The translations under genes were made by a program, and so were the position numbers. 64,000 nucleotides of DNA from assembly GCA_963753315.1 (NCBI GenBank), contig CAVWCI010000015.1, positions 5,518-69,517 on the forward strand. Reading direction: 5' to 3'. Positions 1 to 64,000 of this stretch are shown here, one piece after another. Source of the DNA: an uncultured Alphaproteobacteria bacterium. GTDB lineage: Bacteria > Pseudomonadota > Alphaproteobacteria > Geminicoccales > Geminicoccaceae. The stretch's first letter is position 1; each line of letters starts with the position of its first letter. The notes under the pieces were generated by a model. That model made no database searches, was not told where the DNA came from, and worked only from the letters and a program-made list of their open reading frames with translations.

Positions 1-164
1 TGAATGACCGCGCGCACGGCGTCGACCCGCGGATGGCCGGCAAACGCCCTCAGACAGTGATGCAGGATCGGGCGCCCGGCGAGATGCCGGTACTGCTTGG
101 GCCGCGCCCCGCCGAAGCGCTCGCCGCGGCCCGAGGCCACCACCAGACTGACGCAATGCCCCAA
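1..164 (-). CDS. ispD: 2-C-methyl-D-erythritol 4-phosphate cytidylyltransferase (IspD or IspDF), N-terminal fragment running off the window
   Basis: Hand translation of the minus strand gives LVVASGRGERFGGARPKQYRHLAGRPILHHCLRAFAGHPRVDAVRAVI, the IspD nucleotide-binding N-terminus. It is not a listed ORF because it has no ATG; the TTG start at 164 is tentative. Confidence 0.6.
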   Translation of the reverse strand, partial: MGHCVSLVVASGRGERFGGARPKQYRHLAGRPILHHCLRAFAGHPRVDAVRAVI

Positions 165-389
165 GGCTCCCTCCGCATGCCGCTCGCCGGGCGCGGCAAA
201 GCTAGGCGGTCGTCGTCATCCTGCCAAGGCGCTGGCGCCGAGGTGCCCGACGGGATCGGGACCTGATCGAAGGCGCTTGCCATGGCGGAGCGCGGGCCCT
301 ATCGTCTGCCTGTCTTTTAGGCATTCCCGAGGAATGGTCAAATCATAACCACATCCAAGCGGCAACTCGGACCACGTGCGGCCCGCTTC

Positions 390-1502
390 ATGACGGAGGC
401 AGAGATGGCGCGCGATCCTGCCGCCAGCTACGCGCGAACGGTCCTCAACGCGATGCCGAGCGCCGTTCTCGCGGTCGACCGGACGCTCGCGATCGTGTTC
501 GTCAATCCGGCCGGCGAGCAGCTGTTGGGCGTCAGCCGGGCCGTGCTCGAGGCGCGGCCCCTGGCCGACCTGCTGCCGTTCGACAGCCCGCTGTTCGATC
601 TCATCCGCCGGGTCGGCGAGGGGGGCAGCGGCGTGTCGGACTATGGCATCGAGCTGCTGCTCGGCCGTGGCGAATCGCATCTGGTCGACGTGCACGTGTC
701 GCCGCTCGACGAGCAGCGCGGCGATCACCTGGTCGTGCTGCACCCCTGCTCGGTGGCGCAGCGGCTGAACCGGCAGCTGTCGCACCGCGGCGGCGCGCGC
801 GCGGTCGCCGGGCTGGGCGCGACCCTGGCGCACGAGGTCAAGAACCCGCTCTCGGGAATCCGCGGCGCGGCGCAGCTGCTGGAGGGCAGCGTCGCCGAGG
901 ACGAGCGGCCGCTGATCCGGTTGATCTGCGACGAGACGGACCGGATCTGCGCCCTGGTCGATCGCATGGAGGCGTTTGCCGACGGCACGCCGATCGAGCG
1001 CCGCCCGGTCAACATCTATGAGGTCCTGGAGCGGGTCAGGCGCGTGAGCGAGAGCGGCTTCGGCCGCCGCGTCAGGATCATCGAGCGCTACGACCCGTCG
1101 CTGCCCGAGGTCGACGGCGACCACGACCAGCTGGTCCAGGTGTTCCTCAACCTGATCAAGAACGCCGTCGAGGCGGTGCCGGCCGAGGGCGGCGAGATCC
1201 GCATCTCGACCCAGTACACGCACGGCCTGTCGATGCGGGTCGCCAACAGCCGCGAGCGCGTCGAGCTGCCGATCCTGGTCGAGGTCCAGGACAACGGCCC
1301 CGGCGTCGGCGAGGAGATGGTGCCGCACCTGTTCGAGCCGTTCGTCTCGAGCAAGCGCTCCGGCTCCGGCCTCGGCCTGTCGCTCGCCGCCAAGATCGTC
1401 GGCGACCACGGCGGCGTCATCGAGTTCCAGAACCAGGCGCGCGGAGCGCTGTTCAGGGTCCGGCTGCCCGCCTGGCGCGCGCCCGGCCGCCCGGCGACGT
1501 GA
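390..1502 (+). CDS. ntrB: nitrogen regulation sensor histidine kinase NtrB
   Basis: 370-aa ORF with a PAS-like N-terminus, H-box [17 protein letters not shown] and ATPase boxes ([14 protein letters not shown]). It lies directly upstream of a sigma54 activator. Confidence 0.9.
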
Positions 1503-1512
1503 GAGGGAGGAC

Positions 1513-2955
1513 ATGGCGGAACCCAACATCCTGCTGGCCGACGACGATGCCGCGATCCGCACGGTGATCTCACGGGCGCTGACCCGTCAGGGCTATCGCA
1601 TCCAGGCGACCGGCACGGCCGCGACGCTGTGGCGCTGGATCGAGGACGGCACCGGCGACGTCGCCATTCTCGACGTGGTGCTGCCGGACGAGAACGCGCT
1701 CGACCTGCTGCCGCGCATCAAGCACCGCCGGCCGACCCTGCCGATCATCATGATGAGCGCCCAGAACACGCTCCTGACCGCGGTGCGCGCGACCGAGCGC
1801 GGAGCCTTCGACTACCTGCCCAAGCCCTTCGACCTCACCAACCTTCTGACCATGGTCAAGCGCGCGCTCGCGCTGCCGCGCGCCCCGGTGATCGGGCCGG
1901 CCGAGCCCGGCCGCTTCGAGGAGCAGCTGCCGATCATCGGCCGCTCGCAGCCGATGCAGGAGATTTATCGCGCGATCGCGCGCCTGATGGGTATCGACCT
2001 CACCATCATGATCAACGGCGAATTGGGCACCGGCAAGGAGCTGGTCGCGCGCGCCATGCACGACTACGGCAAGCGCCGCGGCGGTCCGTTCATCGCCGTC
2101 AACATGGCCGCGATCCCGCGCGAGCTGATCGAGAGCGAGCTGTTCGGCCACGAGAAGGGCTCGTTCACCGGCGCCAACGCGCGCAAGGTCGGCCGCTTCG
2201 AGCAGGCCGAGGGCGGGACCCTCTTCCTCGACGAGATCGGCGACATGCCGCTCGAGGCGCAGACCCGCCTTTTGCGCGTGCTGCAGTCGGGCGAGTTCAT
2301 GCCGGTCGGCGGCCGCACGCCGATCAAGGCGAACCTTAGGATCATCGCCGCCACGCATCGCGACCTGCGCCACCTGGTGAGCCAGGCGCTGTTTCGCGAG
2401 GATCTGTTCTACCGCCTCAACGTGGTGCCGCTGCGGCTGCCGCCGCTGCGCGAGCGCGCCGAGGACATCCCGCCGCTGGTGCAGCATTTCCTCGTCCGGG
2501 CGCGCACCGAGGGCCTGCCGCTCAAGACCATCGAGCCCGATGCCATGGCGCGGCTGATGAGCCATCACTGGCCGGGCAACGTGCGCGAGCTCGAGAACCT
2601 GATCCGCCGGCTGTGCGTGCTGTACGCCCAGGACACGATCGGCGCCGATGTGGTCGACGCGGAGCTGCGCGAGGGCGTGCCGGGCGGCGTCGTCGCCGCC
2701 GATGAAGGCGGCGGCCTGGGTGGCGCGGTCGCGCGCCATCTCGACCGGCTGTTCGAGCGGCCCGAGGGCGGCCTGCCGCAGGCCGGGCTGCACGGTCGGG
2801 TCGTGCGCGAGGTCGAGCGGCCGCTGATCGCCAAGGTGCTGGCCGCGACCCGCGGCAACCAGTTGCAGGCGGCCGCGGTCTTGGGCTTGAATCGCAACAC
2901 CTTACGCAAGAAGATACGCGAGCTGGACATACAGGTGATGCGCGGGCCACGATAG
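1513..2955 (+). CDS. ntrC: sigma54-dependent response regulator NtrC
   Basis: 480-aa ORF with a receiver domain (ILLADDD), AAA+ motifs GELGTGKE and [15 protein letters not shown], and a C-terminal HTH ([12 protein letters not shown]). GGGAGG RBS precedes the ATG. Confidence 0.93.
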
Positions 2956-3026
2956 ATCGATCTCTGGGAATCTCGCCCCGGGCGATTCGGGCCCAGGGCG
3001 GTTCGGCCCCAGGGGATTTGGCGAGC

Positions 3027-5258
3027 ATGGCGCGTTCGTTGGCGACGATCTCCCGGCCTGGCCTCGCGCGGCTGGCCGGTTGGCTGAGGCGGCCGCATCT
3101 GGCGCGGCTGCTGGCGCTCGTGCTGACGGTCGCGGCCACCCTGTCCGGGATCGCGACCTATGTCGTGCTGTCGGGCTCGCTCGACGTCGGCGCCGACGTC
3201 GAGCTGGTCCTTGGCCTGCTCTATCTCGACCTGATCCTCCTGCTGCTGCTCGGCGCCGTGGTCGTGCGCCGCCTCGCGCATCTGGTCATGGCGCGCCGGC
3301 GCGGCTCGGCCGGCTCGAGGCTGCACGGCCGTCTGGTGGCGCTGTTCAGCGTGGTCGCGGTGGCACCCGCGATCGTGGTCGCGGTCTTCTCGGTGATGTT
3401 CCTGCACTATGGCCTCGAGGCCTGGTTCAGCGAGCGGATCAGCGGTGCCCTGAGCAACTCGATGAACGTCGCCCAGGCCTATGTCGAGGAGCACAAGGAG
3501 GTGATCCGCGCCGATGCCCTGGCGATGGCGGCCGATCTCAACCGCGACGGGCCGGCCCTGCTGCACGAGGGCGGCGGCATGTTCCAGCGGCTGCTGGACA
3601 CGCAGGCGGCGATCCGCTCGCTGACCGAGGCGATCGTGTTCCAGAGCGACGGCGACGTCATGGCGCGCACCGGCCTGAGCTTCGGGCTCGAGATGGAGCG
3701 TCTGCCGCTCTCGGCGCTCGAGAAGGCGGCGCGCGGCGAGGTGGTGGTGCTGACCGGCGACACTGAGGATCGCGTGCGGGCCCTGGTCCGGCTCGACAAC
3801 TTCATCGACGCCTATCTCTTCGTCGGCCGCTTCGTCGATGCGCGCGTGCTCACCTACATGGACCGCACCCGCGCCGCGATCGACGAGTATCGTACGCTGG
3901 AGCTGCGTCGCGCGGGCATCCAGGTCACCTTCGCCGTGATCTTCGGAGTGGTGGCGCTCCTGCTGCTGCTGGCAGCGGTCTGGGTCGGGCTGACCTTCGC
4001 CGACAGCCTGGCGACGCCGATCGCGCACCTGATCCGCGCCGCCGACCGGGTGCGGGCCGGCGATCTGACCGCGCGGGTGCCGGAGATCGAGGAGGGCATC
4101 GAGATCGACAGCCTGTCGCGCGCCTTCAACCGCATGACCGATCAGCTGGCCAGCCAGCGCGGCGAGCTGATCAACGCCAACAACCAGCTCGACCAGCGGC
4201 GCCGGTTCACCGAGGCGGTGATCGGCGGCGTGTCGTCGGGCGTGATCGGCCTCGACGCACGCGGTCGCATCACGCTCCCGAACCGCTCGGCGGCGGCGTT
4301 CATCGGCCAGGAGCCGACCAGCCTGATCGGGCGGCCGCTGATCGCCGTGATGCCGGAGCTCGGCGGCCAGCTCGCCCAGGTGTCGGCCAGCCCGGACCGG
4401 CCCGCGGAGGCGCAGATCGAGCTGATCCGCGGGGATCGCAGCCATCGCCTGCTGGCGCGCCTGGCGGCGCAGCAGGACGCCACCGGCATCGCCGGCTTCG
4501 TCGTCACGTTCGACGACCTGACCGAGCTGCTGGCGGCGCAGCGCAAGGCGGCCTGGGCCGAGATCGCGCGCCGGATCGCGCACGAGATCAAGAATCCCCT
4601 GACGCCGATCCGCCTGTCCGCCGAGCGCCTCAAGCGCCGCTACCTGCCGCAGATCGCCCACGATCCGGAATCGTTCGCCACCAGCGCCGACACGATCGTG
4701 CGCCAGGTCGACAACATCGGCCGGCTGATCAACGAGTTCTCGGCGTTCGCGCGCATGCCGGCGCCGCAGTTCGCGAACAAATCCGCCAATCAGCTGGTGC
4801 GCCAGGCGGTCCAGATGCAAGAGCATGCGAGGCCGCAAATCACATTTGCAACGCGGCTTCCGGAGCGCGACGTTCAGCTGTATTGTGACGCGGGGCAGGT
4901 TGCGCAGGCGCTCACCAATCTGCTCCAGAATGCGGTGGAGTCGATCGAGGAGCGCATGGAGAGCGAGGAGGCGGACCGGTCGCCCGGTAGCATCATCGTC
5001 GCGTTGCGCGAGACGGATCAGTTCTGCCTGATCGAGGTCCAGGACAATGGCCGTGGCCTACCATCGGAACTGCCGGACCGGCTCACCGAGCCCTACGTCA
5101 CCACCCGTGCCCGTGGCACCGGGCTCGGGCTCGCTATCGTCAAGAAAATCATGGAGGAGCATGGTGGCAGCCTTGTCCTGCGCAATCGCGCCACCGGCGG
5201 CGCGTCGGTCGAGCTGGCCTTTCCGATCGGGCAGGCAGTGAGCGGCACGGCGGCCTGA
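3027..5258 (+). CDS. ntrY: sensor histidine kinase NtrY
   Basis: ORF 3018..5258 with TM helices, HAMP, PAS, H-box HEIKNPLTPIRLSAERL and HATPase (DNGRGLP, GTGLGLAIVKKI). Start is ATG 3027 or TTG 3018. Confidence 0.9.
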   Translation: MARSLATISRPGLARLAGWLRRPHLARLLALVLTVAATLSGIATYVVLSGSLDVGADVELVLGLLYLDLILLLLLGAVVVRRLAHLVMARRRGSAGSRLHGRLVALFSVVAVAPAIVVAVFSVMFLHYGLEAWFSERISGALSNSMNVAQAYVEEHKEVIRADALAMAADLNRDGPALLHEGGGMFQRLLDTQAAIRSLTEAIVFQSDGDVMARTGLSFGLEMERLPLSALEKAARGEVVVLTGDTEDRVRALVRLDNFIDAYLFVGRFVDARVLTYMDRTRAAIDEYRTLELRRAGIQVTFAVIFGVVALLLLLAAVWVGLTFADSLATPIAHLIRAADRVRAGDLTARVPEIEEGIEIDSLSRAFNRMTDQLASQRGELINANNQLDQRRRFTEAVIGGVSSGVIGLDARGRITLPNRSAAAFIGQEPTSLIGRPLIAVMPELGGQLAQVSASPDRPAEAQIELIRGDRSHRLLARLAAQQDATGIAGFVVTFDDLTELLAAQRKAAWAEIARRIAHEIKNPLTPIRLSAERLKRRYLPQIAHDPESFATSADTIVRQVDNIGRLINEFSAFARMPAPQFANKSANQLVRQAVQMQEHARPQITFATRLPERDVQLYCDAGQVAQALTNLLQNAVESIEERMESEEADRSPGSIIVALRETDQFCLIEVQDNGRGLPSELPDRLTEPYVTTRARGTGLGLAIVKKIMEEHGGSLVLRNRATGGASVELAFPIGQAVSGTAA

Positions 5259-5297
5259 CGAGCCGCGATCAGCAAACGGTCTTTCCCGTCAGGAACG

Positions 5298-6698
5298 ATG
5301 GTCAAGTCCCGCATGAATGCCGAAATCCTCATCGTCGACGACGAGCGCGCGGTCCGTCAGGCGATCGCGGCGATCCTCGGCGACGAGGGCTACAGCGTGC
5401 GCCATGCCGCCGAGAGCCAGGCGGCGATCGCCGAGATCGAGGCACGGGCGCCGGGCGTGGTGCTCTTGGACATCTGGCTGGAGGGCTCCAAGCTCGACGG
5501 TCTGGAGGTGCTCGATCACATCAAGCAGACCCGCCCGGAGGTGCCGGTCATCGTGATCAGCGGCCACGGCACGATCGAGACCGCGGTCAAGGCGATCAAG
5601 AAGGGCGCCTACGACTTTCTCGAGAAGCCGTTCAACGCCGACCGTCTGCTGCTGCTGATCGAGCGGGCGCGCGAAGCCACCAGGCTCAAGCGCGAGAACG
5701 CCGAGCTCAAGCTCAAGCTCGGCGACGACCGCGAGCTGATCGGCAGGTCGAGCGCGATCCAGCAGGTGCGCAACGCGATCTCGCGGGTGGCGCTGACCGG
5801 CAGCCGGGTGCTGATCACCGGCGCGCCTGGGGTCGGCAAGGAGGTCGTGGCGCGGCTGATCCACGCGAGCTCGCGGCGCTCAGAGGCGCCGTTCGTGGTG
5901 ATCAACGCCGCGACCATGGCGCCCGAGCGCATGGAGGTCGAGCTGTTCGGCTGCGAGGCGGGCTTCCTCGGGCCCGAGCGGCCGCGCCAGCCCGGCACCT
6001 TCGAGCGCGCGCATGGCGGCACGCTGCTGCTGGACGAGGTCGCCGACATGCCGCTCGAGACCCAGGGCAAGATCCTGCGCGTGCTGCAGGAGCAGAGCTT
6101 CACCCGGCTGGGCGGCCAGCGGCCGATCCAGGTCGATGTGCGCGTGATCGCCGCGAGCAATCGGGACCTGCTGGCGGAGATCGCCGCGGGCCGCTTCCGC
6201 GAGGACCTCTACTATCGTCTGAACGTCGTGCCGATCCCGGTGCCGCCGCTCTCGGAGCGGCGCGCCGACATCCCGATGCTGACCGACTACTTCATGGGGC
6301 GCGCCGCCGAGGCGTCCGGCCTGCCGGTCCGCAAGCTGTCGGCCGACGCGCTCGCCCTGTTCCAGTCCGCCAGCTGGCCCGGCAATGTCCGCCAGCTGCG
6401 CAACGTGCTCGAATGGCTGCTGATCATGGCGACCGGCGATGCCCGCGCCGAGATCGGCGTCGACAGCCTGCCGCCCGAGCTGATCGAGGAGACCACCGCG
6501 AGCCTCAGCCCCAGCTCCAACGGCGAGCTGATGGTCATGCCGATCCGCGAGGCGCGCGAGCATTTCGAGCGCGCCTATCTGCAGGCGCAGCTGGAGCGCT
6601 TCAGCGGCAATATCTCGCGCACCGCCGGGTTCGTCGGCATGGAGCGCTCGGCGCTGCATCGCAAGTTGAAGTCGCTCAACATCTCCGCCGATGACTGA
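5298..6698 (+). CDS. ntrX: sigma54-type response regulator NtrX
   Basis: 466-aa ORF with a receiver domain (ILIVDDE), AAA+ (GAPGVGKE, ELFGCEAG) and a C-terminal HTH. Position is the canonical one after ntrY. Confidence 0.9.
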   Translation: MVKSRMNAEILIVDDERAVRQAIAAILGDEGYSVRHAAESQAAIAEIEARAPGVVLLDIWLEGSKLDGLEVLDHIKQTRPEVPVIVISGHGTIETAVKAIKKGAYDFLEKPFNADRLLLLIERAREATRLKRENAELKLKLGDDRELIGRSSAIQQVRNAISRVALTGSRVLITGAPGVGKEVVARLIHASSRRSEAPFVVINAATMAPERMEVELFGCEAGFLGPERPRQPGTFERAHGGTLLLDEVADMPLETQGKILRVLQEQSFTRLGGQRPIQVDVRVIAASNRDLLAEIAAGRFREDLYYRLNVVPIPVPPLSERRADIPMLTDYFMGRAAEASGLPVRKLSADALALFQSASWPGNVRQLRNVLEWLLIMATGDARAEIGVDSLPPELIEETTASLSPSSNGELMVMPIREAREHFERAYLQAQLERFSGNISRTAGFVGMERSALHRKLKSLNISADD

Positions 6699-6728
6699 GC
6701 CGAGCCCGACCAGCCGGGGTTCCGGCAC

Positions 6729-8105
6729 ATGAGGATCATCGTCTGCGGCGCCGGCCAGGTCGGCTACAACATCGCCCGCTATCTGGCCGGCGCCGGCAAC
6801 GACGTGACGGTCATCGACCAGCGCCAGGAGCTGACCCAGAAGATCGGCGAGAGCCTGGACATCCAGGCGATCACCGGCTTCGCCTCGCATCCGGAGGTGC
6901 TGGAGCAGGCCGGCGCGCGCGACGCCGAGCTCCTGATCGCGGTGACCAATGCCGACGAGGTCAACATGGTCACCTGCCAGATCGCGCATTCGCTGTTCAA
7001 CATCCCGACCAAGATCGCGCGGGTGCGCCATCAGAGCTATCTGCAGAGCCGCTGGCAGGATCTGTTCCGGCGCGAGCACATGCCGATCGACGTAATCATC
7101 TCGCCCGAGCTCGAGGTCGCGCGCGCCATCGCGCGCCGCCTGGAAGTGCCGGGGGCGACCGAGGTGACGCCGTTCGCCGAGGATCGGGTGCGGCTGATCG
7201 CCGCGCGCTGCGGTCCCGACTGCCCGATCCTCGACACGCCGCTGCGCCAGCTGACCTTCCTGTTTCCGGACCTGCACCTGATCTGCGTCGGCATCATCCG
7301 CGACGGCCACCTGTTCGTGCCGAGCGGCGACGACCACCTGATCGCGGGCGACGAGGTCTACTCGGTGGTCGAGACCAGCCATACCGCCCGGGCGATGCGC
7401 GCCTTCGGCCACGAGGAGAAGATGGCCGAGCGGATCGTGATCGCCGGCGGCGGCAATATCGGCCTGTTTCTCGCCGAGCAGCTCGAGGCGCTGCGCTCGC
7501 AGGTCACGCTCACGCTGATCGAGCTGAACGAGGCGCGCGCGCGGCACGTCGCCGATCGGCTGTCGTCCGCGGTCGTGCTGCACGGCGACATCCGCGAGCC
7601 CGAGATCCTCGAGGAGGCCAACCTCGCCGCGGCCGAGGCGATCGTCAGCGTCACCAACAACGACGAGATCAACATCATGGCGGCGCTGCTGGCCAAGCGC
7701 TACGGCTGCCATCGGGCGCTGACCCTGGTCAACAACACGGCCTATGCGCCGCTCCTGAGCTCGCTTGCGATCGACGTGGTGATCAGCCCGCGCGAGGCGA
7801 CCGTGTCGAGCGTGCTGCGCCATGTCCGGCGCGGCCGGATCAAGTCTGCCTACTCGCTGCGCGACGGCGAGGCCGAGGTGCTCGAGGCGGAAGCGCTCGA
7901 GACGTCGTCCCTGGTCGGCCAGACCCTGCGCGACGCCCGGCTGCCCACTGGCGTGCTGGTCGGCGCCATCCTGCGCGACGGCGAGATGATTACGCCGCGC
8001 GCGGACACCGTGATCCGGCCGCACGACCGGGTGATCATCGCCGCGCGCGCGTCGGCCGTGAAGAAGGTCGAGAAGCTGTTCGCCGTGCGGGTCGACTATT
8101 TCTGA
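6729..8105 (+). CDS. trkA: Trk potassium uptake protein TrkA
   Basis: 458-aa ORF with two Rossmann GxGxxG motifs (GAGQVG, GGGNIG) in duplicated TrkA-N/TrkA-C architecture. Confidence 0.9.
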   Translation: MRIIVCGAGQVGYNIARYLAGAGNDVTVIDQRQELTQKIGESLDIQAITGFASHPEVLEQAGARDAELLIAVTNADEVNMVTCQIAHSLFNIPTKIARVRHQSYLQSRWQDLFRREHMPIDVIISPELEVARAIARRLEVPGATEVTPFAEDRVRLIAARCGPDCPILDTPLRQLTFLFPDLHLICVGIIRDGHLFVPSGDDHLIAGDEVYSVVETSHTARAMRAFGHEEKMAERIVIAGGGNIGLFLAEQLEALRSQVTLTLIELNEARARHVADRLSSAVVLHGDIREPEILEEANLAAAEAIVSVTNNDEINIMAALLAKRYGCHRALTLVNNTAYAPLLSSLAIDVVISPREATVSSVLRHVRRGRIKSAYSLRDGEAEVLEAEALETSSLVGQTLRDARLPTGVLVGAILRDGEMITPRADTVIRPHDRVIIAARASAVKKVEKLFAVRVDYF

Positions 8106-8425
8106 GGCCAAGGAAATGGCGCCTTTCCACCTGCGCCGGGCCCGCTGCGACATTAAGTCCATGGGCCCGCTGCCAGACGGCGCCGCCGATCGGCAGGGTG
8201 CGGGCTGGTCGGGACGGCAAATCAATGGTTGATAGTTCCGCGCTAATGTGCTGGGCAAGGGTTGTGGTTGGTGCTTAAGCTGTCAGGCTCTGCCTGCGAT
8301 CGTGCGGCGCCGACCTCCGGTCTCCCGGACCGGGCTGGCTAGGATGCGCGGCCGAACAAGGTTAGGAGGAAGGTGGTAAGACGATCATCGTCGCCGCCGC
8401 GTAACAAGAAGAAAGGGTCAGCGTT

Positions 8426-8692
8426 ATGTCCGCCGAGAAGACACAGAATGTGCAGGACGTGTTTCTGAATCACATTCGAAAGAACAAGATCCCAGTCACG
8501 ATCTTCTTGATCAACGGCGTAAAGCTTCAGGGTGTCATCAGCTCATTCGACAACTTCTCGCTGTTGCTGCGGCGCGACGGTCACGTGCAGCTGGTCTACA
8601 AGCACGCCGTCTCGACGGTCATGCCGTCGACGGTCGTGCGTCTCTACGAGCCGAGCGCCGAGGAGGCGGCCAGCGCTCCGGCTGCCCGGTGA
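8426..8692 (+). CDS. hfq: RNA chaperone Hfq
   Basis: 88-aa ORF with the Sm fold sequence [58 protein letters not shown]. Confidence 0.97.
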
Positions 8693-8714
8693 TCGGCCCG
8701 GATCGGACGATCTC

Positions 8715-10073
8715 TTGCAGGACGAGGACCGGGCACGTGGCGATGCGGGCGGGCGCCGCCAGCGCGCGCTGGTGCTGCACCCGCGCCCGGGCGGGCATGG
8801 TCGGCCCGCGCGCAGCGACGAGGGGCGCCTGGCCGAAGCGGTCGGGCTGAGCCAGGCGATCGACCTCGAGGTGGTCGATGCGGCGGTCGTGCCGTTGCGC
8901 CGACCGAGCCCTGCCACCCTGATCGGGCCCGGCAGGATGCGCGCGATCGGCGAGGAGGTCGCGCTGCGGGCGATCGACCTCGTGATCGTCGACGCCGCGC
9001 TGAGCCCGGTGCAGCAGCGCAACCTCGAGCGCGCCTGGAAGTGCAAGGTGATCGACCGCACCGGGCTGATCCTGGAGATCTTCGGCGCCCGGGCGCAGAG
9101 CCGGGAAGGCAGCCTGCAGGTCGAGCTGGCGGCGCTGACCTATCAGCGCTCGCGCCTGGTCCGCTCCTGGACGCATCTCGAGCGCCAGCGCGGCGCTTTG
9201 GGGTTCATCGGCGGTCCGGGCGAATCGCAGATCGAGCTCGACCGCCGCCGCATCGACGAGCGCATCGATCGGATCAAGCGCGACCTCGAGGCCGTCAAGC
9301 GGACCCGCGGCCTGCACCGCCAGGCGCGCCGGCGCGTGCCCTATCCGGTGATAGCACTGGTCGGCTACACCAACGCCGGCAAGTCGACCCTGTTCAACCG
9401 CCTGACCGGGGCCACGGTCGGTGCCCGCGACCAGCTGTTCGCGACCCTCGATCCGACCATGCGCGAGCTCGTCCTGCCGTCCGGCCGGCACGCGATCCTC
9501 TCGGACACGGTCGGCTTCATCGCACAGTTGCCGACCAGTCTGATCGCGGCGTTCCGGGCGACGCTCGAGGAGGTGCACAGCGCCGATCTCGTGATCCATG
9601 TGCGTGACATCGCCCATCCCGAGAGCGCGGCGCAGCGCGCGGATGTGCTGGTCGTGCTGCGCGACCTCGGGCTCGAGCACCTGGTCGACGAGGGGCGCCT
9701 GGTGGAGCTGTGGAACAAGGTCGACCTGCTGTCGGCGGAGGAGGCGGCGCGCATGGCCGAGGCCGCGGCCCGCCTGCCCGAGGTCGTGCTCGGCTCGGCC
9801 CGAACCGGCCGGGGGCTGGATGGTCTGCTCGCCGAGCTCGATCGCCGCTTTGCCAGCACGGCCCGGGTGGTCGAGCTGGATCTGGCCGCCAGCGACGGCG
9901 CCGGCCTCGCCTGGCTGTATCGCCACGGCACCGTGCTGAGCCGCAGCGACCGGGACGATCGCACCCGCCTCAAGGTGGCTCTCGACCCCGCCGATCACGC
10001 GCGCCTGAGCGAGCGCTTCAGAGCCGGCGAGATCGTCGAATCGCCCGGCGGAAAATCCCACCAGCACCGTTGA
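8715..10073 (+). CDS. hflX: GTPase HflX
   Basis: The frame of ORF 8532..10073 carries GTPase motifs [17 protein letters not shown] and NKVD. The true start must lie after the hfq stop; the in-frame TTG at 8715 is tentative. Confidence 0.88.
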
Positions 10074-10098
10074 CACCCTGCCGCGCGCGGCCTATATG
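10070..10098 (+). promoter_or_regulatory. sigma70-like promoter candidate for groESL
   Basis: TTGACA (10070-10075), a 16-17 nt spacer, then CTATAT/TATATG (10092-10098). It overlaps the hflX stop codon and lies just upstream of CIRCE. Confidence 0.4.
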
Positions 10099-10102
10099 CC
10101 GG

Positions 10103-10129
10103 CTGGCACTCACCTTGCGAGAGTGCTGA
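10103..10129 (+). promoter_or_regulatory. CIRCE (HrcA operator) inverted repeat
   Basis: CTGGCACTC-N9-GAGTGCTGA compared with the consensus TTAGCACTC-N9-GAGTGCTAA; 75 nt upstream of the groES ATG. Confidence 0.75.
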
Positions 10130-10203
10130 CAATCATCATGGCACGCGGCTCAGCGGGGGCGCACGCGCGCCCTTTGGCATATGTGGGACGCACGGAGGGT
10201 CGA

Positions 10204-10518
10204 ATGAAGATCAAGCCTTTGCACGATCGAGTGGTGGTCCGCCGGATCGACGAGGAAGAGCGCACGCCCGGTGGCGTGATCATCCCGGACACCGCCAAGG
10301 AGAAGCCCATGCAGGGCGAGGTCCTGGCGGTCGGTCCCGGGGCGCGGGACGAGAGCGGCAAGCGAATTCAGCCGGACGTCAAGGCGGGCGACACCATCCT
10401 GTTCGGCAAGTGGTCGGGGACCGAGGTCAAGATCGACGGCGACGAGCTGTTGATCATGAAGGAGTCCGACATCATGGGCATCATCGAGAAGTCGGGAGCC
10501 GCCAGCAAGGCGGCGTGA
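10204..10518 (+). CDS. groES: co-chaperonin GroES
   Basis: Internal ATG of ORF 10096..10518 gives [35 protein letters not shown]..., 104 aa. Confidence 0.97.
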
Positions 10519-10543
10519 CGGTATCGATCGGCAACGTAGTTGA

Positions 10544-12214
<1,671 letters not shown>

Positions 12215-12240
12215 CAGACCCAAGCCTGCTCTTTTGCATC

Positions 12241-12270
12241 GGGGCCGCTCCTTCGGGGGCGGCCCTTTTG
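12241..12270. terminator. GC-rich hairpin followed by a T-run, between convergent groEL and mazG
   Basis: GGGGCCGCTCCTTCGGGGGCGGCCCTTTTG: stem GGGCCGC/GCGGCCC followed by TTTT. Confidence 0.5.
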
Positions 12271-12287
12271 CTATGCGGCGTCGGGCT

Positions 12288-13088
12288 TCACTCGCGCGCC
12301 TTCGCCGCCTGCCAGAGCGCTTCCATTTCTTCGAGCGAGGCGTCCTCGAGATCGCGGCCGGCGGCGCGAAGCGCCTCCTCGATCGCCCGGAAGCGGCGCT
12401 CGAATTTCTGGTTGGCCCGGCGCAGCGCGCTCTCGCCGTCGATGCCGAGATGGCGGGCGATGTTGACCGCGGCGAACAGCAGGTCGCCGACCTCGCCCTC
12501 CAGGCGCTCATGCGATGCGCCGGCCGCGAGCTCGGCCTTCACCTCGGCCAGCTCCTCCTCGAGCTTGGCGAGCACCGGGCCGAGCTCGGCCAGTCGAAGC
12601 CCACCCGGGCGGCGCGGCGCTGCAGCTTGGTCGCGCGCGTCAGCGCCGGCAGGCCGATCGGCAGATCGGCCAGGATGCTCGCATCGCCGCCCGCCTGCTT
12701 TTGCGCGCGCTCGGCGGCCTTGGCGTCCTCCCAGGCGACGCTCTGCGCCGCGGCGCTCTCGACCTCGGTCGCGCCGAACACGTGCGGATGCCTTCGGATC
12801 ATTTTTTCGGCGATCCGCGCGGCGACCGTCTCGAAGTCGAAGCGGCCGGCCTCCTTGGCCATCTGGGCGTGATAGACCACCTGGAGCAGCAGGTCGCCCA
12901 GCTCGCCCTCGAGATCGTCGAAAATCCTGCCGCTCGATCGCATCGGCGACCTCGTAGGCTTCCTCGATCGTATAGGGGGCGATGCTCGAGAAATCCTGCT
13001 CGAGGTCCCAGGGGCAGCCGCCCTCCGGATCGCGCAGGCGCGCCATGACTTTTAGCAGGCACTCGATGCCGCTGCGGGCTTGCGCCAT
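12288..13088 (-). pseudogene. mazG: nucleoside triphosphate pyrophosphohydrolase MazG, frame-disrupted as sequenced
   Basis: The N-terminus (MAQARSGIECLLKVMARLRDPEGGCPWDLEQDF...) and the C-terminus (ELGPVLAKLEEELAEVK...EEMEALWQAAKARE) share one frame. The middle (DDLEGELGDLLLQVVYHAQMAKEAGRFDFE...RVGFDWP) sits in ORF 12539..12943. Frame changes are near 12920 and 12590. Confidence 0.8.
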
Positions 13089-14660
13089 CAGAGCAGCCGC
13101 TTCTGCTCGCCGCCGGTCGGCTGCGGACGGCCGGGGCCGCGGCTGCTGCGCAGGGTCTGGACGCGGCCGTCGTGGAACTCGAGCTCGAGGGCTACCTGCT
13201 GCGCGCGCCCGCGCGGCGCTGTCGACCAGCCGGCCATGCTCGTCGCGCACCAGGGCGAAGCCGCGCGCCAGCACGCCCTGATAGCTGAGGCTCGAGAGCA
13301 TGCCGGACGCCGCGCGCAGCCGCTCGCCGGCATCGCGCAGGCCGCGCAGGGTCGCATGCTGCTGGCGCGTCGACAGCTCGCCGACCAGCCGCGCGTGGCG
13401 CGGCAGCCGCTGGCCGAGCTCGTCCAGGCGCAGCCGCCCGCCCAGCCGGCCGAGCTCGCCGGTGCGCTCGCGCAGCAGCGAGCGGAACACGTAGCGGAGC
13501 TGCTCGGCGCAGGGCCGCAGGCGGCCGTCGGCCTCGGCCAGCAGGCGGCCGGGCGAGCCGAGCCGGGCGCCGACCTCGGCGAGGTTGAGGCCGGCGCGCT
13601 CGATCCGCGCCGCAAGGCTGTGCGGCAGGCGCTCGGCCAGATCGTCCAGGCGCTGGCTCGCCTGGCCCACCAGGCTCACCGGGTCGGGCAGGCCGCGCGC
13701 CAGCCCCACCACCCGGTGCCCCAGCTGCCGCAGCTCGCGCTGCACGCCGTGCAGCATGCTCTGCTCGCACTGGCCAAGGCGCAGCGCCAGCTCGGTGCGC
13801 ACCGGCACGGCAAGCTCGGCAGCCGCCGTCGGCGTCGGCGCGCGCTGGTCGGCGGCGAGATCGATCAGCGTCGTGTCGGTCTCGTGGCCGACCGCCGAGA
13901 TCAGCGGGATCGCGCTCGCCGCCGCAGCCCGGACCACGGCCTCCTCGTTGAACGCCCAGAGGTCCTCCAGCGAGCCGCCGCCGCGCGCCACGATCAGAAG
14001 ATCGGGACGGGGCACGGCGCCGCCCGGTGCCAGCGCGTTGAAGCCCGCGATCGCGGCGGCCACCTGTCCGGCCGCCAGCTCGCCCTGGACCACCACCGGC
14101 CACAGCAGCACGCGGCGCGGGAAGCGCTCGCCCAGGCGGTGCAGGATGTCGCGGATCACGGCCCCGGTCGGCGAGGTCACGAGGCCGATCACCTCGGGCA
14201 GAAAGGGAAGAGGCCGCTTGCGCTCGGCCGCGAACAGGCCCTCGGCGGCCAGCCTCCTGCGGCGCTCGTCGAGCAGCGCCATCAGCGCGCCGATGCCGGC
14301 CGGCGCCAGGCGATCGACGATCAGCTGATAGCGCGAGCGGCTCGGATAGGTGGTGATCCGGCCGGTCGCGACCACCTCGAGCCCGTCCTCGGGCAAGCTC
14401 GCGAGGCGTTGCGCCGTGCTGCGCCAGCAGACCGCGTCCAGCACCGCGCCCTCGTCCTTGAGCGCGAAGTAGAGATGGCCTGAGCCCGCGCGCTTGAAGC
14501 CCGAGATCTCGCCGCGCACGCGCACGTAGGCGTAGCCGTCCTCGAGCGTGCGCTTGAGCGCTGCCGCGAGCTCGCTGACGCTGTACTCGGCGACATTCTC
14601 GCGCGGTGGCTCGCTCGGCTGGGGCTCGTTCGGCTGGGGCTCGTTCACGGTATCGGGCAC
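13088..14660 (-). pseudogene. xseA: exodeoxyribonuclease VII large subunit XseA, frame-disrupted near its 3-prime end
   Basis: YSVSELAAALKRTLEDGYAYVRVRGEISGFKRAGSGHLYFALKDE...ARGGGSLEDLWAFNEE...SAVGHETD. The last ~37 aa (QQVALELEFHDGRVQT...) are in ORF 13088..13615, with the shift near 13205. The stop overlaps the mazG ATG (ATGA). The start is GTG at 14660 or 14648. Confidence 0.85.
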
Positions 14661-17600
14661 TACTCGGCAGGCGGCATCGCGCGTGCCGAAAGAGCGCGCT
14701 CCAGCTCCTTCTCGACCGCGTTGATCGGCCGGGTGAAGCGGGCCATCAGGTCGTACAGCACCGGCGTCACGAACAGGGTCAGCAGCGAGGCGATGCCGAG
14801 GCCGCCGATCACGACGATGCCGATCGCAGCCCGGCTCTCGGCGCCGGCGCCGGTCGCCAGCACCAGCGGCAAGGCACCCAGCATGGTCGACAGCACGGTC
14901 ATCACGATCGGCCGCAGGCGCAGCGCCGACGCCTCGAGAACGGCCTCGCGGATCGTGCTGCCCTCGTCGCGCAGCTGGTTGGCGAACTCGACGATCAGGA
15001 TGCCGTTCTTGGCCATCAGGCCGATCAGCAGGATCACGCCCACCTGGCTGTAGATGTTGAGGGAATTGCCGGTGAGCCATAGCGAGAGCAGCGCCCCCGA
15101 GACGGCCATCGGCACCGAGAGCATGATGATCAGCGGGTGGATGAAGCTCTCGAACTGCGCCGCGAGCACCAGGTACACGATCAGGAGCGCGAGCGCAAAG
15201 GTGATCGCGACGCCGCCCGAGGTCTCGAGGAACTGGCGCGACTGGCCGGCAAAACCCAGGCTCGCCTCGGGCGGCAGGGTCTCGGCGGCGATGTCCTGCA
15301 TGTACTCGATCGCGCTGCCGAGATCGTAGCCTTCGGCCAGCGACGCCGAGATCGTGATCGAGGGCAGCCGGTCGTAGCGCCGCAGTTCGGGCGCCGCCGC
15401 GCCCTCGTCCAGATGCACCAGGGCGTTCAGCGGCACCAGCTCGCCGCTGCCCTCGGCGCGCACGAAGATGTTGGCGAGATCGGTCGGCGTGCGCCGGTCG
15501 TCGGCGCGCGCCTGGACGATCACCGGGTACTCGCGGCCGCGGTCGATGTAGGAGGTGATCTCGCGCGACGCCAGCATGGTCTGCAGGGTCCGACCGATGG
15601 TCTCGACGCTGATCCCGAGGTCGTCGGCCTTGGCGCGATCGATGCCGACCTCGAACTGCGGCTGGTTGCGCTCGAAATCGGTCTCGAGGTTCTGCAGGCC
15701 GGGGTTCTCCTCGGCGCGGCGCATGATCGCGTCGCTCCATTCCTGGATGCTTTCGTAGTCCGGGCCGCCGATCACCACCTGGAGCGGCGTGCGGCTGCCG
15801 CGCACGCCGAGGCCCGCCGGGCTGGAGGCGGCCGCGCGCACGCCGGGCAGCCCGCTCAGCTCCGCGTACAGCGAGTTCGTCAGCGCCTGCGGGGTCTGCT
15901 CGCGGTCCTCCCAGTCGGCCAGGCGCACCACGACGAAAGCGCGATGTCCCTGGCCACGCATGCCGGCGACGGCGAAGATCCGCTCGGCGATGCCGGCCTC
16001 GCGCAGCGGGGCCACCATCGCCTCGACCTGGCGCGCCTCGGCATCGGTGTAGCCGACGGTGGCACCCTGTGGTGCGGTCAGCGACACGAAGAACTGGCCG
16101 CGATCCTCGGCCGGCGTCAGCTCCTTCGGCAGCGCCTGGTAGAGGCCGAACGAGGCGGCGCTGACCATCGCCGCGACCAGCAGCACCAGCACCGGCGCGT
16201 TCAGCGCGCGGCGGAGGAGGGCGTGGTAGGCGCGCACCGCCACGTCGAGCGTACGCTCGACCTGGCGCGCCGCCCGGCCGCGCTCCTCGCCGCCCTTCAA
16301 GAGCGTGGTGCAAAGCGCCGGACAGAGCGACAGCGCCACCAGCATCGATATCGCCACCGAGGCCGCCAGCACGAAACCGAACTCGATGAACAGCCGGCCG
16401 ATCTCGCCCTCCAGGAACGACAGCGGCACGAACACCGCGATCAGGGTGAGCGAGGTCGCGATGACCGCGAAGGTCACCTGGCGGGTGCCGAGCACGCTCG
16501 CGACCAGCGGGCTCTCGCCGAGCTCGATGCGGCGCTGGATGTTCTCGAGCACCACGATCGCATCGTCGACCACGATGCCGATCGCCAGGATCAGCGCCAG
16601 CAGGGTCAGCACGTTGATCGAGAAGCCGAGCGCATAGATGCCGATGAACGCGCCGATCACCGCGACCGGGATGGTGACCGCCGGCACCAGGGTCGCGCGC
16701 ACCGAGGCCAGGAAAGCAAAGATCACGAGCACGACCAGCACCACGGCGATGCCGAGCGCGATCACCACCTCCTCGATGGACTTTCTGATGAACACCGCGT
16801 CGTCGGAGCTGATGCTGATCTCCATGCCATCGGGCAGGGTCGGGCGGATCAGGTCGAGCTGCGCGCGCACCCGGTTCGAGATCGCGATCGTATTGGCCTG
16901 CGACTGGCGCTGCACGCCGAGGCCGACCGCCTCGCGCCCGTCGCTGCGCACGATGGTGTCCTCGTCCTCGACGCCGCGCACGACGCGCGCGACGTCGCCG
17001 AGCCGGATCGGATAGCCGTCGATCCGGTCGATCACGATGTTCTCGAACTGCTCGACCTCCGAGAGCCGGCTCTGGGCGCGCACGGTGAACTGGCGCGAGG
17101 TCGACTTGAGCTCGCCGGCCGGCAGCTCGACATTGTTGCGCCGCAGTGCGCTCTCGATCTCGTCGATCGTCATGTTGCGCGCCGCCAGCGCCCGCCGGTC
17201 GAGCCAGATCCGGATGGCAAAGCGCCGCTGGCCATAGATCTCGACCTGGGAGACGCCGTCCAGGGTCGACAGCCGGTCGATCACGAAGCGCTCGACATAG
17301 TCCGTGATCTCCGCCGGGGTCAGCCGATCGCTCGTGATCGCGATCCGCAGCACCGGGTCGTCGTCGTCGTCGCTCTTGGTGACCTGCGGCTCCTCGACGT
17401 CGTCGGGCAGATCGCCGCGCACGCGCGCGACCGCGTCGCGCACGTCGTTGGCCGCCTCGTCGATATTGCGGTGGGGCTCGAACTCGATCGCGGTGCGGCC
17501 GCGGCCGCGGCGGCTCTGCGACGAGATGGTCTTGACGCCGGCGACGCCGGCGACCGCACCCTCGATCACCTCGGTGATGTCGGTATCGACGATCTCCGGC

Positions 17601-17761
17601 GCCGCGCCGGTGTAGACGGTGCTCACGCTGACGGTCGCGGCGTCGACGTCGGGAAGCTCGCGGACCGGCAGGCGCATGAGCGAGGCGATCCCCAGCACGA
17701 TGATCAAGAGGCTCAGCACCGCGGCGAACACCGGGCGCTTGATGCAAAAGTCGGAGATCAT
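14660..17761 (-). CDS. RND (HAE1/AcrB-type) multidrug efflux permease
   Basis: An intact 1033-codon frame inside ORF 14660..18856, starting MISDFCIKRPVFAAVLSLLIIVLG. It has 12-TM RND architecture, and its ATG overlaps the upstream MFP stop (ATGA). Confidence 0.92.
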   Translation of the reverse strand: MISDFCIKRPVFAAVLSLLIIVLGIASLMRLPVRELPDVDAATVSVSTVYTGAAPEIVDTDITEVIEGAVAGVAGVKTISSQSRRGRGRTAIEFEPHRNIDEAANDVRDAVARVRGDLPDDVEEPQVTKSDDDDDPVLRIAITSDRLTPAEITDYVERFVIDRLSTLDGVSQVEIYGQRRFAIRIWLDRRALAARNMTIDEIESALRRNNVELPAGELKSTSRQFTVRAQSRLSEVEQFENIVIDRIDGYPIRLGDVARVVRGVEDEDTIVRSDGREAVGLGVQRQSQANTIAISNRVRAQLDLIRPTLPDGMEISISSDDAVFIRKSIEEVVIALGIAVVLVVLVIFAFLASVRATLVPAVTIPVAVIGAFIGIYALGFSINVLTLLALILAIGIVVDDAIVVLENIQRRIELGESPLVASVLGTRQVTFAVIATSLTLIAVFVPLSFLEGEIGRLFIEFGFVLAASVAISMLVALSLCPALCTTLLKGGEERGRAARQVERTLDVAVRAYHALLRRALNAPVLVLLVAAMVSAASFGLYQALPKELTPAEDRGQFFVSLTAPQGATVGYTDAEARQVEAMVAPLREAGIAERIFAVAGMRGQGHRAFVVVRLADWEDREQTPQALTNSLYAELSGLPGVRAAASSPAGLGVRGSRTPLQVVIGGPDYESIQEWSDAIMRRAEENPGLQNLETDFERNQPQFEVGIDRAKADDLGISVETIGRTLQTMLASREITSYIDRGREYPVIVQARADDRRTPTDLANIFVRAEGSGELVPLNALVHLDEGAAAPELRRYDRLPSITISASLAEGYDLGSAIEYMQDIAAETLPPEASLGFAGQSRQFLETSGGVAITFALALLIVYLVLAAQFESFIHPLIIMLSVPMAVSGALLSLWLTGNSLNIYSQVGVILLIGLMAKNGILIVEFANQLRDEGSTIREAVLEASALRLRPIVMTVLSTMLGALPLVLATGAGAESRAAIGIVVIGGLGIASLLTLFVTPVLYDLMARFTRPINAVEKELERALSARAMPPAE

Positions 17762-18856
17762 CCGCTCTGGCCTTCCTGGGTGGCCTGCACGGTCGATTCG
17801 TTCAGCACCTGTACCATGGCGCCGTCGCGCAGGCGCTGCAGGCCGGCGCGCACCACCAGCTCGTAAGCAGCGAGGCCGTCGAGCACCTCGACCGTGCCCG
17901 CCTCGCGCTGGCCGAGCCGTACCTCGCGGCGCTGGGCGCGGCCGTCGGCGACGACGAAGGCGTAGGTGCTGCCGCCTTCGGCGAGCACCGCCTGCTCGGG
18001 GATCAGCACCGCCGGCCGCTCCTCCAGCACGACGCTGACATGCATGAACATGCCGGCCGGCAGCTCCAGCTCGGGATTGGGCAGCACGGCGCGCACCCGG
18101 AAGGCGCGCGACACCTGGCCGATGCGGCTGTCGATGGTCGCGATCTTGGCCGGCGAACGTCTTGCCCGGGAAGGCGGTGCTGGTGGCCTGGACGAGCTGA
18201 TCCTCCCGCACCCGGCCGAAGAAGATCTCCGGCACGCTGAACTCGATCTCGATCTCGGCGAGGTCGTCGAGGGTGGTCAGCAGGGTCTCGTCGTCGACCC
18301 TTGCGCCGATGTCGATGCCGCGGATGCCGACGACGCCGGCGAACGGCGCCCGCACGGTGCGATCGGTAAGCTGCTTTTGCGCTGCATCGAGCCTGGCGTC
18401 GGCGCCGAGATAGGCGGCCTCCAGCTCGTCGACGGTCGCCTGGGCGACGGTGTTGTTGGTCCTGAGCTTGCGCGCCCGATCGAGCGCCAGCTCGGCCTCG
18501 CGCAGCATCGCCCGCGCCTCGGCGACCGCGGCCTGCTCGGCCTGGTCGTCGAGCCGGATCAGGACCGTGCCCGCCTCGACCCGCTCGCCCGGCCGGAACG
18601 CGATCTCGGCGATCCTGCCCGAGCTCAGCGCGACGATGTCGACCGCCTGGCGCGCGAGCGTCGAGCCCACCGCCTCGATCCGCTCGCGGATCGTGCCGAG
18701 CTCGGCCGGGGCGACCTCGACCGGGATGGCGCTGGCGCCCCGCCGCACCGCGGCCGCCGCCTCGCCGTCGATCCGCTGCTGATGATAGGTCACGGCGCCG
18801 CCGACGACGGCCAGCAGCAGGGCCGCACCGATCGCGAGCTGGGTGCCTAATCGCAA
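17758..18856 (-). pseudogene. RND efflux periplasmic adaptor (membrane fusion protein), frame-disrupted
   Basis: The N-terminal part (TTG start 18856, MRLGTQLAIG...coiled coil...AFPGKTFAG) continues in ORF 17758..18114 (VRAVLPNPELELPAGMFMHVSVVL...). There is a one-base frame change near 18150. Confidence 0.8.
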
Positions 18857-19150
18857 GGGCTCACTCCCGGCCGGCGTGGTGGCAGGCGAGGCAGGCGATC
18901 ACCTTGGTCAGAAAGTCGCCGGGCGTCGCTTCGCATGTTCAATGGCCACCTTGAGCCCATTGCAATAAGCAAAATCGGAGGCGCTGACAACGGCGCGGCC
19001 GATGCGGCCGGCCAGGCTGCCGCAGATCGGCGCGCCATGGGGTAACGCGCCGATCCGGGCTGATTCCGTCGCCTGGCGCCCCTATTGTATCACATCGCGT
19101 GTCGGGCCCGCCCGCGCCACGACCCTGCCGCCAGCGTAGCCGTGGCGGCG

Positions 19151-19636
19151 CTACTCGTCATCCTCGTCGTCGTCACGATCACGATCGCGTTGGCGGCGCA
19201 GATCGTCCCGCGTGATCTGGCCGTCGTCGTTGCGGTCGACGTGCCGGACCATCGAGCCGTAGGATTCGACGAACTCCTCGACGGTCACGATGGCGTCGCC
19301 GTCGTCGTCGTGCGCCTGGAAACGGTCGACCATGCGCTCGCGCATCGCGTCCAGCCAGAGCGCCTGGTACTCCTCGAGGTTCAGGCTGCCGTCGTTGTCC
19401 GCATCGAACGCGGCGAGCCGGTCCTCGAGCACCTGATCGATCTCTTCCTGGGTGATCAGGCCGTCCTGATTGCCGTCGAACTGCTCGAACAGGCGTTCGC
19501 CGCCGCCTGGACCGCCCCAGCCGCCGCCATGATGGCGGCCCCCTCTGCCGTCGGCCAGGCTGGCGCCCACCATGGTGGTGGTGCCCAGCGCGATCGCGCC
19601 GACCGCAAGCATGACCTTCGTCCTGGTCCTCATCAT
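19151..19636 (-). CDS. secreted EF-hand calcium-binding protein
   Basis: ORF 19151..19705; the likely start is MMRTRTKVMLAVGAIALG (signal peptide). EF-hand loops are DGNQDGLITQEE, DADNDGSLNLEE, DDDGDAIVTVEE and DRNDDGQITRDD. Confidence 0.75.
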   Translation of the reverse strand: MMRTRTKVMLAVGAIALGTTTMVGASLADGRGGRHHGGGWGGPGGGERLFEQFDGNQDGLITQEEIDQVLEDRLAAFDADNDGSLNLEEYQALWLDAMRERMVDRFQAHDDDGDAIVTVEEFVESYGSMVRHVDRNDDGQITRDDLRRQRDRDRDDDEDDE

Positions 19637-19828
19637 CCACCTCGTCTGTGCTGTCGTTCGCAACAGGCTGCAGTCAACCAGCCAAATGTGCCCAAAGTTC
19701 GTCAACGCGCGGCAAAAATGTCAGCGAATGTCCCCGGATGGCAGTTTGACACAGCTTGATACAATTTCTTTATCTCGGCGGCGGACAAGCGCGCATATTC
19801 TGGCCGATCGGCAGCTCCGGCACCCGCC

Positions 19829-20548
19829 ATGGAACCCGCAGCCCACATCCTGATCGTCGACGACCACCGCGACATCCGTGACCTTTTGGCGCGCTACCTG
19901 AGCCAGAACGGCTATCGGGTCAGCACCGCCGAGGGCAGCGCCGCGGCCCGCCGGCTGCTGGACAAGGGCGCGGTCGAGCTCGTCGTGCTCGACATCATGA
20001 TGCCCGGCGAGGACGGCCTGGCACTGTGCCGCCATCTGCGCGCGACCAGCGAGCTGCCGGTGATCCTCTTGACCGCCATGGCCGAGGATACGGACCGGGT
20101 GATCGGCCTCGAGATGGGCGCCGACGACTACGTCACCAAGCCGTTCAACCCGCGCGAGCTGCTGGCGCGGATCAAGGCGGTGCTGCGCCGCGCCAACAGC
20201 CTGCCGCGCGCAAGGCAGGCGATCGCTGCCGAGCAGGTCCGCTTCGATCGCTGGACGCTCAAGGTCGCGCAGCGCGAGCTGGTCGGCGAGGACGGCGTCG
20301 CGACGCCGCTCTCGACCGCCGAGTTCCAGCTGCTGGCCGCCCTGCTGCGCCATCCCAAGATGGTGCTGAGCCGCGACCAGCTGCTCGACCTGACCCGCGG
20401 CCGCGCCGCCGCCGTGTTCGATCGCAGCATCGACAATCAGATCAGCCGGCTGCGCCGCAAGGTCGAGACCGACCCGAAGAGCCCGGCGCTGATCAAGACC
20501 GTGTGGGGCGGCGGCTACATGCTGGCGGCCGACGTCGAGCGCCGATGA
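19829..20548 (+). CDS. OmpR-family response regulator
   Basis: 239-aa ORF with a receiver domain (ILIVDDHRDIRDLL, DIMMPGEDG) and a winged-helix C-terminus (IKTVWGGGYML). Confidence 0.92.
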   Translation: MEPAAHILIVDDHRDIRDLLARYLSQNGYRVSTAEGSAAARRLLDKGAVELVVLDIMMPGEDGLALCRHLRATSELPVILLTAMAEDTDRVIGLEMGADDYVTKPFNPRELLARIKAVLRRANSLPRARQAIAAEQVRFDRWTLKVAQRELVGEDGVATPLSTAEFQLLAALLRHPKMVLSRDQLLDLTRGRAAAVFDRSIDNQISRLRRKVETDPKSPALIKTVWGGGYMLAADVERR

Positions 20549-22071
20549 CGCGCACCCTCGCAAGGATCGGGGCGCGGCTTCGAGGCCTGTGGCCGGCCCG
20601 GCTCGCCGGCCAGCTGATCGCTCTGCTGCTGCTGGCGCTGATCCTCGCCCAGGCGATCAGCCTTTGGATCTTTCTCGACGAGCGCCGGCTTGCCGTGCAG
20701 TCCGCGAACCGGCTGCAGATCCTCTCGCGCACCGCCTCGATCATCCGGCTGCTCGAGGACACGCCGGCCGCCCTGCACGAGCAGATCTTGCGCACCGCCA
20801 GCACGTCGCTGCTGCGCTTCTGGCTGGCCGATGCGAGCGCCGTCGACCCCGCCGATGCGGCGAACCGCGACAACCGCCTGCAGCAGGTCCTGGCCGGACA
20901 TCTGGCCGGCGTCGGGGTCGAGGAGGTGCTGGTCGACTGGCGCGACGAGGACGGCGGCTGGGGCGACTGGTGGCGCGCGCGCAAGCCGGACCGGGCGCTG
21001 ATCCGGCCGGTGGGCGATGCCGACGCCCGACGCCAGCGGAGGACGTCCGGGAACAGGTCCGGGACGGCGATCGGCAGTGGCCGCGCGATCGCCGCTGGCG
21101 CCATCCGCGGCTGCCGCCCAACCTCGTGGTCTCGGCGCAGCTCGACGACGGCAGGTGGCTGAACGTCGGCACGCGCCTGCCGCCGCCCAACTCGGACTGG
21201 GCCATGCCGGCGCTGGTCGCGATGGGGGTCATGGCGGTGGCGCTCTCCGTGATCGTGATCTTCATGGTGCGGCGCCTGACCCGGCCGATGGCGGAGCTCG
21301 CGGCCGCCGCCGAGCGGCTCGGCCGCGGCGAGACGGTGCCGCCGGTGCCCGAGCGCGGACCCGCCGACGTGCGCGAGACCACCCGCGCCTTCAACCGCAT
21401 GCATGCCCGCCTGCAGCGCTTCGTCCAGGACCGCACCCGCATGCTGGCGGCGATCTCGCACGATCTGCGCACGCCGATCACGTCCTTGCGCCTGCGCGCC
21501 GAGTTCATCGAGGACGAGGAGATCCGCCAGAAAATCCTGGAGACCCTGGACGACATGCAGCGCATGGCCGAGGCGACGCTCGCGTTTGCGCGCGAGGAGG
21601 CGGCCCAGGAGGACACGCGCGCGGTCGACCTCGCGGCGCTGATCGACAGCGTGTGCGCCGATCTCGCCGACATGGGCCAGGACGTGACCTTCGCCGGCGC
21701 GCCGCGCAGCCAGTATCTGGGCCGGCCATCCGGCCTGAAACGCGCGCTGCGCAACCTGATCGAGAACGCCGTCGACCTACGGCCGGCGCGCGCGCGTGGC
21801 GCTCGAGGCCGGCGACCACGAATGGCGCATCGTGATCGAGGACGACGGGCCCGGCATCCCCGAGGCCGATTTCGAGCGGGTGTTCGCGCCGTTCGTGCGG
21901 CTCGAGGAATCGCGCAATCCGGAGACCGGCGGGGTGGGCCTGGGCATGGCGATCAGCCGCTCGATCGTGCGCGGCCACGGCGGCGACATCATCCTTGAGA
22001 ACCGCCCCGGCACGCACGGCACCGCGGGCCTTCGCGTCACCATCCGCCTGCCCGACGACGAGCGCACCTGA
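20545..22071 (+). pseudogene. sensor histidine kinase partner of the OmpR-type regulator, frame-disrupted
   Basis: The ATG overlaps the regulator stop. The gene is spread over three frames: MTRTLARIG...(TM); then ...HAMP, H-box AAISHDLRTPITSL, NLIENAVD; then ALEAGDHEWRIVIEDDGPGIP...GGVGLGMAISRSIV. Shifts are near 21025 and 21775. Confidence 0.8.
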
Positions 22072-22074
22072 GGT

Positions 22075-22660
22075 TCACTGGCCGCCGTAGTCGGGCACGT
22101 AGCTGTTCATGTCGTCGATCGCGCCGCGCAGATCGGAGGGGCAGTCGTTGTTGACGCAGAAGTCCGTCACGCTGTCCTCGAAATAGCCCTGGCCCTGGTC
22201 CTGCCGGCTCGCCTGATGCGGCCGCGCCCGCCGCGTTGAGATCGAACGAGGCCGTCTCGCCTTCGAGGCCGCCGACCAGGTCGGCGCCCAGCCAGTAGCG
22301 GCCGGGCGGCACCTCGCCGAACATCCGCAGCAGCTCGGCCACCTCGTCCGCGTGGATCTCGCGACCGTTGATGAACACGCCGGTATCGCTCATCGATGCG
22401 TCCGGCTGCAGCGGGCCGCCGAGCGGCAGGCCGGCTGCGGTCTGGTCCATAGAGGGGCCGCCCTCGACGCCCCACAGGCCCGAGACCCCGTCGTACCAGT
22501 AGCGCCCGGGCGGCAGTTCGACGCCGTAGTAGGCGATCTCCTCGAGCCGTGAGCGCCTGGCCGTTGACCAGGATGCCGCTCTCCTGGGCCGAGCGCGCCC
22601 TGCGGCGCGAGCGCCGAGGATGATGATCAGAGCGAAAGCAAAGCGTCGCAGCAGAGCCAT
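22075..22660 (-). pseudogene. small secreted protein with an internal duplication (ING..PPGRYW module twice), frame-disrupted
   Basis: Signal peptide MALLRRFAFALIIILGA. Modules SGILVNGQ...EEIAYYGVELPPGRYWYDG and TGVFINGREIHADEVAELLRMFGEVPPGRYWLG. A hand-translated C-terminus (...YFEDSVTDFCVNNDCPSDLRGAIDDMNSYVPDYGGQ) lies in a third frame. No family recognised. Confidence 0.4.
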
Positions 22661-22785
22661 GATCTCCTCCCTGGCTCCAGAGGCCTGCCGCGTATGCTAG
22701 GCCGTCCGTACGGGCTTGCGCTATGAGCTGCCTCACTGCTCGATCGGCTGAGGTGCGCGCCGGGCGATCGGGACGCAGCTGCTGC

Positions 22786-23803
22786 CTAAAGATGCCCCTC
22801 CTGGACCAGCAGCTCGGCGATCTGGACCGCGTTCAGCGCAGCGCCCTTGCGCAGGTTGTCCGCCACCACCCACATCGACAGGCCGGACGGCACCGTGGTG
22901 TCGCGGCGCAGGCGCGAGACCAGCACGCCGAACTCGCCGACGCACTCGATCGGGGTCACGTACTCGCCGTTCGCCGGGTCGTCGACCAGCAGCACGCCCT
23001 CGAACTCCTGCAGCGCGTCGCGCGCGGCCTCGAGGTCGATCTCGTGCTCGAGCTCGACATTGACCGCCAAAGCGTGGCCGACGAACACCGGCACGCGCAC
23101 GCAGGTGGCGGCAGACCTCGATCGCCGGGTCGAGGATTTTTTTGGTCTCGACCGCCATCTTCCACTCTTCCTTGGTCGAGCCGTCCTCCATGAACACGTC
23201 GATCTGCGGGATGACGTTGAAGGCGATCTGCTTGGGAAACAGCTTGGGCTCGGGCGGCCTTGTCTCGTAGATGCCCTTGGTCTGGTCGAACAGCTCGTCC
23301 ATCGCCTCCCGGCCGGCGCCGGAGACCGACTGGTAGGTCGCGACCACCACCCGCCTGACCAGGGCCAGCTCGTGCAGGGGCTTGAGCGCCATCACCATCT
23401 GGATGGTCGAGCAGTTCGGATTGGCGATGATGTTGCGCTCGCGAAAGCCGGCGAGCGCATCGGGGTTGACCTCCGGCACCACCAGCGGAACGTCGGCCTC
23501 CATGCGGAAATGCGAGGTGTTGTCGATCACCACGCAGCCCGCGGCCGCGGCGCGCGGCGCATGCACCTTGGAGATCGCGGCGCCGGGCGAGAACAGGCCG
23601 ATGTCGGTGCCCTCGAAATCGAAATCCTCGAGCGCCTGCACGGTGAGCGTCCGGTCGTCGCCGAACGAGACCTCCCTGCCGAGCGAGGCGCGCGAGGCGA
23701 GCGCCACGACCTCGTCCGCCGGGAAGCGCCGTTCCGAGAGGATGTTCAGCATCTCGGCGCCGACTGCGCCGGTGGCGCCGACCACCGCTACCTTGTACCC
23801 CAT
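22786..23803 (-). pseudogene. asd: aspartate-semialdehyde dehydrogenase, frame-disrupted
   Basis: MGYKVAVVGATGAVGAEML...IANPNCSTIQMVMALKPLH...YQSVSGAG in ORF 22733..23809. The C-terminal third (VPVFVGHALAVNVELE...VADNLRKGAALNAVQIAELL) is in ORF 22786..23100. The shift is near 23105. Confidence 0.88.
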
Positions 23804-23869
23804 GACCATCGACCTTTCGCTGCACCAGGCTGGAAGGTCTGTGATGCGGGCGCCGGAATCAAGCCCCCG

Positions 23870-24624
23870 CTACGATCGATCTCGCTCCGGCCGCGCCGCC
23901 CGCCAGGCGTACAGCACCACCGCGACGGCGCAGGCGAGGTTCAGGCTGGAGACGCCCTCGCGCATGGGGATCGCGACGCGCCGCTCGGCGCGCGCCAGCA
24001 GCGCCTCGCCGAGACCGCGCCGCTCCGAGCCGAACGCCAGGATGGCCCGGTCCATCGTCAGCCCGGCCGTCAGCGGCTCGCCGTCGGGGTCGATCGCCAG
24101 CAGCGGCCGGTCGGTGAAGGGCAGGGGATCCGCGCCTGCCACCGGCAGCGCGAAGTGCAGCCCGGCCGAGCCGCGCAGCGCCGCCGGCTGCCAGGGGTCG
24201 CGCGCGCCGGTCGTCAGCACCGCCGCGGCGCCGGCGGCAGCCGCCACCCGCACCACGGCGCCGAGATTGCCCGGATGCGATGGGTTCTCCAGCAGCACGA
24301 TCGGCGCCGGGTGCGGGCTCTCGAGGACGCGTCGCCGGGTCGATCTGCGGGCGCGCCGCGATCGCCAGCACGCCGGTCGCGGGCAATACCGGCGCGAGCC
24401 TCGCGAAGGTCGCGGGCGCAACCTCCTGGACGAGGTCGCCGCAGCCGATCGCAAAGGTCCGGCGCGAGATCCTGCGCCAGGCGCATCGTCGCCGGCCGGT
24501 CCGGCGTGCACGCGGCCTCGATCCTCGCGCCGAAGCGCAACGCGTGCTTGAGGGCATGGAACCCCTCCAGCACGACCACCGTCCGATCGCCGCGCGCCCG
24601 CGCGAATTGCTCGGTCAGGAGCAC
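23870..24624 (-). pseudogene. SpoU/TrmH-family RNA methyltransferase, frame-disrupted
   Basis: Three frames: MLLTEQFARARGDRTVVVLEGFHALKHALRFG; then GDLVQEVAPATFARLAPVLPATGVLAIA; then IVLLENPSHPGNLGAVVR...AFGSERRGL...IPMREGVSSLNLACAVAVVLY. Shifts are near 24455 and 24330. Confidence 0.75.
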
Positions 24625-24643
24625 GGGAGACCCGGCGCAGGGC

Positions 24644-25069
24644 TCATTGCCGATAGCGCGCCGGCGGCTGGGGGTTGTTGGCGGGATTGGTGTCGTGCCT
24701 GGCCAGGCGCGTCACCAGACCGCCGACCAGGGGCTGGAGGTGCTGCTCGAGCGCATCCGCCTTCTCCTTGGCGTAGACCTCCTCGCCGTCGACATGGAGG
24801 GTGAAGGACTTCAGGTACTTGGCCTTCTTGGCGGGGTTCTCGATCGTCGCCTTGGTCCAGGCATGCAGCGGGTATTTTTCCGGGCCATGCTTCTCCGCTT
24901 GCGCGACGTAGTCGGCGAACGCGTCGTACTGGCATCGCAAGGTCGCATTCTGCTCGCGCAGGATCGTGGGCAGCGGCTCGAGCAGCGGATCGTCCGGATC
25001 GTGCCGGGCGATCTCGGCAAGATGCTCGGCCAGGTCGATGCGCAGCTGGTACTGCCATTGCTCGCTCAT
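24644..25069 (-). CDS. hypothetical protein, 141 aa
   Basis: Intact ORF with coding-like composition (MSEQWQYQLRIDLAEHLAEIARHD...). No motif recognised. Confidence 0.55.
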   Translation of the reverse strand: MSEQWQYQLRIDLAEHLAEIARHDPDDPLLEPLPTILREQNATLRCQYDAFADYVAQAEKHGPEKYPLHAWTKATIENPAKKAKYLKSFTLHVDGEEVYAKEKADALEQHLQPLVGGLVTRLARHDTNPANNPQPPARYRQ

Positions 25070-25362
25070 GGTCCGCTCCCCCGCGATCGTGCCGTCTTCG
25101 CCGGCCCCCTTCTATGGGCCACGCCGGCGGCGGTTGGCAACAGTGCCGGAGCCCGGCGCGCAGGCCGATGCACGGCCGGACGCAGGCTCGACCGGCCGCC
25201 GGTGGCCACGCAGAAAGGCGGACCATGGTACGCACAGCAGGCGGCGGGCCGCGCACGGCCGGCCTGACCGGTTTCGTGCGGCTGGTGTTGTACGATCTTC
25301 GGAGGTAGAGTGCCTGACGGCTTCCTCCTCGGCGGAGGGCCCACTGGCTCGTCGAGAGGAGC

Positions 25363-27054
25363 ATGCCAGACGACCACCTCGTGAAGGCCTACGCCTCGCC
25401 AACGGCCGCGCCCTCCGCCAGGGGCCCCGGCATCCACAAATGGCTCAGCTGGATCCTCGCTGCAGGTGCGCTTGCGGGCTGCCTGCTGCTGTTCGATATC
25501 GGCGACATGCTGGCGAGAGTAGGCCGGCTGCGCGCGCACGACATCGTGCTGTTGCTCGTGCTGATGACCTGCGATCGCGTGCTGATGGCGCTGAAGTGGC
25601 GCCTGCTCCTCGAGATCGGCGGCGCCCACCTCGCACCATTCTCGGTGATCCGGATCTACTATCAGGGCTGGCTGGTCGGCGCGTTCCTGCCGACCCATCT
25701 CGGCGGCGACCTGTTGCGCGCCCATCTGGTCGCGCAGCGGACCGGCGTCGTGCATCCGGTGTTCGCCTCGATCGTCATGGAGAAGGTGATCGGGCTGATC
25801 TCGGCGGTGAACTGGGCGATCGTCGGCAGCGTCGTGCTCGGCTGCTGGCTGGAGCCCGGCCGCAGCGCGCTCTGGATCGGCCTCGGCATGCTCGCGGCGC
25901 TGGCCTTCAACGGCCTGTTCGTGGCCTCGCTGCACGATGCCGTGCACGACTTCGCCCTGCGCACCCTCGCCCGCTATCACCAGTCGCGGCTGATGGGCGT
26001 GCTGCACCGGTTCTACGGCGCCTACGCCGATTTCAGCCTGCATCCGCGCACGCTGCTCGCCAACCTGCTGCTGACCATGCTCGAGCATGGCCTGCAGCTG
26101 CTGATCCTCTACACGATCATGGCCAGCCTGAACATCGAGGTGGGCGCGCTGGTGTTCTTCGCGGCGGCCTCGCTGCAGACGCTGATCGTGCGCCTTCCGG
26201 TGACGCCCGATGGCTGGGGCACGGGCGAGCTGGCGGCGATCGCGATCTTCGGGCTCGTCGGCATCGGCGCGGCGGCGGCGTTCGCGACCAGCGTCATCAA
26301 CCGCTTCCTCGGCGTGGTGGCGACCCTGCCGGCGTGCGTGGCCCTGGTCATGCCGCGCGAGCTCCTGCTCTGGTCGGCGAGCGCGCCGCCGGAGTCGCAA
26401 TCCTCCGACCAGCCCGCGGGGCCGGCGCGCCGGCTGGCGATGTATCTTGGCGGCTGCCTGTGCTTCTCGCTCGGCGTCAAGCTTTTCATCGATGCCGACC
26501 TGGGGCTCGATCCATTCCATTCCATGACGATCGGCCTCGTCCAGACGGTCGGGGTGCCGTATCTGCAGATCGGCTTCATGGACGGCGTGGTCACCGCTGT
26601 CCTCCTGGTCGTCTGGATGGTCTGGAACCGCCGCCTGCCCCCGCTTGCGATCTTCCTCACCATGGTGATCATCGGCTTCCTGATCGACGCGTGGAACTGG
26701 CTCGCCCTCGACATCGGCGAGCTCGCCGGCTCGCGCGCCTTGCTGCTGTTCTCGGGGCTGCTGCTGAACGCCTACGGCTCCTCGCTGATCATCATGAGCG
26801 GGATCGGCATCCGGGTGGTCGATCTGGTGGCGCTGACCCTGGTCCGGAAGGTCGGCATGCGCTTCTACGTCGCCAAGCTCGCCCTCGAGGCGGGCTTCCT
26901 GCTCGCGGGCTTCCTGCTCGGCGGGCCGGTCGGCATCGCCGCCATCGCCTTCGTGTGCGTGGTCGGGCCGTTCATGGAGCCGCTGATCTGGGCCAACCGG
27001 CGCTTTCTCAAGCTGCCGGACTATGGTCTGCGCCAGGCCATGAGCCGCAGCTGA
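25363..27054 (+). CDS. polytopic membrane protein: UPF0104/lysyl-PG-synthase-TM-like (flippase-like) N-terminal half fused to a YczE/YitT-like C-terminal half
   Basis: Intact 563-aa ORF. The N-terminal half contains LMALKWRLLL...IYYQGWLVGAFLPTHLGGDLLRAHL. The C-terminal half contains YLGGCLCFSLGVKLFIDADLGLDPFHS...GIGIRVVDLV. Confidence 0.6.
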   Translation: MPDDHLVKAYASPTAAPSARGPGIHKWLSWILAAGALAGCLLLFDIGDMLARVGRLRAHDIVLLLVLMTCDRVLMALKWRLLLEIGGAHLAPFSVIRIYYQGWLVGAFLPTHLGGDLLRAHLVAQRTGVVHPVFASIVMEKVIGLISAVNWAIVGSVVLGCWLEPGRSALWIGLGMLAALAFNGLFVASLHDAVHDFALRTLARYHQSRLMGVLHRFYGAYADFSLHPRTLLANLLLTMLEHGLQLLILYTIMASLNIEVGALVFFAAASLQTLIVRLPVTPDGWGTGELAAIAIFGLVGIGAAAAFATSVINRFLGVVATLPACVALVMPRELLLWSASAPPESQSSDQPAGPARRLAMYLGGCLCFSLGVKLFIDADLGLDPFHSMTIGLVQTVGVPYLQIGFMDGVVTAVLLVVWMVWNRRLPPLAIFLTMVIIGFLIDAWNWLALDIGELAGSRALLLFSGLLLNAYGSSLIIMSGIGIRVVDLVALTLVRKVGMRFYVAKLALEAGFLLAGFLLGGPVGIAAIAFVCVVGPFMEPLIWANRRFLKLPDYGLRQAMSRS

Positions 27055-27092
27055 CGAGGAGGGCAGCTGCGGTTGCGAGCGGTGCTGGCGGC

Positions 27093-27545
27093 TCAGCCCG
27101 GCTCGCCCTCGTGCAGCATCTGCGCGATCGCCTCGAGCGCCAGCAGGTAGCCGCGCGGACCGAGGCCCGCGATCACGCCGGTCGCCGCCAGCGAGACGTA
27201 GGAGCGGTGATAGTGCGCCTCGCGCCGGTGCACGTTGGTGATGTGCACCTCGACGATCGGCCAGCGGAACACTTTCAGCGCATCCAGCAGTGCGATCGAG
27301 GTGAAGCTGTGGCCGGCCGGGTTGATCACGATGCCCGAGGCCGCGCCGAGCGCCTCGTGCACCCAGTCGATCAGCGTGCCCTCGCTGTTCGACTGCCGGC
27401 ATTCGACGGCGATGCCGAGCTGCGCCGCCCGCTCGCGGCACATCGCCTCGATCGCGGCCAGCGTGGTGGTGCCGTAGAGATGCGGCTCGCGGATGCCGAG
27501 AAGGTTCAGGTTGGCGCCGTTCAGCACGAAGACGGGCTTGCTCAT
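27093..27545 (-). CDS. aroQ: type II 3-dehydroquinate dehydratase
   Basis: 150-aa ORF: VLNGANLNLLGIREPHLYG...QSNSEGTLIDWVH...IVINPAGHSFTSIALLDAL...VEVHITNVHRRE. Confidence 0.93.
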   Translation of the reverse strand: MSKPVFVLNGANLNLLGIREPHLYGTTTLAAIEAMCRERAAQLGIAVECRQSNSEGTLIDWVHEALGAASGIVINPAGHSFTSIALLDALKVFRWPIVEVHITNVHRREAHYHRSYVSLAATGVIAGLGPRGYLLALEAIAQMLHEGEPG

Positions 27546-27698
27546 GCGGCTTGCTCCCTGGCTGCGATGTCCTGGCGGTCCGGATCGGACAACTCCGGAA
27601 GCACTAGAAGCAAAGCCTTCGCGGGGCGCAAGCCGTCCCGAAGCGCAGGACGGGCCGATCCGGGCGTGGCATGATCGCCGCCCCAGGGCACCGAGGCG

Positions 27699-28586
27699 AT
27701 GCCCTCAGGCCGGGAGGAGCCAGTGTCGCAAGGTCAGCCAGGTGCGGATGCCGCACCGCGTGCACCGCAGCGCCGCGCGCCGGCCGGTGCTGCGGACTGC
27801 CACATGCACGTGTTCGGTCCGGCCGCGCGCTATCCCTGGAGCCCGGCGCGCGGCTACACGCCGGCGGATGCGCTGCTCGAGGACTACGCGGCGGTCCAGG
27901 CGCGGCTCGGGCTGGAGCGCGTGGTGGTGGTGCAGCCGAGCGTCTACGGCACCGACAACCGCTGCACCCGCGATGCGGTGGTCCGGCTGGGGCCGCGCGG
28001 ACGCGGCGTCGCCGTGCTGCCGGCCGAGGTTTCCCGGGCGGAGCTGGCGCGGCTCGATGCCGAGGGCTTTCGCGGCGCGCGCCTCAACCTGGTCAGCGCG
28101 GGCGGCGTACCGCTCGACGCGCTCGATCCGCTGGCGCGAAAGGTCGCGGCGCATGGCTGGCACCTGCAGCTCTTCGCGGGCCCCGACCTGCTGCCTGCGC
28201 ATGCCGCGAGGCTGGCGGCGCTGCCGGTCGATCTCGTGTTCGACCACTTCGGCCCGCTCGATCGCGCCAAGGGGGTCGAGCAGCCGGCGATGCGAGCGCT
28301 GCTCGACCTGCTCGGGCGCGGCCGGGCCTGGGCAAAGATCTCGGGCGCCTACCGGGTCGATCACGGCGCCTCGCCCTGGCCGGGCGCAAAGCCGCTCGCA
28401 AGGCTGCTGCTGCAGGAGGCGCCGGACCGGCTGGTCTGGGGCACCGACTGGCCGCACCCCGACCTTTCCGGCCCCATGCCCGATGCCGGCGACCTCCTCG
28501 ATGCGCTCTGGGACTGGTGCGGCGACGAGGCGCTCTACCGCAAAATCCTGGTCGACAACCCCGCCCGCCTGTACGGCTTCGCCTGA
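27699..28586 (+). CDS. amidohydrolase-2 family protein (LigI-like lactonase/hydrolase fold)
   Basis: 295-aa ORF containing DCHMHVF, QPSVYGTDN and WGTDWPHP. The exact start is uncertain. Confidence 0.7.
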   Translation: MPSGREEPVSQGQPGADAAPRAPQRRAPAGAADCHMHVFGPAARYPWSPARGYTPADALLEDYAAVQARLGLERVVVVQPSVYGTDNRCTRDAVVRLGPRGRGVAVLPAEVSRAELARLDAEGFRGARLNLVSAGGVPLDALDPLARKVAAHGWHLQLFAGPDLLPAHAARLAALPVDLVFDHFGPLDRAKGVEQPAMRALLDLLGRGRAWAKISGAYRVDHGASPWPGAKPLARLLLQEAPDRLVWGTDWPHPDLSGPMPDAGDLLDALWDWCGDEALYRKILVDNPARLYGFA

Positions 28587-28636
28587 CTCAGTCCGCGTGC
28601 GCTGCGTCCGCTGATGGGGGGCGCGCGGCCGAGTTG

Positions 28637-29173
28637 CTACCCTGCCCGGCGCGTCGCTGCCGCGGCGGCTGGCTTTGTGGCCTGCTGGCCCGGTCTGGCG
28701 GCGGAGCCGAGCAAGCGCTCGCCGCTGGTGTCGACCAGGGTGAGCTGCGCGCCGACACCGCACGCGGCCAGCGCCGCATGCAGCCGTTCGACCTTGGAAC
28801 CGCGGTATCTCGGATCGACAAGGCGCCGCACGTCCTTCTCGTCGACCCAGAGACGGCGCTCAGCTCCGATTTGCTGATCCCGTCACGCCGCATCGCGCTG
28901 AAGAGCGCTGCCTTGTACGCAAGCAACGGCGGAAGAGGCACAGCACGCATGCCGCGGCGCAATGGCGTCGGTGCGGGAATGTCCTCCCCGTCGGCGATCC
29001 GCGCCGCCACGGCCTCGGCCAGACAATCGGCTGCCTCCGCGAGCGCTTCCCCCTCGTCGTCGGCGTCGGTGAGGGCCTCCGGAAAGTCCGGAAAGCGGAC
29101 CTGGACCCGCACCTTCATCGTCCCGCATCAACGTCGCGGGCCACGCCAGAACCGTCTCCTCCGTTCGCGCCAT
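28637..29173 (-). pseudogene. hicB: HicB-family antitoxin, frame-disrupted
   Basis: Three frames: MARTEETVLAWPATLMRDDEG; then VRVQVRFPDFPEALTDADDEGEALAEAADCLAEAVAARIADGEDIPAP...GISKSEL; then VRRLVDPRYRGSKVERLHAALAACGVGAQLTLV. Shifts are near 29110 and 28850. Confidence 0.6.
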
Positions 29174-29181
29174 TCGTTCCC

Positions 29182-29345
29182 TCAGCGATCGAGGTCCCTT
29201 GGATCGAGGCCCAGCTGGCTTCTGCTACTGCCTTCACGGTTCGGTAACCTTCGGGAGCGTAAACTCTTCTTCGCGTGGTCCATGAGACCGTGGCAATCCA
29301 TCCCGGCAGTGCCGGGCGGGCGGGCGGATTCCCAGGATCGCATGG
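29182..29345 (-). pseudogene. hicA: possible HicA-family toxin remnant
   Basis: Hand translation across frames yields the HicA-like pieces GWIATVS, SHGLMDHAKK, RVYAPEG, TVKAVAEAS and QLGLDPRDL. The stop is 8 nt upstream of the hicB start. Reconstruction needs several frame changes, so the call is weak. Confidence 0.35.
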
Positions 29346-29501
29346 ACCAGCAAGCACGCTGACGCAAAGGGCTTGACGAACGGTTAAGATCCCTCGGGCG
29401 CCGATGCAGTTGCCACGAGGAAGTCCGCGGGCGGCCGCTGGTCGACTGCCTGCAACGGGATCGGGCCGCCCGCCGGCGGCCCGCTCGTGGTGGCGAGGCG
29501 C

Positions 29502-30516
29502 TCAGCCCTCGGGCCGCGCGATGCCGACCTCGTCCGGCGAGATCGCCGCCTTGCCGCCGTCGTAGAGCAGCCAGGCGTTCTGGCGCACCATGCCGATCGC
29601 CCGCTCCTGCGCGTCGTCGCCCCAATACGGCGTGAACAGCGCGCCGCGGTCCGCCGCATAGTCCTTGAGCGCCTCGGACCCGGCGATCTTCTCCTGCCAG
29701 ATGGCGCCCATCGTCTCCAGGACCTCGGGCGGCACGTCGTTGGGCGCCCAGATGCCGAAGTAGTTGGTCGCGAGCGAGATGTCGGGCAGCACCTCGGTCA
29801 CCGGCGGGATCGTGCCGTAGCCGGCAAGCTCCAGCGGCTCGGTGCCGATCACGGCGAGCGGCCGCAGCCGCTCGGCGCGGATCATCTCGGCCTGCTCGAC
29901 GGCCAGCTGGGTCGTGACCTCGGTCTCGCCGGCGACCGTGGCGATCACCGCCGGATTGCCGCCGTCGTAGGTGACGTGCTTGTACTCGACGCCGGCCTGC
30001 TGGGCGATCGCCTCCATGGCGTTGTGGCCGGCCGAGGACAGCCCGGCGGTCGCGACCGACACCTGGCCCGGATTGGCCTTCATGGCGTCGAGCAGCTGGC
30101 CCACGTCCTGGTAGGGCGCATCCGGATTGACGCCGATCACCGCGACGTTGGCGACATCCAGGAACAGCGCCCAGTCCTCGAGCTCTGATGTCGAGCATGC
30201 CGAGCACCGGATAGGTGCCGAGATCGGATGCGGCGCCGGCCGCCCAGGTGTAGCCGTCGTGCGGCGCGTCCCAGGCGCTCTTGGTGCCGACCGACCCCGA
30301 CGCGCCCGGCTGGTTGACGATCACGACGCTCTGGCCCAGGGCCTCCTCGATCTCGCCGGCGACGACGCGGGTCACCTGGTCGGTCGAGCCGCCGGCCGCC
30401 CACGGCACGATGATCGTGATCGGCTGCTCGGGCTGCCAGGCATAGTCGGCCATCGCGCCGGTGCTGGCCCCCAGCGCCAGCGCCGCGGCCATGGCAGCGC
30501 CCGTCGCGTACCTCAT
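29502..30516 (-). pseudogene. Bug/TctC-family tripartite tricarboxylate transporter substrate-binding protein, frame-disrupted
   Basis: MRYATGAAMAAALALGASTGAMADYAWQPEQPITIIVPWAAGGSTDQVTR... continues in ORF 29502..30140 (VIGVNPDAPYQDVGQLLDAMKANPGQVSVATAGLSSAGH...). The shift is near 30185. Confidence 0.8.
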
Positions 30517-30605
30517 CTCGCCCCCCTGTCCGTTGCACCATCCGGCCCGCACCATGCGGCCTGCCCGGCCGCCGGTCAACCGAGCCCGCGCAGACGCGGC
30601 GAGGC

Positions 30606-33066
30606 TCACGGGATCGGGCAGGGCTCGGCCGCCCAGATCTCGGCGGCGTACTCCGCGATCGTCCGGTCGCTCGAGAATTTTCCCGAGCGGGCGACGTTGA
30701 CGATCGCCTTGCGGGTCCACTCTTCGGGGTCGGCGTAAAGCGCTCCGAGCCGGGCCTGCGCGGCCGCGTAGGCCGAAAGGTCGGCCAGGTGCATGTAGTA
30801 GTCGCCCTCGGTCAGCAAGGTGTCCCAGATCGGCTGAAAGATCCCGGGCTCGTCGGGGTTGAAGTGGCCCGCGCGGATCAGGTCGAGCGCGGCCCGGGTC
30901 TCGGGCTCGTTGTGGTAGTGCCACCAGGGGCTGTACCAGCCGCGGCTGGCCTCCACCTGCTCCGTGCTCAGCCCGAACAGGAAGACGTTGTCCTCGCCCG
31001 CCTCCTCGGCGATCTCGATCGTCGCCCCGTCGCGCGTGCCCACGGTCAAGGCGCCGTTCATCATCAGCTTCATGTTGCTCGTGCCGCTCGCCTCGTAGCC
31101 TGCCGTGGAGATCTGCTCCGAGACGTCGCTCGCCGGGATCAGCCGCTGCGCCACCGTCACGCCGTAGTTCGGCACGAACACGAGGTTGATCCGGCCGCGC
31201 GTGGCGGGCTCCGCGGCGAGCGCCGCCGCGATGCTGTTGGCGAGCTTGATGATCAGCTTGGCCAGGCGATAGGCGGGTGCTGCCTTGCCGGCGAGGAAGA
31301 AGGTGCGCGGCGGCACATCGAGGCCCGGATCGGCGCGCAGGCGGTTGTAGAGCACGACGATGTGCAAAAGGTTCAGGATCTGCCGCTTGTACGCGTGAAT
31401 GCGCTTGATCTGGCTGTCGAACATGGTCTCGGGGTCGACCACCTGACCGGTCGTCTGCTTCAGCCAGTCGACGAAGCGGACCTTGGCGTCGCGCCTGGCC
31501 TTCTGGAAGCTCTTGCGGAACGCGGCGTCGTCCGCGAGCGGCAGGAGGCCCTCGAGACGGTCGAGGTCCGTGACCCAGCGGTCGCCGATCGCCTCGGTGA
31601 TCAGGCGTGCTAGCGGCGGATTGGCCAGCAGCAGCCAGCGCCGCGGCGTGACGCCGTTGGTCTTGTTGGTGAAGCGCTCCGGCCAGATCTCGGCGAAGTC
31701 CTTCAAAAGACGCGTGCGCAGCAGCTCCGAATGGATCGCGGCGACCCCGTTGGTGCGATGCGCGCCGACCACGGCAAGATGCGCCATGCGGACCTGCCGG
31801 GCCGGCCCTTCCTCGATCAGGCTCATGCGGCGCAGCCGCTCGGCATCGCCCGGATGGCGCGAGCTGACGTCGTCCAGAAAGCGGCGATTGATCTCGTAGA
31901 CGATCTCCAGCAGACGCGGCGCCAGGATCTCGAACATCCCGACCGGCCACTTCTCGAGCGCCTCGGGCAGCAGGGTGTGGTTGGTGTAGGCGAGCGTGCC
32001 GACCGTGAGCTTCCAGGCCTCGTCCCAGCCGAGATGGGCCTCGTCCAGCAGGATGCGCATGAGCTCCGCCACCGCCATCGCCGGATGCGTGTCGTTGAGC
32101 TGGATCGCGACCTTGTCGGGCAGGGCGTGCCAGTCGTTGCTGCGGCGAAAGCGCCTGACGATGTCGGCCAGCGAGCAGCAGACCAGAAAATACTCCTGCA
32201 GGAAGCGCAGCGCATGGCCTTCGACGGTGGAATCGTCGGGATACAGCACGCGCGTGACCGTCTCGGCCGCCATGCGGTCGACCAGCGCGCCGACGAAGTC
32301 GCCGGTGCTGAACTCGCCGAAGTCGAAGTAGTCGGGCGAGGCAGCACTCCCAGAGCCGCAGGCTGTTGATCGCCTTGCCGCCGTAGCCGACGACCGGCCG
32401 GTCGTAGGGCACGCCGAGCAGGCAGGAGGGGCGGTCGCGCACCACGCGCAGGCGGCCGGCCTCCAGCGCGAACGAGCACGCGATCGGCACGTGCACGGTC
32501 TCGCGCGGGCGCACGACCTCCCAGGGATCGGGCCGCAGCAGCCAGGGATCGGGCCGCTCGACCTGCCAGCCGTTGTCGATCTCCTGGCGAAAGATGCCGT
32601 ACTCGTAGCGCAGGCCGTAGCCGGTCGCCGGGATCTGCATGGTCGCGAGCGAATCGATGAAGCAGGCGGCCAGGCGCCCGAGCCCGCCATTGCCGAGCCC
32701 GGCATCCGGCTCGGCCTCGAGCACCTCGGCCCAGTCCTGGCGCGGGTCCGAGCCGAGGTCCTTGCGCACCAGCGCCTCGAGCCCGAGGTTGATGATGTTG
32801 TTGGCGAGCGAGCGGCCGAGCAGGAACTCCATCGAGAGGTAGTAGACCCGCTTGGCGTTCGCCTGGTCCTGCGTCTTCTGGGTCAGCAGCCAGCGCTGGC
32901 TCAGGACGTCGCGCAGCGAGCGCGCCACGGCCTCGAAGCGCTCGCGCTGATCGGCGTTCTCGAGGCTCACCACGTGGTCGAAGACCAGGTGGCGGTCGTA
33001 GTCGTCCTCGCCGCGCAGCCGCACCGGGCCGACCTCGTACTGCTTCAGGATGTCGTCGTTGGCCAT
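30606..33066 (-). pseudogene. glgP: glycogen/maltodextrin phosphorylase, frame-disrupted
   Basis: The N-terminus (MANDDILKQYEV...YYLSMEFLLGRSL...GLGNGGLGRLAACFIDS) is in the frame of ORF 29182..33255. The remainder is in ORF 30606..32705 (...TNHTLLPEALEKW...EASGTSNMKLMMNGALTVGTRDGATIE). There is a single shift near 32345. Confidence 0.9.
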
Positions 33067-33118
33067 GGTCTCACAACGCAGTATGCCGCCGCCCTGATCG
33101 ACGCGGCCATGGAGATGC

Positions 33119-33508
33119 CTACTCTGCTGCGACGCTCGAAGGCGGCTCGACGACCTTGGTCGCGAAATTGGCCGGCGAGACGATCTCCAGCACCTCGAAG
33201 TCGTCCGAGCAGGCGATCTCGCGGTGCTTGATCGCGGGCGTCTGCAGGATCGCATCGCCCTTGCGGATCGTGCGCTGCCCTTGCCCCTCGTACTCGAAGG
33301 TCGCCCAGCCGTTCAGCACGAGCACGAACTGGAAGTCGCACTCGTGGATGTGCCAGTGCTGCACCTGGTCCTTCTGCTTCTTGCCGTTGTGCCGGATGAT
33401 GTGGGCGACGTAGTCCCCCTTGGTCCCGTCCTTGATGCCGAGGTCGCGGTAATCGAAAATCTCGCGCAGGCCGGGCGCCCACTTGGCATCGCCCGCCTGG
33501 TTGTGCAC
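33119..33508 (-). CDS. cupin-domain protein
   Basis: 129-aa ORF with a GTG start and cupin motifs HWHIHECDFQFVLVLNGWATFEYEG and GDAILQTPAIKHREI. Confidence 0.7.
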   Translation of the reverse strand: MHNQAGDAKWAPGLREIFDYRDLGIKDGTKGDYVAHIIRHNGKKQKDQVQHWHIHECDFQFVLVLNGWATFEYEGQGQRTIRKGDAILQTPAIKHREIACSDDFEVLEIVSPANFATKVVEPPSSVAAE

Positions 33509-33591
33509 GAAGTCCCACGCCTTCGTCCCTTTGCCGCCATCATCGCCTCCATTGCGTTCGGCCCGTCGTCACGGACCGTCCCTGCAACCCG

Positions 33592-33637
33592 CAGTTCACA
33601 CGACCGTGACGCCGCTGTCCACCGAAAGCACCTGGCC
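33592..33637. repeat. left copy of a perfect 46-bp direct repeat (orphan copy of the SDR gene 3-prime end)
   Basis: CAGTTCACACGACCGTGACGCCGCTGTCCACCGAAAGCACCTGGCC is identical to 35165-35210. Plus-strand ORFs 33224..33751 and 34947..35624 both contain SSHDRDAAVHRKHLA, which confirms the repeat independently. Confidence 0.92.
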
Positions 33638-33674
33638 ACTGCCTGCTCGGCGCTACGCCTGAGCCGCCGCATCG

Positions 33675-35138
33675 TCAGCCCGCTGGCGCGAGCCGGTTCG
33701 CGAGGGTCGGTGTGTTCGTCGGGCCTCGCCAGTCTAGTAGCGCTAGCATGATGCGCTCAACGACTGTCTGGAGGCGTTTCTGCTCCTGGACGATGACCGC
33801 AATGGCGACCTCTTCCGCCCCGTGGACCAGCGAATTGCGAATCCTGATGGTACAACGCAGCGCGTCATGACCTCCGATGTCGTCCAGATTGACCTTCAGC
33901 CGCTTCAAATGTTTGTTAAGTCTCTGCCGAAATGCCGGGCGTGCCAGTTCGGAGATCTTTGCGCTGATCACCGAGACAGTCTGAGGATTCTTGCCCATGT
34001 CCGTGAGTTGGCTACGTAAATATTGATCAATAGTGCGCAGTTCTTTGGGGCTTATCACTTCCCAAGGGTATTTAAGGTCAAGCGAACTGACGATTTTCTC
34101 TAGGCAGCTAAAGAGAAGGGTGAATTGTTCGTCTACGGTCGGTGCAGACTGCGCAGCTAAGTATATGAGGATCGGCAATCGAAGTCTCATTCCCTCCAGA
34201 GATCTCTTTTCGTATGCCGTGAAGGCACCGTTTATGAACCGGCGGACATCCCTAGATGGCAGCACGATGTCCTCCCACCGAACCCGCCAATTCGAACTCT
34301 CTCGAGTGTCGCCCCGATACTGTTCGAGTAGCCTACCGTCGGACCATAGGGTCCGCGCATACCAAGTCACATTGGACTTAGAGAGAAAAGAGACGAGAAG
34401 ACACAGAACTTCGGCAACCTCCAGCGCTCGCGCCTCGAAGTTTGAGTCCGTGCGTTCGAGATCGCGATCGGTAAGCGTCAGAGAGAAGGCTTCAGCTTCG
34501 ACAGAGAGGTGCAGCTTTTCGAGGGCACGATATCTATCTTCGTGTGGGGGCAGCAAACGTTCGGCCTCTCGGCGGCCGGCATAGAGAAAATGCGGTTGTG
34601 CAGTGATCGCCAAATCCCCGACTTCAGAGATACGCAGATTGGCACTGCGAAATTCGGTTTTCGTGCTTCCCAAATAAGAGAACGTCCGAATTGCGTCCGA
34701 CATCCAAACGAGCGTTGGCCCCGTCAGAAGCAAAGTCATCTGACGGTTACCCATTCCGCGCTGCCCGTAGTCGCAGTCGATCGTGATATCGTAGGGTTCG
34801 AAGCGGCCGAGGATCTGTTGAATAATTTTGCTTTCGTCATCAGGGTAAATGCGCGCGCTCATTTCTCGAAGCAGAACCTGCCTCGAACGAACCTTCTCGC
34901 GGCCCTGGGCTGCGGAAACACTTTCTAGCTCGCATACAGGTGACTGGTGTGCATGGAAGAAAGAATTAAGTTCAGGCCAGTCAGCGGCTGTTCCGCGAAT
35001 GATGCCGATCGGGGGGTGAGCGTTGAGGGGCGAATAGCGAATGTCGATGGAGAACGGTTTCGTCGTAAGGTCTCCGTCCCGGAACACGCCCGCGAACTCC
35101 AACGATTTCGTGAAAAGGACTGTGTCGACCGCGGACAT
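33675..35138 (-). CDS. orphan 487-aa protein with a C-terminal HEPN-like Rx4H motif (candidate abortive-infection/defence RNase)
   Basis: Intact 487-aa ORF with an ATG start and low GC. The C-terminal region reads ...GGHDALRCTIRIRNSLVHGAEEVAIAVIVQEQKRL..., with RNSLVH at aa 434-439 (33822-33839). I recognise no family in the N-terminal ~400 aa. Confidence 0.75.
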   Translation of the reverse strand: MSAVDTVLFTKSLEFAGVFRDGDLTTKPFSIDIRYSPLNAHPPIGIIRGTAADWPELNSFFHAHQSPVCELESVSAAQGREKVRSRQVLLREMSARIYPDDESKIIQQILGRFEPYDITIDCDYGQRGMGNRQMTLLLTGPTLVWMSDAIRTFSYLGSTKTEFRSANLRISEVGDLAITAQPHFLYAGRREAERLLPPHEDRYRALEKLHLSVEAEAFSLTLTDRDLERTDSNFEARALEVAEVLCLLVSFLSKSNVTWYARTLWSDGRLLEQYRGDTRESSNWRVRWEDIVLPSRDVRRFINGAFTAYEKRSLEGMRLRLPILIYLAAQSAPTVDEQFTLLFSCLEKIVSSLDLKYPWEVISPKELRTIDQYLRSQLTDMGKNPQTVSVISAKISELARPAFRQRLNKHLKRLKVNLDDIGGHDALRCTIRIRNSLVHGAEEVAIAVIVQEQKRLQTVVERIMLALLDWRGPTNTPTLANRLAPAG

Positions 35139-35164
35139 CTGGCCAAGTCTTTCGATGCTCGCTT

Positions 35165-35210
35165 CAGTTCACACGACCGTGACGCCGCTGTCCACCGAAA
35201 GCACCTGGCC
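35165..35210. repeat. right copy of the 46-bp direct repeat (functional 3-prime end of the SDR gene)
   Basis: Identical to 33592-33637. It encodes the last 13 codons GQVLSVDSGVTVV plus the stop of the SDR gene on the minus strand. Confidence 0.92.
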
Positions 35211-35949
35211 CGTGGTGATCGCGGATTCGTCCGAGGCGAGGTAGACCGCCATGTCGGCGACGTGGATCGGCAGGCCCAGGCCGAGGAGGTGAGTCTCGCC
35301 GATCTTCGCGATCTCCGGGCTCGCCGCCATCAGCCGCTTCACGCGCTCCGTCAAGGTCACCGAGGGTGCGATCGCGTTCACCCGGATCTTGTAGGGCGCA
35401 TATTCGACCGCCATCGAGCGCGTCATCGAGGCGATGCCGCCCTTGGCCGCGGTGTAGCAGTCGCGCCCGGGCAGGGCCATGAGCGCCACGTTCGACGACA
35501 TGTTGATGACCGAGCCGCCGCCCGCCTCGATGATTTTCGGGATCGCAAGCTTGCTGCAAAGGAACGTGCCGTAGAGATCCAGCCTGATCACCCGCCAGAA
35601 CTCCTCGTCCGGGCGCCTGCGTGACCGGGCCGTCGGCAGTGGTCGAGCCGCCGGCGTTGTTGTGCAGCACGTTCAGCCTGCCGAAATTCTCGATCGTCGC
35701 CGCGATCGCGGCCGCGACGCTCGAAGGCTCGGTGACGTCGCAGTGCACGAACCGGGCATCGCCGCCCGCATTGCCCGCGGCCGCGCGCGCCGCCTCGGCC
35801 GCGGCCTCGCCGCTCTCGCGGTCGATCTCGGCGATCACCACCTTCGCCCCTTCTTCGGCGAAGCGCTCGGCGGTCGCCCGGCCGATGCCGCCGCCGCCAC
35901 CGGTGATGAACGCCACCTTGCCAGCCAGCCTGCCGCCCGCCCGTGCCAT
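35169..35949 (-). pseudogene. short-chain dehydrogenase/reductase (SDR), frame-disrupted
   Basis: The N-terminus GKVAFITGGGGGIGRATAERFAEEGAKVV...NNAG (ORF 35164..35949) continues in ORF 35169..35591 (LYGTFLCSK...NMSS...YTAAKGGIASMTRSMAVEYAPYKIRVNAIAP). The shift is near 35600. Confidence 0.8.
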
Positions 35950-35979
35950 GTCCGCTCCCCCGATGCCGCCTTGCCGGCT

Positions 35980-36726
35980 TCAGGCCTGCTCTGCCTGCCA
36001 GGCCTCGCCCTGGACGATCAGGCCCAGGACCTCGTGCTCGTCCGTATCCTTGACGTAGCGCTCGCCGACGCGGCGGCCGCGCTTGAGGACCATGACGCGA
36101 TCGCCGACCTCGAAAATGTCCTGCAGGCGGTGGCTGATGATGATCTGCGCGACGTTGTGGCGCTTGAGCTCCAGCATGGTCTCGAGCAGCCGCTCGGTCG
36201 CCATGACGGAGAGGTTCGCGGTCGGCTCGTCGAGCACGATCACCTTGGGATCGAACGAGATCGCGCGCGCGATCGCCACCGACTGCTGGCGGCCGCCGGA
36301 GAGGCTCTCGACCTTCTGGTAGACGGAGTTGACGTCGACCTTGAGGCGCCCGAGCACCTCGCTCGCCTCGCGGTACATCTTCTTGCGGTTGACGAAGAAG
36401 CCGCGCTTCGGCCAGCGGCCGAGGAAGATGTTCTGGCCGACGTCCATGTTCCCGCACAGCGCGAAGTCCTGGTAGATCATCTCGATGCCGACCTCGCGGC
36501 TGTCGTGCGGGCTCTTGAAATGGGTCTCCTGGCCGGCGACGAGGACATCGCCGGAATCGCGCGCATAAGCGCCGGTGAGGATCTTCATCAGCGTCGACTT
36601 GCCGGCCGAGTTGTCGCCGACGAGACCCAAGATCTCGCCGGGATAGAGGGTGAGATCGACGTCGGCCAGCGCCGTGACCGCGCCAAAAGCCTTGCTGATG
36701 CGTCGCATCTCGACGATCGGCGTCAC
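35980..36726 (-). CDS. sugar ABC transporter ATP-binding protein (single ABC domain)
   Basis: GTG start with AGAGGA RBS. Walker A GDNSAGKST, signature LSGGRQQSVAIARA, Walker B VIVLDEPT. Confidence 0.9.
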   Translation of the reverse strand: MTPIVEMRRISKAFGAVTALADVDLTLYPGEILGLVGDNSAGKSTLMKILTGAYARDSGDVLVAGQETHFKSPHDSREVGIEMIYQDFALCGNMDVGQNIFLGRWPKRGFFVNRKKMYREASEVLGRLKVDVNSVYQKVESLSGGRQQSVAIARAISFDPKVIVLDEPTANLSVMATERLLETMLELKRHNVAQIIISHRLQDIFEVGDRVMVLKRGRRVGERYVKDTDEHEVLGLIVQGEAWQAEQA

Positions 36727-36743
36727 CGTGTCCTCTGCGGATC

Positions 36744-37866
36744 TCAGACATGGCGGGCCTCCCGCGGCATGGCCTGGCGGCGCGCCAGCGCTGCGCGCAG
36801 CCGGCCGAAGATGTTGGCCTGGCGGACCCAGATGTCGATCAGGACCGCCACGATCAGGATCATGCCGATGAAGGCGTTGACCCAATGCTGCGGCAGGACG
36901 ATCGACCTGCCGTCCGCGGTGATGATGTTGAGCTGCAGGAGCGCGCGCACCAGCGTGATCACCGCAGCGCCGGCCAGCGAGCCGATGATCGTGCCGTAGC
37001 CGCCGAAGATCGAGCCGCCGCCGATGATCACCGAGGCGATCGCGTCGAGCTCGCGGAACTGGCCGGCGACCGGGTTGAAGCTGCGGAAGAAGGCGACGTT
37101 GATGATGCCGGCCATCGACGCGCAAAGGGCCGAGAGCATCAGTGCGATCACCCGCACGCGCGCGGTGCTGATGCCGGCATAGTCGGCGGCGCGGCGGTTG
37201 CCGCCGGTGGCGTAGACCTGCTGCCCGAAGACGGTGTAGCCCAGCACGATGCCCGCGATCGCCGCGACCAGCGACCAGCCAGACGGTCTGGACGCTGACG
37301 ACGTCGGCGAGCGCGCGCAGCAGGCCCGGCGGCAAACTCATGCCGAGATGGCTCATGATGACGCCGAGCTTGCGGCCGAGCATGTTGAAGCTCTCGCTCC
37401 AGCCGGTCAGCTGCTGCCCGGCGACCAGCCAGGCGGCAAGCCCGCGGGCGATGTAGAACATGCCGAGCGTGGCGATGAACGCCGGCAGCCCGAAGCCGAC
37501 CGCGACCAGGGCGTTGACCGCGCCGGCCAGGCAGCCGGCGAGCATGCCCATCGTGATCGCGGTCATCGGATCGGCGCCGAGCACTTTCAGGAAATAGGCC
37601 GCCGTGCCGCCGGCGAACGCGAGCACGGCCCCGACCGAGAGGTCGATGTCGCCGCAGGCGATGACATAGGTGAGCCCGACGGTCAGCAGGGCGAGCTCGG
37701 TGTAGTTCAAGAGGATCGCGAACGTGTTGGGCAGGTTCCACCAGTAGTCCGGGCGCAGCCAGAGGCCCACCAGCCACAGCACCACCGTCAGGATGATCGC
37801 GAGCGCGTCGCGCCTGGCGAGAAACCTGCCAAAGCCCTGCGCGCCCCAGGCCTTGTCGCCGGCCAT
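36744..37866 (-). pseudogene. sugar ABC transporter permease (second), frame-disrupted
   Basis: MAGDKAWGAQGFGRFLARRDALAIILTVV...GDIDLSVGAVLAFAGG... continues in ORF 36744..37247 (VYATGGNRRAADYAGIST...IIGGGSIFGGYGTIIGSLAGA). The shift is near 37250. Confidence 0.75.
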
Positions 37867-37913
37867 GGTGCCCTTGGTCTGGGCGCCTTCGAGCGCGATG
37901 CCGCCGATCTCGA

Positions 37914-39016
37914 TCACGGGCGGCGGCGGCCGCGAGCGCAGCCACGCCCAGATCCGCTGCGGCACGCGGCGGCGCACGACGTAGGGCTCGATCAGCACCG
38001 CCACCAGCAGCAGCAGGCCGAGGAACACCGGCACCGCGCCGACCGGCAGCGACGAGACCGCCTTGACCTGCATCTCGATGTCGTTGACGACGATCGTGCG
38101 GGTGATCGGCACGCCTTCGCGCAGGACCTTGTCGATCAGCACGGTGAGCACCGCGCCGAGGCAGCTGCCGATGACGCGGCCGCGGCCGCCGAGGATCGAG
38201 GCGCCGCCGATGATGACCGCCGCGATCACGATCAGCTCGGCGCCGAGACCGGACTGCGAGGTCGTGCCCTTGTCCTGTGCGACCGCCATCAGGCCTGCGA
38301 TCGTGGCGCACAGCGCCGACAGGAGATAGGCGCGGATCCGGACCCAGTGCGTCGGGATGCCGGCGTAGACCGCGGCCTGCTCGTTGCCGCCGGTGGCGAA
38401 GGTCTCGTAGCCCCAGCGGGTCTTGCCCAGCACATACGCGCCGATCGCGGCCACCACGATCGCGATCGGGATCTGGTTGTTGAAGCCGAGGACGTTGCCC
38501 TCGCCGAGGCTGAAGAAGAGCGGGAACTCGGCGGCCTTGGTCGAATAGAGGATCGACTTGCCGCCGGTCAGGCCGAGCACGATGCCGCGGCCGATCAGCA
38601 GCATCGTCAGCGTCGCGATGAAGGCCGGCACCTTCAGGATCGTGACGAGGACGCCGTTGATCAGGCCGATCGCGAGGCCGAGAGCCAGGCAGATCAGCAC
38701 CGCGGTCGCCCGGGCCGAGGTCGTGGAAGGCCGCCGAGAACGCCATGGAGAAGACCACGGTGATCAGGCCGTAGATCGAGCCGACGGAGAGATCGAGATC
38801 CTTGTTGACGATGACGAAGGTCATGCCCACGGCCATGACGGCGTAGCGGGCCGCATCGCGCAGCAGCGCGTGAAAGGCGTCGACCGAGCCGAAGAAGCCG
38901 GGATTGACGTAGGCGCCGCCGAGATAGAGCAGGGCCATCAGGGCGAGCAGGCCCATCTCCCAGCCGCCGACGAGCTCGGGCGGCGGGCGGCCGAGCGCGC
39001 CCGCCTGCGTGCTCAT
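37914..39016 (-). pseudogene. sugar ABC transporter permease (first), frame-disrupted
   Basis: The N-terminus is in ORF 37148..39016 (MSTQAGALGRPPPELV...NKDLDLSVGSIYGL). The remainder is in ORF 35980..38700 (LALGLAIGLINGVLVT...IIGGASILGGRGRVIGS). The shift is near 38700. There is no in-frame stop before the next permease, but a TGA at 37914-37916 comes into frame after a one-base change in the CCGCCGCCGCCC run. Confidence 0.7.
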
Positions 39017-39103
39017 CGGACCCTGCTGGAGCGTGCTGGAGCCATGCGGGGAGGCGGGAGGGCACGCGCCCTCCCGCCGGTCGGTGCGCCGATCGGGCTC
39101 AGC

Positions 39104-40189
39104 TCAGTTCTCGAAGCGGCCGCCGACCTCCTCGACGTTGTCCCCCGTCACGAGCTGGGCGCGCGTGTCGAGGTTGGCCGCCGCGATGCCGCGATCGATC
39201 TGCAGATAGAGCTGCATGACCGGCCAGAAGCCCTGCAGGAACGGCTGCTGGCCGAGCGCGCCGGTCAGGGCGCCCGAGCGCAGCGCCTCCTGCTGCGCCG
39301 GGCCGAGGTCGAAGCCGTAGGCGCAGATCTCGCCGGTCATGCCCATCTGCGCCACCGCGTTGGCCAGCGCCGGCGTGAAGACGTTGTTGGCGGCGAACGC
39401 GCCGACCACGTCGCCGCGCGATTCGAACAGCGAGATGATGCCGTTCACCGGATCGTTCGGATTGGTGTCGATGCCGGTGTTCTCGGGGCCGGCGTCGACC
39501 ACGAAGTCCTGCAGCTTGCCCGCCTCCTGCAGCTTGGTGACGATCGCGTTGAACGCCGAGGTCACGCGCTCGTTGACCTCGATGTTGCCCATCGCGGTCG
39601 AGGACGGCAGCAGGATGGAGCCGGACTCGATCCCGCGCTCCTCCAGGCAGGCGACCAGCGCCTCGCCCGCGATCGCCGCGGCGGACGCGTCCTGGCCGGT
39701 GTGGCTGATGCCGTTGCGGTTGTAGAGCGTGCCGTCGTAGGAGTTGGTGGTCGCGATCGGAATGCCCCTCTGCTCGGCGGTCCTGACGATGTCGTTGTAG
39801 GCGCCGACCTGCGGCGTGGTCAGGATCAGGCCATCGAGCGTCGGATCCTGGACGATCTGGTTCAGGATCTCGATCTCGCGTGCCGGATCGTCGGTCGGCG
39901 ACTCGGAGCCGAGCAGCAGGACCTTGGCGCCGATCAGGTCGCCCGCGACCCGCGCGCCGACGTAGACCGGGTCGAAGAAGCCGTTGCCGGCCGTGTGGGT
40001 GACGATCGCGAAGGTCAGAACGCCGTCGTCGGAGTTGAAATTCTTGGTCTCCGGGCTCTCCTGCGCGGCCTCCTCGAAGGTATAGCCGCCGACCGCCCGC
40101 TCGACCGAGCCCGACTGGGCAAACGCCTGCGATGCAAGCACAAAAACGCCCGCAGTCGCCAGCATCACGGGTCGCGCCTTCCTGAGCAT
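39104..40189 (-). CDS. sugar ABC transporter periplasmic substrate-binding protein (PBP type 1)
   Basis: ORF 39104..40246; the likely start is MLRKARPVMLATAGVFVLASQAFA (signal peptide). Gene order with the two permeases and the ATPase supports the call. Confidence 0.82.
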   Translation of the reverse strand: MLRKARPVMLATAGVFVLASQAFAQSGSVERAVGGYTFEEAAQESPETKNFNSDDGVLTFAIVTHTAGNGFFDPVYVGARVAGDLIGAKVLLLGSESPTDDPAREIEILNQIVQDPTLDGLILTTPQVGAYNDIVRTAEQRGIPIATTNSYDGTLYNRNGISHTGQDASAAAIAGEALVACLEERGIESGSILLPSSTAMGNIEVNERVTSAFNAIVTKLQEAGKLQDFVVDAGPENTGIDTNPNDPVNGIISLFESRGDVVGAFAANNVFTPALANAVAQMGMTGEICAYGFDLGPAQQEALRSGALTGALGQQPFLQGFWPVMQLYLQIDRGIAAANLDTRAQLVTGDNVEEVGGRFEN

Positions 40190-40304
40190 TGCTCTCTCTC
40201 CTTTTTCAAATTGCTCCGTCGACTGCAATCGACGGTAGCGCCCCACGGCCGAAGTCTAAGCGCGCCTGCGACGCGAGGGCCAGCGGGTTCGATCAACCGC
40301 CGGC

Positions 40305-41213
40305 TCAGCGCTTGCCCCATTCCGACAGCCAGATGCCGCCCAGCACGAGGCCGAGCGCGATCGCCTGAAAGGCCGCGAAGGATTCGCCAAGGATCGCCAC
40401 GGCCAGGATCGAGGCGAACACCGGCACGAGGTTGATGAACACGCCGGCGCGGCCCGGCCCGATCAGCTCGACGCCGCGCAGGAAGAACATCTGCGCCGCA
40501 AAGGACGGGAACAGCACCGCCAGCACGACGATGATCCAGCCCGTGGCGGTGGGCCACTGCAGCTGCCCCCATGCCGCCTCGATCGCGACCAGCGGCAGCG
40601 ATGCGAGCAGCGCCGCGGCCGCCAGCGCCATGAACAGGCTGAGCGCCGCGACCGGCGGGCGCCGTTGCAGGGCGACGGTGTAGCCGGCGTAGAGCAGGCA
40701 GGCGACGACCATCAGGAGGTCGCCCCGGTTGATCGCGAGCGCCGCGATCCGCGCGAGATCGCCGCCGGTGCCGACCAGCACGACGCCCAGCATGGTCACC
40801 ACCACGCCCGCGACCTGCAAGGGCGTGACCGCCGTGCGGTAGGCCGCGAACGCGCCGATCAGCACGAACACCGGGATCGAGCCCTGGATGATGCCGATGT
40901 TGACCGCCGTGGTGTAGTGGGCGGCGACGTAGTAGACGGCGTTGAAGCCGGTGAAGCCGAGCGCGCCCATGGCGGCGAGGAAGGGCAGGTGGCGGCGCAG
41001 CACCGGCCAGTCGCGCCTGACCTGGCCATGCACGATCGGGGCGAGCAGCGCCAGCACCAGCAGCCAGCGCAGCATCGTCAGCGCCATCGGCGACACCTCG
41101 CCGACCGCGAGCCGGCCGAAGATCGCATTGGCACCCCAGCACAGCGCCGTGAGCGTGAGCAGCAGGTAGGCGAGCGGATTGGCTCGGGCCGGCGCGGCTC
41201 GTCTTGCGTGGTC
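40305..41213 (-). pseudogene. EamA/DMT-family transporter, frame-disrupted near its 5-prime end
   Basis: ORF 40305..41096 has 10-TM DMT-like sequence. In-frame upstream sequence (ANPLAYLLLTLTALCWGANAIFGRLAVGEVSP) is cut off from the ATG at 41213 by a shift near 41185. Confidence 0.72.
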
Positions 41214-41237
41214 ATGCAGCCGGCGCAGCGTACGGGC

Positions 41238-42253
<1,016 letters not shown>

Positions 42254-42273
42254 CTACGGAACAGGGGGAAGAG

Positions 42274-45962
<3,689 letters not shown>

Positions 45963-46421
45963 CCTGAAGCGCGATCGGCGCCGGGATCCGAACAGCCGAC
46001 AAGGCGGGGATCGCGCGCCCTAAGGCAGCCGGCGGGCCGCCGTAGGGGCGAGGAAAACAGCCCGGGGGCTGAGCCGATCGGGTAGGGAGGTGTCCCCGGG
46101 GCGGCCGCCGAGCGGCCCTCGGAAGGTCCGCGTCGCTGGCCGCCGCTCGCTCCAGCCCCGAGCCCATGCTACGACGTCAACGGCTCACCTCGTCGTGACC
46201 TGACTTCGGGGAAACGCCAACCTGCTTGCCGCGCGAGAGATCTGGGTGCCGCTAGGGCGGGATTGCACACCCGCCCGTGAGCGGCCATCGATCGGTTTTT
46301 TGGGAACCCTGTTGACCATGATGATGCAGCGATCGCTGCGGTGTATTTGAAAAGGGAGCGCGAAGCGGCAATTGTAGCCGAGCGCGGGGCAAAGGCCCGG
46401 ACAAAATCGGAGCGACGGAAG

Positions 46422-48854
46422 GTGACCCAGGCAAAAGACCTCCTTGCCCAGATGACGTTGGAGGAGAAGGCTGCGCTCTGTTCCGGACGCGACTTTTGGA
46501 ATCTCAAGGGCATCGAGCGCCTGGGTATCCCCTCGATCATGCTCACGGACGGGCCACACGGGCTGCGCAAACAAACGGTCAGCGGCGAGCGGATCGACTT
46601 GAACGCGAGCGTACCGACGACCTGTTTTCCCACGGCAGCGGCGCTCGCCGCCACCTGGAACCGGGATCTGGTCTACCGGGTCGGTGAAGCCCTGGCACAG
46701 GAGTGTCTGGCCGAGAAGGTCGCGATTCTCCTGGGGCCGGGCGCCAACATCAAACGTTCGCCGCTGTGCGGCCGGAACTTCGAGTACTTCTCGGAGGATC
46801 CCTATCTGACCGGCGAAATGGCCAAAGCGCACATCCGGGGCGTGCAAAGCAAAGGCATCGGGACCGCGCTCAAGCACTACGCGGCCAACAATCAGGAAAG
46901 CCGGCGCATGTCGATCGACGCGATCGTCGACGAACGGGCGCTGCGCGAGATCTATCTGACCGGGTTCGAAATCGCGGTGCGCGGAGCTCAGCCGGCCACC
47001 GTCATGTGCGCTTACAACCGGGTGAACGGCACCTATTGCAGCGAACACCGGCGTCTGCTGACCGAAATTCTCAGAGACGAGTGGGGGTTTACCGGAGTGG
47101 TGGTCAGCGACTGGGGCGCGGTCAATCAGCGGGTGAAGGGTCTCGCCGCCGGGTTGGACCTGGAGATGCCAGGCTCGCGCGGCCAGAACGATGCCGTGCT
47201 GGTCAAAGCTGTCGAAGCGGGCGAACTCGACGAGACGGTCTTGGATCGGGCCGTCGAGCGGCTGCTCACGCTCACGCTGCGCTTGAGCGGTGTGCTGAAA
47301 GAGGACGCCTCCTATGATCGGAACGCCCATCACGCGCTGGCCAGGCAGGTGGCCGGGGAGGCCGCCGTGTTGCTGAAGAACGAGGGCAGCATCCTGCCTC
47401 TGGCTGCGGTCGGGCCGATCGCGCTCATCGGGGCGTTCGCCAAGACGCCCCGTTATCAGGGCGCCGGCAGCTCGCAAATCAAGCCGACCAGGCTGGAGAA
47501 CCTCTGCGATGAGCTCGTCAAGCTTGTGGGCCACGAGCAGACTGTCGGTTACGCGGACGGGTACCGCTTGCGGGGCGATACGGTCGACCAAGCGGTGCTG
47601 GGGGAGGCATGCAGCGTCGCCGCGCAGGCGGCCGTCGCGATTGTCTGCGTGGGACTGCCCGACTGTTTCGAGGTCGAGGGCGTCGATCGGGCACACATGC
47701 GTCTGCCGCAAAGCCATGACGCCCTGGTGGAGGCGGTCGCCGGGGTGAATCCCAATGTGGTGGTCGTGCTGAGCAACGGATCACCGGTCGAGATGCCATG
47801 GGAGGACCGGGTCAAAGGCATCCTCGAGGGCTATCTGGGCGGCCAGGCGGGTGGCGGAGCGATCGCTGACATCCTCACCGGCCGGGTCAACCCCAGCGGC
47901 AAGCTTGCCGAGACTTTCCCGCTACATGCGGAAGACAACCCGTCATACGCGAGTTTTCCAGGAGGTCCCAAAACCGTCGAATATCGAGAAAGCGTCTATG
48001 TGGGCTATCGGTACTACGACAGCGCGCAGCGGGCGGTGCGCTTTCCATTCGGCCACGGCCTCAGCTACACCACTTTCCAATATGACGATCTTGCCCTGAG
48101 CGCGGCCCGCATGGGGGACGGCGAGCGTCTGACGGTCGAGGCCACGATCAAGAACACAGGTCCCGTCGCCGGCAAGGAGACGGTTCAGCTCTATGTGCGG
48201 GATGTCGAGGCGAGCGTCTTCAGACCCGACAAAGAGCTGAAGGGATTCCTCAAGATCAGTCTGGAACCTGGCGAGGAACGAAGGGTCAGGTTCGAGCTGG
48301 ACCAGCGGTCATTTGCGTTCTACGACGCAAATCCCGGCGGATGGCGAGTGGAGCCGGGTAAGTTCGAAGTACTGATCGGAGCCTCGTCCAGAGATATTCG
48401 GCTGTCCGGTGCCGTGGAGGTGACATCGACGCGGCAAGTCGTGGTCGATCCGGTGCAGCGGCGCAAACTTCAGTCCTATCATGCGCCTGCCACGAGCTTT
48501 CCTATCGCCCGGCCAGCGTTTGAAGCCCTGTGTGGCAGAACGCTGCCCCGCAACGACCGTGCCAAAGGCGACGAGCATACGCTGAACACACCGATCGGCG
48601 ACATGAGAGATACGATTGCGGGCCGCCTGCTGTATAAAGTGATCCAACGCAAGATCGACAGGATGACAGGAGGAAACGATGACGAGCCCATATCGATCAT
48701 GGTGAAACGCATCGGCGAAGAACTCCCGCTGCGCGGCATGATGATGAGTTCGGCAAAGGTCACTCACGGGATGCTGGATGGTGTGCTGATGATGATCAAC
48801 GGCAGAGCCTGGCGCGGTATGCGCAAGTTACTCACGGAGTTCTGGCACACCTGA
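46422..48854 (+). CDS. glycoside hydrolase family 3 beta-glucosidase
   Basis: Intact ORF 46341..48854. Contains [37 protein letters not shown] and a fibronectin-like C-terminal domain. I prefer the GTG start at 46422 ([16 protein letters not shown]). G+C looks lower than the flanks. Confidence 0.88.
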
Positions 48855-48944
48855 CACAGCATCAGACTTCTATCCAAAATCGTATCCTGAAATCGGTTGG
48901 CGCTGGCCCATTGCAGGGCGCCGCCGCGCATCGGACCGCGCCGG

Positions 48945-49604
48945 TTACTCGCAGATGCGGTAGTGGTCCGAGCTGCCGTGCGATGCCAGGTCGACGTGCA
49001 GGTGATCCTCGTGATGAGGATCCGATCCCGGACCGAGCACGGTCGTGAAATAGCCGCAGGCGGAGGTCCGCAACCCGGCGAGGAAGGCGCGCTCCGGGGC
49101 GGCGCGATCTGCCCCATCCGGCGGCTCGATCAGGACCTGCCCGCCGTCCGCCAGCTCGAAGCCGCGGATGTCGAGGGCGATGCCGAAGGCGTGCACGCTA
49201 AGCTCGGCGCCCGGCTGCTGGTTGCGGGGACGGCAGGCGTAGCCCGGCCCGACCAGGACTTTGGCGGCCGGCTGGCCGAGATGGTAGAGAGCCGTCGGGA
49301 TCGCGATCTCGGCGAGCCACCTCGTCAGAACGGTGGCGAACCCGCAGGCCAGGATCGGCGTCTCGACAAATTCCAGCGTGTGCCGACCGCTCGCGACGCT
49401 GTGGAGACGCACCGGCTGCTCGACCACGCAATCCTGGTCGGCCGGCTCGATGGTCGCCGGCTCGGCCTGCACGCCCAGGTCGGCAAGGGCGGCAAGACAT
49501 GCCATGTCGTCGAGCGGCTCCTGTGCAACGCCCGCACTGTTCATGCCCACCAGCTGCATGGCGACGATGCACAGGCAACCGAGCCTGCGGCGCGGCGACC
49601 TCAC
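48945..49604 (-). CDS. extensin-like C-terminal domain family protein (secreted)
   Basis: The tail of ORF 48945..50336 reads ...ACGFATVLTRWLAEI...SVHAFGIALDIRGFELADG...LRTSACGYFTTVLGPGSDPHHEDHLHVDL. The GTG start at 49604 overlaps the upstream stop (GTGA). A signal-like N-terminus is present. Confidence 0.68.
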   Translation of the reverse strand: MRSPRRRLGCLCIVAMQLVGMNSAGVAQEPLDDMACLAALADLGVQAEPATIEPADQDCVVEQPVRLHSVASGRHTLEFVETPILACGFATVLTRWLAEIAIPTALYHLGQPAAKVLVGPGYACRPRNQQPGAELSVHAFGIALDIRGFELADGGQVLIEPPDGADRAAPERAFLAGLRTSACGYFTTVLGPGSDPHHEDHLHVDLASHGSSDHYRICE

Positions 49605-50652
49605 CCGGCGCCGCCGTCGCGCACGAACCGCTCGGGTCGGTAGGGCTCGAGCAGCTCGATCCTTGCGCCGTCGAGAACCTCCATGGCCGCGAAGCGGCCG
49701 GCTGCCGCCGCCAGCGTGATGCCGCTGTGCATGGTGGCGAGATAGAGGCCCGGCAGGCCCGGCGCGAAGCCCAGCACCGGCATGCCGTCCGCGGGCATCG
49801 GCCGCGTGCCGACCGTCACCTCGTCGAGCTCCAGCGCGTCGGCGCCGCGCAGATGCTCCTTGACCAGGGCCAGCAGGCGCCGGCCCTCTGCCTCGACGTC
49901 GTTCGGCGCAGGGCCGCCGCCGAAATCCTGGCCGGCGACGATGCGGCGAGCGCTCCTGCTTCATGTGCAGCCCCGGCGCCTGGACGACCTGGCGCAGCAG
50001 CGGTGCCGTCGGCCTGCTATGCGCCAGCAGGCCTTGCGTCGGGCGCATCGGCACGGACAGCCCGAGCTTCGCGCACAGCGCCGAGGTCGCGGCCCCGGTC
50101 GCGAGCACGCAGACATCCGCATCCAGCGCGCGCGGATCCGCCACCTCGGTTTCCAGACGGATCTCGGCCCCTAGCGAGGCCGCAGCGGCGAGCAGGCGCC
50201 CGGGTCGCTGCCACCGGCTCGACCGTGGCATCGCCTGCGGCATAGGCGGCCCGCTCGGGCGGTGCGACCAGGCAGGGCTCGAGGGCCGCGATCTCGGCCC
50301 GCTCGACAAGGCGCACGTCGTAGCCCCAGGCGGCATGGCGGCTCGCGAACGCTTCGAGGTCGTGGGCCGGGAGGTCCCAGATCAGGCAGCCGCGCCAGAC
50401 GACGCCGAGCGCGCCGCCGAGCTCGTCCTCGAGCCGGCGCCACTCTCCCATGCCGAGGAAGCGCAGGCGGAAGTACGGTTCGGGGTTGCCCCAGGTGGCG
50501 TTGATCCAGGCGAACGACTTTTCGGTCGCCTGACCGGCCGGCCGGCCACGATCGTACACGGTGACCGGTGCGCCGCGGCGCGCCAGGTGATACGCGATCG
50601 AGGCGCCGACGATGCCGGCGCCGATCACGGCGACGCGCGGTGCCGTGCTCAT
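49601..50652 (-). pseudogene. FAD-dependent oxidoreductase (DadA/DAO-like), frame-disrupted
   Basis: MSTAPRVAVIGAGIVGASIAYHLARRG..., then LLAAAASLGAEIRLETEV...VLATGAATSAL..., then ...GTRPMPADGMPVLGFAPGLPGLYLATMHSGITLAAAAG. Shifts are near 50205 and 49950. Confidence 0.75.
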
Positions 50653-51487
50653 CGCCCCTCCGGCGCTTCGAGCAGGCCCTTGAGGTAGCCGATCGCACGC
50701 GCGGCGCTGGTCGGACCGTCGGGCTCGTAGACGAACGGCTCGACCGAGCGCGATGCCCGCATAGCCCTGGCGCCGCAAGGCCGCGAGAATCGGCGCAAAG
50801 CGCAGCTGGCCCTGGCCGGGCGCCCGCCGGTTCGGGTCGTTCAGATGGATGTGCGCGACCTCGCCGCCCGGCAGCCAGCGGTCGATCAGGTCCGCGATCG
50901 GCTGCGCCTCGGCCTGGCCGGCGGCGCAGGTGTCGATCATGGTGCGCACGGCCGGGCTGCCGATCGCGCGCACGATCTTCGCCGCCTCCTCGACGGTGTT
51001 GATCAGCGGCGTCTCGCTCTTGGCGAGCGGCTCGATGCAGTAGGTGACGCCCGCCTTCTCCGCATCCTCGGCGATCGCGGCAAAGCACTCGCTGGCGTGA
51101 CCGAGCGCCGCGCTTCGCGCTCTGGCCTTGCGCGATCTGGCGCGCGCCCGGCGAGCCGTGCACCAGGATGGTGCCGCCGAGATCGACGCAAAGCTCGATC
51201 AGGCCGCGCATCACCTCGACCGTGCGCATGCGCGTGCCGTAATGGTCGCTGGTGATCGAGAGGCCCTCTGGCACCAGGAGCAGCCAGTGCAGTCCGGTGA
51301 TCGTGAGCCCGGCGTCCTCGGCGATGCGGCGAAGCTCCAGGCGCCGCTCGTAAGGCAGCCGCTCAGGCTCGTCGGACAGGGTGAAGGGTGCGATCTCGAG
51401 GCCGTCGTAGCCGAGGCCCCTGGCGAGCGCGCACTGTGCCGGAAAGTCGAGCGCGAACACCACCTCGTTGCACAGGCTGATCCTCAT
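50649..51487 (-). pseudogene. xylose-isomerase-like TIM-barrel protein (sugar phosphate isomerase/epimerase family), frame-disrupted
   Basis: MRISLCNEVVFALDFPAQCALARGLGYDGLEIAP...GGTILVHGSP, then ...YCIEPLAKSETPLINTVEEAAKIV...DTCAAG...HIHLNDPNRRAPGQG, then a hand-translated end EPFVYEPDGPTSAARAIGYLKGLLEAPEGR. Shifts are near 51140 and 50755. Confidence 0.7.
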
Positions 51488-53019
51488 CTAACCTCCCTGG
51501 AAACCTCCCTGGCCGCAGCGCGGCGCGGCAGCAGGCGGGCGAGTGCTGTGCGGACCCGGCCAAAGCTCAGCAGCACGGTGATCGCGATGGTGACCCAGAG
51601 CACCAGGCTGATCGGCCGGATCAGGAAGGGAACCGGGCTGCCGTCGCTCAGCACCAGGCCGCGGCGCAGGCTGGTGTCCAGGATCGGGCCGAGCACCAGG
51701 CCGAGCACCAAAGGCGCCATCGGATACCGCATCTCGCGCAGCACCAGGCCGAGGATGCCGAAGGCCAGCATGATCCAGATGTCGAACACCCGGCTCGCGA
51801 TCGCGAACGAGCCGATCGTGCAGAGCACGAAGATCACCGGCATGAGGCGCTCGCGCGGCACCGCCAGCACGTAGAGCAGCGGCCGCGTCAGCAGCAGGCC
51901 GAAGATCAGGATGCCGAAGGTCGCCAGGACGCACATGGCGACGACCTCAAAGATGAAGGTCGGGAACTCGATCATGATCAGCGGACCCGGCCGCACGCCG
52001 TGGATGAACATCGCGGCGAGCAGCACCGCCGCCGGCGCCGAGCCCGGCACGGCGAGCGTCAGGACCGGGATGATGGCGCCCGGCACGGCGGCGTTGTTGC
52101 CGGTCTCGGCCGCGGTCAGGCCTTCGACCGAGCCCTTGCCGAATTTTTCGCGCTCCCTGCTCGCGCGGCGCGCCGCGGCATAGGACGCCCAGGCGCCCAT
52201 GTCCTCGCCCACGCCCGGCAGGATGCCCATGGTGGTGCCGATGATGCCGGAGCGGATGATCGTCCGCCAGTAGCGGGTCAGGTCCTCGAGCTTCGGCAGC
52301 ACCCGGTCGGTCGCCGACCTCACGGTCTCCGCCGCCCGCTCCTTCATCACGATCAGGACCTCGGAGAAGCCGAACGCCCCGACCAGCGCCGGCAGCAGGC
52401 CGATGCCGCCTGCAAGATCGGTGCTGCCATAGGCAAAGCGCGGGTAGGCGTGCACGCCCTCCTGCCCGACCATCGCCACGAGCAGGCCCAGAAAGCCCGA
52501 GATCCAGCCCTTGATCGGATCGTCGAGCGCGGTCAGATGGCCGCAGATCACGATCCCGAAAACGGCCAGCCAGAAGAACTCGAAGGCGCCGAAATCGAGC
52601 GCGAACTCGGCGAGCACCGGGGCGATCGTGGCCAGGAACAGGATGCCGATCATGCTGCCCAGGAACGATCCGGTGGTCGCGATGCCCATGGCCCGGCCCG
52701 CCTCGCCCCGGCGGGCGAGGGGAAATCCGTCCAGCGTGGTCGCGGCGTTGGCGGGCGTGCCGGGGATGTTGAGCAGGATGGCGCTGCGCGAGCCGCCATA
52801 GATCGCGCCGATGTACATGCAGATCAGGATGAGGATGGCGTCGTTGGCGGCCATCTTGAAGGTCAGCGTGGTCATGAGCGCCACGCCGAGCGTCGCGGTG
52901 AGGCCGGGCAGGGCGCCGACCGCGATGCCGAGCAGCGTCGCCCAGGTCACGGCGAGCAGCGCGTCCACGGTCATGAAGCCGAGCAGCGCCTGGCCGAGCA
53001 TGGCGAGGTTGTCAAGCAC
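51484..53019 (-). CDS. tctA: tripartite tricarboxylate transporter permease TctA
   Basis: Intact 511-aa polytopic ORF (GIAVGALPGLTATLGVALMTTLTF...). The stop overlaps the downstream ATG (ATGA). Confidence 0.88.
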   Translation of the reverse strand: MLDNLAMLGQALLGFMTVDALLAVTWATLLGIAVGALPGLTATLGVALMTTLTFKMAANDAILILICMYIGAIYGGSRSAILLNIPGTPANAATTLDGFPLARRGEAGRAMGIATTGSFLGSMIGILFLATIAPVLAEFALDFGAFEFFWLAVFGIVICGHLTALDDPIKGWISGFLGLLVAMVGQEGVHAYPRFAYGSTDLAGGIGLLPALVGAFGFSEVLIVMKERAAETVRSATDRVLPKLEDLTRYWRTIIRSGIIGTTMGILPGVGEDMGAWASYAAARRASREREKFGKGSVEGLTAAETGNNAAVPGAIIPVLTLAVPGSAPAAVLLAAMFIHGVRPGPLIMIEFPTFIFEVVAMCVLATFGILIFGLLLTRPLLYVLAVPRERLMPVIFVLCTIGSFAIASRVFDIWIMLAFGILGLVLREMRYPMAPLVLGLVLGPILDTSLRRGLVLSDGSPVPFLIRPISLVLWVTIAITVLLSFGRVRTALARLLPRRAAAREVSREVR

Positions 53020-53046
53020 GTGCGGCGCTTTCCGTCGACGACCGGA

Positions 53047-53541
53047 TCACGGCAGCCGCACCAGGAAGACGTACTGAAAGAGCGCGGTGACGCCGACGGC
53101 GATCACGGCGGCGAGCAGCGGCGCGAAGGCAAGGCGGCGCGCGCGATCCGCCCGGTCGGTGGCAAGCGGCCACTCGAACAGGATCACGAAGGCGGTGATG
53201 AACAGAAAGGTCGCGAGCCAGAACGGCACGGTGCCGACCAGCCCCCCGGCGTAGACCAGGCACAGCGCGATCGAGAGGGCAGCGCGCCGGACGCCGGGAT
53301 CGTCCGCGCGGCGCGGCGCCGCCGGCCACGCCAGGCGCCAGCCCCCGGCGCGCGCAGCGCGCACGAACAGGATCGCGCCGAGCGCCAGGATGATCGCGCC
53401 CAGAACGCCGGGCACGAGACCGGGGGCCGTATAGGGATTGGCGTTGCGCTCCTCGAAGCGCGGCATGTCCAGGCTGGCCCAGACCACGGCCACGCCGAGC
53501 AGCATCAGAACCAGCCCGGTGATGAAGTCGGCCCTCGGCAT
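53047..53541 (-). CDS. tctB: tripartite tricarboxylate transporter small subunit TctB
   Basis: 164-aa four-TM protein (MPRADFITGLVLMLLGVAVVWASLDMP...) within ORF 53047..54225, immediately upstream of tctA. Confidence 0.75.
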   Translation of the reverse strand: MPRADFITGLVLMLLGVAVVWASLDMPRFEERNANPYTAPGLVPGVLGAIILALGAILFVRAARAGGWRLAWPAAPRRADDPGVRRAALSIALCLVYAGGLVGTVPFWLATFLFITAFVILFEWPLATDRADRARRLAFAPLLAAVIAVGVTALFQYVFLVRLP

Positions 53542-53573
53542 GCCTGCCGTGGGGCTGCTGGGCGCAGGGTCGC

Positions 53574-54632
53574 TCACGACAGCCAGCGGTCCAGGTTGCG
53601 GGCGACGAAGGCGTCGTCGTTGAGCTCGGGATAGGCCCTGTAGACCCTGTCGATCTCGGCCGCCTGGCCCGGGCTCAGGCCTTCGCCCGCATCGAGGCAC
53701 CAGGTGCCCTCGAGCAGGCCTTGGCGGCGCAGCACCTCGTGGCAGCCGGCGATGCAGCCCGAAAAATCGTTGGCGGCATCGAAGAACGCGGCGTTGCAGT
53801 CGGTGACCGCCGCGTCGAGGGCGAGCAGATCCGGGTCGATCGCCCGCTCGAGCGCAGCGCGCCTCACCCTGGCGACCAGCTCGACCGCCCTTTTCGTCCA
53901 GACGCACCAGTGCCCGAGCAGGCCGCCGGTGATCCTGACCGTCACCTCCTCCTCGCCGCGGCGAAAGGTGAACGGCGTGAGCAGGTCGGCCACGATGTGG
54001 TCGTCGTTGCCGGTCAAGAGCGTGATGCGGCGCTCGGCGCCCGCCTCGACCACGCCGCGGATCGCGTCCAGCGTGCGGTAGCGGTTGAACGGCGCGATCT
54101 TGATCGCGACGACGTTGTCGATCGCGGCGAAGCGGCGCCAGAAGCTCGCCGGGAGCACCAGGCCGCCGACCGCCGGTTGCAGATAAAAGCCCACCAGCGG
54201 GATTGCTTCGGCGACCCGCGCGCAATGCGCGATCAGCTCGTCCTCGGACGCGCCCTTCAGCGCCGCGAGGCTGAGCAGGCCGGCATGGTAGCCGAGGCCG
54301 CGCGCGACATCGGCCTCGCGCAGGGCCTGCTCCGTCCGGCCCACCAGGCCCGCGACCATGACCAGCGGCCGCCCGGCCTCGCTCGCGACCTCGGCCGCGG
54401 TCGCCAGCACCGGCTCATAAAGCCCGACCTCGCGAATCGCGAACTGGGTGGTATGCACGCCGACGGCGAGCCCGGAGGCGCCGGCATCGACATAGTAGCG
54501 GCCGAGCGCCCTTTGGCGCCGAAGATCGAGCGCGCGCCGCGCATCGAGCGCCAGCGGATGCGCCGGGATCACCGCTCCCTCGCGCAACGCGCCGAGCACG
54601 CCCTCCGGCAACTCACGCCAATGCAGCCCCAT
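53574..54632 (-). CDS. dihydrodipicolinate synthase/N-acetylneuraminate lyase superfamily protein
   Basis: Intact 352-aa ORF with TIM-barrel aldolase-like sequence (GLAVGVHTTQFAIRE...VAIKIAPFN). Family-level call only. Confidence 0.65.
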   Translation of the reverse strand: MGLHWRELPEGVLGALREGAVIPAHPLALDARRALDLRRQRALGRYYVDAGASGLAVGVHTTQFAIREVGLYEPVLATAAEVASEAGRPLVMVAGLVGRTEQALREADVARGLGYHAGLLSLAALKGASEDELIAHCARVAEAIPLVGFYLQPAVGGLVLPASFWRRFAAIDNVVAIKIAPFNRYRTLDAIRGVVEAGAERRITLLTGNDDHIVADLLTPFTFRRGEEEVTVRITGGLLGHWCVWTKRAVELVARVRRAALERAIDPDLLALDAAVTDCNAAFFDAANDFSGCIAGCHEVLRRQGLLEGTWCLDAGEGLSPGQAAEIDRVYRAYPELNDDAFVARNLDRWLS

Positions 54633-54884
54633 CGCTCCCCCTCGCTTCGCCGGAGCGTCGTCGCAAGCACCGGGCCTGTCAAGGAAGAGGGGGCAGTGGT
54701 CTAAGGCGTGGAGAGTTCGACGAACGCCACGTTCTGGCGCAAGCCCACCATTTGGACCGGACAGAAGCCATGGCAGCCTTGGTCATGGGCGGGTATTCCT
54801 CACGTCGGTTGTGAACGTCCATCGACGGCACGGAGGCGCGATTTATTCCTGACATGCCTGTTGGACGCGGCTAGAGTGGCAATC

Positions 54885-55778
54885 ATGGACTTTCGCTCAC
54901 TCCTGGCTCGGCACCGCTCAGATCTTGCTCTGGTCATTGGCAATGGTATCAACAGATATGGCTCGGCGCCCAACACGAACTCATGGCACGATCTGTTGGT
55001 AACGCTCGCTAGCAAGTTTATTGGAAAACAAAGTGAAAAAATCCCGGCCGGCATCGCACTCACTGAGTTTTACGATATTCTAGAATTGAAGTCTGGACCG
55101 AGCGTACCTGGGAAATCGCTGCAAAAAGAATTCAGCAATCTGATGCGAGAATGGACGCCGCACGAGCATCATAGGCGGATTGTCTACTGGGCAGCTCAAG
55201 CCCGATGCCCGTTGCTAACCACAAATTTTGAGAATGTCCTCGGCGAAGCCGGTGCGTGCACGTTGCTCCATACCCAACGAGATGGATTTACGGATTACTA
55301 TCCCTGGGAAACCTACTACGGACATGGACCGCTTACTGATCCTAGCGTCGGGTTTGGAATATGGCATATCAATGGGATGGAACGCTATCGACGCAGCATC
55401 CGACTCGGATTAACCCACTATATGGGATCTGTCGAGAGAGCAAGAAGTTGGATTCACAAAGGCAAGGAGAGAAGGCTCTTTTCTGGAAACAGCGCACGCG
55501 AGTGGCGAGGCGCGGGCACTTGGCTACACATAGTTTTTAATAAACCCCTTTTGATCTTTGGCCTCGGTCTTGAAGAAAATGAAATTTTCCTTAGATGGCT
55601 TCTTATAGAGAGAGCAAGATATTTCCGAAAGGTTCCCGAAAGAAAGAAGCAAGCGTGGTATATGCATATTGACGAGATGGCTGGCTCAGGAAAGCTCTTT
55701 TTCCTGGAAGGCGTGGGCGTCAAGCCTATCAGGGCCAGGAGCTACGACGAGCTGTACGGTGTGGCGACCTGGACTTGA
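54885..55778 (+). CDS. standalone SIR2-like (SIR2_2-type) protein, candidate NAD-consuming defence effector
   Basis: Low-GC ORF 54708..55778; the likely ATG is at 54885 (297 aa). Motifs occur in SIR2 order: LALVIGNGIN (Rossmann glycine loop), PLLTTNFENVL (Asn 55224-55226), GIWHINGM (His 55365-55367), PLLIFGLGLEENEIFLRWLL. Confidence 0.7.
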   Translation: MDFRSLLARHRSDLALVIGNGINRYGSAPNTNSWHDLLVTLASKFIGKQSEKIPAGIALTEFYDILELKSGPSVPGKSLQKEFSNLMREWTPHEHHRRIVYWAAQARCPLLTTNFENVLGEAGACTLLHTQRDGFTDYYPWETYYGHGPLTDPSVGFGIWHINGMERYRRSIRLGLTHYMGSVERARSWIHKGKERRLFSGNSAREWRGAGTWLHIVFNKPLLIFGLGLEENEIFLRWLLIERARYFRKVPERKKQAWYMHIDEMAGSGKLFFLEGVGVKPIRARSYDELYGVATWT

Positions 55779-56321
55779 TGGGCCCGCCCAAAAGCACCCC
55801 TGATCGGGACAGGGAGTGCGTCCTCCTCGACGGCGGAGAGCGAGAAGGGTGGCGAACCGCGCCTGAGCCGATCGATCGAGCCCCTCGACTGGAACGCCGG
55901 CGCCCTTTGATCTCGAAGGCACCCTCGACCCCGGCAGCGACCTGCGAAGAGCAGTTCTTGCCCGATCGAAGACCCTTCTCCTGCCGCGACGGCGCCCTGG
56001 CGCATGGTGGTGCAAAAATGCGACGGGTGACGCAAGAATGCGACGGGGTGGCGCATATCACATGCCGCAGCGCACGGTGCGCGTCGCATGCCTTCCCTTC
56101 GCCCGCGCGGTGCGGGACGATCATTCCTGGAGCTCTGATTCGGTTAAACTTGGCACTGCCTGTTGCAGCGCCTCCCCATTGGCGAGGCCTCGTCCGCACC
56201 AGCCTCCCCTTGAACCAACCCGGAAGCCGCCATGCGTCGTCCCGGAGCCGCGTCTGGCGCGGCGTCTTCGAGCATTCCCCGCGCCGCAGGTCGCCACCGC
56301 CGGCGCGCGCGAAAAAAACCA

Positions 56322-56353
56322 ATCGAACCTGAAGCCCGCGGAAATCCTGGCGA
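56322..56353 (+). repeat. copy 1 of an imperfect 32-nt direct repeat in a non-coding stretch
   Basis: ATCGAACCTGAAGCCCGCGGAAATCCTGGCGA matches copy 2 at 28 of 32 positions. Confidence 0.6.
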
Positions 56354-56480
56354 AGTCGCGCCCGCTACGGCCGCGGACGAACCCGGGACCGTCCTTGAGC
56401 TGCGACCTGGAGCCGCCACACGGTATCCGGCGGCCTAGCGACCTGAGTCGCGCCAGAAGCCGGCGCACGGCAGGAATCCG

Positions 56481-56512
56481 ATCGAACCCGAAGCCCGCAG
56501 AAACCCTTGCGA
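56481..56512 (+). repeat. copy 2 of the imperfect 32-nt direct repeat
   Basis: ATCGAACCCGAAGCCCGCAGAAACCCTTGCGA lies 159 nt downstream of copy 1. Confidence 0.6.
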
Positions 56513-56671
56513 GATCAGCTCCGTGACGGCCGCTGGGCCTGCAAACGCTGCAGCGCACCGCCGGGCCGACCAAGCTTGGCGACCGGGCGCCGCTGCAGGA
56601 AGCCGAACGCCACGGGTCCAGGGCACGGGCGGCCCTGGCGCCGCAGCGTCAGGTGGTGTGAGGCCTGGGGA

Positions 56672-57988
<1,317 letters not shown>

Positions 57989-58086
57989 TCAGCCCGGCCG
58001 CGTGGCGCGCGACGCCATGGCACTGCGATGCTTAGGGCAATCTTTACCGCGCGGGCACAAGGTCTGCGCGGGACAGATCGCCCTGA

Positions 58087-60063
58087 ATGGAGCCCATGCT
58101 CGCGCAATCGGCCATGCTCGGTGGTGCGGTGCCGGACCGATCGCCGCTCGGCTGGCTGATCCTGCTGCCGCTCGGCTGCCTGGTGCTCGGGCAGCTGCTG
58201 CTGGTGACCACGGGCATCATCCCGGTGCTCGACGGCATCCTGGTCGATCCCGACGGCTACATGCGCCTGAACCGGGTCCTGGCGCTGCACGACGGCGGCT
58301 CCTGGTTCAACTCGCGCTACTGGCGGATCAATCCGCCCGAAGGTCACGCGCAGCACTGGACCCGGCCGCTCGACGCGCTGCTGCTGGCAGGCGGCCTGCT
58401 GCTCGAGCCCATCTTCGGCTTCCGGCAGGGCCTGCATGTCTGGGGCGTGCTGTTCAGCCCGGTCTGCCTCGCGCTCGGCGTGCTGGCGCTGGCCTGGGCG
58501 ATCGAGCCCGTGCTGGATCGCGACGCCCGCATGTTCGCGTGCCTGGCCTTTCTGATGCAGCCGACCGTGCTGGCCTATTCGAGCGTCGGCCGGCCGGACC
58601 ATCACAGTCTTCTGCTGTTGCTGTTCGTGATCCTGCTCGGGCTGACCTTCCGGCTGCTGACCGATCCTTTGGACCGGCGCTCGGCCAGGCTCGCGGGGGC
58701 GATCGCGGCGCTGAGCCTCTGGATCAGCCTCGAATCGCTGACCTTCGTGGGCTGCAGCCTGGCGATCCTCGGCCTCTACTGGCTGCTGGGCGACGGCGGT
58801 CTCGGCCGCCAGAACCGCGACTACATGGCGACGCTGACGATCGCGCTCGCCATGGCGCTCCTGATCGAGCGGGGACCGCTGCAGCTTTTCGCGATCGAGA
58901 ACGACCGTCTGTCGATCCTGCACGTCACGCTGTTCGCGCTGATCACCCTGTTCTGGCTGCTGGCCGCCCGCGTCGGGCCTGCGGAGACCATCTGGGCCGA
59001 GCGCGTGGCGCGCCTTGCGGTGCATCACCCTCGGCCCTTTGCCCGCTACGACCCGCCAAAGCCGCCGGCGGCGGGCATCGCCGGCCGCATCGTGCTCGCA
59101 GGCGCCGGGCTTGCCAGCGTCGGCCTAGCCATGCTGATCCTGTTTCCCGAGCTGGCACGCGGCCCGCTCGGCGAGGTCGACCCGCTCTACGACGAGATCC
59201 GCCTGCAGCGGATCGTCGAGATCCAGCCGCTGGTGTCGCTCGAGCGGCTCGCCGCCGGGCGGCTGGGCGAGATCGCCAACCGGGTCATCCAGGTGGTCGG
59301 GATCGCCTTCGCGGCGGTCCCCTTCCTGGTCGTTCTGCTTCGTCGCCCTGGGCTGCCGGGCCATCGCGTCTGGGTCGGCTTCGCGCTGGCGCTGGCGATG
59401 TTCCTGCCGCTCGCCGCCTACCAGTTGCGCTGGTCGAGCTATGCCCAGGTCCTGCTGGTGCCGCCCTACAGCGCGCTCGTCGCCTGGCTGCTGCTGCGGG
59501 TCGGCGAGCATCTGCCGCCGAGCCGGCTGCAGCTGGTGAGGCCCCTGATCATCGTTGCGGCCCTGTTCTGGCCGATCGGGCTCGCGCAACTCATGCCGCA
59601 GCAGGAGACCGTCACCGCCACCGACGCGTGCCGGATCGACCGCGCGAGCCCCGCGCTCAACCGGCTGGGGCGGGAGGGGACGATCCTGGCGCTCGCCGAC
59701 TATGGGCCGGAGCTGCTCTACCGCACGCAGCATGGGGTCCTCTCGATTCCCAACCATCGGCCCCAGCCGGGCTTCAACGCCGGCTATCGAGCGTTGACCG
59801 CGACCGATCTGCGGGCGGCGAGGGCCGAGCTCGCCCGTCATGGCGTCGACTGGATCCTGCTCTGCCCGAGCATCGTCGAGCGCGGCCACTTCACCGAGGG
59901 GCGGGAGGGCGAGGCGACGCTGTATCGCAGGCTGCTCGACGGCACGGCGCCGTCCTGGCTGCGCGCGGTCGGGCTCGGCGAGGAGCTGCGCGGATCGATG
60001 CAGCTGTTCGAGATCGACCCCGGCGCCGGGCCTGGCACCGACCTGAGCACGAAACGGCCCTGA
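58087..60063 (+). CDS. polytopic membrane protein, possible divergent GT-C / STT3-PglB-AglB-like glycosyltransferase
   Basis: Intact 658-aa ORF with many TM helices. It has an acidic first-loop motif VDPDGYMRLNR (58243-58275) and LADYGPELLYRTQHGVLSIPNH (from 59692) where oligosaccharyltransferases carry WWDYG. Family assignment is tentative. Confidence 0.5.
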   Translation: MEPMLAQSAMLGGAVPDRSPLGWLILLPLGCLVLGQLLLVTTGIIPVLDGILVDPDGYMRLNRVLALHDGGSWFNSRYWRINPPEGHAQHWTRPLDALLLAGGLLLEPIFGFRQGLHVWGVLFSPVCLALGVLALAWAIEPVLDRDARMFACLAFLMQPTVLAYSSVGRPDHHSLLLLLFVILLGLTFRLLTDPLDRRSARLAGAIAALSLWISLESLTFVGCSLAILGLYWLLGDGGLGRQNRDYMATLTIALAMALLIERGPLQLFAIENDRLSILHVTLFALITLFWLLAARVGPAETIWAERVARLAVHHPRPFARYDPPKPPAAGIAGRIVLAGAGLASVGLAMLILFPELARGPLGEVDPLYDEIRLQRIVEIQPLVSLERLAAGRLGEIANRVIQVVGIAFAAVPFLVVLLRRPGLPGHRVWVGFALALAMFLPLAAYQLRWSSYAQVLLVPPYSALVAWLLLRVGEHLPPSRLQLVRPLIIVAALFWPIGLAQLMPQQETVTATDACRIDRASPALNRLGREGTILALADYGPELLYRTQHGVLSIPNHRPQPGFNAGYRALTATDLRAARAELARHGVDWILLCPSIVERGHFTEGREGEATLYRRLLDGTAPSWLRAVGLGEELRGSMQLFEIDPGAGPGTDLSTKRP

Positions 60064-60066
60064 TCC

Positions 60067-61062
60067 ATGTCGCAGAAAACCCTGATCATCCAGATCCCCT
60101 GCTTCAACGAGGCCGAGACCCTGGGCGTGACCCTGTCCGCCCTGCCGCGCTCGGTCGAGGGTTTTTCGCGCGTCGAATGGATGGTGATCGACGACGGCTG
60201 CAGCGACGACACGGTGGCGGTCGCCCTGGCGCACGGCGTCGATCACATCGTGCGGCTGGACCACAACCAGGGGCTGGCGCGGGCGTTTGCCGCCGGACTG
60301 GAGGCGGCGGTGCGCGCCGGCGCCGACGTCATCGTCAATACCGACGCCGACAACCAATACTGCGCCGGGGACATCCCCAAGCTCACGCGGCCGATCCTGG
60401 CGGGCGAGGCCGATCTGGTGATCGGCGCCCGGCCGATCATGGCGACGCCGCACTTCTCGCAGACCAAGAAGGCCCTGCAGATGCTCGGCAGCCTGGTGGT
60501 GCGCATGGCGTCGACCACCACCGTGGTGGATGCGCCGAGCGGCTTTCGCGCCTTCTCGCGCAAGGCGGCGCAGAGCCTGCACGTGCATGGCGAGTACAGC
60601 TATACGCTCGAGACCATCATCGCCGCCGGCACCCAGCACCTGGCGGTGACGTCGGTGCCGATCCGCACCAACCCGGATCTGCGCCCGTCACGGCTGGTCA
60701 AGAGCCTGCCGGACTACGTCCTGCGCTCGGCGGTCACGATCGTGCGCAGCTTTGCGACCTATCGGCCGCTGCGCTTCTTCGTCAGCATCGGCGCCGCGGC
60801 CCTCTTCGTCGGGCTCTGCCTGGGCGTTCGCTACCTCTACCTCGTAGCGATCGGGCAGGGCGACGGTCACATCCAGTCGGTGATCCTGAGCGCGCTTTTG
60901 ACCGGCATGGGGGTCCTGGTCGCCCTGATCGGCATCGTCGCCGACCTGATCGCGGTCAACCGGCGTCTGCTGGAGAAGGTGCTCGCCCATCAGCAGGCGA
61001 GCGCCGAGCCCGCCGCGGCCCGGCAGCCGCAAAGGCGCCGCTCGCGCGCGTCGGCGGCCTAG
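60067..61062 (+). CDS. family 2 glycosyltransferase with C-terminal TM helices (polyprenyl-phosphate glycosyltransferase type)
   Basis: 331-aa ORF: IIQIPCFNEAETLGVTL, VIDDGCSDDT, NTDADNQY, DAPSGFRAF, then two TM helices. Confidence 0.85.
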   Translation: MSQKTLIIQIPCFNEAETLGVTLSALPRSVEGFSRVEWMVIDDGCSDDTVAVALAHGVDHIVRLDHNQGLARAFAAGLEAAVRAGADVIVNTDADNQYCAGDIPKLTRPILAGEADLVIGARPIMATPHFSQTKKALQMLGSLVVRMASTTTVVDAPSGFRAFSRKAAQSLHVHGEYSYTLETIIAAGTQHLAVTSVPIRTNPDLRPSRLVKSLPDYVLRSAVTIVRSFATYRPLRFFVSIGAAALFVGLCLGVRYLYLVAIGQGDGHIQSVILSALLTGMGVLVALIGIVADLIAVNRRLLEKVLAHQQASAEPAAARQPQRRRSRASAA

Positions 61063-61095
61063 GTAGCGCCCACCGGGCACGGATCGGAGTTCGAC

Positions 61096-61728
61096 ATGTC
61101 CGCGGTATCAGCGCAGCCGGACGAGGTGGTCGCCGGCAACGTCTATCCCAAGTACACGACGCGCAATCCGCTGGCGCGGCTGCTGGTGGCCAGTTTCCAG
61201 GCAAATCTGCGCGCCCTGGTGCAGCGCAGCGGCGCGCGCCAGGTGCACGAGGTCGGCTGCGGCGAGGGCTTCCTCGCCAGGCGGCTGGCCGCCGACGGCT
61301 ACCGGGTGCGCGGCAGCGATCTGTCGCCGGCGACGATTGCGGAGGCGCGCCGGCGCAGCGCCGGCATGACGCCGCCGATCGCCTTTCAGGTCGCCGACCT
61401 GTATCGGCTAGAGCCGGACCGCGACGCGGCCGAGCTGATCGTCTGCTGCGAGGTTCTGGAGCATCTGCCCGATACGGCGCGGGCGTTGGACGTGCTCGGG
61501 CAGCTCGCCCGTCCGCACCTGATCGCAAGCGTGCCCAAGGAGCCTCTCTGGCGCATCCTGAACGTCGCCCGCGGCAGGTATTGGTCCGAGCTCGGCAACA
61601 CGCCCGGGCATCTGCAGCACTGGTCGGGGGGCGCCTTCACTGCGTTGCTCGCGGAGCGCTTCGAGGTGGTCGAGGTCCGCAACCCCTTGCCCTGGACCAT
61701 GGTGCTCTGCCGAGTCCGAGGGCGGTGA
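61096..61728 (+). CDS. class I SAM-dependent methyltransferase
   Basis: 210-aa ORF with motif I VHEVGCGEGFLARRL and motif II/III LIVCCEVLEHLPD. Confidence 0.85.
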   Translation: MSAVSAQPDEVVAGNVYPKYTTRNPLARLLVASFQANLRALVQRSGARQVHEVGCGEGFLARRLAADGYRVRGSDLSPATIAEARRRSAGMTPPIAFQVADLYRLEPDRDAAELIVCCEVLEHLPDTARALDVLGQLARPHLIASVPKEPLWRILNVARGRYWSELGNTPGHLQHWSGGAFTALLAERFEVVEVRNPLPWTMVLCRVRGR

Positions 61729-62683
61729 TCGTACCGCCCGATAAGGCGGTCCGCATCGGTCGTCTGATCGGCTGGGCGGCGGTCGCTGCGTCCTTGGGGT
61801 TCGTGGGGCTGCAGCTTTGGCAGCATGCGCCATGGCGGCTGGCCGGCGCGCATCTGGAAGTCCTGACGGCGGCGATCGTCGGCGGCGCGCTGCTCTACGG
61901 CTCGGCCGGCCTCCTTCTGTCGAGTGCCTGGTACCAGCTGCTGAATACCGGCAGTGGGACGGCATCGCTTCGCTGCCATCACGCCGTCTACGGCCGCACG
62001 CAGATCGCCAAATATCTGCCGGGGAACGTGTTTCACCTGGTCGGCCGCCAGGTCATCGGTCGCCGGCTCGGGCACGGCCAGGGTCGCCTGGCGCTCGCCT
62101 CGCTGCTCGAAGCCCTGCTGCTCGTGCTGGTGGCGGGCGCGCTCAGCCTGCCGCTGGTGTGGCACTGGCTCGATCAGGGGCTGTTGTGGATCGGCGCCCT
62201 GACTGCGCCGGCGCTTGTGCTGATCGCCGTGCGCTGGACCCGCAATCACCGTTCGGCGCTCTGCGACCTCGAGGAAGGCGTTGATCGAGATGCCGATGGG
62301 AGCGGCCCTGCGCCTGCTGCGTGCCGCCGCGCTGTATGCCCTCTTCTTTCTCGTCGTCGCGGCCATCTTCTGGATGCTTGCGCTGAGCGTGAGCGAACTC
62401 GGGCCGGCCCTCGATCGGCTTTGCCGGCAGCATCCCGGTGGTCGCGCTCGCCTGGCTGGTCGGCTTCGTCACACCCGGCTCCTCGGCGGGCATCGGCGTC
62501 CGCGAAGCGGTGCTGATCGCAGCACTGGAGGGCACGCTCGGTGCTCCCGCCAGCGCCTTGATCGCGCTCGCCCTGCGGCTCGTCACCGTCGGCGGCGACG
62601 TTGTGTTCTTCACCCTCGGCGTGATCGTCGGCCTGGCAGGGGGCCGGCCGCAGCCGATCGCGCTTGGTGACGATCCTGCTTGA
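61725..62683 (+). pseudogene. UPF0104/lysyl-PG-synthase-TM-like (flippase-like) membrane protein, frame-disrupted
   Basis: The GTG overlaps the methyltransferase stop. Three frames: ...RTQIAKYLPGNVFHLVGRQVIGRRLG...; ALRLLRAAALYALFFLVVAAIFWMLAL; VALAWLVGFVTPGSSAGIGVREAVLIAAL. Shifts are near 62280 and 62430. Confidence 0.65.
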
Positions 62684-62850
62684 TGCGCGCTGATCCGAAG
62701 CCGCCAATATTGTCAGCGGCACGAATATTTATTGCTTAATCGCCGTTTACTGTACTAGGATAAACAAACGGCAATCCTATTGCTTATGTATTTCTTAAAT
62801 TAGAGAGTTCAATGTCGACCTACCGCGTCAATATCATGGGGGAACGTTCC

Positions 62851-63141
62851 ATGAGCACCATCCGCAAGTTTCTGAAGGACGAGAGCGGCGCGACCGCGAT
62901 CGAGTACGGCCTGATCGCCGCGCTGGTGTCGGTTGCGATCATCGCGACGCTCTCGCTGCTCGGCAACACCTTGAACCAGACGTTCGTGACGGTCGAGAAC
63001 GGCCTCGCGGGCGCCGCTAGCCCCCTGAGCCGCATCGGTTCGCAGGTATCGGCGGCCCCGGCCGCCGATACCTTGACCAAAGCACAGGTTCGCCTCTCCC
63101 GCGGCCAGTCAGGCACGGTTGCCAAGCGGAGGTATCGATGA
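62851..63141 (+). CDS. Flp/Fap-family pilin with an unusually long C-terminal tail
   Basis: MSTIRKFLKDESGATAIEYGLIAALVSVAIIATLSLLGNTL carries the Flp motif G/ATAIEYGLI. As sequenced, the ORF runs on to 97 aa. Confidence 0.75.
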   Translation: MSTIRKFLKDESGATAIEYGLIAALVSVAIIATLSLLGNTLNQTFVTVENGLAGAASPLSRIGSQVSAAPAADTLTKAQVRLSRGQSGTVAKRRYR

Positions 63142-63353
63142 GCTCAGCAGCCCGGACATCTCTCCCGCGCGCGCCATGGCAGAACGCCTTCACCCGGCTG
63201 GCGGATGAGAGCGGTGCGATCGCGGTCGAGTACGGCTTGCTCGCGGCGCTGATCGCCCTCGCGATCCTCGGAACGATCATCCAGATCGGCGACGCGCTCG
63301 TTGGCCTGCCCCTGCAGTTGCTGATCGACGCGTTCGCCGCCGTGCTGTCGTGA
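63138..63353 (+). CDS. second Flp-like pilin
   Basis: 71-aa ORF with ADESGAIAVEYGLLAALIALAILGTIIQIG. Its start overlaps the previous stop. Confidence 0.6.
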   Translation: MSSAARTSLPRAPWQNAFTRLADESGAIAVEYGLLAALIALAILGTIIQIGDALVGLPLQLLIDAFAAVLS

Positions 63354-63949
63354 GCCCGGCGCTAGCCCCGATCGTCATGGAGCACCGCGACGTGTTGACG
63401 TGGCTGCCGCTTGCAGGCCTCGTGGCGCTCCTGGCGCTGGCCGCTCTGATCGACCTTCGCGAGCGCCGCATCCCGAACTGGCTGACCGGCGGCGTCGCCG
63501 CCCTGTATCCGCTCTACGTGCTCGCGAGCCCGATGCCGATCGCCTGGCTCGGCGCCCTGGTCGTCGCTGCCGCGATATTCATGTTCGGCTTCGTGCTGTT
63601 CGCCCGGCAGCTGATCGGCGGCGGCGACGTCAAGCTGATCGCTGCGGTGAGCTTGTGGACGGGGCTCGACCACCTCGCGTTGTTCGCGTTGGTCACCAGC
63701 CTTGCCGGTGGCGGCCTGGCGCTCGGCAGCCTCTGGTACCGGCGCTGGCACGGCGTGATCGACGCCCACATGGCCGCGCTCGGTTGGAATCTCGCGCCTG
63801 CCGGCACGCGACACGCCGGAAGCGCCGCGTCCGAGGCGAGCCATAGCATCACCTCGACCTCGATCGAGCCAGCGCCCCTCACTCTTCCCTATGGCGTCGC
63901 GATCGCCGCGGGGGGGCTCGCTGTGGTCGCTCAACTGATCAAATTCTGA
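63350..63949 (+). CDS. cpaA: A24-family prepilin peptidase CpaA
   Basis: Contains ALIDLRERRIPNWL and GGGDVKLIAAVSLW, the two catalytic Asp motifs. The start is GTG 63350 or ATG 63377. Confidence 0.8.
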   Translation: MSPALAPIVMEHRDVLTWLPLAGLVALLALAALIDLRERRIPNWLTGGVAALYPLYVLASPMPIAWLGALVVAAAIFMFGFVLFARQLIGGGDVKLIAAVSLWTGLDHLALFALVTSLAGGGLALGSLWYRRWHGVIDAHMAALGWNLAPAGTRHAGSAASEASHSITSTSIEPAPLTLPYGVAIAAGGLAVVAQLIKF

Positions 63950-63959
63950 GGAAACCCCG

Positions 63960-64000
63960 ATGGGTCTGCGTCGCATCATCGTACTGCTGATTGCCGTGGT
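63960..64000 (+). CDS. start of the next tad-locus gene (position expected for CpaB/RcpC), truncated by the window end
   Basis: ATG at 63960 gives MGLRRIIVLLIAV. The assignment rests on gene order only. Confidence 0.35.
   Translation, partial: MGLRRIIVLLIAV

Follow-up and report, generated by a model that had tools for sequence, protein, structure and literature searches.

The window, the whole stretch of 64,000 nucleotides that was analysed, belongs to a high-GC soil alphaproteobacterium near Geminicoccaceae MAGs. On its minus strand lies an ABC-transporter/SDR/cupin operon with an insertion between the SDR gene (35169..35949) and the cupin gene (33119..33508), which natively follows the SDR gene in the operon; the two genes are neighbours in about 40 further loci. 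The SDR protein ends in ...SVDSGVTVV, with the stop codon at 35169-35171. A comparison with three relatives showed that the SDR frame is broken by one surplus C in a CCC run near 35610, which is probably a long-read assembly error, and glgP in the same assembly also carries single-base frameshifts. The true ATG of the cupin gene probably lies about 30-40 nt farther upstream. The window's SDR gene gave no mosaic signal when its identity to three related loci, L086, L140 and L006, was profiled.

The insertion is bounded by a 46-bp direct repeat, CAGTTCACACGACCGTGACGCCGCTGTCCACCGAAAGCACCTGGCC, for which the initial annotation had reported exact copies at 33592-33637 and 35165-35210. Both copies were confirmed; allowing up to three mismatches brought out no third copy, and none of 100 shuffles produced a match. 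The identity stops at the 46-bp limits on both sides, where the adjoining bases are unlike. The right copy (35165..35210, minus strand) is the genuine 3' end of the SDR gene, made up of the last 13 codons, TGA and ACTG, and is identical at 46/46 positions to the single 46-mer of L140. The left copy (33592..33637, minus strand) is an orphan duplicate of this 3' end; behind it, the native SDR-cupin spacer, which includes the cupin start region (33509..33591, minus strand), is intact. The DNA directly behind the orphan, CGGGTTGCAGGGAC..., is the SDR-cupin spacer of L140 and L086, and the earlier assignment of the right copy as the true gene end and of the left copy as the orphan was upheld. The idea that the orphan copy was kept as a promoter was rejected, as no promoter-like site was found in it and a ribosome-binding site is already present in the spacer. 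An empty site with a single 46-mer, which had been anticipated in relatives, was found in both L140 and L086 (SDR 97% and 96% at the amino-acid level, respectively), where the order is SDR-TGA-ACTG-CGGGTTGCAGGGAC-cupin. Because these two closest relatives have the empty site, the insertion is recent.

The inserted foreign DNA is 1,527 bp long (33638..35164, minus strand) and is missing from L140 and L086. Its low GC content, which the initial annotation had noted, was borne out at 0.553 compared to 0.692 ± 0.023 in the other 1.5-kb windows (z = -6.2), and its GC3 was 0.62 compared to 0.92-0.93 for the SDR, cupin, glgP and thiolase genes. These results supported the conclusion that a foreign single gene was acquired horizontally, and recently, between two operon genes. 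As had been described, one 487-aa open reading frame, oriented like the SDR gene (ORF487, 33675..35138, minus strand), fills the insert, with its ATG 26 nt from the right repeat and its stop 37 nt from the left repeat. The 26-nt leader (35139..35164, minus strand) and the ACTG together make up the 30-nt spacer behind the SDR stop, and ORF487 is in frame with the SDR gene, separated from it by the TGA and 10 codons. The leader showed no homology to the upstream flanks of other ORF487-family members. The 37-nt 3' flank (33638..33674, minus strand), in which there is a small hairpin, GCUCAGGCG-UAG-CGCCGAGC, without a U-tract, is in part homologous to the 3' flanks at two loci with ORF487 homologues, L005 and L002. 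The junction between the SDR end and the insert reads TGAACTGAAGCGAGCATCG and, were excision exact, the circle would be joined at the 46-mer as ...GGCAGGCAGT/GGCCAGG.... Neither a sigma70-like promoter nor an intrinsic terminator was detected in 33400-36100, in agreement with the earlier view that the gene has no promoter of its own, and ORF487 is predicted to be expressed, probably, by operon read-through. There were no inverted repeats at the ends of the insert, Rfam and tRNA scans of the window gave no matches, and the inspected parts of the window contained no integrase.

ORF487 is predicted to be rich in beta structure at its N-terminus (about aa 1-290) and to end in an Apea-like HEPN domain. 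Its family, which is uncharacterised, comprises about 238 clusters and includes homologues at 61-71% identity, and searches with a family-alignment profile and with a distant member, P0038, gave few additions beyond the first search. ORF487 had no domain match in Pfam and NCBIfam. The Pfam model HEPN_Apea (PF18739) was matched by 17 of 53 family members and the PADLOC Cas13-ApeA models by 11 of 53; the window protein was not among the former and reached no ApeA model. Three residues, E347, R434 and H439, are invariant in the family, and R434-x4-H439 corresponds to the Rx4H motif. The structure of ORF487 was modelled with confidence (pLDDT 91), with about 290 aa folded mainly as beta strands, and a Foldseek comparison of the model with the PDB gave no significant match, including to any recombinase or transposase fold. 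Thus, the statement that the element encodes no recombinase held for both the domains and the fold of ORF487. A tblastn search against plasmids gave no match. Judged from its sequence, the gene is defence-like, as had been proposed, and we infer that it encodes a putative abortive-infection type defence effector with an Apea-like HEPN RNase domain. No flanking repeats surround the ORF487 homologues in L001-L005, L166 and L167.

The same scar was found elsewhere with unrelated cargo. In L007, a 32-bp SDR-end repeat flanks an MBL hydrolase gene that lies on the opposite strand and has native GC, and L089 is a relative with the empty site. In L145, a 51-54-bp SDR-end repeat flanks ppc; an empty site for L145 was not found in the sample. 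In L006, the closest genome, a 104-bp cupin-end repeat flanks an nSTAND1-LRR gene. No second copy of the L007, L145 and L006 cargo genes was present in any fetched locus. None of the four repeat-bounded inserts (window, L007, L145 and L006) has an integrase or recombinase, no transposase or reverse transcriptase lies in them or beside them, and across the inserts there are no terminal inverted repeats or common end motifs, nor are the ends conserved among the family loci. The repeats range from 32 to 104 bp and the breakpoints shift by 4-10 nt between events. In 4/4 cases the gene-to-insert junction lies 0-4 nt past the stop codon, and the homology between lineages with different neighbours ends at the same 0-4 nt position. 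The initial annotation had held that unrelated or native-GC DNA between the same repeats in relatives would speak against horizontal acquisition. L007 and L145 come near to this case, carrying duplicates of their own SDR ends, instead of the 46-mer pair, around unrelated DNA of host-like GC; this pattern fits one-sided homologous recombination and is no argument against horizontal acquisition.

The two copies in L006 differ from each other. The functional cupin gene ends in PPESIAAE, as in L050, and the orphan ends in PPADAQAAE, as in L140. Since these are different natural alleles, the two copies stem from two lineages and are not a target duplication made anew at insertion. The window's copies are identical, and a donor and a recipient origin cannot be told apart there. 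Scars were present at 3 of about 80 SDR ends compared to 1 of about 1,300 other gene ends (1.4 Mb), and the left boundaries in the window, in L007, in L145 and at an orphan in L019 are independent and lie within about 20 nt of each other. Among further candidate repeat pairs, those in L035 and L090 were REP-like hairpin elements, and those in L017, L031, L024, L084 and L085 look like paralogous segments, to judge only by their conserved spacing; all were rejected.

We favour, with moderate confidence, the reading that the 46-bp repeats are an insertion-duplication scar, left when a recircularised donor fragment with one-sided homology integrated by a Campbell-type single crossover. In a related donor the gene would already have been located directly behind the donor SDR gene, and a fragment of this donor's DNA would have entered the cell with homology at one end only, namely the terminal 46 bp of the SDR gene. 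The fragment would then have recircularised, and a single Campbell-type crossover within the short 46-bp stretch would have integrated the circle, giving the order SDR, insert, orphan SDR end and cupin. The 46-mer is 100% conserved in L140, as a stretch of homology between donor and recipient would be. The locus is a gene-flux hotspot, and donors with different neighbours therefore exist; no donor with a plain SDR-ORF487 order was found. In E. coli the minimal efficient RecA-dependent segment is about 25-30 bp. Repeats of 32-51 bp are near this lower limit, and such events should therefore be rare. When E. coli received DNA with one-sided homology, 56 of 60 integrants carried duplications of 109-950 bp of the homologous segment, which was attributed to recircularisation and a single crossover (PMC3240628). 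General homologous recombination with one-sided homology fits the pattern, and the undescribed cassette-capture mechanism suggested by the initial annotation was not supported. The clustering of the left boundaries can, we argue, be explained in the recombination model solely if short repeats are the stable survivors.

The repeats might instead be remnants of a larger tandem duplication, or of a template switch during replication, with the insert at the junction and later deletions trimming the rest, an account that we regard as unlikely. It draws on L005, which holds the closest ORF487 homologue: the gene there also sits amid SDR and cupin fragments, with a 5' fragment of the SDR gene and a piece resembling the cupin start on one side and the upstream region and start of the SDR gene on the other, which is the order expected at the junction of a duplication estimated at about 900 bp. 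Long repeats are moreover unstable, so only short ones should survive. However, the cupin-like piece is short (14/15 nt, a score reached by 1 of 300 shuffles), and the short-read contig L005 is 1.7 kb long and its two ends adjoin, which makes its true structure uncertain. Several events would also be needed in the short interval that separates the window from L140 and L086, and the two alleles in L006 are left unexplained unless foreign DNA joins in.

It is quite unlikely that the repeats are, as the initial annotation had it, attL and attR of an element that targets the 3' end of the SDR gene, with the insert as a decayed remnant or a CIME-like unit moved in trans. CIMEs are integrase-less, cis-mobilisable elements (reviewed in PMC5704250). 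ICEs in the fda 3' end likewise have direct repeats by which a conserved gene regains its 3' end, and three independent insertions at one gene end would suit an attachment site. The start of the L145 insert resembles the 3' half of a tRNA by eye, but ARAGORN calls no tRNA there. One ORF487 homologue, in L001, adjoins a large serine recombinase; to our knowledge, however, serine recombinases leave no long repeats. An integrase is absent from all four repeat-bounded inserts, the repeats measure 32, 46, 51 and 104 bp with boundaries that move by 4-10 nt, no motifs are shared, and ppc and an MBL hydrolase gene of native GC are among the cargo. The L006 pair, with its two alleles, differs up to the stop codon. 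A larger insert bounded by a second SDR-end copy was seen in 0 of about 80 SDR loci, a count based on repeat copies, not on integrase domains in the downstream genes. Gradual decay is hard to accommodate, since a perfect 46/46 repeat and a gene-sized insert leave no space for it.

We consider it distinctly improbable that a trans-acting enzyme made the structure in one step through cuts staggered by 30-100 nt in the two strands of the target, with fill-in then producing a long and variable target-site duplication. Candidates would be a transposase of the IS1634/IS1549 kind or, for a unit of mRNA size, target-primed reverse transcription; the direct repeats of IS1549 and IS1634 range from 8 to 514 bp (PMC2266710). 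Gene-sized inserts with short leaders and trailers, the perfect repeat in the window and a repeat length that differs from event to event would all fit such an enzyme. Yet the inserts have neither terminal inverted repeats nor conserved ends, there is no transposase or reverse transcriptase in them or next to them, and a poly-A tail or a like mark is absent. Fill-in cannot yield the two alleles of L006, and target choice by an enzyme does not explain why the insert starts are fixed at stop codons.

Very unlikely, in our view, is a dedicated trans mechanism that sets gene-sized DNA behind the stops of conserved genes, with a preference for SDR and cupin gene ends and with ORF487-type genes homing to this locus again and again. 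Long target duplications of variable length would arise in the process, for instance through staggered cleavage of the IS1634 type or target-primed reverse transcription of mRNAs. The enrichment of scars at SDR ends could be read as the result of a targeting mechanism, and the placement of the L005 gene amid SDR and cupin fragments as homing. The single-base frameshifts in the SDR gene and glgP might suggest a chimeric join made in the assembly of a noisy long-read MAG, but this is scarcely credible for an intact 487-aa frame with homologues at 61-71% identity that lies exactly between perfect repeats, the more so as the same architecture recurs in the independently assembled L007 (a NODE-named contig), L145 and L006. 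A diversity-generating retroelement was ruled out, as there is no reverse transcriptase domain and the identical repeats show no adenine-specific differences.

One-sided homologous recombination, as favoured here, would mean that one accessory gene can enter a bacterial operon without mobile-element machinery. The upstream SDR gene remains intact and the downstream cupin gene retains its ribosome-binding region. The event leaves a recognisable scar, in that an orphaned gene 3' end follows the newly gained gene, and such scars could be searched for systematically to gauge the frequency of natural one-armed gene addition. The locus also calls for caution, in that a long direct repeat at the 3' end of a gene is not always an att site.

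Among known systems, Campbell insertion-duplication likewise gives a segment-insert-segment order in which the repeat has the length of the homology and no dedicated recombinase is needed. In the experimental precedent, the repeat lengths were variable after recircularisation of partly degraded DNA (PMC3240628). Compared to such experimental cases, the present events are natural and their repeats shorter (32-104 bp), and the circle and the donor arrangement would have to be supposed. HFIR also combines a homology anchor at one end with an illegitimate joint at the other, which accounts for an insert that starts where the homology ends. In contrast to HFIR, which usually deletes recipient DNA without duplicating any (PMC3240628), the anchor end is duplicated here. 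CIMEs share with the window the direct repeats that rebuild a gene's 3' end and the missing integrase. However, they keep the att core and the crossover point of their cognate ICE, whereas at the present loci neither the repeat lengths nor the boundaries are constant, the cargo genes are unrelated, two alleles make up one of the repeat pairs and a cognate element was not found. IS1634 and IS1549 likewise have long and variable direct repeats, but they possess a DDE transposase and terminal inverted repeats, and the present inserts have neither.

Integron cassettes are, like ORF487, promoterless single-ORF units behind a host promoter. Unlike them, the window has no attC-type imperfect inverted repeat, attI, IntI or array, and has a long target duplication instead; in the 37-nt 3' flank no attC site was recognised, only an 8-bp hairpin. 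The minimal mobile elements of Neisseria are strain-specific whole genes between conserved flanking genes, which are exchanged by homologous recombination through two homologous arms and leave no duplication. The flanking-gene layout is alike, and the event in the window differs by its one-armed homology and its duplication.

The cargo itself resembles ApeA, a single-gene HEPN anti-phage system, in being a single protein with a predicted C-terminal Apea-like HEPN domain and an Rx4H motif. ApeA has been described as predominantly helical (bioRxiv 10.64898/2026.01.26.701840), and a monomer with N-terminal and Mid domains would be expected of an ApeA protein, whereas the first 290 or so residues of ORF487 are beta-rich and have no match among solved structures. 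ORF487 represents a sizeable uncharacterised HEPN family and can reasonably be put forward as a new candidate effector of abortive infection.

The two copies of the 46-bp repeat were located at 35165-35210, where the right copy forms the end of the SDR gene (13 codons, TGA and ACTG), and at 33592-33637, where the left copy is an orphan and 83 nt separate it from the downstream cupin gene, counted to the first start codon in the ORF listing. The sequence occurs exactly twice in the window, no near-copies were found there, and shuffled sequences gave no match. The repeat is exactly 46 bp long, and the bases flanking the two copies differ. The C-terminal 140 aa of the SDR protein matched adh_short_C2 (4e-35). 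The 1,527 bp between the repeats hold a single ORF, ORF487 (33675-35138, minus strand), whose start is 26 nt away from the right repeat and whose stop is 37 nt short of the left repeat; it is in frame with the SDR gene, past the TGA plus ten codons. The GC content of the insert was 0.553 compared to 0.692 ± 0.023 elsewhere in the window (z = -6.2), and its GC3 was 0.62 compared to 0.92-0.93 in the neighbouring genes. These results confirmed the initial annotation of exact repeats at the SDR 3′ end, with an orphan left copy, around a low-GC insert filled by one 487-aa ORF. A search around the insert found neither a sigma70-like promoter nor an intrinsic terminator, in agreement with the claim that ORF487 has no obvious promoter of its own, and no terminal inverted repeats were found on the insert.

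The source organism is close to Geminicoccaceae MAGs, and 160 related loci were obtained by scanning genomes with the cupin protein and metagenomes with the SDR C-terminus as queries. The closest relatives, L140 and L086 (SDR 97% and 96% identical in amino acids), both show the order SDR-TGA-ACTG-CGGGTTGCAGGGAC...cupin. Each holds the 46-mer only once, matching the window at 46/46 and 45/46 positions, respectively. In about 40 further loci, the SDR and cupin genes are also adjacent, with a spacer of 25-110 nt that contains a GGAGG ribosome-binding site. The expected empty site was thus present in the relatives, and the window has therefore gained 1,573 bp (the insert and one repeat copy) compared to species at roughly 90% nucleotide identity. 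The insertion is real and recent, a horizontal acquisition of a candidate HEPN defence gene.

The same scar was found with other cargo. In L007, another Geminicoccaceae MAG, 1.2 kb between SDR and cupin carries an MBL-fold hydrolase gene on the opposite strand at native GC, flanked by a 32-bp SDR-end repeat with a single mismatch; the corresponding empty site is found in L089. In the marine contig L145 (about 45% GC), an SDR 3′-end repeat of 51-54 bp (5369-5422 and 8459-8512, 93% identical, orphan stop codon lost) brackets a 3-kb insert encoding ppc, with an Nramp-like gene behind the orphan. The start of this insert (about 5472-5515, minus strand) resembles a tRNA 3′ half by eye but was not called by ARAGORN. 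In L006, the closest genome, the cupin 3′ end is present as a 104-bp repeat (6267-6370 and 8693-8796, 97%) on both sides of 2.3 kb encoding an nSTAND1 NTPase with leucine-rich repeats. Between events, the SDR-end repeats differ in their boundaries by 4-10 nt. A self-comparison of 166 sequences (1.4 Mb) revealed no other duplications of gene 3′ ends, and the remaining repeat pairs were REP-like hairpins or apparently paralogous segments. Scars were present at 3 of about 80 SDR ends compared to 1 of about 1,300 other gene ends, an approximate contrast with the sampling centred on this locus. In locus L019, an orphan SDR 3′ fragment (5905-5950) precedes the cupin gene; the SDR ortholog is absent from the locus, and a different SDR gene lies divergently upstream.

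The functional cupin gene in L006 ends in PPESIAAE and a stop, an allele type shared with L050 and the window, and the orphan ends in PPADAQAAE, the L140 allele, which is one codon longer and has kept its stop. Such a two-allele pair cannot arise by fill-in duplication, but can be obtained when the resident gene recombines with a homeologous copy arriving with the insert. The gene-to-insert junction is 0-4 nt past the stop codon in each of the four cases, even though spacers of 25-110 nt are available. Several different downstream partners of the SDR gene were found among lineages, and 0-4 nt past the stop is where similarity between lineages with different downstream neighbours would have to end. 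Judged by sequence comparison, the L006 alleles and the stop-codon junctions would decide for recombination with donor DNA over a fresh target duplication.

A single crossover yields a segment-insert-segment layout when the circle involved bears the insert together with a short stretch of the target. When E. coli received DNA with one-sided homology, 56 of 60 integrants had duplicated 109-950 bp of the homologous segment, which the authors ascribed to partial degradation, recircularisation and a single crossover, and 4/60 showed classical homology-facilitated illegitimate recombination, deleting recipient DNA (PMC3240628). Based on the layout and this direct experimental precedent, we read the window as the result of one crossover. 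The donor would be a fragment from a related lineage with ORF487 already 30 nt behind the SDR stop; it would have recircularised while retaining just 46 bp of SDR sequence, and the circle would then have undergone a crossover at the resident SDR end. Surviving insertions would be expected to have short repeats, because recombination between long ones would remove the insert again. The lower limit for such recombination would be about 25-30 bp. A known route of general recombination is thus the probable, though far from certain, explanation of the repeats, rather than a new cassette system.

A larger duplication that was trimmed later is a doubtful alternative, as it needs more steps. Site-specific att sites, as in a CIME (an integrase-less cis-mobilisable element), are quite improbable given the variable repeat boundaries, the unrelated cargo at native GC, the two alleles in the L006 repeat pair and the lack of an integrase in all four cases; on the same grounds, the proposal of att sites or a new cassette-capture mechanism in the initial annotation was not supported. 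Transposition with long staggered cuts has a precedent in IS1634 and IS1549, with repeats of 8-514 bp (PMC2266710), but this route, or retro-insertion, is quite improbable here since the inserts have no conserved ends, no transposase or reverse transcriptase was found, and the L006 alleles speak against it. The window assembly is probably a noisy long-read MAG. Single-base frameshifts split the SDR gene at about 35610, where a CCC run holds an additional C compared to three relatives, as well as glgP (about 32300-32700) and the cupin start (about 33509-33550), which suggests long-read homopolymer errors rather than pseudogenes. An assembly error as the source of the repeat-insert-repeat layout is nevertheless unlikely, because ORF487 is intact and conserved and the same architecture occurs in contigs from independent assemblies.

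The STAND-LRR gene of L006 occupies the position between cupin and glgP, and a 250-nt filler lies between SDR and cupin in the same genome. The locus is a gene-flux hotspot. The gene-content differences around cupin supply donors with one-sided homology, and the flux may explain why scars accumulate there. L050 (5361-6002, 6384-10902) has no SDR gene and carries aldolase, phosphoketolase and phosphatase genes between cupin and glgP, where a flavin monooxygenase gene is found in L140 (785-2569). The closest homologue of ORF487 (71% identity) is encoded by L005, a 1,688-bp short-read contig. SDR codons 8-38 (87.5% nucleotide identity to the window) lie upstream of this gene, followed by a cupin-start-like piece (14/15 nt, a score reached by 1 of 300 shuffles), and downstream are the SDR upstream region and codons 1-7. 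The contig ends (codon 8 and codon 7) abut with one base missing, so L005 is either a circle or a repeat-bounded insert with a much longer duplicated segment, collapsed by the assembler. In both readings it holds a second ORF487-type gene embedded in pieces of the same locus, an arrangement that fits transfer between orthologous loci by homology; homing would also fit.

The search for ORF487 in other contexts found homologues in L001-L004, L166 and L167, all without flanking direct repeats. No upstream flank conservation was found between the window and the other ORF487 loci, and the 3′ flank of the insert is partly similar to those of L005 and L002 up to the end of the 37-nt flank and no further. 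The 46-bp repeat is thus not a feature of the ORF487 gene family. A second single-gene low-GC patch lies at 54700-55790 (GC 0.44-0.58 compared to 0.70, GC3 0.53), with a 297-aa ORF (54885-55778, plus strand) that has a DapA-like gene on one side and GC-rich non-coding DNA on the other. The protein had no Pfam or PADLOC match, and no flanking direct repeat was found. Adjoining this gene are short non-coding modules at 56006-56056 and 56303-56346, one of which holds a 20-nt tandem pair, GGTGGTGCAAAAATGCGACG / GGTGACGCAAGAATGCGACG. In L002, the two modules reappear (21-66, 119-157) upstream of the ORF487 homologue (97% over 39 nt, 80% over 46 nt), but nowhere else among 85 loci, and had no Rfam match. 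They may mark a second shared insertion hotspot.

The ORF487 protein family is a more novel part of the case than the insertion route. Close homologues (61-71% identity) numbered only six among 5.8 billion clustered proteins, and an exhaustive HMMER search gave 238 representative clusters, most of them full-length (about 470-490 aa). ORF487 matched no Pfam or NCBIfam model, and PADLOC gave only a weak HEPN match (aa 363-442). In a 53-member family alignment, E347, R434 and H439 are invariant, the latter two forming the Rx4H motif of HEPN RNases; 17 of the 53 members matched Pfam HEPN_Apea and 11 matched PADLOC Cas13-ApeA models. The defence-like assignment in the initial annotation was supported. 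One member (L001) is in an island adjoining a large serine recombinase and is probably cargo of an integrative island; this homologue (61% identity) lies 240 nt upstream of the 594-aa recombinase (10001-13454), inside a lower-GC patch. The L166 member is beside ORC/Cdc6-like and PRTase-CE genes, read as conflict-system genes, and the L167 member is a low-GC gene behind AdoHcyase. In the confident AlphaFold model of ORF487 (pLDDT 91, pTM 0.89), the N-terminal region (about 290 aa) is mostly beta and the C-terminal domain is helical. Foldseek found no significant match among solved structures and no likeness to a transposase, integrase or recombination nuclease. The family matches, motif, model and neighbourhoods together suggest that ORF487 is a putative abortive-infection RNase. 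It shares the HEPN type with ApeA, but because ApeA proper is described as predominantly helical (bioRxiv 10.64898/2026.01.26.701840), the overall architecture of ORF487, with its beta N-terminus, was judged to be different.

Follow-up and report, generated by a model that had tools for sequence, protein, structure and literature searches.

A single-gene, low-GC insertion at an SDR-cupin junction

The window, by which we mean the whole stretch of 64,000 nucleotides of DNA that was analyzed, contains on its minus strand, at 33675..35138, a complete ORF for a 487-aa protein; both the ORF and the C-terminal sequence quoted for it in the preliminary description are confirmed. The ORF has a GC content of 0.548 compared to 0.675 and 0.678 in its flanks (0.53 at 34001-35000 versus about 0.68-0.72 around), and it lies in a 1.5-kb insertion that splits a conserved SDR-cupin junction and is bracketed by a perfect 46-nt direct repeat of the SDR 3' end. 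The previously proposed low-GC insertion is borne out by the GC contrast and by the empty sites in related genomes: the gene was horizontally acquired as a 1.5-kb low-GC single-gene insertion. The features of the locus are as follows.

33119..33545, minus strand: host cupin gene (Cupin_2), normally the immediate downstream neighbor of the SDR gene in related genomes; here, the frame is broken in the start region
33592..33637, no strand assigned: right copy of the 46-nt repeat, an orphaned SDR 3' end that separates the cassette from the cupin gene, matching the SDR 3' end of related genome L007 at 97.6%
33638..33674, minus strand: 37-nt 3' cassette flank; about 25 nt of it share homology with the corresponding flank of the allele in related genome L006 and, partly, with those in L002 and L003
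33675..35138, minus strand: complete ORF, 487 aa, with a beta-rich N-terminal region, a helix-hairpin middle and an Apea-like HEPN domain
35139..35164, minus strand: 26-nt 5' leader from the repeat to the ATG, with its best match to cupin codons 2-8 of L007
35165..35210, no strand assigned: left copy of the 46-nt repeat, consisting of the last 13 codons of the SDR gene, its stop codon and 4 nt
35169..35949, minus strand: host SDR gene (adh_short), source of the duplicated ends around the cassette, with a frame break at about 35613

The match of the leader to the cupin gene has a score that was reached by 14 of 400 shuffles, and the L006 leader independently matches the same place, so that the 26 nt are probably left over from a duplication of the cupin 5' end; the search for cupin-derived sequence in the L001-L004 leaders gave no significant result.

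The integrity of the ORF among frame-broken neighbors had been emphasized earlier. The breaks are real: the N- and C-terminal halves of the SDR are in different frames, and in comparison to L007, a C-run at about 35613 is longer by one C; the cupin start is likewise frame-broken, as are the glycogen phosphorylase-like ORFs. However, these breaks look like homopolymer indel errors of long-read assembly, and intactness among broken genes is therefore weak evidence of selection. The dN/dS values of 0.15-0.22 between the window gene and four homologues point to purifying selection and, with a family-wide value of about 0.2, indicate that the gene is maintained where it occurs.

Elsewhere in the window, two ORFs were considered and dropped, namely, 28588-29118 as HicB-like (no Pfam match) and 54888-55778 as SIR2-like (no Pfam or PADLOC match).

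A large family and its predicted HEPN domain

The protein is not an orphan, as it had been called: it has 7 close relatives, and an exhaustive profile search recovered 545 distant cluster representatives, mostly of 465-490 aa, with all those relatives that carry a source name called "hypothetical". A homologue search with a 70-sequence profile reached no further than that with a single sequence. A scan of genome contigs for the protein found none, a scan of viral contigs and a tblastn search against phages recovered no relatives, and among plasmids, only one distant member, WP_274361204.1 from Xanthomonas, was found, with no match for the window protein itself. The regions and residues of the protein that emerge from the structure model and the family alignment are the following.

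34464..35138, minus strand: aa 1-225, beta-rich N-terminal region, putative sensor (AlphaFold secondary structure)
34149..34463, minus strand: aa 226-330, middle region leading into the HEPN core (AlphaFold, alignment)
33729..34148, minus strand: aa 331-470, HEPN domain (AlphaFold model and PF18739 alignments of relatives)
34098..34100, minus strand: codon of E347, a near-invariant acidic residue in the motif FLALEKL of the first HEPN helix (alignment)
33822..33839, minus strand: R434-N-S-L-V-H439, Rx4H motif in which helix 424-439 terminates, predicted to be catalytic

The RNSLVH motif indeed maps to aa 434-439 (33839..33822), but by itself it is not above chance, given that an Rx4H motif occurs in 58% of the shuffles of the window protein (on average, 0.82 per shuffle) and that five further Rx4-6H matches are found inside the protein. 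The motif becomes significant only via its family-wide conservation. The preliminary description had staked its reading on the conservation of the arginine and the histidine among homologues, and in the alignment of 113 sequences, with mean pairwise identity of 19-31%, R434 (100%), H439 (99%) and E347 (99%) are the three most conserved positions; in the 70-sequence set, R434 and H439 are both invariant. The residue that follows the conserved arginine, which is expected to be polar in HEPN domains, is N in 79 sequences, D in 29 and H in 2, that is, in 110 of the 113, and the second acidic residue expected N-terminal to the motif is present as E347 in helix 335-356; the window protein lacks the exact Ex3[KR] spacing.

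The assignment to HEPN_Apea was exposed only by scanning 70 relatives, as opposed to the window protein alone, which has no Pfam match at E<=10, and hence none to PF18739, no NCBIfam match, and a single, weak PADLOC match, to RTasHEPN (aa 363-442, E=0.0013). Among the 70 members, 20 match PF18739 (HEPN_Apea) at E<=0.01, the best at 8.7e-6, with scores of 12.5-23.1 bits in the inspected matches, most of them just below the Pfam gathering threshold of 24.4; profile positions 1-133 of 136 align to approximately aa 320-457 in the relatives, and one relative (P0175) has a precomputed PF18739 match that is listed as faint. Two PADLOC "Cas13-ApeA" profiles weakly match 13 and 8 of the 70 relatives, respectively. 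Thus, the profile searches, conducted via the relatives, assign the C-terminal ~140 aa to the Apea-like HEPN clade, and the family is, judging by these sequence comparisons, a peripheral sister group of Pfam HEPN_Apea.

The predicted secondary structure is in line with a HEPN domain. An AlphaFold model built with a 7-sequence alignment was useless (pLDDT 45), and the 113-sequence alignment was needed to obtain a model with pLDDT of 94. In this model, the HEPN helices span residues 335-356, 364-380, 385-399, 403-413, 424-439 and 446-467; helix 424-439 terminates in RNSLVH and is followed by a loop and the long helix 446-467, the H3-H4 loop consists of 6 residues, and the protein stops about 20 aa past H4. 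According to the published description of the HEPN fold, the Rx4-6H motif ends helix 3 and enters the loop to helix 4 (Anantharaman 2013). The HEPN-like C-terminus that had been suggested is, accordingly, supported by the profile matches and by the secondary structure of the model, but with a domain of about 140 aa (331-470) in place of the ~90 aa originally delimited. Foldseek searches of PDB and BFVD with the full-length model yielded no significant match and, in particular, no significant HEPN structure, the best being Csm6 (5fsh, E~1), and a sequence-profile search of PDB gave zero matches.

Upstream of the HEPN domain, a beta-rich N-terminal region and a helix-hairpin middle are common to the whole family. 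Beta strands extend over aa 11-224, and the middle region consists of a long helix (231-253), a beta-hairpin (258-275) and further helices; conserved residues include F9 and W145 in the N-terminal region and S250, W259 and F301 in the middle region. Across the family, conservation is lowest in the N-terminal 225 aa (mean pairwise identity of 19%), which have no Pfam, NCBIfam or PDB match, with faint Foldseek matches to Hcp, tail-tube and split-barrel-like structures that provide a lead only. No Pfam N-terminal model matches any of the 70 members at E<=0.01 or, for ten members, at E<=1. This part had been viewed as unrecognized and perhaps a new sensor module; the region is a conserved, beta-rich feature of the family, and an architecture of this kind was described in 2013 (see below).

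Genomic contexts, mobility and the predicted function

It seems fairly probable that the gene encodes a single-polypeptide, ApeA-like abortive infection or defense RNase of a large, uncharacterized family, and a one-gene anti-phage system with a predicted HEPN RNase, related to but distinct from ApeA, appears to be a plausible description of it; for the window protein, we infer both the defense function and the RNase activity. Restriction-modification genes adjoin four of the six long contexts of distant relatives, and metabolic or housekeeping surroundings characterize two long contexts and the window itself. P0172 is a relative from a restriction-modification island. Several observations speak against an RNase or defense reading: Pfam and NCBIfam give no match for the window protein and PADLOC a weak one, most HEPN_Apea scores of relatives are below the gathering threshold, neither Foldseek nor the PDB profile search yields a significant HEPN structure, metabolic or housekeeping genes are among the neighbors, there is no promoter-like site near the gene, and the viral-contig and phage searches recovered no relatives.

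Because HEPN domains are common as toxins of toxin-antitoxin systems and relatives are found on or beside mobile-element genes (IS elements, serine recombinases, an integrase), we considered that the protein could be a HEPN toxin for mobile-element addiction or another intragenomic conflict (toxin-antitoxin-like or anti-plasmid), as opposed to phage defense. This seems unlikely. The neighbors differ in every context examined, with no conserved partner gene or small ORF across them; no conserved adjacent antitoxin gene or RNA was found in these contexts, and the window cassette has space for one ORF only, without an Rfam match, tandem repeat or repeat array able to act as an RNA antitoxin. Furthermore, the ~330-aa non-catalytic part is more in keeping with an autoinhibited sensor than with a free toxin. 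The cassette structure and the lack of a conserved partner also agree with the original designation of the system as single-gene.

The manner in which the gene spreads can be read in two ways. The restoration of a host-gene 3' end by a perfect direct repeat, as in many integrative elements, together with the large serine recombinases near two relatives, could imply that the 46-nt repeats are attL and attR of a minimal non-autonomous integrative element, with an integrase acting in trans and targeting the SDR 3' end. We consider this rather improbable: there is no recombinase or integrase between the repeats, the copies in L001-L005 have no flanking repeats or common element ends, the distance at which homology beyond the ORF is lost varies among copies, and serine recombinases are not known to create 46-nt duplications. 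Moreover, a 71%-identical allele in the related genome L006 is located on the opposite side of this SDR gene and is accompanied by a ~140-nt mosaic repeat of the SDR 5' end (one mismatch in the first 68 nt and about 15 in the next 72), and a remnant of the cupin 5' end lies upstream in both cassettes. Such a pattern agrees with homologous or illegitimate recombination that involved a partial tandem duplication of the SDR-cupin segment and later deletions; the gene would, then, have arrived at the locus through recombination that duplicated parts of this host segment, with no recombinase of its own. The L005 contig was considered as a possible 1.7-kb circle, a possibility that was rejected given that its ends coincide precisely with the one mismatch that distinguishes the two L006 repeat copies; the contig thus represents a repeat collapsed by k-mer assembly.

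In this genome, the gene might also be a silent passenger, that is, a recently transferred promoterless fragment kept intact by its youth or by a paucity of error-prone homopolymers. Neither a promoter-like site near the gene nor a terminator-like signal was found, the perfect match of the 46-nt repeats points to a recent event, and with the breaks in the neighbors resembling assembly indels, the intact frame is uninformative. However, homopolymers of at least 5 nt are not rarer in the cassette (1.4 per kb versus 0.3-0.8 in the flanks), the family-wide dN/dS shows that the gene is kept where it is present, and the gene is co-oriented with the SDR gene, 33 nt downstream of its stop codon, so that read-through is plausible; we accordingly assign little probability to this scenario. 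Given that the non-host leader comprises only 26 nt, the gene would probably be transcribed by read-through from the ABC-transporter/SDR operon.

Relation to known HEPN defense systems

ApeA is a single-gene HEPN anti-phage system (Gao et al. 2020). The window protein resembles ApeA in that one polypeptide, without a partner gene, joins a large N-terminal part that is not catalytic to an Apea-clade HEPN domain with an Rx4H motif at the C-terminal side, and the first HEPN helix contains an ALE motif in both (FLALEKL here versus WIALES(L) in canonical ApeA, from supplement sequences); by analogy, an infection-activated RNase would be expected. The differences are the following. The N-terminal and Mid domains of ApeA are helical (catenin-like and PafA-like), the protein as a whole is "predominantly alpha-helical", the HEPN domain of Ec2ApeA (residues 335-583) contains large insertions, and ApeA, for which cryo-EM structures are available, forms a decameric or dodecameric doughnut with a ligand pocket between the NTD and HEPN and cleaves tRNA anticodons (bioRxiv 10.64898/2026.01.26.701840), whereas the window protein, with its 487 aa, has a compact HEPN domain preceded by a region that is beta-rich in the model. 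In the hhalign comparison of the family with ApeA residues 1-400, the probability is 7.9%, with nothing aligned for aa 1-217 and no profile similarity outside the HEPN-proximal part. We therefore read the protein as an ApeA-like variant, not as a member of ApeA sensu stricto, which corrects the previously suggested ApeA-type class. That the protein is a known ApeA member working exactly alike, as a doughnut-shaped oligomer activated by deoxydinucleotides (Gao 2020; Juozapaitis 2026), is very improbable despite the shared HEPN clade, the single-gene organization and the similar first helix, in view of the length, the beta-rich aa 1-225, the 6-residue H3-H4 loop and the end shortly after H4, the hhalign result, and RTasHEPN, not ApeA, as the only defense-finder profile (PADLOC) that recognizes the protein.

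In its description, the computationally predicted fusion of "ApeA-NTD1" (mostly beta, ~300 aa) to an Apea HEPN domain, exemplified by PCC7424_5050 and noted as embedded in restriction-modification operons (Anantharaman et al. 2013, PMC3710099), may correspond to the present family, with its beta strands over aa 11-224 and hairpin at 258-275, its conserved aromatic residues F9, W145, W259 and F301 and its relatives adjacent to restriction-modification genes. The likeness is one of description: Pfam N-terminal models match no member here, and the 2013 architecture is itself a computational prediction. The anticodon nucleases PrrC, DARNA and HepS are also defense RNases that possess an Rx4H HEPN site, are activated by infection and cleave tRNA. 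PrrC differs by its ABC-ATPase fusion and by being held in check by a restriction enzyme, and DARNA, by its N-terminal HEPN domain and Pds5-like helical C-terminal domain; DARNA was rejected as a closer analogue because of this opposite domain order.

The analogy to ApeA, PrrC and DARNA suggests a mechanism: a pair of HEPN domains of the predicted defense RNase would dimerize to form a composite metal-independent active site that is kept inactive, the N-terminal and middle regions might sense an infection cue, be it a small molecule, a nucleic acid or a phage protein, and upon activation, tRNA anticodon loops or other RNA would be cleaved, translation would stop and the phage would fail to propagate. 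A more far-reaching scenario, which we put forward tentatively and as a possibility on the doubtful side, is that the family is a new widespread single-gene anti-phage system, in which the beta-rich module would sense a trigger other than a deoxydinucleotide and switch on the Apea-type HEPN RNase, and which, in these alphaproteobacterial (probably Geminicoccaceae) genomes, might also travel as a recombinase-less, promoter-less one-gene cassette, integrating via captured SDR and cupin fragments, with the duplication keeping the host genes intact.

The mechanisms of single-protein HEPN defense are only now emerging (ApeA and DARNA, both in 2026 preprints), and the question is what the non-catalytic part senses. 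By pairing an Apea-type catalytic domain with a different, beta-rich N-terminal region, and with a confident model and hundreds of diverse members in hand, the present family offers a ready comparison case for sensors wired to the same RNase, one that appears to have been missed by current annotation, with no Pfam or NCBIfam name and weak PADLOC matches. The two divergent alleles, located on either side of one host gene and each enclosed by duplicated host DNA, provide an example of how a recombinase-less one-gene cassette with a predicted defense role could spread between related genomes.

A widespread family with a predicted Apea-type HEPN domain

The protein encoded between the SDR and cupin genes belongs to an uncharacterised, widespread family in which a predicted Apea-type HEPN RNase is paired with a different putative sensor, rich in beta structure. 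The 487-aa ORF with a C-terminal Rx4H motif given in the preliminary description is real, at the same positions and with the same C-terminal sequence:

33675..35138, minus strand: ORF, 487 aa
33839..33822, minus strand: R434-N-S-L-V-H439 motif, mapped from the ORF

On its own, the Rx4H motif is not above chance, occurring in 58% of shuffles of the protein, which contains five further Rx4-6H matches besides RNSLVH. The protein had been taken for an orphan, which it is not. Among 5.8 billion clustered proteins, a word-indexed search yielded only seven close relatives (61-71% identity), none of which carries a functional name or a Pfam domain, and an exhaustive HMMER profile search over 1.84 billion cluster representatives recovered 545 proteins at E<=1e-3 (200 at <=1e-10, 68 at <=1e-30), most of them 465-490 aa long and aligned end to end. 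A typical distant member has relatives from sediment metagenomes and from uncultured lineages, Zixibacteria, WOR-3 and Calditrichaeota among them, all those with a named source being labelled 'hypothetical'; a 477-aa hypothetical protein located between IS elements on Xanthomonas campestris plasmids belongs to the family as well, distantly but over its full length (hhalign 98.8%, E=9e-17).

In an alignment of 113 sequences, with identity to the window protein as low as 15%, R434 is the sole invariant column and H439 is 99% conserved, bearing out the proposed pair among homologues; in a 70-sequence subset, only E347, R434 and H439 are invariant. The motif consensus is TRNxLFH, with N, D or H after R in 110 of the 113 sequences. 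Active HEPN RNases are marked by Rx4-6H, located where helix 3 ends, by a polar residue following R and by a conserved upstream acidic residue (Anantharaman et al. 2013, PMC3710099). The conserved columns of the family are these hallmarks; RNase activity is predicted.

Pfam and NCBIfam searches with the window protein itself gave no match, and PADLOC only a weak one (E=0.0013), in which aa 363-442 align with a HEPN profile of the RT-associated type. Among 70 relatives, 20 match PF18739 (HEPN_Apea; best E 8.7e-6). These matches span positions 1-133 of the 136 in the profile and fall near aa 320-457; most score just under the gathering threshold. PADLOC's two Cas13-ApeA profiles are matched by 13 and 8 of the 70. 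AlphaFold2 with a deep alignment produced a confident model (pLDDT 94, pTM 0.91) in which RNSLVH closes helix 424-439, in agreement with the published site where helix 3 ends, and is followed by a six-residue loop and helix 446-467; upstream lie helices 335-356 (with E347) and 364-380, with extra helices inserted at 385-413. Additional helices are common between HEPN helices 2 and 3. A Foldseek search of the whole model against PDB and viral structures gave no significant match, the best HEPN match being Csm6 5fsh (E~1), and a PDB sequence-profile search was empty, so that the fold assignment is based on profiles, motifs and secondary structure and not on three-dimensional superposition. By these features, the C-terminal domain appears to be a HEPN domain of the Apea clade; the suggested HEPN-like C-terminus is thus retained, with an extent of about 140 aa, not about 90.

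The N-terminal region and the comparison with ApeA

In the model, beta strands extend across residues 11-224, followed by a long helix (231-253), a hairpin (258-275) and helices that run into the HEPN core. This N-terminal part is common to the whole family, yet it is its most divergent region, with a mean pairwise identity of 19% for residues 1-225, compared to 25% across residues 226-330 and 31% within the HEPN domain; its conserved positions, glycines and aromatics among them, include F9, G49, W145, S250, W259 and F301. It has no Pfam, NCBIfam or PDB match; the uncharacterised phrog_22870 is matched by 29 of the 70 members.

ApeA, a studied single-gene anti-phage system, is described as mostly alpha-helical; its N-terminal domain is catenin-like, its Mid domain PafA-like, and large insertions split its HEPN domain (HEPN region 335-583 in Ec2ApeA; bioRxiv 10.64898/2026.01.26.701840). 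Thus, the N-terminal and Mid regions are helical in ApeA, whereas the window protein is predicted to be beta-rich at its N-terminus. When the family profile was compared with the aligned first ~400 residues of five ApeA proteins (supplement of bioRxiv 10.64898/2026.01.26.701840), the sole alignment, at 7.9% probability, began in the helix-hairpin region and reached the first HEPN helix, where FLALEKL of the window protein resembles WIALESL of ApeA; nothing aligned in residues 1-217 of the family. The window protein is therefore not ApeA sensu stricto, and the ApeA-type architecture initially proposed narrows to an ApeA-like one. Compared by description only, the protein fits the predicted 'ApeA-NTD1', a region of ~300 aa consisting mostly of beta strands with conserved aromatics, fused to an Apea HEPN in a family embedded in R-M operons (PMC3710099); no Pfam N-terminal model matched the window protein or any of the 70 relatives.

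Selection, genomic contexts, and a candidate mechanism

The dN/dS ratio is 0.15-0.22 in all ten pairs of five close alleles, for each half of the protein alike; selection thus maintains the gene. For distant members, the genomic surroundings point to defence:

Genomic contexts of the window copy and relatives of its protein
P0178: a Type ISP R-M enzyme lies immediately upstream
P0169: flanked by a type I S subunit/RadC and by DUF4238; a large serine recombinase is a few kb off
P0175: an N6_N4 methyltransferase-Mrr fusion starts 44 nt after
P0006 (close relative): within a low-GC island; a large serine recombinase lies directly downstream
P0061 and window copy: metabolic or housekeeping genes

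In locus L001 (2990-13454), the P0006 homologue lies in a low-GC run of hypothetical genes, one with an RHS-repeat match; a 594-aa large serine recombinase directly follows the homologue and a second, split one is found ~8 kb further, and the stretch is probably an integrated element.

No neighbouring gene recurs across the contexts examined, a second gene would not fit into the window cassette, and searches showed neither an RNA family nor a repeat array, so that a one-gene system, as originally proposed, is the simplest reading. ApeA cleaves tRNA anticodons once activated by a ligand that binds in a pocket lying between its N-terminal and HEPN domains (bioRxiv 10.64898/2026.01.26.701840). 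By analogy with ApeA and other HEPN defence RNases, we infer that the HEPN domains of the window protein would dimerise to form a composite R434/H439 site kept inactive, that the beta-rich and middle regions would sense an infection-specific cue, and that activation would cause cleavage of RNA, probably tRNA, and abortive infection. The data establish the domain composition, the conserved catalytic residues, selection, horizontal acquisition and an association with defence islands, whereas activity, target, trigger and oligomeric state are those expected by analogy. Another HEPN defence candidate would not surprise specialists; this family is nonetheless large, lacks annotation, is well modelled structurally and can be tested directly.

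Insertion at the SDR-cupin junction

The ORF region is compositionally foreign, with GC of 0.53 at 34001-35000 against ~0.68-0.72 in the surroundings (0.548 for the ORF; 0.675 and 0.678 for the 2-kb flanks). Among 80 syntenic loci fetched with the cupin protein as probe, the closest from Alphaproteobacteria and Geminicoccaceae MAGs, cupin directly follows SDR in L007, L013, L009, L026, L077 and others, which establishes the empty site and, along with the composition, upholds the low-GC insertion. A perfect 46-nt direct repeat brackets the gene:

35165-35210: left repeat copy, the SDR gene's final 13 codons, stop codon and 4 nt
33638-35164: unique insert, made up of a 26-nt leader, then the ORF, then 37 nt
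33592-33637: right repeat copy, an orphaned duplicate ahead of the cupin gene

The ORF is, as reported, intact among frame-broken neighbours:

~35613: SDR
~33524-33541: cupin start
30606-33255: glycogen phosphorylase-like ORFs

The SDR halves, which correspond to positions 1-89 and 104-190 of the adh_short profile, lie in different frames; compared with L007, the nearest related locus, the break amounts to one additional C in a C-run. This is a signature of long-read consensus error, and the records most closely related are themselves long-read MAGs; the breaks are therefore probably assembly indels, not pseudogenes, and the intactness of the ORF carries little weight.

L006, a locus from another metagenome independently confirmed by L005, has a 71%-identical allele at the same locus on the opposite side of the same SDR gene, in the order ABC-ATPase 3' end, ~140-nt copy of the SDR 5' end, cassette, intact SDR. 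Its repeat copies (L006:191-330 and 1880-2019) differ by 1 mismatch in the first 68 nt and by ~15 in the next 72 (~20% diverged), a mosaic consistent with a crossover involving an incoming, diverged allele. L005, a 1.69-kb Logan contig, was rejected as a circle: both its ends coincide with the one mismatch that separates the L006 copies, and it is thus a collapsed repeat.

The 5' leaders of the window and L006 cassettes find their best match at the same spot, cupin codons 2-13 (scores reached by 14/400 and 9/400 shuffles), and leaders of copies in unrelated contexts have no such cupin match; the two insertions thus share a left junction within a duplicated cupin 5' end and differ in their right junctions. 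Such junctions would result from partial tandem duplication of SDR-cupin, for example when a circularised fragment integrates in Campbell fashion, with different deletions afterwards. A single ancient insertion is less likely than allele exchange or independent acquisition, given the perfect 46-nt repeat and a dS of 0.81 between the cassettes, higher than that of the adjacent host genes (0.13 over 81 SDR codons, 0.45 over 55 ABC codons). The window cassette contains no recombinase in cis, and the other contexts have no common element ends or flanking repeats; a recombinase-less cassette with duplicated host-gene ends represents an unusual, unexplained mode of spread. There is no promoter- or terminator-like signal near the gene, so that expression would probably depend on read-through from the ABC/SDR operon.

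Further variation is seen at this locus. In the Geminicoccaceae MAG locus L051 (5360-6003), no SDR lies between ABC-ATPase and cupin; its place is taken by a segment of 56% GC that encodes a 144-aa ORF containing an HNH endonuclease motif (PF13392 E=3.4e-4; weak ZorE-like PADLOC match), which suggests that ABC-SDR-cupin is a hotspot for small foreign genes. In L008 (4700-5953), also from a Geminicoccaceae MAG, a 1.25-kb, 67% GC segment between SDR and cupin encodes, on the opposite strand, a 337-aa ORF with an N-terminal twin-arginine-like stretch and a HAHIDH motif, presumably metallo-beta-lactamase-like.

A second low-GC pocket in the window (~54750-55780; GC 0.44-0.58 against ~0.70) contains one intact ORF (54708-55778, plus strand; 356 aa from GTG, or 296 aa from 54888, starting MDFRSLLARH), which has no Pfam or PADLOC match and no long flanking direct repeat and may be another horizontally acquired single gene. 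Downstream of it, an apparently non-coding stretch holds a 59-nt imperfect direct repeat (56316-56374 and 56475-56533; 76% identity, spacing 159 nt).

Follow-up and report, generated by a model that had tools for sequence, protein, structure and literature searches.

The SIR2-like gene in the window (the whole stretch of 64,000 nt that was analysed) encodes a protein that, judged by its homologues and its predicted fold, is a standalone member of the immune-type SIR2 branch (SIR2_2, 'SIRim') and is part of a family of proteins of about 300 aa that had no annotation so far. The AF2 model of the protein (pLDDT 81.7, pTM 0.85) has eight beta-strands and its top 14 fold matches in the PDB are SIR2 proteins throughout, with immune-type proteins (KomC, SPARSA, DSR2, FAM118B, Avs5) as the best of them. 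KomC is the best match (8zsi_E; E=5e-6, TMq 0.54, TMt 0.59), whereas canonical Sir2 (1m2n) was matched only with E=0.034. The signature of SIRim proteins is a SIR2-like Rossmann fold with at least seven strands and no Zn-binding Cys tetrad. The eight modelled strands agree with this signature, and since the protein has only two Cys residues it contains no Zn tetrad. Known antiphage SIR2 proteins are all found in the SIRim clade (bioRxiv 10.1101/2024.09.18.613514). Regarding its function, we give about even chances to a self-contained NAD+-targeting abortive-infection effector of the SIR2_2 immune type with a remodelled active site.

The assignment of the window protein to SIR2_2 is based on transitive homology and fold and not on a profile match of its own. 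Single-sequence searches with the protein against Pfam, PADLOC, NCBIfam and PDB sequences all remained without a match; this includes PF13289 at E<=1 and the PADLOC run that the earlier note had recommended for this protein. In total 1,543 homologues were found at E<=1e-3, the best with 75% identity, which places the gene far beyond chance, and the lengths in the family are almost all 290-330 aa. Four homologues pass the PF13289 cut-off of 24.5 bits (P0113 with 25.1, P0177 with 25.9, P0178 with 25.3 and P0270 with 30.9 bits), 15 of 31 close homologues match this profile weakly (E<=1), and none of 31 members matches PF02146 (Pfam SIR2). The homologues that pass PF13289 are 56% identical to the window protein or more distant. 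The SIR2_2-type fold that the earlier note had read from the sequence is thus borne out by the fold matches, by the family members that pass PF13289 and by a profile match to FAM118B, although the profile search proposed there succeeds for family members and not for the window protein itself. The family profile matches FAM118B with E=3.2e-6 and an hhalign probability of 94%, for which a broader alignment (A4) was needed; a profile from close homologues only (A1) gave nothing but noise against the PDB. The match of the family profile to ThsA is marginal (E=0.038) and spans the G.G loop to TTNYD. Family members in RefSeq plasmids are labelled 'hypothetical protein', and many members are missed by Pfam, NCBIfam and PADLOC.

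The reading frame on the plus strand runs from 54708 to 55778 in the ORF listing and opens at a GTG, with an internal ATG at 54885 that yields a protein of 297 aa. Alignment with 30 homologues shows that the conserved N-terminus corresponds to this ATG. On the sister-strain contig, the gene caller chose a longer start that gives 353 aa. The intact frame and its low G+C content, both described beforehand, were confirmed: in 400-nt windows the G+C is 0.497-0.517 over 54800-55800 vs 0.68-0.74 on either side, and the gene itself has 0.502 vs 0.706 for its flanks, which is the greatest deficit among 83 homologous loci. Since the low-G+C pocket does not extend beyond the gene apart from about 85 nt on its upstream side, it reflects the insertion of one gene of foreign composition, and in this genome the SIR2-like gene is a recent single-gene insertion. 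The same pocket with the gene was found in a second strain (98% identity, frame intact). No Shine-Dalgarno sequence is visible upstream of the ATG, so the transcript may be leaderless. The SIR2-like gene is flanked upstream by a divergently oriented gene of the DHDPS family (PF00701, 26.7 bits) and downstream by a convergent thiolase gene. A link to the DapA/DHDPS-like gene was considered and rejected, as the SIR2-like gene is missing from 80 orthologous loci. Comparison of these 80 orthologous DHDPS-like loci did not reveal an exact empty insertion site. No mobility genes were seen near the window copy, and the window has no tRNA that would indicate a tRNA-linked island. The features of the locus are collected in the table.

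Features of the SIR2-like gene and its surroundings (positions are those of the window).
Feature	Position	Strand	Remarks
Low-G+C pocket (~50% vs ~70%)	54800..55780		Gene and ~85 nt upstream only
Promoter-like site CTGACA-17-TAGAGT	54849..54877	+	Consensus match only; stops 7 nt before the ATG
Standalone single-domain SIR2_2 (immune-type SIR2, 'SIRim') ORF	54885..55778	+	297 codons and stop; assigned from ORF listing, homologue N-termini, AF2 fold and FAM118B profile match
NAD-binding 'G.G' loop, G-N-G-I-N, codons 19-23	54939..54953	+	Aligns with GTGIS of FAM118B
'..N.D' motif, T-T-N-F-E, codons 112-116	55218..55232	+	N114 corresponds to FAM118B N163 and ThsA N112
'.HG' position, W-H-I-N-G, codons 160-164	55362..55376	+	Register relative to FAM118B 'LHIHG'
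SIR2_2 C-terminal 'G-x-[GSA]-x...acidic' motif, G-L-G-L-E-E-N-E-I-F-L-R, codons 226-237	55560..55595	+	G226, E233 and R237 invariant
Downstream stretch without a supported gene (~890 nt)	55779..56671		Host-like G+C; context, outside the module

The four motifs listed in the earlier note were all located at the residues where they had been placed. Column statistics from 332 family sequences show that G19, N20 and G21 of the G.G loop are invariant wherever the residue is present (325-327 of 332) and that N23 is conserved in at least 90%. The loop is atypical at its second and fifth residues, with GNGxN where other SIR2 proteins have GAGxS/GTGIS. N114, which no sequence lacks (332 of 332), falls on the catalytic N163 of FAM118B (TTN163FD) in the alignment, and position 116 always holds Asp or Glu. 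The PF13289 match in homologue P0113 starts at this '..N.D' motif. Like G19/N20/G21 and N114, the residues T112, G164, G226, E233 and R237 show no variation in homologues down to 30% identity. The NADase clade has an acidic residue (D194 in KomC, D255 in FAM118B), and E233 is a candidate equivalent of this Asp.

The canonical '.HG' motif, one of three catalytic hallmarks of the domain, does not occur in the window protein, which has I-N163-G164 at this position. HMMER and hhalign agree that the catalytic H206 of FAM118B ('HIHG') falls on N163 and its H204 on H161. Column 163 holds Asn in 289, His in 42 and Gln in one of the 332 sequences (Asn 87%), while column 161 holds His in 87% and Tyr/Phe throughout one Bacteroidota clade; 37 members (11%) have no His at either position. 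The 'HG' is restored in 13% of members with nothing else altered, and no compensatory covariation between 161 and 163 was found, as members with N163 and members with H163 lose H161 equally often. Among close homologues H161 is nearly invariant. From these sequences, the catalytic centre is most likely remodelled, with Asn163 in the place of the canonical His and a His or aromatic residue (H161) two positions earlier, in which case the chemistry may differ from that of textbook SIR2 NADases. Given an Asn where His is otherwise universally conserved, either the catalytic His would have been relocated to H161 or the chemistry would be unlike that of known SIR2 NADases. Since H161 lies on the same strand in the AF2 secondary structure, two residues from N163, its side chain would point in the same direction and could substitute. 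The earlier note had taken N114 and H161 as the catalytic pair and expected both to be conserved in homologues. This stands for N114, but H161 does not occupy the canonical His site and is not conserved in the Bacteroidota clade. A His-to-Asn variant of KomC (H146N) exists as a cryo-EM construct (PDB 9xvc).

It is conceivable, if somewhat unlikely, that the family has kept the SIR2_2 fold with altered or lost NADase chemistry. Such a protein would bind NAD+ or a related nucleotide and work as an ADP-ribosyltransferase, another hydrolase, or a non-catalytic sensor or scaffold (pseudoenzyme), in immunity or not. The prevailing Asn at the catalytic His position speaks for this, as does the loss of activity of ThsA, FAM118B and KomC when the '.HG' His is exchanged for Ala. 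The swaps of H161 with Tyr/Phe, which resemble those of a stacking residue rather than of a general base, the members that lack His at both positions and the GNGxN loop in place of GAGxS fit this as well. However, Asn114, the G.G loop, E233/R237 and the pocket motifs are strongly constrained across phyla, which argues for a functional nucleotide site. The return of 'HG' in some members without further change and the possible substitution by H161 also speak against a loss of the original chemistry.

Across about 90 loci the family has no linked partner. All-vs-all clustering of the ORFs within +/-6 kb at 85 loci revealed no shared neighbour and only genus-level synteny. The upstream genes belong to 59 and the downstream genes to 83 Pfam families, none of which is recurrent, and a Pfam scan of the second-ring genes found 83 families, again with none recurrent. 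No conserved small ORF, antitoxin or flanking DNA was found across the homologous loci, and a 'cluster' of small ORFs from 11 loci was rejected as an antisense artefact within the gene. Adjacent paralogues in the style of FAM118A/B are absent from the homologous loci. No HAM1/ITPase-like or deaminase family was found among about 260 neighbouring ORFs or in the window, and TIR, SLOG, Macro, HerA, Piwi and APAZ are absent from the neighbour families. At about one third of the loci an unrelated gene precedes the SIR2-like gene in the same orientation at a distance below 50 nt. The earlier description of a SIR2 domain that makes up essentially the whole protein, with no helicase, Argonaute, SLOG or TIR gene next to it, is therefore correct for the window and extends to the family, which has a single domain in about 300 aa and stands alone in this sense at the homologous loci.

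The missing partner could mean that the protein is an effector with its sensor or signal encoded elsewhere, for example a small molecule from an unlinked system or a conserved host pathway. There are precedents, as KomC is inert without KomB and dITP and FAM118B requires FAM118A, and the very strong full-length conservation of the family is compatible with a conserved interaction partner. Nevertheless, we consider this decidedly unlikely. Defence systems are almost always co-located and hence transferred together, no recurrent co-occurring gene was seen at the surveyed loci, and since the gene travels between phyla as a single-gene unit it must work in naive hosts.

The family is rare, spread over many bacterial phyla and horizontally mobile. 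Among 185,579 species-representative genomes, 140 (~0.08%) gave a match, and a Bacteroidota copy (60% identity) is nearer to the window protein than the Sphingomonas copies (51-54%). The G+C of the gene is more than 3 points below that of its surroundings at 30 of 83 loci, with an excess at three. Close matches on plasmids are few (3 in 72,556); the plasmid copies are surrounded by RelE/ParE, AbiEii, TmtA and RES toxin genes. Phage records gave no match and no viral structural relative was found. Linkage to a tRNA is occasional (tRNA-Thr in Burkholderiales and one tRNA-Lys). In the three species sampled, both strains carry the gene. Frameshifted copies were found at two loci (L026 and L073).

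For the closest homologues, 11 contexts are well annotated, and six of them are islands of defence genes or mobile elements. Three of the six combine type I R-M with Kiwa, TacAT and an integrase, combine type I R-M with Abi_C and an OLD nuclease, or consist of a BREX/Pgl-like cluster; the others are a prophage in which the gene lies beside the recombinase, a transposase/integrase island, and a Schlafen/DUF3427-helicase island. At the GTDB loci, at least 14 of 161 immediate neighbours match PADLOC defence models, including HamA/B, SduA, Mrr, TmtA, a retron PRTase and PDC candidates. Most immediate neighbours across the loci are, however, housekeeping genes. The window copy and those at L001 and L175 have housekeeping neighbours only, and conserved housekeeping synteny with host-like G+C was found in Cellvibrio (9 loci), Undibacterium (6) and Burkholderiales (4). 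The survey of homologue neighbourhoods suggested in the earlier note thus gave a divided answer, with defence or mobile-element islands for the closest homologues and housekeeping synteny in many lineages. A BLAST-based census of defence and mobile-element genes (4 of 80 loci vs 0 of 80 controls) was too insensitive a method to inform on this.

Such settings raise the question of whether the protein is a patchily distributed housekeeping or regulatory NAD-dependent enzyme without immune function, similar to a deacylase or a metabolic relative of the sirtuins. The synteny and host-like G+C in the three groups, the mainly housekeeping neighbours, the close spacing behind the upstream gene at a third of the loci and the presence in both strains of each sampled species would all suit such an enzyme. 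It is nonetheless quite improbable with an occurrence in so few species representatives, with the islands around the closest homologues, and with a fold that is much nearer to immune SIR2s than to canonical Sir2, where the lack of a Zn Cys tetrad and the seven or more strands are a SIRim and not a sirtuin signature. Furthermore, 80 relatives of the flanking DHDPS-like gene show no linkage of the DHDPS/Tct operon with the SIR2-like gene and no metabolic neighbour is recurrent. Lastly, a selfish, addictive toxin-like gene or a decaying passenger without benefit for the host, to which the foreign-composition single-gene insertion without mobility genes nearby and the two frameshifted copies could point, is highly improbable for a gene with an intact frame that is 98% conserved between strains, with strong purifying constraint across phyla and no conserved antitoxin-like small ORF alongside.

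For the NAD+-targeting abortive-infection effector that we favour, the following mechanism is conceivable. NAD+ would be bound via the GNG loop and the invariant Asn of TTN(F/Y)(D/E), and the domain would probably be inactive in uninfected cells. Activation would probably occur by changed self-assembly into an oligomer or filament, comparable to KomC, ThsA, Avs5 and FAM118B. Filament formation commonly activates immune SIR2s (PMC12700824; PMC13454610). Since no partner exists, sensing of the infection would fall to the SIR2 domain itself. We infer the NAD+ binding, the NADase activity and the activation by assembly for this protein; a role in defence is suggested by the mixed genomic context. 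The scarcity of the family on plasmids and in phage records, the housekeeping synteny in many lineages, the 'NG' in place of '.HG' and the missing profile match of the window protein itself speak against this effector. More tentatively, the bare SIR2 of 297 residues might be sensor and effector in one, a minimal NAD-targeting immune module that crosses phyla as a one-gene cassette with a natural Asn at the His site and that may be bacterial kin of the vertebrate FAM118 lineage; this wider picture is possible but doubtful.

Among solved structures the best match at the sequence level is human FAM118B (FAM118A/B = SIRanc, noncanonical sirtuins of vertebrates). Like the window protein, FAM118B consists essentially of SIR2_2 alone in about 300-350 aa, and the two have the 'VLTTNFD' Asn motif and the spacing around 'xHIxG' in common. 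FAM118B processes NAD only weakly and requires assembly into filaments (PMC12700824), which are of the head-to-tail type. It works together with its paralogue FAM118A, whereas the window protein has no adjacent paralogue. FAM118B is eukaryotic, and its identity to the bacterial protein is only about 21%. The best structural match, KomC of the Kongming system (KomA-KomB-KomC), is also a small SIR2-only protein (264-277 aa), with 14-15% identity to the window protein. KomC forms filaments and is an NADase (PMC13454610). KomB, a dITP sensor that resembles HAM1, accompanies it in every case and mediates its activation, unlike in the family described here, which has no HAM1-like neighbour. ThsA of Thoeris belongs to the same Pfam family (SIR2_2) and its NADase is switched on by filament assembly, but it carries a SLOG/Macro sensor and adjoins the TIR protein ThsB, neither of which the window protein has. 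All three differ from the window protein at the catalytic His: FAM118B retains it in 'HIHG', KomC has His146, and ThsA requires H152 in 'HG', where the window protein has Asn163.

The immune-type SIR2 fold is shared with DSR1/DSR2, SPARSA SIR2-APAZ, SIR2-HerA and Avs5 SIR2-STAND (Foldseek E=1e-4 to 3e-3). DSR1/DSR2 are also single-gene systems, but with about 1,000 aa, comprising an N-terminal SIR2 and a C-terminal domain of about 700 aa, they are far larger than the 297 aa of the window protein. In SPARSA the SIR2 is coupled to pAgo, in SIR2-HerA (Nezha) to HerA and in Avs5 to STAND, whereas the window family is a bare domain. Neither the PADLOC model for ThsA nor those for DSR1/DSR2, SPARSA, SIR2-HerA and Avs5 match the window protein. 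The canonical sirtuins (CobB, Sir2Tm, SIRT1-7) share the Rossmann-type NAD-binding fold and the G.G and Asn motifs with it. They differ in having the Zn Cys tetrad (CxxC...CxxC), six strands and the catalytic HG, where the window protein has no tetrad, eight strands and no HG.

To our knowledge, every characterised immune SIR2 is coupled to a trigger, which is a fused sensor (DSR1/2, ThsA, Avs5), a partner (HerA, pAgo, KomB) or a paralogue (FAM118A/B). A widespread SIR2-only family without a linked partner therefore raises the question of how a potentially lethal NAD-consuming enzyme is controlled and triggered. The natural His-to-Asn exchange at '.HG', with His/Tyr/Phe two residues upstream, makes it possible to examine which residues are indispensable for the NADase chemistry of SIR2. 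If the profile affinity to FAM118B reflects phylogeny, the family also matters for how a vertebrate protein of innate immunity arose from bacteria. A dedicated family profile would improve annotation.

Downstream of the gene, no ORF with a family match and no Rfam match was found between 55779 and 56671. The possibility that a regulator of the SIR2-like protein sits in this adjacent non-coding stretch, raised in the earlier note, was rejected, since the stretch has a host-like G+C, no Rfam match and a strain-variable indel and is not conserved beside homologues. A segment of 488 nt (56077-56564) is swapped for 1.24 kb in the sister strain. The stretch holds remnants of a repeat-containing ORF of 268 aa that was seen only in the sister strain and near no other homologue of the SIR2-like gene, and it contains two direct repeats of 59 nt (56316-56374 and 56475-56533).

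The SIR2-like gene lies where the earlier note had placed it. The 297-aa form, which begins at an ATG inside a longer ORF (coordinates are tabulated below), agrees with the N-termini of 30 homologues in the alignment; on the contig of the sister strain the gene caller picked a 353-aa version. The low-G+C pocket described for it is also real, as G+C is 0.50 over 54800-55800 and 0.68-0.74 on both sides, and the gene itself has 0.502 vs 0.706 for its flanks. This deficit (-0.205) is the largest among 83 homologous loci. The upstream neighbour is a divergent DHDPS-family gene (PF00701, 26.7 bits) and the downstream one a convergent thiolase gene. A sigma-70-like CTGACA-17-TAGAGT, a consensus match only, stops 7 nt 5' of the ATG, before which no Shine-Dalgarno sequence is visible.

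The window protein alone matched nothing in Pfam, PADLOC, NCBIfam or the PDB sequences, even with cut-offs relaxed to E<=1 to 10. Its proposed SIR2_2 identity was to be abandoned without a SIR2 or SIR2_2 profile hit and thus fails, on its face, by direct profile match; it stands by fold and family homology. The homologues (1,543 at E<=1e-3, nearly all of 290-310 aa and nearly all unnamed) form 692 clusters at 50% identity. Fifteen of 31 close homologues match SIR2_2 (PF13289) weakly, and four members singly exceed its gathering score of 24.5 bits (P0270, 30.9; P0177, 25.9; P0178, 25.3; P0113, 25.1); in P0113 the model start coincides with the 'LTTNF' motif. A family profile drawn from 64 members with identities as low as 30% matched human FAM118B with E=3.2e-6 and ThsA with E=0.038, and hhalign gave the FAM118B match a 94% probability. 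The AlphaFold2 model of the window protein (pLDDT 81.7, pTM 0.85) has eight strands, and its top 14 PDB fold matches are SIR2 proteins only. The best are immune-type, namely KomC of Kongming (E=5e-6, TM 0.54/0.59), SPARSA SIR2-APAZ, DSR2, FAM118B and Avs5; canonical Sir2 (1m2n) reached only E=0.034. Since the protein has just two cysteines, it has no Zn tetrad. The fold, the profile matches of the family and the absent tetrad fit the 'SIRim' branch of SIR2 as Bonhomme et al. define it (bioRxiv 10.1101/2024.09.18.613514). Because fold, family profile, gathering-score members and cysteine count agree, the predicted SIR2_2 membership is secure, resting on the modelled fold and transitive homology and not on a direct profile match.

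According to the literature, three motifs are common to all SIR2 proteins: G.G, ..N.D and.HG. The first is present as G19-N20-G21, invariant in the family, with the unusual GNGxN instead of GAGxS. The second, T-T-N114-F-[DE], is likewise invariant; Asn occurs in 332 of 332 sequences and aligns with FAM118B N163, mutation of which abolishes activity (PMC12700824), which upholds N114 as the catalytic-Asn position. The third is missing from the window protein. HMMER and hhalign both aligned 'W-H161-I-N163-G164' to FAM118B 'L-H204-I-H206-G' (chain numbering checked by counting). As FAM118B uses H206 as its catalytic His, the canonical His position is Asn163 in the window protein; H161, for which that role had been proposed, aligns with H204. 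The expected conservation of an Asn/His pair was found for N114 and only in part for H161: positions 161 and 163 are His and Asn in 76% of the 332 sequences, His and His in 11%, and Tyr/Phe/Asn/Asp and Asn in another 11%, largely from a single Bacteroidota clade (Tannerella, Taibaiella, Mucilaginibacter, Spirosoma, Flavobacteriaceae). H161 is on the same strand as N163, two residues upstream, and its side chain could point the same way. Judged from the alignment, its exchange with Tyr/Phe resembles a stacking role more than that of an indispensable general base. E233 and R237 are invariant in a C-terminal 'G-x-[GSA]-x...E' motif, and of these E233 may correspond to the NADase-clade Asp (KomC D194, FAM118B D255). 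Changing the canonical His to Ala kills the activity of ThsA, FAM118B and KomC, and a KomC H146N mutant served as cryo-EM construct (PDB 9xvc). The missing HG speaks for altered or lost NADase chemistry, which seems unlikely.

The best-supported reading, to which we give an even chance, makes the protein an immune-type SIR2 effector that is self-contained. Such an effector would bind NAD+ via the GNG loop and Asn114, stay inactive until infection, sense the cue with the SIR2 domain itself and hydrolyse NAD+ in defence. By analogy with KomC, ThsA, Avs5 and FAM118B, altered self-assembly may be what activates it. The analysis shows the fold, the motifs, the lack of partners, the mobility and the genomic context; binding and hydrolysis of NAD+, activation by assembly and defence are inferred from these. 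Nearest in working are KomC and FAM118B, which are small SIR2-only proteins; unlike them, the window protein has neither a partner nor the canonical His. It shares the fold, G.G and Asn of SIR2_2/SIRim but not HG, and does not show the features by which Thoeris, Kongming, DSR1/2, SIR2-HerA, SPARSA or canonical sirtuins are defined. No ~300-aa, domain-only, single-gene SIR2 system was found described in the searchable literature, and a recent domain-centric screen explicitly left out single-gene systems. Another SIR2 defence gene would not surprise a specialist; what is unusual, and open to direct testing, is a bare domain without a partner whose catalytic site naturally has Asn in place of His.

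The absence of partner genes was borne out in 80 loci from species-representative genomes, to which loci from metagenomes, plasmids and the sister strain were added. When the ORFs within +/-6 kb were clustered all-vs-all, no neighbour was family-wide and synteny was seen only at genus level (Cellvibrio, Undibacterium, Burkholderiales). The Pfam families next to the gene number 59 immediately upstream, 83 immediately downstream and 83 in the second ring. No small ORF or non-coding flank kept across genera, and no adjacent paralogue, was found at the homologous loci. The DHDPS-like gene was rejected as a linked partner, as 80 orthologous loci carry it without the SIR2-like gene. A regulator in the adjacent non-coding region, as suggested in the earlier note, could be ruled out. 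In the ~890 nt 3' of the stop codon there is neither an ORF that matches a family nor an Rfam match, and the stretch is host-like in G+C and variable between strains: L085, the 98% identical sister strain, holds 1.24 kb in place of 0.49 kb. This longer segment includes a 268-aa ORF, found beside no other homologue, whose C-terminal half consists of repeats; the window retains two 59-nt copies of them, translating as 'PIEPEARxNPGE(I/V)AP', and lacks the helical N-terminal domain of the ORF. Between the strains, the region is a hotspot of indels. An unlinked sensor or signal, with the protein as its effector, is a slightly fainter prospect than altered chemistry.

The family is rare, with 140 matches in 185,579 species representatives (pattern-limited scan), and spans Proteobacteria, Bacteroidota, Acidobacteriota, Actinomycetota, Planctomycetota-like and other lineages; sequence similarity does not track taxonomy. 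Gene and host G+C correlate (r=0.89), and deficits of >3 points occur at 30 loci as against 3 with an excess, a pattern consistent with horizontal transfer on repeated occasions and later amelioration. Homologues consistently in metabolic operons would have counted against a defence role, and here the outcome was mixed. The closest homologues provided 11 independent contexts with existing annotation, of which two are ambiguous, three, the window included, are housekeeping, and six are defence or mobile-element islands: type I R-M with Kiwa, TacAT and an integrase (L170); type I R-M with Abi_C and an OLD nuclease (L176); a BREX/Pgl-like cluster (L172); a prophage, adjoining its serine recombinase (L171); a transposase/integrase island (L169); and Schlafen with a DUF3427 helicase (L173). 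Of the 161 genes directly adjoining the species-representative copies, at least 14 match PADLOC defence models, a crude count without matched control; for comparison, a review quotes a predicted share of ~1.5% for defence genes among bacterial genes. Plasmid copies (3/72,556) neighbour TA, Abi and Tiamat genes, tRNA adjacency is occasional only, and no phage-borne copies or viral structural relatives were found. Stable synteny in some genera would suit a non-immune enzyme, which we consider improbable. A selfish or decaying passenger is very improbable indeed.

Positions of the SIR2-like gene and of other features in the window and at homologous loci
Feature	Sequence	Position	Strand	Remark
SIR2-like ORF, long form	window	54708-55778	+	GTG start (ORF listing)
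SIR2-like ORF, 297-aa form	window	54885-55778	+	internal ATG at 54885
Indel hotspot	window	56077-56564		
59-nt direct repeats	window	56316-56374, 56475-56533		76% identical, 159 nt apart
268-aa ORF	L085	11854-12660		
First low-G+C pocket	window	34001-35000		G+C 0.53 over these positions
487-aa orphan ORF	window	33675-35138	-	in first low-G+C pocket
Second strain-variable segment	window	44522-48912		4.4 kb, G+C 0.60-0.65
Its counterpart	L085	2712-4212		only 1.5 kb
Small low-G+C dip (Flp/Fap pilin gene region)	window	62600-63000		G+C 0.55
TmtA homologue	L087 (Agrobacterium plasmid pAtCFBP7129b)	8932-13152		PADLOC E=2e-280
TmtA homologue	L047	10903-15207		PADLOC E=2e-237
Helicase-like protein and distant relative	L086 (Salmonella Infantis SARB27, ICE)	4912-8945		

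A homologue of Tiamat TmtA lies directly downstream of the SIR2-like gene in two alphaproteobacterial loci, on the same strand and 41 nt away in one, convergent in the other, which may reflect a shared island or occasional functional pairing. In four syntenic loci of Burkholderiales MAGs (L006-L009), tRNA-Thr(TGT) lies 0.5, 1.7, 2.4 and 8.8 kb 3' of the gene, which points to variable cargo inserted between gene and tRNA, an integration hotspot. P0259 (663 aa) has a C-terminal extension with a weak LRR_4 match, and a subgroup of ~390-430 aa (P0146, P0157, P0177, P0178, P0186, P0270) carries a ~100-aa insertion in the variable helical region following the first strand; both may be sensor-bearing variants. 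At L026 and L073 the gene is seemingly frameshifted, with the C-terminal fragment in a separate ORF, which a pseudogene or a faulty assembly could explain. A distant ThsA-like SIR2_2 relative (27% identity, 316 aa) in an integrative conjugative element directly follows an 873-aa PDC-S28 candidate-defence helicase-like protein, with DndE and a DGQHR-domain gene also nearby; the pair may be an uncharacterised two-gene SIR2 system.

Within the window, the 487-aa orphan ORF, 20 kb from the SIR2-like gene and unlinked to it, has no Pfam or PADLOC match and carries an 'R-N-S-L-V-H' (Rx4H, HEPN-like) motif close to its C-terminus; a second foreign insertion of a single gene may have occurred here. 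The second strain-variable segment codes, by eye, for a GT2-like glycosyltransferase and an 837-aa GH3-like beta-glucosidase. Lastly, the small low-G+C dip at the Flp/Fap pilin gene is only ~75% identical between two strains that are 98% identical elsewhere, and the pilin appears to be diversifying.

Follow-up and report, generated by a model that had tools for sequence, protein, structure and literature searches.

Four co-directional genes lie directly 5′ of flp-flp-cpaA in a soil alphaproteobacterium of the family Geminicoccaceae, raising the question of what they make and for which acceptor. They occupy positions 58087–62683 of the 64,000-nucleotide stretch of contig CAVWCI010000015.1 analyzed here (the window), and the open reading frame coordinates confirm the tight layout described in the initial annotation, with gaps of 3, 33 and −4 nt. 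Our analysis indicates that these genes very probably form a periplasmic glycosylation module that depends on a lipid carrier and uses an STT3-fold transferase. Whether the acceptor is the Tad pilus or its pilin is close to an even call. Overall, we lean slightly towards a module of the “three-component” type that uses a divergent STT3/AglB-fold transferase and serves the adjacent Tad/Flp pilus.

Downstream of the module lies an AT-rich intergenic region (62684–62850; GC down to 0.64), presumed to hold the flp promoter; scanned against consensus sequences, it yielded neither a sigma-70 match nor a convincing terminator. It is followed on the forward strand, which also carries the module, by flp1 (62851–63141; Pfam Flp_Fap, 1.2e-18), whose product is the candidate acceptor, flp2 (63138–63353; Flp_Fap, 6e-10), encoding a second Flp-type pilin, and cpaA (63350–63949), the prepilin peptidase gene, orthologues of which carry Peptidase_A24 and with which the machinery genes of the tad locus begin. 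The tad locus extends past the window, where L133 carries cpaB, C, D, E and F, tadB, tadC and a TadE-like gene. Genes 2, 3 and 4 accompany gene 1 in Geminicoccaceae, Kiloniellaceae and Inquilinaceae, as well as in one Phycisphaerae and one gammaproteobacterial MAG.

Gene 1 is a divergent member of the STT3-type fold

Gene 1 (58087–60063, alternative start at 58096) encodes a 658-aa protein that we assign to an unnamed family of STT3-fold (GT-C) membrane glycosyltransferases, comprising ~4,400 clusters at 50% identity that are labelled “hypothetical”. It has no match in Pfam, where the STT3 model does not score. Its AlphaFold (AF2) model (pTM 0.84) has 13 predicted transmembrane helices and, in its C-terminal part, a periplasmic alpha/beta domain of ~150 aa. 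The structural comparison suggested in the initial annotation places this model in the GT-C fold, nearest to STT3/AglB/PglB rather than ArnT: the best 18 Foldseek matches are all STT3/AglB/PglB proteins (E 1e-12 to 5e-8, TM ~0.6), followed by DPY19 and then, far behind, by ArnT (E 3.7e-4, TM 0.40). Sequence profiles agree, with the family profile matching AglB-S1 (3.3e-7) and AglB-S2 (2.2e-5) in the PDB.

The first-loop motif VDPDGYMRLNR spans residues 53–63, and in a weak full-length alignment with human STT3A, GRPD171HH falls on GSYDNE and IVE378IQP on SVSEHQP. Among 76 family sequences, with identity down to 21%, D56 is invariant and D171, H172, H173 and E378 are each at least 90% conserved, suggesting D56, D171-H-H173 and E378 as three putative catalytic acidic positions. 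The segment LADYGPELLYRTQHGVLSIPNH (residues 536–557, 122 aa before the C-terminus) contains LADYG, which the family profile aligns with the WWDYG of the archaeal AglB C-terminal domain, bearing out the earlier suggestion that LADYG is a divergent form of that motif. Across the family this position reads (F/L)(I/V/A)-D/N-x-G-P-E. Trp-Trp at positions 536–537 was found in none of 125 relatives, D538 is kept in 67 of them, and no DK/MI-type motif was recognised in gene 1. In true oligosaccharyltransferases the Trp-Trp binds the sequon, and the Trp-Trp-Asp pocket reads the +2 Ser/Thr. Since the Trp pair is absent family-wide, “PglB-like” here describes the fold and catalytic core, not an N-X-S/T oligosaccharyltransferase. 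Gene 1 encodes an unnamed relative of the archaeal and eukaryotic protein-glycosylating enzyme.

Genes 2 and 3 resemble a sugar-loading synthase and a methyltransferase

The products of the next two genes belong to the classes initially proposed for them. Gene 2 (60067–61062, 331 aa) encodes a GT2 polyprenyl-phosphate sugar synthase of the DPMS/ArnC/AglJ type, as judged by matches in Pfam (Glycos_transf_2, 4e-18), NCBIfam (AglJ TIGR04182, 3e-29; PpgS, 4e-18; ArnC, 7e-10; all under the equivalog cut-offs) and the PDB (Dol-P-Man synthase 5mlz, 5.6e-8; ArnC, 4.6e-7). The protein has the DxD motif DAD within TDADNQ and, read off the sequence, two C-terminal hydrophobic helices at approximately residues 234–262 and 270–297. 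A GT2 gene is the most frequent direct neighbour of gene-1 family members. Gene 3 (61096–61728, 210 aa) encodes a class I SAM-dependent methyltransferase (Pfam Methyltransf_25/11/12/23, 3e-15 to 6e-12), and its orthologues (phmmer E < 1e-70) adjoin those of genes 2 and 4 in L009, L011, L021 and L026.

Gene 4 is a flippase candidate in a broken frame

Gene 4 (61725–62683, GTG start at 61725) encodes an MprF-flippase-domain-like membrane protein, a candidate flippase for the lipid-linked sugar. The model of its orthologue from L005 (pTM 0.85) has only five significant Foldseek matches, all of them MprF transmembrane domains (E 1.6e-5 to 3.4e-4), and a Pelagibius relative matches NCBIfam MprF (1.4e-7) and bears a corresponding name in RefSeq. 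Its initial label, UPF0104, is therefore supported by fold but not by score, as an intact orthologue reaches only E = 0.64 against Pfam LPG_synthase_TM.

The gene had been described as frame-broken, and we found two frame changes rather than one: it is read in frame 0 as far as ~62290, then in frame +1 over 62281–62400 and finally in frame +2 over 62428–62683. In tblastn, intact orthologues match frame 0 with their first 110 aa and frame +2 with their last 63 aa. The broken frame could mean that the module is decaying in this organism, with gene 4 a true pseudogene and the system either non-functional or using another flippase, a possibility of real weight even if we hold it to be the less probable one. 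In a comparison with L003, a 96%-identical relative, two 1-nt insertions, at 62292 and 62398, are private to the window, and L003 in turn carries one of its own at window position 62198. In favour of decay, the gene is frame-broken in both assemblies, and these three indels cluster in 200 bp of gene 4, with none in ~8 kb of other shared coding sequence. Yet the lesions are assembly-private, each frame being intact in the other assembly, and gene 4 is intact in L005, L007, L001 and L002. Moreover, this assembly splits cpaB and cpaC across frames as well, both of them intact in L003, and marker completeness is just 73.6% at 5.95 Mb, as expected of an error-prone long-read assembly. The split is more probably an assembly error.

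The gene-1 family recurs beside Tad/Flp pilus genes

We examined whether the association with flp extends to other genomes, as the initial annotation had advised. Genes of the flp/cpa type lie at most 10 kb from a gene-1 family member in 36 of 79 loci from three phyla, with flp the nearest tad gene in ~30 of those 36, although such raw counts overstate independence because kin share synteny. The Tad-linked members fall into at least five deep clades of the gene-1 tree and belong to Pseudomonadota, Planctomycetota and Thermodesulfobacteriota, some of the cross-phylum placements resting on MAG binning. In an even class sample, gene 1 lies at most 4 kb from flp in 7 of 36 positive genomes (six GTDB families), often 70–400 bp away, against a roughly estimated chance expectation of < 1%. 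Flp genes are also commoner in genomes that encode the family (28 of 35) than in those that lack it (117 of 265), and in two Pelagibius genomes, as in this one, the sole flp loci adjoin gene 1. Linkage to flp thus extends to further genomes and phyla for gene 1 at least, if not for the whole cluster, making this adhesion pilus the likely candidate target.

The same loci also bear on a second possibility: that the module acts on a non-pilus acceptor, such as LPS/O-antigen, a capsular or holdfast-like polysaccharide, a glycolipid or another surface protein, and that its proximity to tad reflects co-located or co-regulated adhesion functions. No tad gene is found nearby in 14 of ~36 fully flanked loci (~40%) or in 29 of the 36 positive class-sample genomes, so that the family is not exclusively pilus-linked, and FAD amine-oxidase-like proteins are among the other neighbours that recur at loci lacking tad genes. 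In addition, the known three-component systems mostly act on polysaccharides or lipid A (PMC11127046), and we found no pilin-specific acceptor mark (see below). However, across several phyla and in either orientation, gene 1 is usually the nearest gene to flp (70 bp–3 kb), and once, in L023, it sits inside the tad operon between flp and cpaB. Genes for polysaccharide export, polymerases or lipid A were not seen in the neighbourhoods examined. We consider a non-pilus acceptor unlikely, though less so than the readings that follow.

Adjacent pilins share no acceptor mark

A precedent for a modified pilin is Flp1 of Aggregatibacter actinomycetemcomitans, which has been reported to be glycosylated (PMC6182317), whereas the Caulobacter Tad pilus showed no glycan density (PMC10710030). 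In the window, flp1 carries NQT within GNTLNQTF; it also has a tail that is long as sequenced and shows many small indels relative to the 58-aa L003 orthologue. This N-x-T site is present in only five of seven close relatives, and N-x-S/T occurs in 9 of 40 gene-1-adjacent Flp pilins, unrelated to D538. We found neither a conserved N-X-S/T nor another acceptor mark in these adjacent pilins, nor any visible difference between them and other Flp pilins of the same genomes. Given the lack of a shared mark, the pilin is a target that we infer.

These data speak to a further reading, in which gene 1 encodes a true PglB/AglB-like N-oligosaccharyltransferase, moving a pre-assembled glycan to the Asn of N-X-S/T, here the Flp1 NQT. 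Its STT3 fold and conserved acidic residues, the D-Y-G kept in the window's protein, the same-position N-x-T in Flp1 here and in four close relatives, and the N-glycosylation of archaeal pilins by AglB (PMC5131992) would all fit. Nevertheless, we regard it as highly improbable given the family-wide loss of Trp-Trp and frequent loss of D538, the silent Pfam STT3 model, the unrecognised DK/MI-type motif and the scarcity of sequons, which are absent in L001 and L002; the module also has a single monophosphate-type GT2, with no initiating phosphoglycosyltransferase or Wzx-type flippase seen in it. Least credible of all is an ArnT-like modification of lipid A or core adjoining the tad locus by chance, since the weak ArnC match of gene 2, the presence of ArnT among the Foldseek matches and the sub-threshold PMT_2 scores of some relatives are outweighed by the far better STT3 matches, the AglB-like sequence of the C-terminal domain, the absence of ArnA/B/D-type genes nearby and of lipid A-type neighbours in the loci examined, and the recurrence of tad linkage across phyla.

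Proposed mechanism and comparison with known systems

In the periplasmic glycosylation module that we favour, gene 2, judging by homology, would work at the cytoplasmic face, loading undecaprenyl phosphate with a single sugar taken from a nucleotide sugar. Gene 3 may, as conserved gene order speculatively suggests, methylate the lipid-linked sugar before export, and gene 4, from its MprF flippase-domain fold and context, would flip it to the periplasmic leaflet. There, gene 1 would bind a divalent cation via D56, D171/H173 and E378 and use the polyprenyl-phosphate-linked sugar to modify a periplasmic acceptor. From the conserved neighbourhood, this acceptor is most probably part of the Tad pilus, either the Flp pilin or a different component, which would receive the sugar before or during assembly. 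With the Trp-Trp-Asp pocket missing and no conserved sequon in the adjacent pilins, attachment is probably not classical N-X-S/T glycosylation.

Of the known enzymes, STT3/AglB/PglB (CAZy GT66, PF02516), especially Archaeoglobus fulgidus AglB-S, are closest to gene 1. They share its 13-TM GT-C fold and C-terminal periplasmic domain, significant sequence similarity around the WWDYG position, and acidic residues that are conserved in external loops 1, 2 and 5 (D56, D171-x-H173 and E378-x-Q-P, the last resembling SVSEHQP). Euryarchaeal AglB also takes monophosphate-linked donors from AglJ-type GT2 enzymes. Gene 1 departs from them in that WWDYG gives way to (F/L)(I/V/A)-D/N-x-G-P-E, with the Trp pair missing from every relative, in that no DK/MI motif could be recognised, in partner genes that point to one, possibly methylated, sugar rather than an oligosaccharide, and in a candidate acceptor that conserves no N-X-S/T.

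The module shares the logic of three-component systems (GtrA/GtrB/Gtr*, ArnC/ArnE-F/ArnT, CsbB/GtcA/YfhO and GT136 pentofuranose; PMC11127046), namely the joint encoding of a polyprenyl-phosphate sugar synthase (a GT2 ending in TM helices), a candidate flippase and a GT-C transferase. Unlike them, it has an STT3-type rather than a Gtr/ArnT/YfhO-type GT-C, an MprF-domain fold in place of a GtrA, SMR or MATE flippase, an added methyltransferase, and a pilus locus rather than an O-antigen or lipid A locus as its setting. A parallel in gene context is TfpW of Pseudomonas aeruginosa group IV, a GT-C encoded beside pilA that arabinosylates the type IVa pilin, adding D-Araf oligomers to Ser/Thr (bioRxiv 10.1101/2020.04.19.049825); it likewise adjoins a pilin gene and uses a polyprenyl-phosphate-linked sugar, but serves a type IVa rather than a Tad/Flp pilus.

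The Haloferax volcanii Agl pathway (AglJ, AglP, AglB) has the same set of enzyme types, pairing an AglJ-like GT2 with an AglB-fold transferase and adding a SAM methyltransferase, AglP, that modifies a lipid-linked sugar; in archaea, targets include type IV pilins, archaellins being N-glycosylated too (PMC5131992, PMC3892788). That pathway is archaeal and has several GTs, whereas the module here is bacterial, has one GT and has lost the sequon-binding motif; AglP and gene 3 are likened here by putative role. Finally, the gene 4 orthologue model shares its fold with the MprF flippase domain/LPG_synthase_TM (UPF0104, TIGR00374 “flippase-like domain”), but gene 4 is stand-alone, at ~315 aa, without a synthase domain, and its putative substrate is a polyprenyl-phosphate sugar rather than lysyl-phosphatidylglycerol.

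A predicted glycosylation module with an STT3-fold transferase

The combined evidence makes it very probable that genes 1-4 form a module for periplasmic glycosylation that depends on a lipid carrier and has a transferase of STT3 fold. The initial annotation had described four co-directional, tightly spaced genes, and the ORF list agrees: gene 1 (58087-60063, 658 aa), gene 2 (60067-61062, 331 aa), gene 3 (61096-61728, 210 aa) and gene 4, which starts with a GTG at 61725, are separated by gaps of 3, 33 and -4 nt. The two peptide motifs given there for gene 1 were located, at residues 53-63 and 536-557. The GC content of the module (~0.70) equals that of the surrounding genome and drops only in the flp upstream region. 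On the 3' side lie two Flp genes and then cpaA, with cpaB, cpaC, cpaD, cpaE, cpaF, tadB, tadC and a TadE-like gene found beyond the window in the whole genome; apart from flp1 and flp2 of this locus, the 5.95-Mb assembly has no Flp_Fap match. A promoter and terminator scan of the intergenic region between the module and flp1 was uninformative, yielding neither a sigma-70 consensus match nor a convincing terminator.

Gene 1 had no match in Pfam and only noise in NCBIfam (E = 0.037), and phmmer found no match for it in the PDB. It did not reach the curated threshold of the Pfam STT3 family (PF02516), which matches nothing in the whole genome; among its relatives, sub-threshold matches were seen to STT3 in one (E = 0.3) and to an AglB_core-like family in another (0.013). 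Close homologues, several of them from Geminicoccaceae MAGs, are all named 'hypothetical protein', as are those of two cultured species, Pelagibius litoralis and P. marinus. The family is large, since a profile search of 1.84 billion cluster representatives retrieved 4,403 relatives at E ≤ 1e-3, of which 1,147 reached E ≤ 1e-30.

An AlphaFold (AF2) model of gene 1, built with 30 homologues (pTM 0.84, mean pLDDT 81), has 13 long helices and then, at the C-terminus (502-658), an alpha/beta domain of ~150 residues, the predicted architecture being a GT-C fold with 13 transmembrane helices and a C-terminal extracytoplasmic domain. When the model was compared with the PDB by Foldseek, a check proposed in the initial annotation, it fell inside GT-C: yeast and human STT3, Archaeoglobus fulgidus AglB and Campylobacter lari PglB made up the top 18 matches and rank 22 (E 1.3e-12 to 5e-8, TM 0.49-0.62), and the DPY19 C-mannosyltransferase also matched (E ~2e-8). 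The alternative raised with that check, a place in the ArnT/lipid A clade, was not found; we reject an ArnT or GT83 identity on the Foldseek result (rank 25, E 3.7e-4, TM 0.40) and on the neighbouring genes, which are a thiolase, GT2, methyltransferase, flippase-like, flp and cpa genes with none of arn type.

Sequence profiles lend independent support to the relationship with STT3/AglB. The C-terminal domain of the gene 1 family matches the crystallised AglB-S1 (3vgp) and AglB-S2 (3vu0) domains of A. fulgidus, with a significance that needed alignments of growing diversity: a first, narrow gene 1 profile gave only E = 0.18 against the PDB, a wider one 1.6e-5 and 4.9e-5, and the widest 3.3e-7 for AglB-S1 and 2.2e-5 for AglB-S2. 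In every profile match, x-x-D-Y-G-P-E-L-L-Y of the family was placed over W-W-D-Y-G-N-W-I-L-Y of AglB. The transmembrane part was never significant against PDB sequences in these profile searches.

A catalytic core kept, a sequon pocket lost

Among 76 family members with identities as low as 21%, only D56 is invariant, while D171, H172, H173, E378, H90, W91 and D96 are conserved in at least 90%; the catalytic core of an oligosaccharyltransferase-type GT-C thus appears to be kept. We infer that D56 is the loop-1 aspartate of STT3 proteins. A weak full-length HMMER alignment to human STT3A (E = 1.4) sets G-R-P-D171-H-H173 over G-S-Y-D-N-E and I-V-E378-I-Q-P over S-V-S-E-H-Q-P, segments that we take to be the loop-2 D-x-E and loop-5 SVSE motifs. 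Counterparts of the STT3-type catalytic acidic residues (loop-1 Asp, loop-2 D-x-D/H/E and loop-5 Glu of TIXE/SVSE) were recognised, with residue equivalences drawn from this E = 1.4 alignment and from the known motifs of STT3 proteins.

The acceptor side is different. In oligosaccharyltransferases, the Trp-Trp-Asp of WWDYG binds the +2 Ser/Thr of the sequon, and a DK or MI motif completes the Ser/Thr pocket. The initial annotation had noticed LADYG in gene 1 where STT3 proteins have WWDYG, and this was seen again here: W-W at 536-537 occurs in 0 of 125 relatives and D538 in 67 of 125, and the conserved stretch of the family at this position reads G-P-E-x-L-Y-R-T. In the sequence alignments of the family, neither a DxxK nor an MxxI was recognised as a conserved motif; a C593-P-x-x-x-E598 motif in the C-terminal domain is conserved in them. 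As W-W is absent, D538 partial and DK/MI unrecognised, we file gene 1 as a distant relative of STT3 in fold and catalytic core, and not as an N-X-S/T oligosaccharyltransferase. The transfer chemistry of the module is probably not classical N-X-S/T glycosylation.

Donor-side genes

The partner genes fit the roles first proposed for them. Gene 2 matches the Pfam GT2 family at 4e-18 and carries a DAD motif and two C-terminal transmembrane helices, bearing out a polyprenyl-phosphate GT2 with a DxD-type motif. Its best curated matches, all below equivalog cut-offs, are the archaeal dolichyl-phosphate hexosyltransferase AglJ (3e-29), PpgS, a haloarchaeal Dol-P hexose transferase and ArnC, and in the PDB it matches Dol-P-Man synthase (DPMS, 5.6e-8) and ArnC (4.6e-7). 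Enzymes of the DPMS/ArnC class load one sugar onto polyprenyl monophosphate. A polyprenyl-phosphate sugar synthase is thus encoded with the GT-C protein, and GT2 genes abut family members in most loci. Gene 3, annotated as a SAM methyltransferase, is indeed a generic class I enzyme of this kind.

The assignment of gene 4 as a UPF0104 membrane protein stood in part. Its fragments in the window have no Pfam match, and on the intact orthologue at locus L001 (intact orthologues have 313-319 aa) the Pfam LPG_synthase_TM (UPF0104) model scored only 9.9 bits against a cut-off of 33.4 (E = 0.64), whereas the predicted fold is compatible with the assignment: a model of the orthologue at locus L005 (pTM 0.85) had only five significant Foldseek matches, all to the transmembrane (flippase) domains of MprF (E 1.6e-5 to 3.4e-4, TM 0.53-0.63), with noise thereafter. 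A gene 4 profile gave only noise against PDB sequences. A more distant relative in Pelagibius matches NCBIfam MprF at 1.4e-7 and is named accordingly in RefSeq. Gene 4 is, with its modelled MprF flippase-domain fold, a candidate lipid-linked-sugar flippase.

The locus offers a compact, complete donor-side module of GT2, methyltransferase and flippase-like protein. The three-component periplasmic glycosylation systems combine a lipid-linked sugar synthase, a flippase and a GT-C enzyme (PMC11127046), and genes 2, 4 and 1 follow the same logic with a sugar synthase, a flippase candidate and a GT-C protein. Our module is unusual among them in its STT3-type GT-C and MprF-type flippase candidate; none of the GtrA, SMR or MATE flippases is present in it. 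What was first seen at this locus is confirmed, and the cautious interpretation then attached to it, of a sugar that is lipid-linked, flipped and transferred in the periplasm, is supported. We regard the module as a variant of three known kinds: three-component glycosylation systems, pilin-adjacent GT-C enzymes and the STT3 superfamily.

Frame breaks in gene 4

Gene 4 had been called frame-broken as sequenced, and it is read over three frames. Against the same locus of a relative obtained from a different sample (L003, 96% identical in DNA), we found private 1-nt insertions in the window at 62292 and 62398, and in L003 an extra base of its own at window position 62198, such that the breaks of one assembly fall where the other keeps its frame. 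We lean towards assembly error as the cause. True pseudogenisation, the less probable reading, draws on the ~8 kb of other coding sequence shared with L003, which contains 0 indels and by itself suggests decay of gene 4; however, cpaB and cpaC are also frame-split in this assembly and intact in L003, marker completeness is only 73.6%, and gene 4 is intact in L005, L007, L001 and L002. The cpaB/cpaC splits and the completeness point to frequent indel errors in the assembly. Both genes lie just past the window in the same genome (L133:1478-3800), each split over two frames.

Linkage to Tad/Flp loci

Whether the four genes stay beside flp in related genomes had been put forward as a check, and they do: relatives at 53-58% identity keep the full arrangement of thiolase (opposite strand), genes 1-4, flp, flp and cpaA, B, C and D. 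A scan of one genome per GTDB species gave 260 relatives, and the best 79 of these 260 loci were analysed, spanning Pseudomonadota, Planctomycetota, Thermodesulfobacteriota, Gemmatimonadota, Acidobacteriota, Bacillota and Verrucomicrobiota. Genes of flp or cpa type lay within 10 kb in 36 of these 79 best loci (~22 of the ~36 loci with full flanks); all linkage counts here are descriptive and not probabilities, as kin are non-independent and MAG binning can misplace contigs. The nearest tad gene was flp itself in ~30 of the 36 tad-linked loci, at 0.4-7 kb and upstream, downstream or divergent; at locus L023 the gene 1 homologue lies between flp and cpaB. In a maximum-likelihood tree of 87 family members, tad-linked ones occupy at least five deep, well-supported clades and at least seven state changes are needed, so the linkage is not just one lineage's inherited synteny.

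When 301 genomes were sampled evenly over the class, 36 of them (31 of 254 genera) had the family and 146 had Flp, with Flp present in 28 of 35 family-positive versus 117 of 265 family-negative genomes. Of the 36 positive genomes, 7 from six GTDB families had gene 1 within 4 kb of flp, mostly at 70-400 bp; the rough chance expectation of such closeness is <1% per genome, since a genome of 2-6 Mb has a few flp loci. Two Pelagibius genomes have a single flp gene each, and it adjoins a family member; in P. litoralis DSM 21314, the only flp gene is 1.4 kb away from the gene 1 homologue. The gene 2-3-4 set accompanies gene 1 in Geminicoccaceae, Kiloniellaceae, Inquilinaceae, one Phycisphaerae MAG and one gammaproteobacterial MAG, and a Pelagibius variant has a flippase-like gene, an ArnC-like GT2, gene 1 and an AglJ-like GT2 (TIGR04182, 1e-57) directly before flp. 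In the window, as in many relatives, gene 1 or the module sits directly upstream of flp; in its placement beside a pilin gene it resembles the pilin-adjacent GT-C enzymes of the TfpW type. A sizeable part of the family is without tad linkage.

The Tad pilus as candidate acceptor

We consider the chances about even that the module serves the Tad pilus. Flp1 of Aggregatibacter actinomycetemcomitans has been described as glycosylated (PMC6182317), and the Caulobacter Tad pilus showed no extra density (PMC10710030). In the literature searched, we found no enzyme assigned to Flp1 glycosylation and no paper in which a GT-C enzyme, STT3-like or otherwise, is tied to Tad pili.

Two marks of an acceptor were considered in the adjacent pilins. 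Many have C-terminal tails rich in Ala/Ser/Thr/Pro/Gly; such a tail was rejected as an acceptor mark, as similar tails occur on Flp pilins encoded at other sites of these genomes and the feature does not discriminate. Flp1 of the window carries an NQT, with N-x-T at the same place in four close relatives and absent in L001 and L002. Any N-x-S/T sequon was present in only 9 of 40 Flp pilins adjoining family members, without relation to D538, and classical N-glycosylation is therefore rejected as a general rule; the sequon expected of GT66 acceptors is thus lacking in most of these pilins, which bears on gene 1 only if the pilin is the acceptor.

A bolder reading, which we hold to be improbable, is that the STT3-fold family is the missing Flp pilin glycosyltransferase: a bacterial offshoot of the AglB machinery that glycosylates pilins in archaea, without the sequon-reading WWD pocket, which moves one methylated sugar from undecaprenyl phosphate onto Tad pilins under a new acceptor rule. 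If so, the family may have come down with the Tad system, itself derived from archaea.

Many bacteria adhere and form biofilms by means of Tad/Flp pili. If a role at the pilus were confirmed, a large STT3-fold family, unnamed or 'hypothetical' in every database consulted and repeatedly flp-adjacent, would provide a concrete candidate enzyme, and the STT3/AglB lineage in bacteria would extend well beyond PglB. A branch with the catalytic core but without the sequon-binding motif would bear on the evolution of protein glycosylation and on glycoengineering with new acceptor rules. A direct test is possible because the family has cultured carriers, P. litoralis DSM 21314 (homologue WP_167220533.1) and P. 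marinus NBU2595.

Further observations on the loci

The clade of the window in the gene 1 tree also holds L011, L026 and L078, from Phycisphaerae, gammaproteobacterial and Desulfonatronovibrio MAGs, each with a matching GT2; their presence in the clade reflects either a module that was passed on horizontally or contigs that were mis-binned. In the tad-less loci (L026, L029, L045, L062, L068, L069, L072, L080), the commonest direct neighbour is a FAD/NAD-binding amine-oxidase-like protein of 470-530 aa (8 of 74 neighbour proteins), which may modify a sugar or lipid in partnership with a different subfamily. Two tandem or nearby STT3-like paralogues occur in L068, L080, L098, L110, L111, L116, L038 and L024; they fall in separate clades of the tree, suggesting old duplications with divergent acceptor or donor use. 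At L023, the tad operon of an unclassified proteobacterial MAG, a 387-aa membrane protein (L023:4337-5500) with PAP2-type motifs recognised by eye (PSLH ... HYAIDG) lies between flp and the STT3-like gene.

The 3' part of flp1 (window 62945-63117) encodes a long tail that differs by a dozen small indels from the 58-aa L003 orthologue, and the 'extended tail' of Flp1 may thus be an assembly frame artefact. Window 54699-56654 and L003:3486-6560 differ in DNA inside the interval and are collinear on both sides, the window having a low-GC SIR2-like gene region and L003 two other ORFs, a difference that fits a recent insertion or replacement.
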